A DNA stretch of 30,071 nt, from positions 1 to 30,071 of the forward strand of contig JAHPZE010000040.1 in the NCBI GenBank assembly GCA_019058365.1, written 5' to 3'. The notes beneath the pieces were generated by a model. It saw only the letters and a list, made by a program, of their open reading frames with translations, was not told where the DNA came from and searched no databases. This document shows positions 1 to 30,071 of the stretch, piece by piece. Numbering within the stretch: position 1 is the first letter of the stretch; each line of letters begins with the position of its first letter. This DNA is from Promethearchaeota archaeon (lineage in GTDB: Archaea > Asgardarchaeota > Lokiarchaeia > Sigyniarchaeales > SOKP01). The translations under genes and the position numbers were made by a program.

Positions 1-25
1 ATAAAAAGTCAATGTTCAATAGGAT

Positions 26-856
26 TTAGAGATCTACTTCCTTTGGTACTGTTATATTAGGAATTGATTTGTCTATCTTCCTCAAATATTTAATAGCTTT
101 ATTAGCATTCCTTTTCACTGCTGATGGATTCGAGGTTAAACTTGAAGAAACCATTACAACATGTACTTTTGATTTTAAGTTTAATAACTTACAACCTGCT
201 ACAAGTCCAGCTGCGGTTCCTACCGTTCCTCCCGCTACAAAAATTGCGTCAGGTTCACGAAAAATATTTTGATTAATTTGGTTTTTTAACTCAAATGCCG
301 CATTTACAAACCCAACTGTCCCAAGAGAAGTTCCTATTCCAAATAAGGGAGAACCTCCTGGAAACATCAAAAAATATCTTGGATGTATTAGTTTGAAGAA
401 TAAAAATTTGATGAACGTACCAATCATTCCCTTGCCTAGATGAAGTTTCGCACCAAAATAATCAAATAATAATAACAAACGTTGAACATGCCAAGTTAAT
501 GGTTGATGAAAAAGATAAAGATGGCATTTCAAGGGTGGATTTAATTCATGACAAGCGATTGCACACGCTAATCCGTGATTTGTTCCAATCCCTCCAATTG
601 TAACTACACCTCTTTTTTTCTTTTTTAACACTTTTCCAAATATAAACTCAAATTTTCTGAATTTATTTCCACCATAAATAGGATGAATTTTATCATCTCT
701 TTTAATATAGATTTCTCCACCGTCTAATTCAAACCCTTTTTCCAATTCTGTAAGTCTTTCAATAGGTGTTGGCAAATTTGTAAGTAAAGGTATCCAAGGA
801 ACCTTGTTCTTTAACATAGGATATTTTTGAAAGAGGATAGGCTCTTCTTTTACCAT
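26..856 (-). CDS. PLP-dependent D-cysteine desulfhydrase / ACC deaminase family enzyme, apparently C-terminally truncated
   Basis: Motifs PTPI..L, IYIKRDD, GGNKFRK (PLP lysine), GGIGTNHG and AGGTVGTAAGL. The expected C-terminal LDPxYTGK segment is absent at 276 aa. Confidence 0.8.
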   Translation of the reverse strand: MVKEEPILFQKYPMLKNKVPWIPLLTNLPTPIERLTELEKGFELDGGEIYIKRDDKIHPIYGGNKFRKFEFIFGKVLKKKKRGVVTIGGIGTNHGLACAIACHELNPPLKCHLYLFHQPLTWHVQRLLLLFDYFGAKLHLGKGMIGTFIKFLFFKLIHPRYFLMFPGGSPLFGIGTSLGTVGFVNAAFELKNQINQNIFREPDAIFVAGGTVGTAAGLVAGCKLLNLKSKVHVVMVSSSLTSNPSAVKRNANKAIKYLRKIDKSIPNITVPKEVDL

Positions 857-962
857 ACAATTTAAAATACAGAATGTCTAAAAAGATTTTATAAAATTCT
901 ATTTTGAATAAATTTCTATTTAGGCTATTAGTATAAAATTTTGTAGATTTGATTATTTTTCA

Positions 963-1865
963 TTATTTCAATGTATAGCCATCATTATTCAACATAATTA
1001 ATTCATTTTCAAGAAATTTATCAAAATGCTTTTGGATCATTATCATTTCAGCAATAATTTCATATTCCTTGAATTGGCTATAATATTTATAAATAATATT
1101 TTGATTTTTAAAATCCACTAAAGTTTTCGGATTGGTTTCAGAAAAATAGGATAAAATTCGCTCATCGCGTTTATGAATAATAGATAAATATTTCTTTAAT
1201 TCTTCTCTAATTGATTTTTTACCATCAATTATTCCTCTATGACCCGTTACTGCTGTTTTAACGTCAAATTGACTTAATTTGTTAATTGAATTTTCAAAAT
1301 CCATTAAATTTGAGTCAATGCCAGCATAAAATACAAAATTAGTTAAATCAATATCTGCTAAAAACGCGATTTTAGAGTTTAATTCTAAAAATGCACAATG
1401 ACCTGCTGTATGACCAGGAGTATGAATTATCCTTATATTATAACCGTTTCTAACTTTAATAATTTGATTATCCTCTATTAAATCATCGATCTTAGTATTT
1501 TTTAGTCTTAAACCTTCCATGAGCCATTCAAATTCTTCTTCTGCTGGAGAATTAGAGATCCCATAAAATTCATTAAATTTATTTACGTTTTCAATCAAAA
1601 ATCTATCTTTTGAATGAGTAAAAAATTTAACTTCGGATAATAATCTGTTTCCTGAAGTATGATCTTCATGCCAGTGGGAAAGTAATACAGTATTTATAGG
1701 ATAAAGTCTTTTAAGTTTTCTTAAGAGTCTGCTAGATATTCCTGTATCAATTAATACATCACCTATAAGTAAAGAATGTGAATAAGGATATTTACCCTCT
1801 CTAGCTCCTTTTATAAAAAAAATTTCTTTAAACTCATCCGAAATAGGGTGAACAAAATCATTCAT
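963..1865 (-). CDS. Metallo-beta-lactamase-fold hydrolase
   Basis: LIDTG, SHWHEDH (HxHxDH), HTPGHTAGH, AD and TGH metal-binding motifs. Confidence 0.9.
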   Translation of the reverse strand: MNDFVHPISDEFKEIFFIKGAREGKYPYSHSLLIGDVLIDTGISSRLLRKLKRLYPINTVLLSHWHEDHTSGNRLLSEVKFFTHSKDRFLIENVNKFNEFYGISNSPAEEEFEWLMEGLRLKNTKIDDLIEDNQIIKVRNGYNIRIIHTPGHTAGHCAFLELNSKIAFLADIDLTNFVFYAGIDSNLMDFENSINKLSQFDVKTAVTGHRGIIDGKKSIREELKKYLSIIHKRDERILSYFSETNPKTLVDFKNQNIIYKYYSQFKEYEIIAEMIMIQKHFDKFLENELIMLNNDGYTLK

Positions 1866-1955
1866 TACAATCTAAATTAAATTATAGTACTTTTTAATGA
1901 TTTTTAAAAACTTAAAGTTAAGATAATAATAAACCACATCAAAGTGTTAAAAAAA

Positions 1956-2120
1956 ATGCATTATTATTGTCCTAATTGTACTTCAATGAAAATGCCTAAA
2001 GTTATGAGCTATTTCCCACCAAAGACAGTAAAATGTTTAAATTGTGGATATATGAATTTCGAGACTAAGTTTATAAAAGATAGTCAAGAAAGAGCCACAA
2101 CACTTCATCATTCTCATTGA
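1956..2120 (+). CDS. Small Zn-ribbon (CPxC...CxxCG) protein, 54 aa, not in the ORF track
   Basis: Hand translation: MHYYCPNCTSMKMPKVMSYFPPKTVKCLNCGYMNFETKFIKDSQERATTLHHSH*. Two CxxC knuckles; a T-tract follows at about 2132-2141. Confidence 0.75.
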   Translation: MHYYCPNCTSMKMPKVMSYFPPKTVKCLNCGYMNFETKFIKDSQERATTLHHSH

Positions 2121-2232
2121 AGTTTTATCTATTTTTTTTTTAAATTTAAAGAATTTTCAAAATTTATAATCTGATTAATCAGTTTTTCAAAATAGTAATA
2201 GGAATAAAATTTAACATACTTAATTTCTAGTC

Positions 2233-2409
2233 TTATTTAAAAGCATAATAGCAACGCTTTGGAGAATAAATTTTTCCTTCTTCTCGTAATTCTTTTATAA
2301 TTTTAGAAACTTCTTTAGATTCAATACCTATTTGGTCTGCAATTTCACCAGGTCGTAGAGGTTTAACGCTACTTTTAAGTACATTCAATACTTTTTCTTT
2401 AGTTACCAT
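2233..2409 (-). CDS. Small winged-helix (MarR/HTH-like) protein, 58 aa, not in the ORF track
   Basis: Hand translation: MVTKEKVLNVLKSSVKPLRPGEIADQIGIESKEVSKIIKELREEGKIYSPKRCYYAFK*. wHTH pattern P.EIA..G....VSK....L..EGKI with an SPKRCYY wing. Confidence 0.8.
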   Translation of the reverse strand: MVTKEKVLNVLKSSVKPLRPGEIADQIGIESKEVSKIIKELREEGKIYSPKRCYYAFK

Positions 2410-2509
2410 AATTTATCAAATATTATACTTCAATTGAGTAGAATAATATTTCTTCCTATTTATAACAATATTTTATATTTAAAAATTAAAAATCAAATTG
2501 AATACTAAA

Positions 2510-3985
2510 TTAATAACTTTTAGCAATATAGACAGTACATCCAGCAGGTTTTCCACATATTAAACAAGAAGCAAACTCATGTTTCTCCTCATCAACCCTT
2601 TTACCCCGAACTTCTCCACCAATTTCTTTTTCTACCACTTCAGCACAATGATACCCATCCATATCAATTGAGCAGAAACCACAGCCAATAATTTTTCCAT
2701 TATTAATAGCTTCAATTGCTGCGTCTTTTTCATAAACACACTCAACTTGAGACTCAAAATCTATTAATGATTTTTCTTTTATTTCTTTAGTGTAATTTTG
2801 GGCAATTTCATCAATTTTATCCCCCAATAATCTCTCTTTTATCTCGAACTTCTTACCATCATGTCTTTTTACAACTACTACTTGGTGTTTTTCTATGTCT
2901 TTTGGTCCAATTTCGATTCTAATAGGTACGCCTTTCAGTTCCCAATAATAATATTTATTTCCCACTGACTCGTCTGAATCATCAATTTTAACAACATATT
3001 TATCTTTGAAGAGGTTATATATATCATTTGCTTTGTCCAGCACGATTTTTTCCTTTTCTTTATAAATTATGGGTATAATTATAATTTGAATTGGCGCCAA
3101 ATCGAAAGGTAAAATTAAGCCTTTATCATCACCCAAATACGCAATCATGGCTCCATAGTTTCTACTCTGAGCAGGCCCATAACATGTCTGATAACCAAAT
3201 TTCTCTTCTCCATCCTTGTCAATAAATTTTACCTCAAACGGCTTTGAAAAAATTTGTCCTAACAAATGTGTTGATGGCAGTTGTAGAACCTTTCCAGAAC
3301 CCATTAAAGCATCAGCAGCATAAGTGTGAACTGCTCCTGCAAACTTATCCCATTCTGGTCTCTGAAAAAAGATTATAGGAATACAGCATTCATCTTGAAG
3401 AATTTGATAGGTTGTTTCCATATCCTCTTTAACTTGTTCCATTGCCCCTTCCATTGTAGCAAATACATTATGTGATTCAATCCAATGAAATTCTCTTCCT
3501 CTAAAGAACGGTCTTGTCATTTTTCCCTCATATCTCCAAACTTGACAGGATAAGTATCTTTTAAATGGTAGATCCTTATAACTTCTTATCCATAATGCAT
3601 ACATCTTATATAAAGCGGTCTCACTTGTAGGACGTAATGCTAAACGTTCTGGTAATTTACCAGAACTCCCCGCTTCAGTAACCCAAAATACTTCGGGAGC
3701 AAATCCCTTAACATGTTGAGCTTCTAATAAAAAATTTGATTCAGGAATAAGAGAAGGCATTGTCAGTGGAAAATGACCTTTTTTATCTAGCAAATCTTCT
3801 GTTTTTTTATACATTTTTCTAATCGTGAGTGTCGCCCATTCTCTATATACAACAAAACCTTTTATATTATACCTTATATCTGCTAATTCTGCTTTATTAA
3901 TCAATTCGGTATACCAACCAGAAAAATCTTCTTCTTTTGAAACTGTTATTCCTGTTATAGGAGCTTCTCTTTTCTTTTTTACCAT
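2510..3985 (-). CDS. proS: Prolyl-tRNA synthetase (archaeal/eukaryotic type)
   Basis: FSGWY, LALRPTSET, WIRSYKDLP, RYE...RPFFRGREFHW, HLLGQ, GDDKGLILP; anticodon-binding domain WELKGVPIRIEIGPKD; C-terminal Zn domain ending AKSY. Confidence 0.97.
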   Translation of the reverse strand: MVKKKREAPITGITVSKEEDFSGWYTELINKAELADIRYNIKGFVVYREWATLTIRKMYKKTEDLLDKKGHFPLTMPSLIPESNFLLEAQHVKGFAPEVFWVTEAGSSGKLPERLALRPTSETALYKMYALWIRSYKDLPFKRYLSCQVWRYEGKMTRPFFRGREFHWIESHNVFATMEGAMEQVKEDMETTYQILQDECCIPIIFFQRPEWDKFAGAVHTYAADALMGSGKVLQLPSTHLLGQIFSKPFEVKFIDKDGEEKFGYQTCYGPAQSRNYGAMIAYLGDDKGLILPFDLAPIQIIIIPIIYKEKEKIVLDKANDIYNLFKDKYVVKIDDSDESVGNKYYYWELKGVPIRIEIGPKDIEKHQVVVVKRHDGKKFEIKERLLGDKIDEIAQNYTKEIKEKSLIDFESQVECVYEKDAAIEAINNGKIIGCGFCSIDMDGYHCAEVVEKEIGGEVRGKRVDEEKHEFASCLICGKPAGCTVYIAKSY

Positions 3986-4161
3986 CGAAAGTCATCAATT
4001 ATAATAATTCAAGAGTTATATATTTTTTGAGATGAATAGAGTCTCAATAACAGAAAGGTTAGACTAAATACATGGTTACTAAATATGAAAACTTTAAAAA
4101 AAGAGATGTTATTTCTTTCATACAAAAAAAATTAATTTAATGACAATCCAAGTTGATAAAA

Positions 4162-4681
4162 ATGGGAAAAGGTAGTGGAAAAGCTTTAGGTATTATAGCT
4201 TTAATTACTAACCTCGGTTTTGGAGGATATTTTATATTAGACAAATTTTTCTTGACACCTGCAACGGCAACTCCAAGTATTCCTAGTACTAACTAATATT
4301 TATATGCAAGGTCCATGAATTTATATTCCCGCCGGTGTAGCTTGGCTCTCGGATTCTTTTTTAAAAATTGAATTTAATTTAACTGAGGGAGAGACGGTTT
4401 AATTCTCTTTTATGGGAGAAGTTAATTTTGATGATAGCTCAATCCCAAATACATTTATTGAGTTTCGGTTTAAAGTGGATGGTATAATTTGGCATAATCC
4501 TCGATGTTATGTTGAGAGATACAACGCTGCGAGTACTTTTGGAATACGGTTTTCTGTGGCAATGCAAAATTATAATTCAACTATGCCTGCTGGTACACAT
4601 ACGGTATCAGTAGTCGGTAGAGGTGCCGATAATTTAGATATTATTTATGCTTGGTCTTTATTTGTTCTAACTTTCAAATAA
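4162..4681 (+). pseudogene. Degraded membrane-anchored/secreted protein gene; the 4412..4681 ORF is its 3' part
   Basis: ATG 4162 gives MGKGSGKALGIIALITNLGFGGYFILDKFFLTPATATPSIPSTN* (hydrophobic anchor, TAA 4294-4296). A different frame reads IYIPAGVAWLSDSFLKIEFNLTEGETV*FSFMGEV..., running into the 4412 ORF across TAA 4400-4402; that frame also has TGA at 4316-4318. Confidence 0.6.
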
Positions 4682-4699
4682 ATTTCCTAACTTTTTTTT

Positions 4700-5446
4700 T
4701 TAAATTTCATCTGAAAGCAATTGTGCGTCTGTAATAATCATCCCTAATTTTATTATTACATCATAGTTTTTGGATTCTAAAAACCGTCGTAGTTCTGTTC
4801 CTATATTCTCCAGTGTCTTAAGATCACTTTCATTAGATACGGAATACTTTATTATGGATCTGGCAGACCTTAATTCCAATTTAATTGAATCATCAGCAGG
4901 ATTTATTGAAACTTGAAATGCGCCTGCAATTTTTGCAATTTTCTTAATTTCTTCCTCTAAAGAACCAAATGTAAAATACTCCTTACTTCTTGATAAGAAT
5001 TTTTCTGATATAATCTTCTCTAAATTTGCTCGTGAAGTTGGATCATAAAAAGCTGTTAATTCTTGAGAACAGATTGTCCTATATTTTCCATTTATTAAAT
5101 TTTCTTTATCATTTATGAACTCAATTAATTTATCATAATATTCTGGGTCGATTTTCTGAAAGTTTTCAATATTTCGAACTAAATCTGTCAATTTATCGAT
5201 TAAATCATAATAAAATTTTAATATAGATTTAATTTCGAGTTTATCCTTCATTTCTTTCATTTCAGGATAATACTTCCTCAGAATGAGATTAATATTTTTA
5301 TTAAATTGAGCACAAACTTGAGCTACTTCGTCAACAACTTTAACCGAATTTTTTTCCAACAGCTCAATTAGATGGTTTTCTAAACTTGGTAATTCTTCGA
5401 AAATTTCGTTGATCTTTTGTTTATATTTCTTTTCTATGTAGCTCAT
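4700..5446 (-). CDS. Hypothetical, largely alpha-helical protein
   Basis: 248-aa ORF with host-like codon use; no motif recognised. Confidence 0.75.
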   Translation of the reverse strand: MSYIEKKYKQKINEIFEELPSLENHLIELLEKNSVKVVDEVAQVCAQFNKNINLILRKYYPEMKEMKDKLEIKSILKFYYDLIDKLTDLVRNIENFQKIDPEYYDKLIEFINDKENLINGKYRTICSQELTAFYDPTSRANLEKIISEKFLSRSKEYFTFGSLEEEIKKIAKIAGAFQVSINPADDSIKLELRSARSIIKYSVSNESDLKTLENIGTELRRFLESKNYDVIIKLGMIITDAQLLSDEI

Positions 5447-5537
5447 TGGTATATAGAAAAGATAAAAATATTCCTATATAATGTTATTTTTCTCCAAAGA
5501 AAAAGAAAATATTAAGATTAGTTAATTGAACATTTAT

Positions 5538-6746
5538 TTATATTCCAAGGAACAATTTCACAACAGTCATTACTGCTCCAGTTACTATGGGAACAGAGAA
5601 ATTATCATCTATTCCAAATGAAAACAGCTCAGTAATAGGTGCCATAATCCCTCCACATAATAATACTACCAATGGTATATCAAAAAGATTAAATATAAAA
5701 TATCCACATATGAGTATACCACCAGCATATGCGAGTGAACCTTCAAGGGTTTTATCAAATATCTTATGTTTCCCAAACGCTAATCCAAATATCTTCCCAA
5801 AAATATCTCCGAATATAAGGAAAATCAACACTGATATTGCTATTACTTTCTCAAATAAAAGTACACTAAAAAAACCAGCAATTAGAAATAAAGTCATAGA
5901 GGAAAATTTACTGATTTCACTTTTTTTAAAAATAGATCTGATTTTTTCAGTTAAGAATATATTCGTCTGTTTATGAAAAAATCGAACTAAATCAAGAATT
6001 ATAAAAACCAAAGCCACCAAACCAATTAGCGTAAGTGCTGCTATTTTTGAGTTAATAACATAATAGATGACAAATAAAATTGCCATTGGTCTAATAGCAA
6101 CACGCCACCATGAAGCTTTAAATGTCTTATCTTCAATTACAATTTTCTTTTCACTTATTATTTTATAGAGCCCAATTGAAGCAATATGAATAAGAACTAA
6201 AACAAAAAAGAGATTGTACGGGCTATTCGGATATATTTGAAAAACAGCAAACCCCAATATAGGAAATGTAATAAGTGATAACAGAGTTCCAATATTACAC
6301 ACATATGTGAAAATTACAACAAGCAATATTAAATAAAGCATAACGAAAAAAATTTCTACGCTAGCGAAAATATAATTTAGTAAATAGAATAGTAACAAAC
6401 CTGTGGCAGTTGCGACACCTTGACCACCCCGAAACTTAATGTAAAATGGAAATATATGCCCGATTATAGCGACAATGCCACTTAATTGCCAAAAAATAAA
6501 ATTTACTCCTAAACTATATGCTATTAACATAGCTAAAAGCCCTTTTAATGTATCATATAACGCAGTCGGTATAGCATAGGATAACCCTAAAACTCGGAAT
6601 ACGTTAGCTGTTCCAGCATTCTTTGTACCTTCCTCTCGTATGTCAATCCCTTTTAATTTACCAAAAAGAAAAGCGGGTAAAATTGATCCTAAAAGATAAC
6701 CAATAACAACACTTAAAATACTTAAAATGAGTTCAATACTATCCAA
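5538..6746 (-). CDS. plsY: PlsY-like glycerol-3-phosphate acyltransferase fused to a CTP-dependent lipid kinase domain (dolichol/phytol kinase, Dgk1-like)
   Basis: N-half: GYLLGS, DIREEGTKNAGTANVFR, DTLKG, GHIFP...FRGGQGVAT. C-half: GDIFGKIFG..FGKHK....KTLEGS and E.....DDNFSVPI. TTG start. Confidence 0.85.
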   Translation of the reverse strand: MDSIELILSILSVVIGYLLGSILPAFLFGKLKGIDIREEGTKNAGTANVFRVLGLSYAIPTALYDTLKGLLAMLIAYSLGVNFIFWQLSGIVAIIGHIFPFYIKFRGGQGVATATGLLLFYLLNYIFASVEIFFVMLYLILLVVIFTYVCNIGTLLSLITFPILGFAVFQIYPNSPYNLFFVLVLIHIASIGLYKIISEKKIVIEDKTFKASWWRVAIRPMAILFVIYYVINSKIAALTLIGLVALVFIILDLVRFFHKQTNIFLTEKIRSIFKKSEISKFSSMTLFLIAGFFSVLLFEKVIAISVLIFLIFGDIFGKIFGLAFGKHKIFDKTLEGSLAYAGGILICGYFIFNLFDIPLVVLLCGGIMAPITELFSFGIDDNFSVPIVTGAVMTVVKLFLGI

Positions 6747-6951
6747 AAATTATCACAATTTTATTGGAGTAATAATATTATATATATACTTTATATTGAG
6801 TTATTTTAATAATTTCTTATAACTTAGAATAAATAAGTAAGAAAGCCTGAATAATTACGTTAATTTAGCTAATAATATTTACTACAAATATATATAAAAA
6901 AAGAAAAAATAAAAAAAAGTTAATTTCTTCGTTCAGAATTATGGAATCTCT

Positions 6952-7881
6952 TTAATGCAGCTTGCTTTTTATTTGTTTGGAGCGGCTACGAAGAGTTACC
7001 TCTGTTACTTTGGCTACTTCAGATACTTCCGCCTGTGTTTTTCGACAATTTCCAGCTTTTGCAGCCATGTAGATAACACTTGCGGCTAATCCTTTTGGGT
7101 CTTTACCTGTTCGTAATAATCCATTTTTTGAAGCTTCTACAAGCATATTAATGGCTTTTTTCTGTGTTTCCATCGGTAAACCCAGGTCATTGCCAAATCT
7201 AAAGACCAATTGTTCTGCAGTTATAGGTTTATACTTCAGATTTAACTCAGGAAGTACTTCCTTAACGATCATGCCTAATGAACGGTGTACAGTTCTTCTT
7301 GGAGTCATTGATGCTTCACAAACTTCTTCAAGTAATCTAGGGAATTCGTGTACTCTAATTGCCGCATATAAAGCAGCAGCAATAAAGCCATCAATTGATC
7401 GCCCCATTGTTAATTTCTTTTTAGCTACAACACTATAAATTTTCCAAGCTGTTTCCTTGATATATTCAGGGATATTCATCTTGGAAGTAAGCATCTTCAA
7501 TTTTGGTTTAGCTTCCCAGAAATTTCGTTCTATACTTGAAATTAATGAATTTTGAATTTTGGATAATCTTGAGAACAGAGTTTTACCTTTAGCTCCAATA
7601 AGTCTTCCCTTAGAGTCAATTTTAGTGTTCGGGAGCATTGTTCTTGGCCCAAATTCTCGCCACCTTGGCTCAGTACGTCTCCTTTTATTTACTTCTTCTA
7701 CCGTATACGCACGTCGTTCATTTCCTACTAAATTCCTACTAACGATCATTCCGCAATTCAAACACACATTATCTCCGTCTCTTGATTCAATACAAGGACT
7801 ATTACAACAATTAGCATCTGAACTACAACTTAATTCCTCAGAATCTGTTTTAGTTGAACGTAGTCTATCTTTATAGCTCAT
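6952..7881 (-). CDS. tfb: Transcription initiation factor IIB (TFB)
   Basis: N-terminal Zn ribbon (CC...CLNCG), B-reader ERRAY...RRRTEP, two cyclin repeats (GRSIDG.IAA.LY, GKDPKGLAA), and the TQAEVSEVAKVTEVTLRSR HTH. Confidence 0.95.
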   Translation of the reverse strand: MSYKDRLRSTKTDSEELSCSSDANCCNSPCIESRDGDNVCLNCGMIVSRNLVGNERRAYTVEEVNKRRRTEPRWREFGPRTMLPNTKIDSKGRLIGAKGKTLFSRLSKIQNSLISSIERNFWEAKPKLKMLTSKMNIPEYIKETAWKIYSVVAKKKLTMGRSIDGFIAAALYAAIRVHEFPRLLEEVCEASMTPRRTVHRSLGMIVKEVLPELNLKYKPITAEQLVFRFGNDLGLPMETQKKAINMLVEASKNGLLRTGKDPKGLAASVIYMAAKAGNCRKTQAEVSEVAKVTEVTLRSRSKQIKSKLH

Positions 7882-8253
7882 ATTTGTTCACTTTTTATTG
7901 CTTTAATTTTTTGCGTCTGTATGAGTATTAATCAATATTAATACTGATCAATCAGCGTGTTATTCTGTGATTATAGTGATCAGTTTGGTATAAATTAATA
8001 TCTATTTTAAATTATAATTTTAATATTTTTGTAAAAATATTTTGTTATTGACTATGTCTATTTAAGTCACTTCATTATATAAATATTTAACTATACAAAA
8101 TTGTGATATGTCCACGTACGTACGAAATACGGGGATTTTAGTGGGATTTATAGAATATAAGTGCAGTTAAAATAGTGCTATTTTGGTCTAAAAGCAACAT
8201 ATTAAATGATGGCGAAAGTATAATTTTCTATTGAGATTTAGACTATTACTACT

Positions 8254-9534
8254 TTATTCTTTCAGTAATGGGAGTACTTGAGGTCCATTGGGTAAAATAA
8301 GAATTGAAGCATTTTTTCCATACCTTTTTAAACAAACATTCACGGCATCCTCAACAGTCTCAGCATATTTCAAGCCGATATTCCCTATCTCATTTTCCTT
8401 TAATTTTGAAATAACGAAAATATCAGCCTTCATAAGAACACGGGCGAGGATTTGGATTTCCCATTGATCCGGAACGATAATATCTTTATTAAGAATTTTT
8501 TCATAGATTTTTTTGGGAGAATTTCCTGAAAATATCAGTTCCTTAAATTTATCTTGTCCAACTCCAATACCATCAGCACATTCATTCACCGATATAATTG
8601 TTCCTCCTTTTTTAACTGCCATTTCTCCTATTGCCATACTTTTTACAGCTTGATATAGATTAAGGTCTAGGGGATATCCTCCGTTTCCACATATTACTAT
8701 ATCGTATGGCGCTTTTATTTCTCTGAAGATGTGTTTTAACTGATAAGTTACTAGTTTTTCGTGAGCTTTTTCGAAATTTCCAGCAGCTACTTGAACTATT
8801 TCATGCTGTGTGTTAATGCACACATTTACAATAAAATCTACTCCTATTTTTCTTGAAATTTCAATAGAATTTTTGTGTAGTGGATTTTCTTTAAAAATCC
8901 CAAATCTAGCATAGGGAGATGCAATATTTTCAGCAGAATGATTATTTTGGAGAGTTTTGGTTCCCGCAATTCCAGGAATTAATGACTTCCGCCCGCCCGA
9001 GAATCCAAAAAAAAAATGAGGTTCTACATATCCAGTTAAAATCTTCAAATCTGCTTTGTAATAAAGTTTATTTATTAAAATTGGATGATTATCAGTTGTT
9101 TTTCCTAAATTGATCAATGAATTTTCATCGGTTGCGATATGATCAACCACTCTTATCCTGTTTAAAAGATTACTTCCCAAAATTCGTTCTAATTCTTCTT
9201 TACGGGAAATACGATGCAATCCTGTGGCAATTAGGATTATTATTTGATTGTCAACAATTCCACAATCGTTTAATTCTGCGATTAATGCTTCAAGAATTAA
9301 ATGTGAAGGAACTGGTCTGGTGGCATCGCTTGCAACAATACATACTTTTTCTATATTTTTTTTATTTTTGATTATTTCTTTAAGTGTCCAACCATCAATT
9401 AGGTTATTAATTGATTCCCTAATTTTTTCAATAGGATTTTGAATTGGTTTTTGTTCTGAAGGATGGAATATGGTTACATTCCAATCGGGATTAAGGGTTA
9501 TTTCAACACCTACTTTACCATAATCTAATTTCAT
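8254..9534 (-). CDS. larA: Nickel-pincer-nucleotide-dependent lactate racemase (LarA family)
   Basis: DATRP, ATGLHR, EPHFFFGFSGGRKS, NNHS and DLNLYQAVKS motifs. ATGA-type overlap with the upstream gene. Confidence 0.9.
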   Translation of the reverse strand: MKLDYGKVGVEITLNPDWNVTIFHPSEQKPIQNPIEKIRESINNLIDGWTLKEIIKNKKNIEKVCIVASDATRPVPSHLILEALIAELNDCGIVDNQIIILIATGLHRISRKEELERILGSNLLNRIRVVDHIATDENSLINLGKTTDNHPILINKLYYKADLKILTGYVEPHFFFGFSGGRKSLIPGIAGTKTLQNNHSAENIASPYARFGIFKENPLHKNSIEISRKIGVDFIVNVCINTQHEIVQVAAGNFEKAHEKLVTYQLKHIFREIKAPYDIVICGNGGYPLDLNLYQAVKSMAIGEMAVKKGGTIISVNECADGIGVGQDKFKELIFSGNSPKKIYEKILNKDIIVPDQWEIQILARVLMKADIFVISKLKENEIGNIGLKYAETVEDAVNVCLKRYGKNASILILPNGPQVLPLLKE

Positions 9535-11276
9535 AACCCATCACTTTTTTTATGAACAATTTCTCTGGCTTTTTCAAAAATTTCAATTGTATTAACTCCA
9601 GCGGGACATTTAATTTGACAGAGTCCACATAAAGTACAAGCATGTAAAACATCAATTATTAAATCATTTAACTCTAAATCACCGTGGACTAGACCATTTA
9701 AGAGGTTTAAACGACCTCTTGGACTATAGGTTTCTAAATGATAATCCATTCTTGATGGACATGAAATACAAAAGCCACATCTCATACATTTTAATTCTAA
9801 AATACTTTCACTTTGATTTTCAAGGGTACGCTTTTGATTTTTAATATTTAACATCCGCGTATCCCCTTTCCCAATTCCAGGATTTAAGATCATATTAGGA
9901 TCAAAGAGTTTTTTAATTTGTACCATCAAGTCAATTACTTCAGATCCATGTTCTAATTCTAGATATGGTGTTTTGATTTTTCCGATTCCGTGTTCACCGG
10001 TCAAAGTTCCGCCTGCGGGTATTATTATGGCTCTATATAAATAATCTATTGCTTTTTCAAAATCTTTTACGTCTTGTTCATCATTTTCATTAAATAAAAA
10101 TGTGGGATGCAGATTTCCTTCCATATGGCAGATAATTGCCACTAATAAATTTTTAGCATTAATTTTTTTAGGGATTGCTTCAATTTTCTTAATTACATCA
10201 GAAAATTCAGAAATTTGAATTGTACAATCTTCCACACATGTGTTTGGTCTGACTCTTGAAAGAGCTGGAAGATTAGCTTTCCTTGCGAGGATTAACCTTT
10301 CTCTTTCCTCTTCATTCATAGCAATTTTATGGAATATCGGATTTTTTTGAATAATAATATCAAACATAATAGAAAATGCTTCATTAACATCTAGTTTAGA
10401 ATTTCCATCTACTTCAGCTAATAATACATATCCCGGAGGAAAATCATAGAATTCGCCACCTAAATATTCGGTAACAGCTTTTAAAATAAGTTTATCCATG
10501 AACTCAAGTAAATTGGGCACGATACCACTTCGTCTAAGTTCTAGAACTGCATTTTTCAAATCATCAACATTTTCAAATATGAACAAACCCAATTTCCTAG
10601 CTTTAGGTAATGGTCTGATCCGCAAGCCAATTTTTGTAATAACTCCTAATGTACCTTCAGAACCGATAAATAAATCTTTAATATTATACGAAGAAACTGA
10701 TTTTAAGACCTTTGACCCTAAATTTAAAATCTGTCCATCTGGCAATACTACTTCTAAATACATAACATAATTTTTAGTAACCCCATATTTGAATGCTTGA
10801 ATCCCTCCAGCATTATTTGCGACCATTCCCCCTATAGTAGCAACAGAACTTGAACCTGGATCTGGAGGAAAAAAGTATCCATACGGCTTCAAAGTCTCAT
10901 TTAACTCATCACAAATTACTCCTGGCTCAACTTCTACAAAATTATTTTCAATGTTTATTGTAAGAATCTCATTCATCTGACTTAAATCCAAGATTACACC
11001 ACCATATGGACTTAATGAACCAGAAGATAAACTCGTACCGCTACCTCGAGGGGTTATTGGGATATTATTCTTATTTGATAATTTTAATATCTCAGAAATT
11101 TGTTTAGTATTTTGAGGAATTAATATTAAATCAGGAACCCAGTTTTTATTAAAGATTGAACAGCCGAAAGCATAGCTATATCTAATTTCATAATTGTTAA
11201 AAAAAAAATTTTCTCCAACAATATTCTTGAATTCATTTAATAGTTCTTCAGAGATTTTGTTATATTGAGGGTCCAT
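9531..11276 (-). CDS. FAD-linked 2-hydroxyacid (D-lactate/glycolate, GlcD-like) dehydrogenase with a C-terminal 2x[4Fe-4S] domain
   Basis: PRGSGTSL, PPDPGS, TIGGMVANNAGG, GSEGTLGVIT, GNLHP, GEHGIGKIK, FDPNMILNPG, then CMRCGFCISCP and CTLCGLCQIKCP. Confidence 0.9.
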   Translation of the reverse strand: MDPQYNKISEELLNEFKNIVGENFFFNNYEIRYSYAFGCSIFNKNWVPDLILIPQNTKQISEILKLSNKNNIPITPRGSGTSLSSGSLSPYGGVILDLSQMNEILTINIENNFVEVEPGVICDELNETLKPYGYFFPPDPGSSSVATIGGMVANNAGGIQAFKYGVTKNYVMYLEVVLPDGQILNLGSKVLKSVSSYNIKDLFIGSEGTLGVITKIGLRIRPLPKARKLGLFIFENVDDLKNAVLELRRSGIVPNLLEFMDKLILKAVTEYLGGEFYDFPPGYVLLAEVDGNSKLDVNEAFSIMFDIIIQKNPIFHKIAMNEEERERLILARKANLPALSRVRPNTCVEDCTIQISEFSDVIKKIEAIPKKINAKNLLVAIICHMEGNLHPTFLFNENDEQDVKDFEKAIDYLYRAIIIPAGGTLTGEHGIGKIKTPYLELEHGSEVIDLMVQIKKLFDPNMILNPGIGKGDTRMLNIKNQKRTLENQSESILELKCMRCGFCISCPSRMDYHLETYSPRGRLNLLNGLVHGDLELNDLIIDVLHACTLCGLCQIKCPAGVNTIEIFEKAREIVHKKSDGL

Positions 11277-11462
11277 ATCAGAATTATTTACGTTAAGGTT
11301 TTATAATATTTAGTTAAACGACTTTAGATATATTTTATTCTTTTAGAAATAAATCTCATTTCAAATCTTATCAATTTATTTTTATAATCGAAAAAAATTT
11401 AAGATTAGTTTGATTTTTTAATTATGACTAGCAAAATAAGTAAAATATAAAAGGAAAAAAGA

Positions 11463-11786
11463 ATGAACCCAACAGATAAGAAACAATCAGTAATTAAAGA
11501 TGAATTTAAAGAACTTCCACTTCTTACTAAAAATCACTTACTAACTTCGAATAATATGGAAAATATTATCAATAATCTGTCAAAACCACGATTTTTAGGA
11601 TCCATTCATATGAAAAATGAAGCTAAACCTAATTCTAACTTGGTTGAAAACCTACTCGAAAATGAACTAAAATTAAAGATGACTAAATCATTAAAAAGTA
11701 CGTTATTCAATCCCGTAACAAAGATCTTGATTTTATTAGCAATCATTTTTAATCTTACTTGGCTTTTGCTCGTTTACATTTTATAG
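11463..11786 (+). CDS. Hypothetical protein with a single C-terminal transmembrane helix (tail-anchored topology)
   Basis: Soluble N-part followed by ILILLAIIFNLTWLLLVYIL at the extreme C-terminus; AAAGGA upstream of the ATG. Confidence 0.6.
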   Translation: MNPTDKKQSVIKDEFKELPLLTKNHLLTSNNMENIINNLSKPRFLGSIHMKNEAKPNSNLVENLLENELKLKMTKSLKSTLFNPVTKILILLAIIFNLTWLLLVYIL

Positions 11787-11965
11787 TACTAAAGCATAAA
11801 GTTAATAAAAAAGCCAGAAAAATGTTTAAATAAATTTAAATCTTGCAAATTAGACTTATTTTCCCTTTAATAAATTTACAAGGTATTTATATTTTTTAAG
11901 ATTAGATTTTAATAACCATTACTATTATTTGTAATAATAATATTAATTGAAAGGTTATTACATAA

Positions 11966-13438
11966 TTGATTTATGATGTTATAATTATTGGAGGCGGTGT
12001 CACCGGCTGTTGTATAGCACGTACGCTTTCAAAATATGATTTGAACATTTGTTTATTAGAAAAGGAGGCAGAAGTTGCTTCTGGAACCACTAAAGCTAAT
12101 TCTGGGGTAATCCATGCTGGTTATGCGGCTCAAAGAGAATATATTAAGCGGTATCTATGTATTAAAGGAAATAAATTATATACTCAAGCGGCAAAGGAAT
12201 TGAATTTCCCATTCAAACGAATTGGTTCCTTTGTAGTAGCATTAGAGGATAATCAGATTGAACACTTAGAAGAAGAAAGAAAAAAAGGCACTGAGGATGG
12301 CATTCCGGGACTAGAGGTCATATTAGACAAAAAGAAGATAAAAGAAATGGAACCAAATTTAACAGATGAAGTGGTTGGAGTTTTATATGCTCCTTCTGCA
12401 GGGCTTGCTAGTCCATATGAATTAACATTTGCCTTGGCTGAAAATGCTGCTATGAATGGGGTAAAGTTTTTCAGAAATCATGAAGTTGTTAAAATAAAGC
12501 ATCAGGATTATATTTTTAATGTAAGGACATATAAAGGTGAATTTCAGACACGAAATCTAATTAATGCTGCTGGTTTGTATGCTGAAAAAATTTCTAGAAT
12601 GTTAGGTTTAGATTATTTTAGTATAATGCCAAGAAAGGGCGAGTATATCCTTTTTGATCGTAATGCTCTTCAATTAAATAAGATTCTATTCCCAATTCCT
12701 ACGAAAGTATCAAAAGGGATATTAGTTTGCCCAACATTGCATGGAAATACTTTTGTAGGGCCTAATGCTCAAAATCTAACTGATCCTGAGGATGTCTCAA
12801 CAACTACCGCGGGGCTAAAAGAAATTTTAGAAGGTGGATTGAAATTAGTTCCTGGTATCCCTGCAAGAAGCTCAATTAGAAATTTTGCGGGATTAAGAGC
12901 AGTTTCCGATACGTACGATTTTATAATTGATAATACAGATATATATGGTTTTATTAATGTAGCAGGGATTTTATCCCCAGGTCTGACAGCAACTTTTGCA
13001 ATCGCAGAAAAGGTTATTGAATTCCTGGAATTATTAGGAGTAGAATTAAATGTGAAGGAAGATTATAACCCAATTCGCCCCAAACCAGAAAGATTTAAAG
13101 ATTTCACTAAAAATGAACTCGATCAAAAAATACAAGAAGATCCAGCGTGGGGGAGAATTATTTGTCGATGTGAAACTATCCCTGAAAAAGAAATAATTAA
13201 TGCAATTCATGCTCCAGTAGGAGCTACTACTGTAGATGGAGTTAAATTCCGATGTAGACCCGGTATGGGAAGATGCCAAGGTGGATTCTGTCGCCCTCGT
13301 GTTATAGAGATCCTTTCTAGAGAACTAAACAAATCTTATGAAGAAATTACAAAGAGAGGAGAAGACACTAATATTATAGTTGGCAAAACAAAAGATTTCC
13401 TATTAAAAAATGAAAGGAGAGGTGCTAAGGGAGAATGA
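11966..13438 (+). CDS. FAD-dependent oxidoreductase, GlpA/LhgO-like glycerol-3-phosphate dehydrogenase with a C-terminal BFD-like [2Fe-2S] domain
   Basis: IIGGGVTG, TTKANSGVIHAG, SPGLTA; C-terminal CRCE...R.GMGRCQGGFC. TTG start. Confidence 0.85.
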   Translation: MIYDVIIIGGGVTGCCIARTLSKYDLNICLLEKEAEVASGTTKANSGVIHAGYAAQREYIKRYLCIKGNKLYTQAAKELNFPFKRIGSFVVALEDNQIEHLEEERKKGTEDGIPGLEVILDKKKIKEMEPNLTDEVVGVLYAPSAGLASPYELTFALAENAAMNGVKFFRNHEVVKIKHQDYIFNVRTYKGEFQTRNLINAAGLYAEKISRMLGLDYFSIMPRKGEYILFDRNALQLNKILFPIPTKVSKGILVCPTLHGNTFVGPNAQNLTDPEDVSTTTAGLKEILEGGLKLVPGIPARSSIRNFAGLRAVSDTYDFIIDNTDIYGFINVAGILSPGLTATFAIAEKVIEFLELLGVELNVKEDYNPIRPKPERFKDFTKNELDQKIQEDPAWGRIICRCETIPEKEIINAIHAPVGATTVDGVKFRCRPGMGRCQGGFCRPRVIEILSRELNKSYEEITKRGEDTNIIVGKTKDFLLKNERRGAKGE

Positions 13439-14733
13439 GAAAACTCAAAGTAGATGTTGCTATTATAGGTGGTGGATCTGCGGGGTTAGCTGCTGCTATA
13501 GTTGTTAAAAAAGCAGAATTAGATGTCTTAATATTAGAAAGAGATAAAGAACTAGGAGGAATAACTCTCCAATGCATTCATAATGGATTTGGACTTCATG
13601 AATTTGAAGAAGAATTAACTGGTCCAGAATATGTTCAAAGATTTATAAATCAAGCTAAGGATCTTACCATTCCTTATAAACTAGATACAATGGTAATTGA
13701 AATTACCCCAGATAAAATAATATATGCTGTAAATAAAAAGGAAGGACTTATTGAAATTAAAGCAAAAGCTATAATCCTTGCTATGGGATGTCGTGAAAGG
13801 ACACGGGGAGCAATTAATATTCCTGGTTTTCGACCCGCTGGAATTTATACAGCGGGACAAGCTCAAAGATTTGTTAACATTGAAGGCTACCTCCCGGGTA
13901 GAACATATGTTATATTAGGAAGTGGAGATATTGGTATGATTATGGCTCGTCGTTTAACCTGGGAAGGTTGTCAAGTTAAAGCTGTGGTGGAAATTCAACC
14001 TTATGTAAGTGGTTTAATAAGAAATGAAGTACAATGTTTAGAAGATTATGGAATTCCATTGATAACCAGTTATACTGTAACAAAGATTCATGGAAAGGAG
14101 AGAGTTCAAGGAATAACAATATCAAAAGTAGATAGAAATTTTGATAGAGTCATAGGATCTGATAAATTTATCGAATGTGATACGCTTCTATTATCCGTTG
14201 GACTAATTCCTGAAAATGAGTTAACTAGAGAAGCGGGAGCGGAGATTTCACATATGGGAGGTCCAGTTGTGGATAATAATCTAGAGACCACAATTGAGGG
14301 AATTTTTGCATGTGGTAATGTTCTACAAGTACATGATTTAGTAGATTTGGTAACAGCAGAAGCAAAAAGAGCCGGTTTAAATGCTATTGAGTATGTTAAG
14401 GAAAGATATGTAAAGAAAATTAAAGAAAAAGATCAAATAAAATGTATTCCAGGTGAAAATGTTAATTATATAAAGCCAGATTTGATTAATCGGGCTGATA
14501 CGGCTAAAGATATAATTTTTACGTTTAGAGTCAAGCGACCTGATCGTAGACTTCTTATCCAATTTAAAGATGAAAACAACAAGATTATTTTTAAACGAAA
14601 GAGGTTATATGTTATTCCTAGCGAAATGCTTGAATTAAAAATAAATTTAAGTGAACACCAAATAGACCTCGATTGTAAAAACTTGGAGGTAGAAGTAATT
14701 CCTCGGCCTGAGGTTTTAATTGAAGAAGATTAA
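13435..14733 (+). CDS. Pyridine nucleotide-disulfide oxidoreductase, partner subunit of the GlpA-like complex
   Basis: IIGGGSAGLAAA, GGITLQCIHNGFG, LAMGCRER, ILGSGDIG, GIFACGNV. ATGA overlap with the previous gene. Confidence 0.85.
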   Translation: MRKLKVDVAIIGGGSAGLAAAIVVKKAELDVLILERDKELGGITLQCIHNGFGLHEFEEELTGPEYVQRFINQAKDLTIPYKLDTMVIEITPDKIIYAVNKKEGLIEIKAKAIILAMGCRERTRGAINIPGFRPAGIYTAGQAQRFVNIEGYLPGRTYVILGSGDIGMIMARRLTWEGCQVKAVVEIQPYVSGLIRNEVQCLEDYGIPLITSYTVTKIHGKERVQGITISKVDRNFDRVIGSDKFIECDTLLLSVGLIPENELTREAGAEISHMGGPVVDNNLETTIEGIFACGNVLQVHDLVDLVTAEAKRAGLNAIEYVKERYVKKIKEKDQIKCIPGENVNYIKPDLINRADTAKDIIFTFRVKRPDRRLLIQFKDENNKIIFKRKRLYVIPSEMLELKINLSEHQIDLDCKNLEVEVIPRPEVLIEED

Positions 14734-14750
14734 TTTAAAAGGTAATTAAA

Positions 14751-15134
14751 ATGTCAGAATCAAAAATCCCAGAAGGAAGTAAAGATATACGTTGTATTGT
14801 GTGTCCCACCGGCTGTCTTGTGCATGTTGAGAATATCTCCGGAGAGCTTATTATTGAAGGGCACTCCTGTAAAAGGGGTGAAGAATACGCAAGAGAAGAA
14901 TTTATATCTCCAAAAAGAATTCTTACAACAACTATGAGAGTAGAAAAAGGTTTTTTACCTTTAATACCAGTTAGATCAGATAAACCAATCCCAAAAGACA
15001 AATTAGAGGAAAGCTTGAAATTAATCGCACAAACACAAACTAAAGCCCCTATCAAAATGGGTGACACTCTTATTGAACATATACTTGGACTTGATATTAA
15101 TATAATTGCAAGTAGAGATTTAATTGAAATTTGA
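14751..15134 (+). CDS. DUF1667-family small Cys-rich subunit
   Basis: CIVCPTGC...G.SC.RG.EYA..E...P.R.LTTT, the typical third gene of this operon type. Confidence 0.8.
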   Translation: MSESKIPEGSKDIRCIVCPTGCLVHVENISGELIIEGHSCKRGEEYAREEFISPKRILTTTMRVEKGFLPLIPVRSDKPIPKDKLEESLKLIAQTQTKAPIKMGDTLIEHILGLDINIIASRDLIEI

Positions 15135-15334
15135 TAATTTAACATTTAAATGGTATTTATCGAATAACAAGAAGTTTTTTACTCTCTTTTTTTTTAAGGA
15201 GTAACTCTTAAATTTTTCATAAATTGATTTTTTCCATACTTTCATTTTACTAAAATATATAAAATCAAACTAAGATTAGAATGTTAAAAAAATTAGAATA
15301 AATTTTTAAAAATAAAATTCAAAGGAGACATATT

Positions 15335-15709
15335 TTGTCAGAATTCGAACAAAAAGTATTGAAATTGCTTGAAGATATTAATGGTAAACTTGATAAATTA
15401 TTAAAACCTGAGCTCTCTTCCCTAAGTTCGGTACCAACACCTTCGGTTGCGTCTGCTCCAGTAGCTACTACAGTCAAACCCTCAACAATTGTTGAAAAAC
15501 AAGAGGAAGAAGCACGTATGGAAGAGAAACCTCCTGTTGAAGGCAGAAGAATCTGTCCAGAGTGTGGAGGGACAGCTTTTGCCACACATGAAGACAGAGA
15601 CCAAGTATTGCATCAAATGGGCGGCGTAAAAATTTATGCAAAATGTAATTTATAAAAAGTTACATGCAGAAAAAAATACATTTGTAAACAATGTGGATAT
15701 GAATACTAA
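15335..15709 (+). CDS. Short helix + P/S/T-rich linker + Zn-ribbon protein, interrupted by an in-frame 30-nt stop-containing insertion (pseudogene or recoded/spliced gene)
   Basis: AGGAG at 15323-15327 and TTG start. The frame reads ...CPECGG...KIYAK-CNL*KVTCRK-KYICKQCGYEY* (TAA 15653-15655, final TAA 15707-15709). The second CxxCG knuckle lies after the internal stop. Confidence 0.75.
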
Positions 15710-15740
15710 TATACGCGCTCATTAAATAAGAATATAACAA

Positions 15741-15771
15741 TTTTCTTTTTATTTTCTCTTTTTTTTTTTTT
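15741..15771 (+). terminator. Oligo-T archaeal terminator-like tract
   Basis: TTTTCTTTTTATTTTCTC plus 13 T, about 30 nt after the 15709 stop. Confidence 0.5.
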
Positions 15772-15930
15772 AATGATTCTTATTATATATCTTCCTATAA
15801 GCAAATTCAGTTAGATTTTTAATTTCATTATACTTTAAATTCTTAATCATTAATTTTATTCGTATATACGGTGTAATATCTAATTCCTCAAAAGAGAATT
15901 AAGACGTGGATTCAATACATTAGAAACTTT

Positions 15931-16965
15931 GTGTTAAATAATTTTACTAATCAAAAATTACCATATTCAGCTCAGATAGAATTAACATTGCGTTGTAATG
16001 GGAAGTGTTCTTTTTGTTCAATCCATTCTTTACCAGAATCCATTTTAGGAACAGATATGACAACAGAGCAAATAAAATCTCTTATCGATGAATTAGCTAA
16101 CTTAGGTGTACTTGCCCTTTCTTTTACAGGTGGAGAACCTACAATTAGAAAAGATTTGCCAGAATTAATATATCATACTGGTGTAGTTCATAATTTCATG
16201 AACGGTATGGCTACAAACGGATATTTATTACCGAAATTGTTTAAAGAACATAAGATTGAAGGCTTAGATTATGCTTTAATCTCGTTAGATTATCCAACTG
16301 CAGAATTACATGATAAAATGCGAGGAATTAAAGTGTATGATAAGGTTATCGAAGCAATTCATTTAGCAAATAAAAATGACATCAAAGTTATTATTAGTAC
16401 AGTGGTCATGAAAGATAACATTCATTTAATGGATGATATGTGCCAATTAGCTGAAAAGTTAGGATGTTCGATTGAAATTTATCCATGTGAAGATATAATT
16501 CGGGATTACCCAAGTAAAAGTTATCATATCCACGAGATTCAAGAAATTATGCCAGATATATCTTTATGGGCTAATCAAATTCGAATATTAAGAAAAAAAT
16601 ATCATAATATATTAACAGATCCTATAAGTGTTGAGGTAGTTAAAAAAGGCTTTGGAGGATACCCAAATTATAATCAAAACATATTACGCTGTCATGTAGC
16701 GGAAGCTTATTTATTCATTAGTCATGATGGATTTATTAGCTATCCATGCAAAATTCACCCGATAATTAAATTTAATGCTTTAAAATATCCAGTATCTACG
16801 ATTTATTATTCTGATAAAGTGAAAGAAATAATGAAAATGCATGATAATTATCCTTTCTGTAATAAATGTCGGTTAGGTTGTGCTATAGCATCGTCAATCC
16901 CGACTCGATGGAAAACTGTATATGCTAAATATGTTAAAGGATTTATAGATGGTGGATTAAGATAA
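15931..16965 (+). CDS. Radical SAM protein with a C-terminal SPASM/twitch-like Cys cluster
   Basis: CNGKCSFC (CxxxCxxC), FTGGEP, ATNG, ISLD, HDKMRG; C-terminal C...G.ISYPC...CNKCRLGC. The true start may lie further upstream (frame open from 15877). Confidence 0.88.
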   Translation: MLNNFTNQKLPYSAQIELTLRCNGKCSFCSIHSLPESILGTDMTTEQIKSLIDELANLGVLALSFTGGEPTIRKDLPELIYHTGVVHNFMNGMATNGYLLPKLFKEHKIEGLDYALISLDYPTAELHDKMRGIKVYDKVIEAIHLANKNDIKVIISTVVMKDNIHLMDDMCQLAEKLGCSIEIYPCEDIIRDYPSKSYHIHEIQEIMPDISLWANQIRILRKKYHNILTDPISVEVVKKGFGGYPNYNQNILRCHVAEAYLFISHDGFISYPCKIHPIIKFNALKYPVSTIYYSDKVKEIMKMHDNYPFCNKCRLGCAIASSIPTRWKTVYAKYVKGFIDGGLR

Positions 16966-17082
16966 TAGGTTTTATTACATATTATTAGTTTTTATATCAG
17001 GATTTATATGGATGAATAAAGTCAATAATGAATTCAAAAAATTTAATTTTAAATATAATTTTCCTAATATAGTGATTGTATT

Positions 17083-17721
17083 ATGTCAGATGGAGTAATT
17101 ATTATCCAAATTATGTTTATAACTATTGGTATGATAATCCTAGGGATGATTCTTAATTATATATTAGGATTAAGAAAACAAGCGTTAAGTGAAATGAGGA
17201 AAAAAGCATTGAATATCCAAGAACGTATTAGAAACGCTCAACTTACAGGTGATTATCAATTGTTAGCACAAACACAGCAAGAATCAGTTCAATATATGAA
17301 ACAAATGATGAAAAAACAACTAGTACCAATGTGCTTTAGATGTATAATTTTTCTTGGTATATTTGCTATTCTTGGATTTGTCTATGCCGATTATGGAAGT
17401 GGGTTGTTACCCTTCCCAATCCTTTTTTTTGGCGATGGGTGGATTGCTATTTATATTCTTTTTTCACTTGGCTTTTCTTTACTAATATATGGGGTAAAAA
17501 AGTTATATAAAAAGATTACAGGAAAGGGCACAAAAACACAGAGTTATTTAAAAGAAATTATGGGGATGGTCTCCCCAACTCAACAAGATAATAGACTTCC
17601 TTTTCAGATGTCGTCTAATATCCAGACTCGTTTAGACTATTCTGGTGATATAACTCCTGAAAGTAAAAGTGAAGACTTATCATCAAAAAAAGATTCTTGG
17701 AAAAAACGCATTGAAGATTAA
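17083..17721 (+). CDS. DUF106 / EMC3-TMCO1-Get1 (Oxa1 superfamily) membrane insertase-like protein
   Basis: TM1, a cytosolic Q/K/M-rich coiled coil, TM2 starting LVPM, and TM3 with W..IYILFS. This is the three-TM Oxa1-superfamily layout. Confidence 0.7.
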   Translation: MSDGVIIIQIMFITIGMIILGMILNYILGLRKQALSEMRKKALNIQERIRNAQLTGDYQLLAQTQQESVQYMKQMMKKQLVPMCFRCIIFLGIFAILGFVYADYGSGLLPFPILFFGDGWIAIYILFSLGFSLLIYGVKKLYKKITGKGTKTQSYLKEIMGMVSPTQQDNRLPFQMSSNIQTRLDYSGDITPESKSEDLSSKKDSWKKRIED

Positions 17722-17771
17722 AAGAATAAAATAATTTAAATTTGTTAATCGCTCTTTATTTTAAAATAACA

Positions 17772-18065
17772 ATGAATCGAAATAATGTTTTAAATCTGCT
17801 TTTTATTGGATTATTTATACTATTTGCTATTTTATCATTTACTATTGATTTTTTTTTCTTTATCCCAATTATTTGCTTTTTACCTTTCTCATTTAGAACT
17901 ACCCGTCAAAATAAAATTGATCCTGAAAATAGAACAACTAAGAATTTTTTTTTCCAGAATTCTAAAAGCGTAATAATCAGATATTGCCCGAGATGTGGCG
18001 GAGAAATTTCAAAATCGATTGCAAAATTTTGTTATCATTGTGGGGAAAAATTAAATAAAATATAA
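17772..18065 (+). CDS. Membrane-anchored Zn-ribbon protein
   Basis: ATG 17772 is preferred over TTG 17742. Hydrophobic N-terminal hairpin, then YCPRCG...KFCYHCGEKL. Confidence 0.7.
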   Translation: MNRNNVLNLLFIGLFILFAILSFTIDFFFFIPIICFLPFSFRTTRQNKIDPENRTTKNFFFQNSKSVIIRYCPRCGGEISKSIAKFCYHCGEKLNKI

Positions 18066-18079
18066 TATGAGGGCATATT

Positions 18080-18559
18080 ATGTCAGAAAATAATGCTATA
18101 AAAAGACAAATGACGCTCTATCTTGTTTTTGCAGCAGTAATGATAGGACTCAACTATTTAATTCAAAAATTAAACCAATTAGTTATAGCGCCCTTTATTT
18201 GTCAAACTTATGGCACGATCGAATTTTTCCATATATTTTATTGTTCAACTGAAACGTTTAAAATGCCAGAACTAATTGGTTCTATATTTGCTGTTGGAAT
18301 TACATATATCATCAAGTTTTTCTTAGATAAATTTATAGTTTTTAAAAAAACTGGGACAGAATTAAAAGAAACTTCTATAGAATTTATTAAATATTTTGGA
18401 TTTGCTATTATAACAACGATTGAGAATATCGGAATTCAATTCTTGTTAACTAACTTTCTCAATACACCCCTAGAGATAAGCTTTATTATAGCACTTACCA
18501 TTGGATATCTAACAAAATTCTGGCTAGATCGCAAATGGGTATTTTTGAAAAAAACTTAA
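18080..18559 (+). CDS. GtrA-like four-TM membrane protein
   Basis: Internal duplication ITYIIKFFLDKFIVF / IGYLTKFWLDRKWVF and the EFIKYFGFA pattern. Confidence 0.65.
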   Translation: MSENNAIKRQMTLYLVFAAVMIGLNYLIQKLNQLVIAPFICQTYGTIEFFHIFYCSTETFKMPELIGSIFAVGITYIIKFFLDKFIVFKKTGTELKETSIEFIKYFGFAIITTIENIGIQFLLTNFLNTPLEISFIIALTIGYLTKFWLDRKWVFLKKT

Positions 18560-18625
18560 TAGAATATACGGTGTTTTTAATTATATATAAAAAAATTTAA
18601 TAGAATAAAAGGTGTTGTTAAACAT

Positions 18626-19726
18626 ATGTCAGATGAACGCGAACCTCATGAGGAAGATAGTGATAAATCAATCGTTGATGCTTTGTCAACACTCGGCTGG
18701 GTCGAGGAAACTGAAGAAGAAGAAGTAATTTTAGACACTGATGATAACTTAAAAGAACAACTCAAATTTTTTATGGAAGAAAATAAAAAATTACTTGGAA
18801 AAATCCATGAAAAAAATGAAAAAATGCAGAATTTAGAAGAGAGCATCCAACAGTTATCTCAAAAAGCAGAACAAAAAGCTGTTCAAGGACAAGCTATTCA
18901 AAAATTATACGAAACGATTGAGAATAAAAATGATGAAATTGAAAATTTAAATTCTACTCTTAATGAGCAATCTACAAAATTAAATAACATTATTAATGAT
19001 CAAATTGAAAAAATAAAAGATTTAACAACCCAAATTGAACAAGTTCAATCAAAACAAACTGAAAACCAAGATATAGTTAATAAATTAGATGAAAAAGAAA
19101 TTTTGATCAATGAATTAAAAGAACAATTGCAATTTCTTGAAAATGACTCAATTCAAAAATCAAAATTTGAAAAACTTGAAGTTCTATTAGAAAAAAAAGA
19201 TGAAATTATCACAGAAAAAGAAAAAGAAATTTTTGCTATTGAGAATGATGTAAAAACTGCGAAGCAAAAGATACATGATCTCCAACAACAAATTGAAACA
19301 TTCAATTTAGTCAAAAAGGATCTTGAGAAAAAAGTAGAGAGAAATAAATCATTAGTTGTAGAAATTGAAGAGTTAAAACAAAAAAATATTACCAACCAAG
19401 AAATAATTGAACGTCTTGAAGAAAAATTAGAAGATGCACACAAAAAATCCGGAAATCTCATGGGAAAATTTGAAATGGAATTAGCTAATCTTCGGAGTAT
19501 GTTAGATGATAAACAAGACGAAATTAAAAATCTAGAAGGAGCAGCTTCAAAATTTCAAGATGATTCACAAGAATTACGACAACTAAAAGAGAAACATTCA
19601 GAAGAAATTCAAAAGGTTATAGATGAAAAAATGATACTTAGATCTGATCTTGAGCAAAAAGATAATGAGATTATCGAATTAAAAAAGAAAATCAAGTTAA
19701 TGAGACGGGATCTTCAAAGAATTTAA
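18626..19726 (+). CDS. Long coiled-coil protein with an acidic N-terminus
   Basis: About 320 aa of E/K/Q/L heptads without Pro; AAGGTG upstream of the ATG. Confidence 0.8.
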   Translation: MSDEREPHEEDSDKSIVDALSTLGWVEETEEEEVILDTDDNLKEQLKFFMEENKKLLGKIHEKNEKMQNLEESIQQLSQKAEQKAVQGQAIQKLYETIENKNDEIENLNSTLNEQSTKLNNIINDQIEKIKDLTTQIEQVQSKQTENQDIVNKLDEKEILINELKEQLQFLENDSIQKSKFEKLEVLLEKKDEIITEKEKEIFAIENDVKTAKQKIHDLQQQIETFNLVKKDLEKKVERNKSLVVEIEELKQKNITNQEIIERLEEKLEDAHKKSGNLMGKFEMELANLRSMLDDKQDEIKNLEGAASKFQDDSQELRQLKEKHSEEIQKVIDEKMILRSDLEQKDNEIIELKKKIKLMRRDLQRI

Positions 19727-19794
19727 TAATAACAAAAAATTTCGAGAGATTTTTAAAGAATTTAAAAAAAGAATAAAAAATAAAAATTATAAAC

Positions 19795-20802
19795 TTATTT
19801 TTCGCGCCACTCAACGCCACATTCCCCACAACGGTATTTTTTACCGTACATACGTGGGTAATCGAGAATGATATTCCCTTTATCAACACTCTCATGAATC
19901 ATGAGAGGGTTTTCATTACCACATTCAGGACACTTCCTACGTCCATCTATATGCTCAACTGTTAAGATAGAAGCATCAGTTTTTCCGGGTATTCCAGGAG
20001 CTGCTCCTGAAGCTCTAACTTCAGAAATTTCTTCTTTTACTTCTTTTGGAGATACTTCTTCAACCTTTGATTTAAATTCTGGTTGGATCGCTTTCGCAAT
20101 TCTGTCATCTTCATCTTCTCCTTCTAATACTGATTCTGCTTTTAGTTGTACGGCGTCAGACTCCTTATAATTTTCTCCTTTGCCTAAAGCAGCTATAAAT
20201 TCAGTGTCATCACCCTCTTCAAAGATTGTTTCTTGTTGCAAACCAGCTCTTTCAGCATCTATAGAACGTGCCCATTGTCCAGCTTTAACTTTTTCAGTAG
20301 TAGTACATGCATTTCCTTGCCAGATATAAACTTTATTTCCTAAATCGGCAACATAACAATCTTCTGAGTCTAAGGACTCTCTTTTAAAGGGAACTTGAAT
20401 CATTTTCATGGCATTGATATCCTCAAATTCTTCTGAGGAAACGCGATAAAGCACATTTTTCCACTCATTAAATTGTGCGAAATCTCCAGTTGTGACATCT
20501 TTAAGTAGTGTTTTTGCATAATTTTTCTCGACAATTTTCATTGCTCCCATAGGATTTATTGCCTTAAGGAATTCTTTTGGTTCTTGTCCTTGATCTACCG
20601 TGATTATCTTTGCTGCTCCTCCACGTTGTTGATCGAGTGTTCTTGCTTGAGCAGCACCAGCAGTTTTTTCATCTACTGAGCATTTATTCCCAATCCATAT
20701 GTAAATTGTTTTCTCATCATCTAATAAATAAACATCCCCGCTTGAAAAGATTAGCTTATTGATTTCCTTTAAATTTCCTTGGTCAATCATAAAAAGTTTC
20801 AA
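19795..20802 (-). CDS. Two-domain gelsolin-like protein with an acidic linker and C-terminal Zn ribbon
   Basis: Two gelsolin repeats (SGDVYLLD...IYIWIG...EK..QGQEP.EF and SEDCYVAD.G.KVYIWQG...EK...EEGDD.EF), then CPECG...CGECG. TTG start. Confidence 0.9.
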   Translation of the reverse strand: MKLFMIDQGNLKEINKLIFSSGDVYLLDDEKTIYIWIGNKCSVDEKTAGAAQARTLDQQRGGAAKIITVDQGQEPKEFLKAINPMGAMKIVEKNYAKTLLKDVTTGDFAQFNEWKNVLYRVSSEEFEDINAMKMIQVPFKRESLDSEDCYVADLGNKVYIWQGNACTTTEKVKAGQWARSIDAERAGLQQETIFEEGDDTEFIAALGKGENYKESDAVQLKAESVLEGEDEDDRIAKAIQPEFKSKVEEVSPKEVKEEISEVRASGAAPGIPGKTDASILTVEHIDGRRKCPECGNENPLMIHESVDKGNIILDYPRMYGKKYRCGECGVEWREK

Positions 20803-20912
20803 TTATATCAACCTTTTTTTTTTAAAATTACGTTCTTGTTTTTTAAAAAAATCTTATTTCTAACTATTTTATAAATTTAGATAATATATATGTATTTATC
20901 TTTAGACTTACT

Positions 20913-22289
20913 TTAAAAATCATTAAGAGCTAAATCTATTCTTTTTACTAATTCTGGTATTTTACTAATATCTATAGAACAATAAGCAATACGTACACCG
21001 TTTATATTTTCATCTAATTTTTCGATTGGTATAATACCTACTTTATATTTATTTAATAAGTGATTTGCGAATTCTGGTGCTTTAATTTTATCAGGATTCA
21101 AATTTACAAAAACAAAAAATCCACCTGAATTAGGGTCAATAGATATATCTGGATTTTTTATTTTTTTTAACTCAAAATTAATACTCTCATACCTCTCTTT
21201 AAGTAACTTCTTTACTTGGTCTCTTGATTTGATGATTTGTTCCATACTATTCTCCTGAAAAAGTTTATCGACGAGTACTTGGTAAAAACTGTTACAATTT
21301 GATATTGCTGCGCGAATAAATCCTTCTAGTTTATTATTTATCTCTTCCTTTAATTTTTGTAATTGGTCATCATTATCTATCCAAGATGGTTTTAATCCAA
21401 GAGTGATAAAACCGATTCGCCCACCATATAATAAGAGCTCTTTAGTAATACCATCTAATTTAATTGGAATTATATTTTCATCTAATTGGTGAAGATCATA
21501 GAAAATAGACTTGCTCAAAACATCATCTTTATAAACATATGGCTCATAGGCGTCATCAACCAATACGATTATAGGTTTCTCAAGGGTTCTTTGACTATCT
21601 TTTAACATCTTAATGAGATTGGAAGCCTCTTCTTTTTTAGGAACATATCCCGTAGGGTTATTTGGAAAATTCAGTAGAATTACAACTTTATCTTGAATTT
21701 CAGCAACTTCATTAATCGCAGTTTTCATTCCATTAATATTCATCTCACTATTTTTAAAGAATTCAAATGTTCGAGTTTTTGCTCCAATAAATTTGTTAAT
21801 TATATTATCATAATTACCCCATCTCTTATTTGGCATGATAATATACTCGTTTGGATTTAAAAACATTACACAACCTTGAAAAATTCCATTTGTAACTCCT
21901 CCTGTGATTACTGGAGTTGTTATATATTTAGTTAATCTAGATAAAAGAGATTCATCTTCTTCTCCATATAATGATTTTTTGATTATCCAATCTTTCCAAA
22001 TTTCTCTTGTTTCAAGTAAACCACCAATAGAAGGATATGGTATGATCTCTTTGACAGAGAATCGAGAATATTTTGGAATTTCTTTGAGATAACATGGTAG
22101 CCAATCGGAATTTCCCCCATCAATGAAATCTTTTTCAAATCCATAAGCAGATCCTAAAGTTCCAATTATTTCTGCCTCTTTTTTTGCTCTTCCAGCCCAA
22201 TAGAAGATTCCCTCCGGTAGAAAAATCCTCTTTCCGATTTCTGATAAGGTATTGTATAAGGGGGTTCTTTGTATAATGTCAAATTTCAT
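20913..22289 (-). CDS. PLP-dependent class I/II aminotransferase
   Basis: NFPNNPTGY, DDAYEPY, DGITKE (PLP lysine), GGRIGF and a C-terminal RIAY. Confidence 0.9.
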   Translation of the reverse strand: MKFDIIQRTPLYNTLSEIGKRIFLPEGIFYWAGRAKKEAEIIGTLGSAYGFEKDFIDGGNSDWLPCYLKEIPKYSRFSVKEIIPYPSIGGLLETREIWKDWIIKKSLYGEEDESLLSRLTKYITTPVITGGVTNGIFQGCVMFLNPNEYIIMPNKRWGNYDNIINKFIGAKTRTFEFFKNSEMNINGMKTAINEVAEIQDKVVILLNFPNNPTGYVPKKEEASNLIKMLKDSQRTLEKPIIVLVDDAYEPYVYKDDVLSKSIFYDLHQLDENIIPIKLDGITKELLLYGGRIGFITLGLKPSWIDNDDQLQKLKEEINNKLEGFIRAAISNCNSFYQVLVDKLFQENSMEQIIKSRDQVKKLLKERYESINFELKKIKNPDISIDPNSGGFFVFVNLNPDKIKAPEFANHLLNKYKVGIIPIEKLDENINGVRIAYCSIDISKIPELVKRIDLALNDF

Positions 22290-22406
22290 AATTAATAGAA
22301 CACTTTTTAAAAATTATAAAGGAACTTATCTATGAATAAATAATTTTGGAACATAATTGAAATTTATTTACTGAATTTAAATATTAGAATGAATTAAAGA
22401 AAAAAT

Positions 22407-22871
22407 ATGAGTAATCAAAATAATTTTAACGATTCTGAAAAAGAAGACCAAAAACCTTTATTAAAAGGCTGGAAAAATTTCATTGATGGCGCTAAGGATG
22501 GGTTTAATAAGTTTACTGCTTCTTTAGAAAAACAAGCAAAAACAAATGAAGAATTTTGGGAAGAAAACAAAGAAAAAGTCGATGGGTTCTTTAATAAAGT
22601 AAAACAAGAATGGGATAACAAATTAAAGCAATGGAATACTGAGATGGAACAACGCAATTTAGAAACAAAAGAACAATGGGACACTCGTAAATCAAAAATT
22701 CAACAAGATATAAAAAATTGGCAGGAAAAAACTCAACAAGATTGGAAAGATGGTGTAAAGTCTTTTAGAAAAGGATTTTTTAAAGCTTATTTCTGGTTTT
22801 TGCTGTTAACGATACCGATTCTGATAATAGTCATAATTGTATTAGCCGTCGTATTTAAGCTGTTTAGTTAA
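22407..22871 (+). CDS. Tail-anchored protein with Trp-rich 11-mer amphipathic helical repeats
   Basis: Approximate 11-residue periodicity (VKQEWDNKLKQ, TKEQWDTRKSK, TQQDWKDGVKS), then a single C-terminal TM helix. Confidence 0.75.
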   Translation: MSNQNNFNDSEKEDQKPLLKGWKNFIDGAKDGFNKFTASLEKQAKTNEEFWEENKEKVDGFFNKVKQEWDNKLKQWNTEMEQRNLETKEQWDTRKSKIQQDIKNWQEKTQQDWKDGVKSFRKGFFKAYFWFLLLTIPILIIVIIVLAVVFKLFS

Positions 22872-22938
22872 TTATCTTTTAGAACTTTCTTAAAACCAAG
22901 TTGCTATCTTTATAATTTATTTTAATTCTCTTTTTATC

Positions 22939-23592
22939 ATGATTGAAATTTTTACAATATCCTTCCTAGTAGCTCTTACGGGGGCATTAACCCCTGGACC
23001 TTTATTGACGTTTACTATATATAAATCTATTAAACAAAAAAGAGGTTATATTTCGGCAATTTTTATTCTTTTAGGGCATGCTACAATTGAATTTGCTTTA
23101 ATTATTGGATTGCTAGCAGGAGCATTACTTTTTTTTCAGAATATTATCTTCCTGACAACAGTCGGGGTGATAGGGGGGACTTTTCTACTAATTTATGGTA
23201 TTCTCGTAGTAAAAGACGTATATAAAACAAATTTTACCACAGATTTAGTTCAAGAAGATATTAAGGGTTTTAAAGGTAATAGTTATGTAGGAGGGATTGT
23301 TGTGAGTCTATCTAATCCATATTGGGAGTTTTGGTGGGCTTTTATTGGATTAGGGTTATTGATAAACTATCATGTAAGTTTTGCCAATCCTTTAGAATTA
23401 ATCTTATTTTTTCTTGGACATGAGTTAGGTGATTTTGTCTGGTATATTCCGATATCAGTCTTCGTGTATCTCGGTGGAAAATCCTTGAATCCTAAAATTT
23501 ATAAATATGTTTTAATAATTTGTGGCGTTTTTATGGTAATTTTCGGTATGTATTTAATAGTGAATATTATTATCTTTCCTCCAGGTGTATGA
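22939..23592 (+). CDS. LysE-family translocator
   Basis: ALTPGP, G...G....LGHA..E, SLSNPYW; multiple TM helices. Confidence 0.85.
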   Translation: MIEIFTISFLVALTGALTPGPLLTFTIYKSIKQKRGYISAIFILLGHATIEFALIIGLLAGALLFFQNIIFLTTVGVIGGTFLLIYGILVVKDVYKTNFTTDLVQEDIKGFKGNSYVGGIVVSLSNPYWEFWWAFIGLGLLINYHVSFANPLELILFFLGHELGDFVWYIPISVFVYLGGKSLNPKIYKYVLIICGVFMVIFGMYLIVNIIIFPPGV

Positions 23593-23648
23593 TTTAGCAA
23601 TTAATTTGGATTTCTTACTAAGTTACGAATTAAAAAAAATTAGTATGT

Positions 23649-25700
23649 TCAATATTGCTCAAATTCATGATCTTCTTCATTCTCAAAGAGATCTGAATGA
23701 GGCTCAAGAAAATTATTTTGGCACATTGGACATGAGTTATATTTCGAAAGCCAAAATGCAACGCATAAATAATGATATGTACTTCCACAGAAAGGACAAG
23801 TAATCACCTTATCATCAGCAAAATTTATATATTTATGACAAACTGTACATTGAACATCAGATTTTGATATACCCTTTCTTATTTTCACTCTATTTGCAAG
23901 GATCGTTTCCAATTTTGATACTTCTACTTGATAAAGACCTAAAGAATTACTTAATTGATTAATTTTAGATTTTATCTCTGAAATTCTTTCTTTTAATTCT
24001 TCTTCACTTAATTTCTCTGCAAGAAAGGAAGATAATGCAAAGTTAAGAGGTAATCCCTCGAAATTTTCTGTTTGCTCGGTAATTTCAGTAATTGTGGCAA
24101 ACAGAATTCCCTCTTTTTCAATTAATTCTTTAAAGCTTTTAAATAATTTGTTCAGAAGAAGTGATATAAGAAACGTTAACTGTTGTTTTTTACGATTTAA
24201 ACTCTCTTCCCAAAATTTAATGACTTGATATATATCAATATCATTTGATTTCATAGAATTCAATTTCTTAAAAACATCATCTTTAATTTTTTGGATTTGT
24301 TGATAGTAATCATTTAAAATCTCTTTAATTCTTTTTAATTGTGGAAATTCTTCCTTAATTATTAGAGATGCCTCATCCTCGTAGGATCTGATTAAATCAT
24401 TAACTTCTGAGATTTTATCAGACACAAACTTTCTTATTTCAACTCGTAATTCCTCATCTTTTACGGTTTTAATAAAAGAGAGATATTCATTTTTTCTACG
24501 AAAGATTTCAGAGGTTAAATTTGAAAAAATCTTTCGCAATCCAACTGTAATATTTTCATAAGGATTGAGAAGAGGCTCAATGCGTAATGCCCAATCTTCA
24601 ATATCATAAAGTATTGAAGAAAAACTATCAATTTTCTGGTAATAAAAATTAGTAATTTCTTCAAATTTATCTGTTTCCATTACATTGTGTATTTTCTCTT
24701 GGAATCCTTTTTCCAAGCTAACAATATAATAGTCAACTATTTTTGGTAGAAATTCACTAATTTTTTGATCTTTTAAAGTTTTTAAATTGATACTCAAATC
24801 CTTTTCTTTTAAATTTAATTCCTCAATTTCAATAATAATTTCATGTAATTTATCTATAATTAACTGTGTAAGTAGAGGAAGTATGAAATCCGTTAAATTT
24901 TGTATTACTTCTTTCCTTTCAAGTATATTAATGAATTCTTCTCCTTGATATGGCTCAAAAATGTTATTTAAATACAACAGATAAATTAAATCAGAATAAA
25001 AATTAATTTTGCTATCATCTTTTGAGAGAAAAAATTGATAAATATCATCAAAATGAAAAGTCAAAATCTTCTCAGTTTTATCTTTTTTTCTTTTGCTTAA
25101 GAATACCTCATTTAAACTATTAACAAAAATAACAAGTTCTTTTAATTCATTCCAGTCCTCTAAAGCATGAGGAATATCATTTAATTTAAAATTTAAATTT
25201 TTAATTCTGTTAATTTCTATCCATAATTTCGTAGTATCTTCTTGAATAGTTTTAATCTCTTTAATAGATTCCTGCAGTTTAGAACCCAGATGGGTACTAT
25301 CCATAAGAAGATCTTCTATTCGTTTTAATGATTCCTCTAAGAGAGTAGTATTTTTTGTTATTCTTTTAATATTTCTTATATTTGAGTTAAGATTCTGTAA
25401 ATTATCAGTTATAACTTTTAATTCATTCAATATTTCTGTTTTTAAATAAAAAAAATCTGAACTTGTGGTAGATAATAAATAGTGTTCTGTAAAATTAGTT
25501 ATGTCTTTTAAATAAGTTGAATATTGATCTAATAATTCAATAGAAAGGTTTAACTTTGATTTTACATAGGTATCAATCTTATCTTCCCCACCGTCTTCAA
25601 CTTTAAGCTTTCCAAGTGTATCTTTAATTTCTAAAATCTCATCTTTATTAAAACTAAGGATTTCTCTAGTTTCATCAAAGGTGTTATTTGAAAAATTCAA
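23649..25700 (-). CDS. Large helical protein with a C-terminal C4HC3 RING finger (putative E3 ligase)
   Basis: CTVC...CPFC....H..C...W......CPMC near the C-terminus after about 600 aa of helical/coiled-coil sequence; AGGT upstream of the TTG start. Confidence 0.8.
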   Translation of the reverse strand: MNFSNNTFDETREILSFNKDEILEIKDTLGKLKVEDGGEDKIDTYVKSKLNLSIELLDQYSTYLKDITNFTEHYLLSTTSSDFFYLKTEILNELKVITDNLQNLNSNIRNIKRITKNTTLLEESLKRIEDLLMDSTHLGSKLQESIKEIKTIQEDTTKLWIEINRIKNLNFKLNDIPHALEDWNELKELVIFVNSLNEVFLSKRKKDKTEKILTFHFDDIYQFFLSKDDSKINFYSDLIYLLYLNNIFEPYQGEEFINILERKEVIQNLTDFILPLLTQLIIDKLHEIIIEIEELNLKEKDLSINLKTLKDQKISEFLPKIVDYYIVSLEKGFQEKIHNVMETDKFEEITNFYYQKIDSFSSILYDIEDWALRIEPLLNPYENITVGLRKIFSNLTSEIFRRKNEYLSFIKTVKDEELRVEIRKFVSDKISEVNDLIRSYEDEASLIIKEEFPQLKRIKEILNDYYQQIQKIKDDVFKKLNSMKSNDIDIYQVIKFWEESLNRKKQQLTFLISLLLNKLFKSFKELIEKEGILFATITEITEQTENFEGLPLNFALSSFLAEKLSEEELKERISEIKSKINQLSNSLGLYQVEVSKLETILANRVKIRKGISKSDVQCTVCHKYINFADDKVITCPFCGSTYHYLCVAFWLSKYNSCPMCQNNFLEPHSDLFENEEDHEFEQY

Positions 25701-25816
25701 CTTGATTTTACCTGTTATTAGCGTTAAGTATCTAATAATTAGTAAGCTTTTTTACAATAAATTCTTATTGGTTAAAGGTAGATCGTTTGAAATATAAGAG
25801 CTATGAGTTTGAGCAA

Positions 25817-26437
25817 TTATTCTCCCGTTTCTTTAATCTCAAAAAATTTCTCTTTAGATCCTTCAACTGTTATAGTTAAAAGGTCTATTCCATTTCCGGT
25901 CATAGCATCTCGTTTAATTGAATTTCTAATTGCTTTCTCAACAAGTTTCTCACCTTGTGCAACTGTCATATCTTTTTTATATTCTGCTTCTAAAATACCA
26001 ATAGAGAGTAACATTCCTGTTCCAGCAGTTCCGTAATCATCTTCCATAAGTGAACCAAGTGCATCGAGTGTGTACAATTTGGGTCCATCTTTATCCATTC
26101 CAGCTATCACCAAATTTGTATATAACGGAGCCATTTTACGCGAGTAAAGGTAATTTGAAACCATCTTACCCATACTTTTTGTTGAGATTCGCTCTCCTGT
26201 CTCTAATTCGTAGAGATTAGCTTGCGCTCGTAAAATTCTTACAAGAATTTGAAAATCTCCAATTAAACCATATGCAGCTAAACCTATGTGTTCTGTAATT
26301 TTAAACACTTTTTGTGTTGATTTATTTGTAACTGTATAGCCCCATGTGGCTCGACGGTCGTTTCCAAGCACAACACCATCTTTACATTTGATAGCTACTC
26401 CTACAGCCCCGGGGACCATAATCTGCTGTTCCGACAT
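25817..26437 (-). CDS. psmB: Proteasome beta subunit, probably non-catalytic (Thr1 replaced by Ala)
   Basis: DGVVLGNDRRAT, KVFKI, GLIGDFQ, LVIAGMD, LDALGS, AGTG, RDAMTGNGID. The N-terminus reads PG-AVGV instead of G-TTTV. GAGGA upstream of the ATG. Confidence 0.93.
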   Translation of the reverse strand: MSEQQIMVPGAVGVAIKCKDGVVLGNDRRATWGYTVTNKSTQKVFKITEHIGLAAYGLIGDFQILVRILRAQANLYELETGERISTKSMGKMVSNYLYSRKMAPLYTNLVIAGMDKDGPKLYTLDALGSLMEDDYGTAGTGMLLSIGILEAEYKKDMTVAQGEKLVEKAIRNSIKRDAMTGNGIDLLTITVEGSKEKFFEIKETGE

Positions 26438-26514
26438 TTTAATCCTCTTAAAATCTAAATTATTGAATTAATAAGTTATATTTTGATAATATAAATAATC
26501 AAAATTAATTAAAA

Positions 26515-26681
26515 TTTTTCTTTTAAATTATAAAATTTTACCTTTTTCCCCTAAAAATCCAACTTTTTCATTCCCATACTTAACTTATCGTTGATAATAT
26601 TTCAATCGACCCTATAATCTCCAGATTAAAATTAATTTTTGCTTCTTAATTTGATTATGCCTTAATTCATATGATCAAATA
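26515..26681 (+). repeat. Direct repeat copy A (~167 bp)
   Basis: Aligns with 29305-29471 at an offset of 2790. The core 26601-26681 has 6 mismatches in 81 nt and includes the exact 24-mer ATCTCCAGATTAAAATTAATTTTT. Confidence 0.9.
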
Positions 26682-26981
26682 GATTCAAATTCAATGATGC
26701 TAAGAACTGGAAAGAATTTCGATTTATTTCACTTTACTCAATCTATATCGAAATTAACTATTATTTTGTCTTGAAAATTCTAATATGTTTTCCAGTATTA
26801 GAATATTTTTATCCAAATTGAAGAACTCTTTCAAAAGTTTGATGTGTATTATATATTTCCATATTCTACTAATATTATTATCTGAATTATCAAAAATATT
26901 TAAATATTAAGGCAGGATTATTAATTATAAAAAATTTTTTATACATTTTTGGGATAATCCAAAATATTCAAGTAAATTTGA

Positions 26982-28418
26982 ATGAGAATGCCTAATATAG
27001 AGAAATTAATTCAAAAAAAAAATGTTAAAGGTTTAATAAAAGCTTTAAAGGATTTAGATAATTTTGTTAGAACAAAAGCAGCATTAACTCTAGGGAAAAT
27101 CGGAGATTCAAGGGCAGTAGACCCACTCATTCGAGCTTTAAAGGACGAAGATGAAAAAGTTCGCAAGGGGGCATCCTTGGCTCTTAGAGTAATTGGAAAA
27201 TCTGCGGTGGAGTCACTCCTTCGAATTTTGGATAATTTAGATGAAACTAATGAAATTCGAAGGAATGTAGCGAACATTCTTAGAGAAATCGAAGATCCAA
27301 GAGCAATAGAACCATTCATTCGGGCTTTAAAGGATAATGATAGAGAAGTTCGAAGGGAAGCAGCAAGATTTCTTAGGAAAATTGGGGATCCGAGAACAGT
27401 AAAACCATTCATTCAGGCTTTAAAGGATTTTGATGGAGAAGTTCGAAGGGAAGCAGCGGGAGCTCTTAGGGAATTTGGGGATCCGTTGACAGTAGAACCT
27501 CTCATTCGAGCTTTAAAGGACGAATATGGAGAAGTTCGAAGGGAAGCAGTAGAAGCCCTTGGGAAAATTGGGGATCTGAGAGCTGTAGAACCTTTCATTC
27601 GAGCTTTAAAGGATAGCAATAGAGAAGTTCGAAGGGAAGTAGCAGAATTTCTTAGGAAAATTGGGGATCCGAGAACAGTAGAGCCATTCATTCGAGCTTT
27701 AAAGGATTTTGATGGAGAAGTTCGAAGAGAAGCAGCAGAAGCTCTTGGGAAAATCGGGGATCCAAAAGCTGTAGAATCATTAACTCAAGCTTTAAAGGAC
27801 GAATATGGATATATTAGAAGTGAAGCAGCGGAAGCCCTTGGGAGAATCGGGGATCCAAGAGCTGTAGAATCATTAACTCAAGCTATAAAGGACGAAGATA
27901 CAGATGTTCGTTATAAATCAACAGGAGCTCTTAGGAAAATTGGGGATCCGAGGGCTATAGAACCACTTATTCGAGCTTTAGAGGACGAATATGGACATAT
28001 TAGAAGAGAAGCAGCAGAAGCCCTTGGGGAAATCGTGAATCCAAGGGCAGTAGAACCACTTATTCAAGCTTTAAAGGATGTAGATATACCTGTTAGAATG
28101 AAAGCAGCAAAAGCCCTTGGGAAAATCGGAAATCCAAAGGCAATAGAACCACTCATTCGAGCATTAGAGAATGAATATGGATATATTGAAAGGGAAACCA
28201 TAGAAGCCCTTGGGGAAATCAGTGATTCAAGGGCAGTAGAACCACTCATTCGAGCTTTGAAGGACGAAGAAAAAGAAATTAGAAGTGAAGCAGTGAAAGC
28301 CCTTGGGAAAATCGGGGATCCAAGAGCTATAGAATCATTAACTCAAGCTTTAAAAGATGAAGATGATGAAGTTCGAAAGAAAGTAAGAGAGGCTCTCGGG
28401 AAAATTAAAAATTCATGA
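26982..28418 (+). CDS. HEAT-repeat (PBS lyase/alphaRep-type) protein, about 15 repeats of 31 aa
   Basis: Consensus DxxxxVRxxAAxALGxIGDPRAVEPLIxALK, recognisable as 93-nt DNA repeats. Confidence 0.92.
   Translation: MRMPNIEKLIQKKNVKGLIKALKDLDNFVRTKAALTLGKIGDSRAVDPLIRALKDEDEKVRKGASLALRVIGKSAVESLLRILDNLDETNEIRRNVANILREIEDPRAIEPFIRALKDNDREVRREAARFLRKIGDPRTVKPFIQALKDFDGEVRREAAGALREFGDPLTVEPLIRALKDEYGEVRREAVEALGKIGDLRAVEPFIRALKDSNREVRREVAEFLRKIGDPRTVEPFIRALKDFDGEVRREAAEALGKIGDPKAVESLTQALKDEYGYIRSEAAEALGRIGDPRAVESLTQAIKDEDTDVRYKSTGALRKIGDPRAIEPLIRALEDEYGHIRREAAEALGEIVNPRAVEPLIQALKDVDIPVRMKAAKALGKIGNPKAIEPLIRALENEYGYIERETIEALGEISDSRAVEPLIRALKDEEKEIRSEAVKALGKIGDPRAIESLTQALKDEDDEVRKKVREALGKIKNS
27051..28415 (+). 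repeat. Intragenic 93-bp tandem repeats with a 279-bp super-repeat
   Basis: Recurrent GAAGTTCGAAGGGAAGCAG and GCTTTAAAGGA. Block 27333-27611 (DNDRE/DFDGE/DEYGE) is echoed by 27612-27890 (DSNRE/DFDGE/DEYGY). Confidence 0.85.
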
Positions 28419-28552
28419 GTACAGAAACTATTCCATTAGAAATAGTCATTGCAAGTAAGGATTTTATTCAGTCTCTTTTCAATATTATTATAGTAAGAAC
28501 ATACCCATCTAACCTTTTTTAATTTTATTTCAAAAATCATTATGGAAATTAT

Positions 28553-29011
28553 TTAGATTACTTTACTGGTAATAAATTTACCAATAATTTTAACACATTC
28601 TATTATGAATTTTTTTAACGCTTTTTTCTTTCCTTTAGCGCTTGTATTTTTATATTCGCTGTATATCTCCGCTAATCTCTCCCAAGAAGTATTAAGATGT
28701 TCTCTTATATAATTTCCAAGATCAATTTGTTGTTCGCGCATCGTGTTTAATTTAATAAATAATATTTCTAGAAATATTTTTTGTGGTCGTTCTGGATATT
28801 TTTTAATATAAAGATCTATTGCTAAATTAACATCTTCGACTGATGCTTTTTCTCTTCTTGCTCTAATTGCGAATCTTATAGCCTCTTGGTTTATATGTTG
28901 AAAGTAAGGATGATCTATTATGTACTTTATTGTATTCTTATCAAATTTTTGATTATTTGGAAGATTTTGAAGGCCTAAAAATCTTTTAACAAAATTCTCT
29001 TCATTCTCCAT
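28553..29011 (-). CDS. Hypothetical protein with a segment resembling the AAA+ lid of PAN/Rpt or the histone-fold alpha2-L2-alpha3
   Basis: Residues 43-72, EAIRFAIRARREKASVEDVNLAIDLYIKKY; GAGGA upstream of the ATG. Confidence 0.7.
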   Translation of the reverse strand: MENEENFVKRFLGLQNLPNNQKFDKNTIKYIIDHPYFQHINQEAIRFAIRARREKASVEDVNLAIDLYIKKYPERPQKIFLEILFIKLNTMREQQIDLGNYIREHLNTSWERLAEIYSEYKNTSAKGKKKALKKFIIECVKIIGKFITSKVI

Positions 29012-29304
29012 TTTAGTCCTCTTTTTTGAGATACATATTTGGGATCATTTTTACTGCTTGAGATTGGATTCTCCTAAACTAATAAATTAGTAAGTATTCT
29101 CGTTTTATAAATTTGTCTAAATATTCAAAAAACTTTTCATAACAGCAAGATTAGAACTGAATCAATTGAGATAAATTTTTTGTGCTTTATTTTGTCATAA
29201 TATGAATAAAAATGTATAACTTATGTTTCAATATCAATATCCCGTAGAGATATTTTCCTAAAGCTTATGGCTTTAGGAATATCTTATTTAATAAAACAGA
29301 TTAT

Positions 29305-29471
29305 TTTTTCTTTTAATCTATAAAAATTTCCTTATTCCCTTAAAATTCCAAATTTTCTTATTCCCATTTTAAATATATCATTTTTACTTTTTCAATTGAC
29401 TCTATGATCTCCAGATTAAAATTAATTTTTACTTCTTAATTTGATTATGTCTTAATTGATATGATCAAATA
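29305..29471 (+). repeat. Direct repeat copy B (~167 bp)
   Basis: See copy A at 26515-26681. Confidence 0.9.
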
Positions 29472-30030
29472 AATAATCCTATAAAATTCAAAAGGGATTA
29501 TTTTTTTTAATTAAAAATTTTTTCATTCACCATTGAATCACTATAAAAACTATAATATAGATAGTTTAACCATAATTGATATTGGAATAATTTTATTTCT
29601 ATAAAAATCAACATATCTTTTTTGACGGGTTGACCATTATATGATCACATAATTAATGATATTAACATTTGTTGCGGATCACTTTTATCAATTAGATATT
29701 TATTAATTCGCCACTAAATAATAGCCAAACTAAGATAAAAGGCAATTTTGCCAAAATTAATATTTGAATAATGGTTATACCAACAAAAACATTTCATATT
29801 TTTACCATGATCAACCATTGAATGATCACAGATGATGGGCAATTTTTTATAATAAAAATTTTTTGTCGTGATTTTTTTTTTATTTAACTCTTCAAACTCT
29901 TCTGATTTGCCATAACATTTAAATAACTCTTCACATATTATATTATCTAAGAAACTTTACTAATAACTTCAAAAAAAATTAAAAATTTAAATTTTTAAAA
30001 TTTTGAATAAAAAAGTTGGAGGAATAAAAA

Positions 30031-30071
30031 ATGGCTAAAAAGAAACATTCTTTCGCATGGAGCCCAATTCG
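30031..30071 (+). CDS. 5' end of a probable archaeal histone (histone-fold) gene, cut by the window edge
   Basis: GGAGG at 30018-30022, then MAKKKHSFAWSPI(R). FAWSPIR matches the alpha-1 start I recall for Lokiarchaeal histones; only 13 complete codons are visible. Confidence 0.6.
   Translation, partial: MAKKKHSFAWSPI

What the first reader, a model, noticed from the sequence alone, without database searches (positions are those of the whole stretch)
15636..15709. In-frame 30-nt stop-containing hairpin inserted in a Zn-ribbon gene: candidate mRNA micro-intron or ribosomal bypass element
Seen: TAT GCA AAA [TGT AAT TTA TAA AAA GTT ACA TGC AGA AAA] AAA TAC ATT TGT AAA CAA TGT GGA TAT GAA TAC TAA. 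Removing exactly 30 nt (any register from 15640-15669 to 15644-15673) gives YAKKYICKQCGYEY, which matches the paralogous domain on the gelsolin in this window (YGKKYRCGECGVEW). The insert folds: TGTAATTT (15644-51) pairs with AAGTTACA (15657-64) with one U.G, and the TAA sits in the loop. This stem is flanked by a 4-bp TGCA/TGCA helix (15637-40 with 15665-68) and 3-nt bulges AAA and GAA. Known: this is the bulge-helix-bulge geometry cut by archaeal EndA, which also splices some mRNAs such as cbf5. Caveat: canonical cuts would excise 28 nt (15643-15670) and leave an A8 run out of frame, and the outer helix is weak, so splicing needs a non-canonical 3' cut, slippage or a homopolymer error. Alternatives: bypassing between matched AAA codons (15641-43 to 15671-73), or a mini-element footprint with an imperfect TGCAAAA/TGCAGAA duplication that inactivated the gene. 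The intact downstream knuckle and the T-tract after 15709 suggest either a recent event or continued expression.
Basis: partly seen in the sequence, partly recalled or inferred. Interest (0 to 1): 0.85.

Follow-up and report, generated by a model that had tools for sequence, protein, structure and literature searches.

The report
tRNA-type mini-intron in Asgard zinc-ribbon gene
A small zinc-binding protein gene of a Loki-type Asgard archaeon is interrupted by a 30-base hairpin shaped like a tRNA intron, and comparison with 48 related genomes indicates the message must be cut and rejoined by the tRNA-splicing enzymes, a kind of mRNA splicing that the papers I could search report inside an archaeal coding sequence only for the cbf5 gene.

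Summary
An in-frame 30-nt hairpin carrying a TAA splits the second CxxC knuckle from a 114-aa zinc-ribbon gene (15335-15709, +).

Ten of 49 ortholog copies in this genus carry 29-, 30- or 32-nt hairpins at two sites 18 nt apart. The other 39 are uninterrupted.

In all ten, the bulge-helix-bulge (BHB) cut rule, which cuts after the second bulge base, restores the same 22-residue tail and the same stop codon. In four of them it also turns a DNA AAT into the conserved Lys codon AAA. The 29- and 32-nt inserts break the frame, yet exon 2 still evolves mostly by third-position changes in the spliced frame.

A near-isoenergetic register (9-bp stem, 5-nt loop, helix AUGC/GCAG, bulges AA|A) excises exactly 15642-15671. 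The genome's RNA polymerase A' and AMP phosphorylase introns have the same architecture.

The genome encodes two EndA subunits and RtcB.

Bypassing, readthrough, a repeat-element footprint and pseudogenisation fit worse.

No RNA data could be obtained, so splicing is inferred, not shown.

Earlier notes of this scan report the same intron type in other genes of this genome.

The parts
15335..15709 (+). Whole gene: small Promethearchaeota-specific protein (N-terminal helix, S/T/P/A-rich linker, 4-Cys zinc ribbon). It is 114 aa after removal of the intron. The start codon is TTG, with GGAG at 15324-27.
   Evidence: (orthologs start with ATG or TTG at the same codon)
15335..15641 (+). Exon 1, ending ...TAT GCA A. 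It holds the first knuckle, CPEC. Because of the A run, exon ends at 15639 to 15643 give the same mRNA.
15642..15671 (+). Proposed 30-nt BHB intron: 1 bulge base, a 9-5-9 hairpin, the 4-nt 3' strand of helix H, and 2 bulge bases.
15636..15639 (+). 5' strand of the central helix H (AUGC), pairing with 15666-69 (GCAG): 3 Watson-Crick pairs plus an outer A/G mismatch. In the alternative 28-nt register H is UGCA 15637-40 / UGCA 15665-68.
15640..15642 (+). 5' bulge AAA. The predicted cut is between 15641 and 15642.
   Evidence: cut rule from PMC2738675
15643..15665 (+). Inner hairpin h': 9-bp stem 15643-51/15657-65 (one G.U pair) and 5-nt loop ATAAA 15652-56.
   Evidence: one compensatory change (U-A to A-U) and one wobble-to-Watson-Crick change (U.G to U-A) in G015
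15653..15655 (+). In-frame TAA in the hairpin loop. Unspliced mRNA would give a 106-aa product that lacks the second CxxC.
15666..15669 (+). 3' strand of helix H (GCAG).
15670..15672 (+). 3' bulge AAA. The predicted cut is between 15671 and 15672.
15672..15709 (+). Exon 2 (AAAAA TAC ATT TGT AAA CAA TGT GGA TAT GAA TAC TAA). It holds the second knuckle, CKQC, and the stop codon.
15741..15772 (+). T-rich tract after the exon 2 stop; a likely transcription end.
   Evidence: sequence only

Best explanation
Bases 15642-15671 are a bulge-helix-bulge (tRNA-type) mini-intron in the pre-mRNA of a small zinc-ribbon protein. The transcript folds into a 9-bp/5-nt hairpin stacked on a 4-position helix between the end of exon 1 and the 3' end of the intron, with a 3-nt bulge on each strand. 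The (alpha-beta)2-type splicing endonuclease EndA cuts after the second base of each bulge. RtcB joins the exons, giving ...TAT GCA AAA AAA TAC... and a 114-aa protein with both CxxC knuckles. Unspliced mRNA ends at the TAA in the hairpin loop. What is shown here: the fold, its conservation and covariation, the frame and codon restoration in ten orthologs, selection on exon 2, and the presence of the enzymes. What is inferred: the cutting and joining themselves.
For: (1) Ten of 49 ortholog copies in 48 of 54 genus genomes carry an insert. Site A (after GCN AA) holds 30 nt in G000, G005 and G015, 32 nt in G023, and 29 nt in G007 and G054. Site B (inside the CxxC, after TGY AA) holds 30 nt in G024, G006, G016 and G014. 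The other 39 copies read ...KIYAKKY[IV]C[KR]xCG... without interruption.
(2) Applying the published BHB rule (4-bp helix, 3-nt bulges, cut between the 2nd and 3rd bulge base; PMC2738675) to each insert gives a 22-residue tail of identical length ending at the same stop in all ten.
(3) The 29- and 32-nt inserts shift the frame in the DNA, so only excision or bypass can express exon 2.
(4) In G054, G006, G016 and G014 the DNA codon at the junction is AAT. The cut after AA turns it into AAA. Lys (or Arg at site B) is the only residue seen there in the 39 intronless copies.
(5) Helix H keeps pairing through base changes: TGCT/AGCA versus TGCT/GGCA at site A, and TTGC/GTGA versus TTGT/GCAA at site B. 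The inner stem shows a U-A to A-U swap between G000 and G015.
(6) Differences in exon 2 fall mostly at third codon positions of the spliced frame: G000 versus G015 0/0/5, G007 versus G054 0/0/3, G006 versus G016 0/0/3.
(7) The 30-nt register in G000 costs only 0.5 kcal/mol more than the 28-nt one (-7.4 versus -7.9; pair probability 0.31 versus 0.67). It has the same 9-5-9 hairpin and AA|A 3' bulge as the site B introns and as the introns I verified in RNA polymerase A' (C52:2085-2114; Pfam Rpb1 domain 1 positions 2-73 | 74-312 across the junction) and AMP phosphorylase (C9:32935-64).
(8) The genome has two EndA-domain genes (C26, C12) and RtcB (C35). Asgard EndA is reported as the broad-specificity (alpha-beta)2 type (PMC5829648).
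Against: In G000, G005 and G015 the lowest-energy register has four Watson-Crick pairs in H and predicts a 28-nt, frame-breaking excision. The 30-nt register has an A/G mismatch at the outer H position and only a weak outer helix (3 A-U pairs). The hairpin's folding energy alone is only z = -2.0. The orthologs are related, so counts of covariation overstate independence.
Confidence: 0.8

Rival explanations
1. The intron is cut in the lowest-energy register and 28 nt (15643-15670) are removed, leaving an A8 run. The reading frame is then recovered by a -1 ribosomal slip or by transcriptional slippage on the A run, giving YAKKKY...
For: The 28-nt register is the MFE fold and has a perfect 4-bp H helix. 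The G+A7 run is identical in G000, G005 and G015.
Against: It needs two recoding events. The other seven orthologs need none. The 30-nt register matches the 9-5-9 / AA|A architecture of other introns in this genome. No intronless ortholog has three lysines here.
Confidence: 0.06
2. The ribosome bypasses the hairpin, as in phage T4 gene 60: it takes off at AAA 15641-43 and lands at AAA 15671-73, with no RNA processing.
For: Matched AAA codons flank the insert in G000. A hairpin and a stop lie in the gap. Bypassing would also tolerate 29- and 32-nt gaps.
Against: In G054, G006, G016 and G014 the take-off codon would be AAT and the landing codon AAA, and the product would carry Asn where all 39 intronless copies have Lys or Arg. 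In G000 the codon after take-off is TGT, not a stop. Covariation of helix H and exact agreement with BHB cut sites are not expected for bypassing. The same architecture interrupts RNA polymerase A' and other genes in this genome.
Confidence: 0.05
3. The insert is a footprint of a small mobile element or a chance insertion that truncated the gene. The 106-aa product, or nothing, is made, and exon 2 is a decaying remnant.
For: The imperfect TGCAAAA/TGCAGAA repeat at the ends resembles a target duplication. The protein has no known function.
Against: Exon 2 keeps its frame, length and stop in all ten interrupted orthologs and changes mostly at third positions. Inserts occur at two sites and have diverged while keeping their fold. 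No second copy of the insert exists in the 4.7-Mb genome at up to 5 mismatches in 30 nt. The 'repeat' is the palindromic H helix.
Confidence: 0.05
4. The TAA is read through or recoded, and the ten extra residues (CNLxKVTCRK) are part of the protein.
For: The insert in G000 is in frame.
Against: Inserts of 29 and 32 nt are out of frame. Site B inserts hold 3 to 5 stops of all three kinds. The insert peptides are not conserved.
Confidence: 0.02

Closest known systems
BHB intron in the cbf5 (pseudouridine synthase) pre-mRNA of Crenarchaeota (Watanabe 2002; Yoshinari 2006; Yokobori 2009, PMC2738675)
   Same: A short intron inside a protein-coding sequence. It has a relaxed BHB fold with predicted cuts between the 2nd and 3rd bulge bases. 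It depends on a hetero-oligomeric EndA. Its presence is patchy among related species, interpreted as gain and loss.
   Different: The phylum (Asgard/Promethearchaeota) and the gene differ. There are two alternative insertion sites 18 nt apart in one gene. The family architecture is about 30 nt (9-5-9 hairpin). Several other genes of the same genome carry such introns. Splicing is not yet shown experimentally here, whereas cbf5 cDNAs were sequenced.
Archaeal pre-tRNA BHB introns at non-canonical positions, abundant in Asgard tRNA genes (PMC5829648; PMC11291895; bioRxiv 10.64898/2026.10.13.758758)
   Same: The same motif, the same predicted enzymes (EndA, RtcB), a similar size, and repeated gains inferred.
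   Different: The host RNA is an mRNA. The helix partners are codons, so exon bases are constrained by both protein and fold.
Ire1-dependent unconventional splicing of HAC1/XBP1 mRNA in eukaryotes (from general knowledge)
   Same: A small intron (26 nt in XBP1) is removed from a mature-looking mRNA by an endonuclease and a tRNA-type ligase (RtcB in animals), which changes the C-terminus of the protein.
   Different: The nuclease and the recognition motif (twin stem-loops) are different. That system is regulated by stress. No regulation is known here.
Translational bypassing in phage T4 gene 60 (from general knowledge)
   Same: A non-coding gap with a hairpin and a stop lies between matched codons in G000.
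   Different: The codon match fails in four orthologs, there is no stop directly after the take-off codon in G000, and the fold follows BHB rules.

Membership tests
Archaeal BHB (EndA-dependent) intron | Two 3-nt bulges on opposite strands separated by a 4-bp helix | tested here: met
   Strictly met in G023, G007, G054, G024 and G006; G016 and G014 meet it except for one mismatch in the inner stem. G000 meets it strictly only in the 28-nt register. The 30-nt register has 3 pairs plus an A/G mismatch, which is a relaxed form.
Archaeal BHB (EndA-dependent) intron | Cuts between the 2nd and 3rd bulge bases give a functional exon junction | tested here: met
   All ten interrupted orthologs give the conserved 22-residue tail and the same stop. 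AAT becomes AAA in four of them. The rule is from PMC2738675.
Archaeal BHB (EndA-dependent) intron | Flanking helices h (exon-exon) and h' (within the intron) | tested here: inconclusive
   h' is strong (9 bp). The outer helix next to the 3' bulge is only UUU/AAA. A longer exon-exon helix (15630-36/15677-83) would leave an 8-nt bulge. The motif therefore resembles the relaxed HBh' class.
Archaeal BHB (EndA-dependent) intron | The host encodes the splicing endonuclease and an RtcB-type ligase | tested here: met
   Two PF01974 genes (C26: 103.5 bits; C12: 72.6 bits) and one PF01139 gene (567.6 bits).
Archaeal BHB (EndA-dependent) intron | Excision and ligation observed in RNA (spliced junction, circular intron) | not testable with these tools
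The metagenome scan found only the intron-bearing DNA.
Programmed translational bypass (T4 gene 60 type) | Matched take-off and landing codons | tested here: not met
   AAA/AAA in G000, but AAT versus AAA in G054, G006, G016 and G014.
Miniature repeat element or insertion footprint | Further copies of the element in the genome | tested here: not met
   No other copy of the 30-mer at up to 5 mismatches. The 23-nt core has only AT-rich chance-level near matches.

The most novel reading that the evidence does not exclude
This gene is one locus of a turning-over population of tRNA-type micro-introns in Asgard protein-coding genes. The introns were inserted independently at two sites 18 nt apart. 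They differ between well-supported sister species. They sit in genes as essential as RNA polymerase A'. Routine EndA/RtcB-dependent mRNA splicing, with intron gain and precise loss, would then be part of normal gene expression in the closest archaeal relatives of eukaryotes.
Probability: 0.55. Interest if true: 0.85.

Novelty: new member of a known kind. Interest (0 to 1): 0.68.

Why it matters
In the papers I could search, an EndA-dependent intron inside an archaeal coding sequence is documented only for cbf5 of Crenarchaeota. For Asgard archaea those papers describe only tRNA introns.

This locus gives an unusually clean in-silico proof of where the cuts fall. It has three intron lengths, two sites and codon repair at the junction.

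It also shows presence/absence differences between sister species, so intron gain and loss can be studied.

In practice, gene callers truncate such genes. Here they give 106 aa in place of 114 and lose half of the zinc site.

If splicing is confirmed, mRNA splicing by the tRNA machinery becomes a testable feature of the lineage from which eukaryotes arose.

Tried and rejected

Metagenome scan for a spliced or intronless form with G000/G005 flanks (gap 0-30): it returned only the 30-nt form, on a contig 100% identical to the G005 locus.

Genome-wide BHB scan with an ORF-merging filter: the true cut length merged ORFs no more often than cuts shifted by 1-2 nt (36 versus 31-38; 9 versus 8-13). 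This crude statistic cannot count introns in a 29.5% GC genome. Individual cases had to be verified by Pfam continuity.

Rfam: no family matched in the window. Pfam: no significant family for the protein. ESM Atlas: only Promethearchaeota hypothetical proteins.

Repeat-element idea: no other copy in the window or the genome.

Readthrough and bypass readings were rejected on the ortholog data.

Full report
**Observation.** The window is the whole contig C15 of a 4.74-Mb, 29.5% GC genome in 54 contigs.
- The ORF starting at TTG 15335 ends at TAA 15653-55 and codes for 106 aa.
- The same frame stays open to TAA 15707-09 and encodes ...KVTCRKKYICKQCGYEY.
- The protein has a first knuckle CPEC. The second knuckle, CKQC, lies behind the stop.
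- Three paralogous zinc-ribbon tails in the genome have no insert. One is at the C-terminus of the gelsolin-repeat protein at 19795-20799(-) (Pfam Gelsolin, 1.6e-28).
- The hairpin and the TGCA/TGCA helix are the MFE fold (-7.9 kcal/mol, z = -2.0).

**Orthologs.** I searched the genus with the read-through protein.
- 48 of 54 genomes hold the gene, in 49 copies.
- Where the flanks are held, the DUF1667 gene and/or the radical-SAM gene adjoin it in 33 of the 35 loci checked.
- I read the 3' end of every copy.
- 39 copies are uninterrupted (...KIYAKKY[IV]C[KR]xCG...*).
- Ten copies carry an insert.

| Site | Position | Genome | Insert length |
|---|---|---|---|
| A | between YAK and KY | G000, G005, G015 | 30 nt |
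| A | between YAK and KY | G023 | 32 nt |
| A | between YAK and KY | G007, G054 | 29 nt |
| B | inside the CxxC, 18 nt downstream | G024, G006, G016, G014 | 30 nt |

All ten inserts are hairpins with one to five stop codons. The 29- and 32-nt inserts shift the frame.

**Cut rule.** The published rule for BHB introns is a 4-bp helix between two 3-nt bulges, with cuts between the second and third bulge base (PMC2738675).
- In seven of the ten orthologs the homologous BHB under this rule predicts an excision that gives exactly the intronless sequence. In G023, G007, G054, G024 and G006 it is the best BHB my strict search found. In G016 and G014 one mismatch in the inner stem hid it from that search, and it was placed by homology with G006.
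- After excision all ten tails have 22 residues from HQMGG and stop at the same codon.
- In G054, G006, G016 and G014 the DNA has AAT at the junction. The T is the third bulge base and leaves with the intron, and the joined codon is AAA. None of the 39 intronless copies has Asn at these positions.

This detail is hard to explain except by cutting at that very bond.

**The 28-versus-30 problem in this window.** That register has H = UGCA/UGCA and bulges AAA and GAA.

A second register differs by one base:
- A15643 pairs with U15665, so the stem has 9 bp.
- H is AUGC 15636-39 / GCAG 15666-69, with three pairs and an outer A/G mismatch.
- Both bulges are AAA.

Canonical cuts (15641|42 and 15671|72) then remove exactly 30 nt. 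ViennaRNA gives -7.4 kcal/mol for this register against -7.9, and pair probabilities of 0.31 against 0.67, so both should be populated.

The 30-nt register has the architecture 1 + 9-5-9 + 4 + 2 with an AA|A 3' bulge. The four site B introns share it, and so do introns I found in two other genes of this genome.

Selection says which product matters. Between G000 and G015 the five differences in exon 2 are all at third positions of the in-frame reading, and the stop changes from TAA to TGA.

**Covariation and selection.**
- Helix H changes while keeping its pairs: TGCT/AGCA (G007) versus TGCT/GGCA (G054, G023), and TTGC/GTGA (G024) versus TTGT/GCAA (G006, G016, G014).
- The inner stem shows U-A to A-U and U.G to U-A between G000 and G015.
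- Variable sites in exon 2 by codon position are 4/3/10 at site A and 1/1/5 at site B.
- Close pairs give 0/0/5, 0/0/3 and 0/0/3.

The sequences are related, so these counts are not independent events.

**Machinery and other introns.** The genome has two EndA-domain genes and one RtcB gene. This fits the (alpha-beta)2 enzyme with broad specificity reported for Asgard archaea (PMC5829648).

My own BHB scan of the genome recovered three clear cases:

| Gene | Location | Length | Pfam evidence |
|---|---|---|---|
| RNA polymerase A' | C52:2085-2114 | 30 nt | Rpb1 domain 1 matches positions 2-73 in exon 1 and 74-312 in exon 2 |
| AMP phosphorylase-like | C9:32935-32964 | 30 nt | DKHS^TGG motif joined across the junction; Glycos_transf_3 resumes at profile position 11 in exon 2 |
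| DeoC-family aldolase | C9:554-585(-) | 32 nt | DeoC profile 1-220 of 229 lies in exon 1 |

Unless a second, uninterrupted RNA polymerase A' gene exists (I did not check copy number), an interrupted A' gene means that this kind of excision must work in this organism. Earlier notes of this scan report the same type in EF-1alpha, alba and another zinc-ribbon gene. I did not check those.

**Distribution.** On a maximum-likelihood tree of the spliced genes, the intron state differs between strongly supported sisters:
- G023 (site A) versus G018 (none), support 100/96.
- G006 (site B) versus G009 (none), support 100/99.
- G054 (site A) versus G011 (none), support 100/98.

Starred branches force at least 4 changes for site A and 3 for site B. 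The gene is short and a gene tree is not a species tree. Even so, this points to repeated loss, gain or allele exchange. The intron sequence has no second copy in the genome.

**Rivals.**
- *Bypassing* fails the codon-match test in four orthologs and does not predict BHB covariation.
- *Readthrough* fails on the 29- and 32-nt inserts and on the multiple stops.
- *A decaying pseudogene* fails on the conservation of exon 2.
- *A 28-nt excision followed by slippage on A8* cannot be excluded for G000, G005 and G015, but it needs an extra event that the other seven do not need.

**Limits.**
- No RNA data could be reached.
- A metagenome scan allowing either form found only the intron-bearing DNA, on a contig identical to the G005 locus.
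- A crude genome-wide enrichment test was uninformative.
- The protein has no known function. It is a Promethearchaeota-specific hypothetical protein whose zinc-ribbon module recurs on gelsolin and coiled-coil proteins.

**Literature.** In the library searched, introns of this type inside archaeal coding sequences are described only for cbf5. Asgard papers describe tRNA introns only.

Noticed in passing
G000:C52:2085-2114 (L040:386-415): A 30-nt BHB hairpin interrupts the RNA polymerase A' gene. Pfam Rpb1 domain 1 matches positions 2-73 before it and 74-312 after it.
   Followed up: partly
G000:C9:32935-32964 (L039:636-665): A 30-nt BHB hairpin with the 9-5-9 architecture splits the DKHS^TGG motif of an AMP phosphorylase-like gene (Glycos_trans_3N plus Glycos_transf_3).
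   Followed up: partly
G000:C9:554-585, minus strand (L041): A 32-nt BHB hairpin (9-7-9) lies near the 3' end of a DeoC/LacD-family aldolase gene and joins ...GAVGV^DMGRNIFQ...
   Followed up: partly
window 19795-20799 (-); G000:C21 near 1845 (-); G000:C26 near 88732 (+): The same zinc-ribbon module (GRRxCPxCG...GKKYxCGxCGxEW) ends a gelsolin-repeat protein and other proteins. Each genus genome shows several such paralogs in 200-380-aa frames.
   Followed up: partly
window 15630-15636 with 15677-15683: Exon bases on either side of the intron are complementary (AAAUUUA/UACAUUU). In G015 two synonymous double changes make the helix perfect (GAUAUA/UAUAUC plus one more pair). This helix would leave an 8-nt 3' bulge, and its role is unclear.
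   Followed up: no
L042 (JGI contig Ga0307426_1000124), 6430-8301: This metagenome contig is 100% identical to the G005 locus and 95.4% identical to the window over 8.3 kb. It points to a sample whose metatranscriptome, if one exists, could test splicing.
   Followed up: partly
G065:C168:10815-11150 and G065:C17:10966-11322: One genus genome holds two intronless copies of the gene. This may be a duplication or a mixed bin.
   Followed up: no
window 15335-15337: The gene starts with TTG, with GGAG 8 nt upstream. Orthologs have ATG or TTG at the same codon.
   Followed up: yes

Follow-up and report, generated by a model that had tools for sequence, protein, structure and literature searches.

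A probable diverged histone-fold protein with half of a lineage-specific C-terminal module, encoded in a strain-specific insert of a Promethearchaeota genome

Histone folds, helical C-terminal domains and the AAA+ lid

Archaeal histones such as HMfB and HPhA (CBFD_NFYB_HMF) are built in the order α1-L1-α2-L2-α3, carry an R...D clamp and have basic residues in α1 and L2. The clamp and the basic residues are seen, and the helix order is predicted, in ORF152, an all-helical protein of 152 amino acids (pI 9.6) that is encoded on the minus strand at positions 28553-29011 (stop codon at 28553-28555) of the window analysed here. The window is a complete contig of 30,071 nt (C15; JAHPZE010000040.1) from the genome of a Promethearchaeota archaeon (4.7 Mb, 30% GC, 54 contigs). 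ORF152 departs from the archaeal histones by a C-terminal extension of 80 residues, six residues inserted into L1, a proline kink in α2 and an arginine in place of a histidine. Its three full-length relatives, with an acidic α1 and a pI of 5-6, are unlike the DNA-wrapping histones.

A histone fold followed by a helical C-terminal domain is also present in the coiled-coil histone HMfC, in Mc and in phage histones. In these proteins, the C-terminal domain is described as tetramerising the dimers and bridging DNA (Schwab et al. 2024, PMC11390915). The tail of ORF152 is different: it belongs to a separate module of the Loki lineage, which LRR, PCI, TIR and Tudor proteins carry at their C-termini as well, and the likeness to HMfC, Mc and the phage histones is one of architecture. 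A term search of the same paper turned up no family with the architecture of ORF152. The HLoC histones of a 2026 preprint were considered and rejected, as these are face-to-face histones with an architecture unlike that of ORF152. TAF9/TFIID-31kDa (PF02291) scores far below the archaeal histones against the profile of the ORF152 family (7e-4 versus 1.9e-9), and neither a TAF6-like partner nor any other TFIID context was seen with ORF152.

A helix-strand-helix unit is common to the histone fold and the AAA+ helical domain, and it has been argued that the first arose from the second via a domain swap (Alva et al. 2007, PMC1847821). The first-pass annotation of this DNA, made from the letters alone, had likened a segment of ORF152 to the C-terminal lid of the proteasomal ATPase Rpt1, with a divergent histone-fold protein as the alternative. 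Unlike the AAA_lid_3 domain (PF17862) of PAN and Rpt1, ORF152 does not match the profile, follows no ATPase domain and lacks Walker motifs, and its relatives are histones.

The psmB-histone spacer and its insert

The gene psmB, for a proteasome β subunit, lies on the minus strand at 25817-26437 (Pfam Proteasome, 1.3e-52). The start of a canonical 72-amino-acid histone gene is located on the plus strand at 30032-30071, where it is cut by the end of the contig. The rest of this gene forms the end of contig C30 (C30:113001-113219, minus strand); since the gene is split across both contig ends, C15 and C30 must abut in the genome. The nearby gene that had been taken for a probable histone is indeed one. 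The neighbourhood of psmB was compared in 13 congeneric genomes (loci L010-L022). In ten of them, a spacer of ~800 nt lies upstream of psmB, and beyond it comes a 72-amino-acid histone gene that faces psmB and has a start corresponding to that at 30032. A gene encoding a RING-finger protein adjoins psmB in 12 of the 13 loci. The 683-amino-acid product, which ends in the RING finger, is 60-96% identical across these 12 loci (beside psmB; window 23649-26437). The mature region of a proteasome β subunit usually starts with a threonine nucleophile, instead of which that of the psmB product begins with G-A-V-G.

Neither ORF152 nor its neighbour HEAT478, a HEAT-repeat protein, is encoded at any of the 13 congeneric psmB loci. 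Because positions 26438-26684 and 29305-30071 of the window both align to the spacer of the congeners, with an overlap of 170 nt, the intervening stretch from 26685 to 29304 is an insert flanked by 170-nt direct repeats. The flanks thus align to the psmB-histone spacer of the relatives, in which the 2.6-kb, strain-specific insert has no counterpart (0/13 loci), and the small islet of genes that the first-pass annotation had assumed is real. The left copy of the repeat (26515-26684) is native-like, being identical to the closest relative, G005, at 164 of 170 positions. The right copy (29305-29474) is identical to G005 at 147 of 168 positions and to the left copy at 146 of 168. A native-like left and a diverged right copy would fit the integration of foreign DNA carrying a diverged copy of the spacer. 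Apart from HEAT478 and ORF152, the insert contains no open reading frame of at least 40 residues, and Pfam searches revealed no recombinase-like domain in either protein. The GC3 of both genes is host-like (0.18 for ORF152). The two genes arrived jointly, in a strain-specific insertion into the psmB-histone spacer. Ancestrally, psmB adjoined the histone gene, and nothing conserved links it to the insert; the closeness of ORF152 to both is due to the strain-specific insertion and not to conserved synteny.

The spacer itself (window 29305-29830 and L010-L022) contains about three degenerate tandem units of ~180 nt that are 66-74% identical to each other. These units are kept across the genus, as was seen from secondary BLAST matches that are offset by ~180 nt. 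In two congeneric species, other small open reading frames are present directly upstream of psmB (L016:2911-3300 and L021:2882-3385, both on the minus strand). The encoded proteins, of 129 and 167 amino acids, are unrelated to those of the insert and belong to no Pfam family. Strain-specific genes may have settled repeatedly in the psmB-histone spacer.

HEAT478 (26982-28418, plus strand) is a 478-amino-acid HEAT-repeat protein of the PBS-lyase type (HEAT_2, 7.6e-113; HEAT_PBS, 9.6e-97), with HEAT_2/HEAT_PBS Pfam matches in 13 stretches and partial matches to CpcE and NblB as the best ones in NCBIfam. It is composed of 11-12 tandem units of 93 nt, or 31 amino acids (window 27017-28391), with DNA identities of 64-80% between them, which suggests a recent expansion or homogenisation of the repeats. 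It shares 31% identity with its closest paralog in the genome, and no match was found in 60 related genomes at E ≤ 1e-60. Searches in PADLOC and PHROGs only hit the generic HEAT portions of defence models. The first-pass annotation had paired HEAT478 with ORF152 in a two-gene module next to psmB. There is a HEAT-repeat neighbour at 134 nt, as it had noticed; the genes are, however, convergent, and therefore do not form an operon. No counterpart of either gene could be detected in the 60 relatives when co-occurrence was examined, and HEAT-repeat genes were lacking from all 12 genomic contexts of family members (~94 kb), including the three readable contexts of histone-fold relatives. The proposal of a conserved module finds no support in these results. 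HEAT478 is a fellow passenger in the insert and not a demonstrated partner of ORF152.

The two halves of ORF152

The open reading frame translates into 152 amino acids, as had been described, and the 30-residue segment singled out in the first-pass annotation was located at residues 43-72 (28796-28885, minus strand). It comprises the end of α2, L2 and α3, i.e. the helix-strand-helix motif. A word-index search with ORF152 retrieved only the protein itself (a cluster of one), and a six-frame search of 60 related genomes yielded short matches at chance level (best E 0.002). These and the other searches uncovered no orthologue. Nothing was found for ORF152 with PADLOC and PHROGs, nor did an ORF152-led alignment search of genome and viral contigs reveal related loci. 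An exhaustive phmmer search of 1.8e9 representative proteins gave four matches, two of which were dropped. P0002, a 3,722-amino-acid S/P/T-rich, eukaryote-like protein, fits neither of the two domain HMMs, so that the match is compositional, and P0004 was discarded as a local repeat match. The latter, a secreted-looking protein of 564 amino acids, carries three repeats that are ~44% identical to residues 105-145 of ORF152; these include a tail-module insertion private to ORF152, and P0004 itself does not match the module HMM. P0003, of 177 amino acids, was retained (E 2.9e-8); in a pairwise BLASTP, it is collinear with ORF152 over residues 13-152 at 31% identity. It led to P0005 and P0006, which are 73-86% identical to P0003, and to shorter proteins whose similarity is confined to the C-terminal part. 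The subsequent profile search collected 78 proteins; within its own family, ORF152 obtained the lowest score. The relatives stem from metagenome-assembled genomes of Promethearchaeota and Hermodarchaeota, that is, of Loki-type Asgard archaea. The proteins encoded next to P0005 (of ~3,700 and 244 amino acids) contain no informative Pfam domains.

Residues 1-72 (28796-29011, minus strand) correspond to a diverged histone fold according to predicted helices, an alignment with the relatives and the six canonical histones of the genome (A7), an HMM of the relatives and a PDB profile search. α1 spans residues 4-11, L1 residues 12-24 with its 6-residue insertion, α2 residues 25-50 with a kink at H34-P35, L2 residues 51-57 and α3 residues 58-71. 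With a profile of ORF152 and its three relatives, the best matches among all PDB sequences were HPhA (1.9e-9), HMfB (9.2e-8), HMfA (1.6e-6) and TAF9 (7e-4), and the match spans α1 through α3. AAA proteins were absent from the PDB sequence matches of both ORF152 and its family at E up to 10. The N-termini of the relatives, taken without ORF152, were aligned by hhalign to the six canonical histones with a probability of 97.9% (E 4.8e-13, 61 columns) and to four of the AAA lids of the genome with one of 1.3%. All three full-length relatives match histone-fold families in Pfam, and two pass a cut-off: P0006 that of TFIID-31kDa (34.7 bits versus 29) and P0005 that of CBFD_NFYB_HMF (22.7 bits versus 21.4). 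The reading as a divergent histone-fold protein, which the first-pass annotation had offered as its second choice, thus finds support in the relatives.

For ORF152 on its own, the two best Pfam matches are below threshold (TAF9, E 0.0016, 18.9 bits versus a cut-off of 29; TAF, E 0.01), and hhalign was not decisive, with 8% (E 0.004, 31 columns) against the histones of the genome and 0.7% (E 0.08) against its lids. The comparison of alignments A2 and A7 by hhalign was disregarded, as sequences common to both made it circular. An HMM of the N-termini of the three relatives, built without ORF152, matched ORF152 among the 17,469 open reading frames of the genome (E 6.7e-6) and ranked it directly after five of the six canonical histones. 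Membership of the histone fold can, on these sequence comparisons, be assigned at the level of the family, with ORF152 by itself remaining sub-threshold. The significant match is limited to the second part of α2, L2 and α3, and α1-L1 is poorly conserved. The R53-D60 clamp between L2 and α3 is invariant in A7, in ORF152 as well as in the relatives and the six canonical histones. ORF152 also keeps the L1 glycine and the basic residues of α1 (K9, R10) and L2 (R53, K55, S57). It deviates by a 3-residue deletion after α1, the 6-residue L1 insertion, a two-residue insertion with Pro35 in the middle of α2 and an arginine (R50) in place of the tetramer-interface histidine.

The resemblance of residues 43-72 to a proteasomal lid is not an artefact. 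The segment is identical at 13 of 32 positions to the best of the PAN-like proteins of the genome (blastp E 0.034 against three sequences). Compared with shuffled sequences, its local score has a z of 4.7 with this protein, 0.2 with a second PAN and 4.7-4.9 with two of the histones of the genome. Both resemblances, to lid and to histone, are genuine and short, and neither exceeds the other; the segment resembled both alike because the two folds have one helix-strand-helix motif in common. No Pfam match to PF17862 was obtained with ORF152 at E up to 1, and a six-frame search of the genome for AAA_lid_3 (E up to 0.1) returned nine true lids, ORF152 not being among them. No ATPase α/β domain precedes the lid-like segment in this protein of 152 amino acids, and regular-expression searches detected neither a Walker A nor a Walker B pattern; there is no P-loop, in agreement with the first-pass annotation. 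The short likeness noted there was retained, and the identity as a lid found no support in PF17862, hhalign or the PDB search.

The fold was modelled with AF2 on an alignment of the relatives only (A5). A5 does not include the six canonical histones, which MAFFT had aligned to the tail module in A6. The model (pLDDT 74) has helices at 4-11, 25-33, 35-50, 58-71, 76-93, 98-106, 108-121 and 125-151; these follow the order of a histone fold, with α2 broken at H34-P35, and then add four more helices. A model from the single sequence (pLDDT 54) was set aside. Foldseek with the AF2 model gave no significant match (best E 0.5); the weak ones were mostly to H2B, NF-Y, Dpb4 and other histone folds. Lid chains superposed on residues 1-75 with low rmsd, with values too weak and too close to decide. 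Among the equally weak matches, histone H4 aligned over residues 30-71 only, and whole histone folds had an rmsd of 6-7.6 Å. Of the checks on the two folds proposed in the first-pass annotation, the histone profile was thus positive at the family level and that of AAA_lid_3 negative, with nothing significant from Foldseek. A two-copy complex prediction for residues 1-75 (A7) reached a median score of 0.32 relative to a mark of 0.42 and was counted neither way on dimerisation.

The histone fold is followed by a linker helix at residues 73-97 (28721-28795, minus strand; alignments A2 and A5; AF2 helix 76-93 with pLDDT 61-65). At this place the relatives are longer by ~25 residues, a stretch that takes in the conserved proximal half of a C-terminal module. 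The distal half of this Loki-lineage helical module is formed by residues 98-152 (28556-28720, minus strand), as was concluded from an HMM match and alignment A3; it accounts for ~55 of the ~90 residues of the full module. A nine-module HMM that did not contain ORF152 matched residues 93-152 with its profile positions 33-87 (E 1.5e-10 in a small set), and it retrieved ORF152 with an E of 3.6e-8 from the 17,469 open reading frames of the genome. The consensus core of the module includes DDIKSDTELIKEY, DWEKIK and GKxFIKK. ORF152 keeps the conserved L106, W110, E111, Y120, K121, I130, G144 and F147. The proximal half, with the DDIKSDTELIKEY stretch that is the best conserved of the module, is absent or unrecognisable, leaving an alignment gap of ~25 residues, and an 11-residue insertion is present within the module.

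The module occupies the extreme C-terminus in every case and was found in 60 or more Loki-lineage proteins (P0007-P0063 among them). The heads of these proteins are LRR (5), PCI (5), histone-fold (3), TIR, Tudor and coatomer-appendage-like domains. It occurs in 31 of the 301 genomes of the phylum: 26 of the 68 of the family to which the window belongs and 4 of 232 others (two of seven in the sister family and two elsewhere). The module is thus confined almost entirely to one family of Loki-type Asgard archaea; a search in viral contigs did not find it. One other copy is present in this genome (G000), behind a coiled-coil-like head (C41:6213-6701; L028:6213-6701). Module proteins of ~190 amino acids in the congeners were rejected as kin of ORF152, being orthologues of the C41:6213-6701 gene without a histone fold. 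Fusions of a histone fold with the module are represented by four sequences. The module ends in a basic amphipathic helix, which might serve to dock on a membrane or a partner.

The RST domain (PF12174; RCD1-SRO-TAF4) was matched by 12 of 61 tail-module proteins, each time at profile positions ~15-65, with E down to 5.8e-7. Several of these exceed the 22.7-bit cut-off; ORF152 itself has no match. A search of PDB sequences with the module profile (E up to 10) returned neither RST nor PAH chains. As module sequences are rich in K, I and E, the RST matches may be compositional, and a link of the module to RST is unproven.

Probable role and alternative readings

Sequence comparison established the homology of both halves of ORF152, the order of the domains and the rarity of their fusion. 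The likely explanation is that ORF152 is a diverged two-domain protein, composed of a histone fold and half of the tail module, that serves as an adaptor encoded in a strain-specific islet. It would have descended from an archaeal histone, from which it has diverged, possibly to the point of decay. The partner of its histone fold would be a second histone fold, from another copy of ORF152 or from any of the six canonical histones, and the tail module would tie this pair to the common partner or assembly of the module, or drive higher-order assembly. By analogy to the coiled-coil and phage histones, ORF152 might act as an adaptor or as a bridging histone variant. DNA binding stays possible because of the basic α1 and L2 residues and the pI of 9.6.

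The insert could, instead, have brought a decaying passenger: a truncated, fast-drifting copy of the histone-fold/tail-module protein that is non-functional or marginally functional. In favour of this, ORF152 is present in this genome alone (a cluster of one, 0/60 relatives), lacks the ~25 residues with the most conserved stretch of the module, has indels in L1 and α2 and an 11-residue insertion in the module, and scores lowest in the family; other, unrelated small open reading frames occupy the same spacer in two congeners. Against it, the frame stays open over 152 codons, without frameshifts, in a stretch of 27% GC in which stop codons are frequent. The R-D clamp has been kept, as have the residues that are conserved in the distal half-module; GC3 is like that of the host genes, and the AF2 model is coherent and helical. 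On balance, decay is a rather unlikely explanation.

The insertion of Pro35 might also have broken α2 such that the N-terminal half folds into a monomeric four-helix bundle with the topology of an AAA lid and does not form a handshake dimer. This is improbable, even if AF2 splits α2 in the predicted model into helices 25-33 and 35-50, lid chains align over the model at 1-75 with low rmsd, which histone H4 (30-71) and whole histone folds do not, and the domain-swap relation of the two folds is published (PMC1847821). Slightly more improbable again is that the proline insertion in mid-α2 has returned the histone fold to a closed, monomeric, AAA-lid-like four-helix domain that could dock on lid binders, for instance HEAT/ARM proteins. 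If true, an un-swapped ORF152 would, in nature, have undone the domain swap from which the histones are proposed to have arisen. A free-standing PAN/Rpt lid mimic that modulates proteasome assembly beside psmB together with an Hsm3/S5b-like HEAT protein, as the first-pass annotation had put first, is scarcely credible, and largely refuted as regards family membership, in view of the lack of a PF17862 match in Pfam and in the six-frame search, the hhalign values for the lids (0.7% for ORF152 and 1.3% for its family, the latter with 97.9% for histones), the restriction of the likeness to a motif common to both folds (PMC1847821), a HEAT protein that is of the PBS-lyase type, convergent and missing from the 12 other family contexts, and a placement by psmB that is peculiar to this strain.

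In conclusion, the reading as a mimic of the proteasome lid that works with a chaperone of the HEAT type has been removed as unsupported. ORF152, as a likely diverged histone-fold protein with half of a tail module, would add one more architecture, represented by four sequences, to the growing number of prokaryotic histone-fold variants. The C-terminal module, which caps eukaryote-like interaction proteins (PCI, Tudor, LRR and TIR) in Loki-type Asgard archaea, may merit a study of its own.
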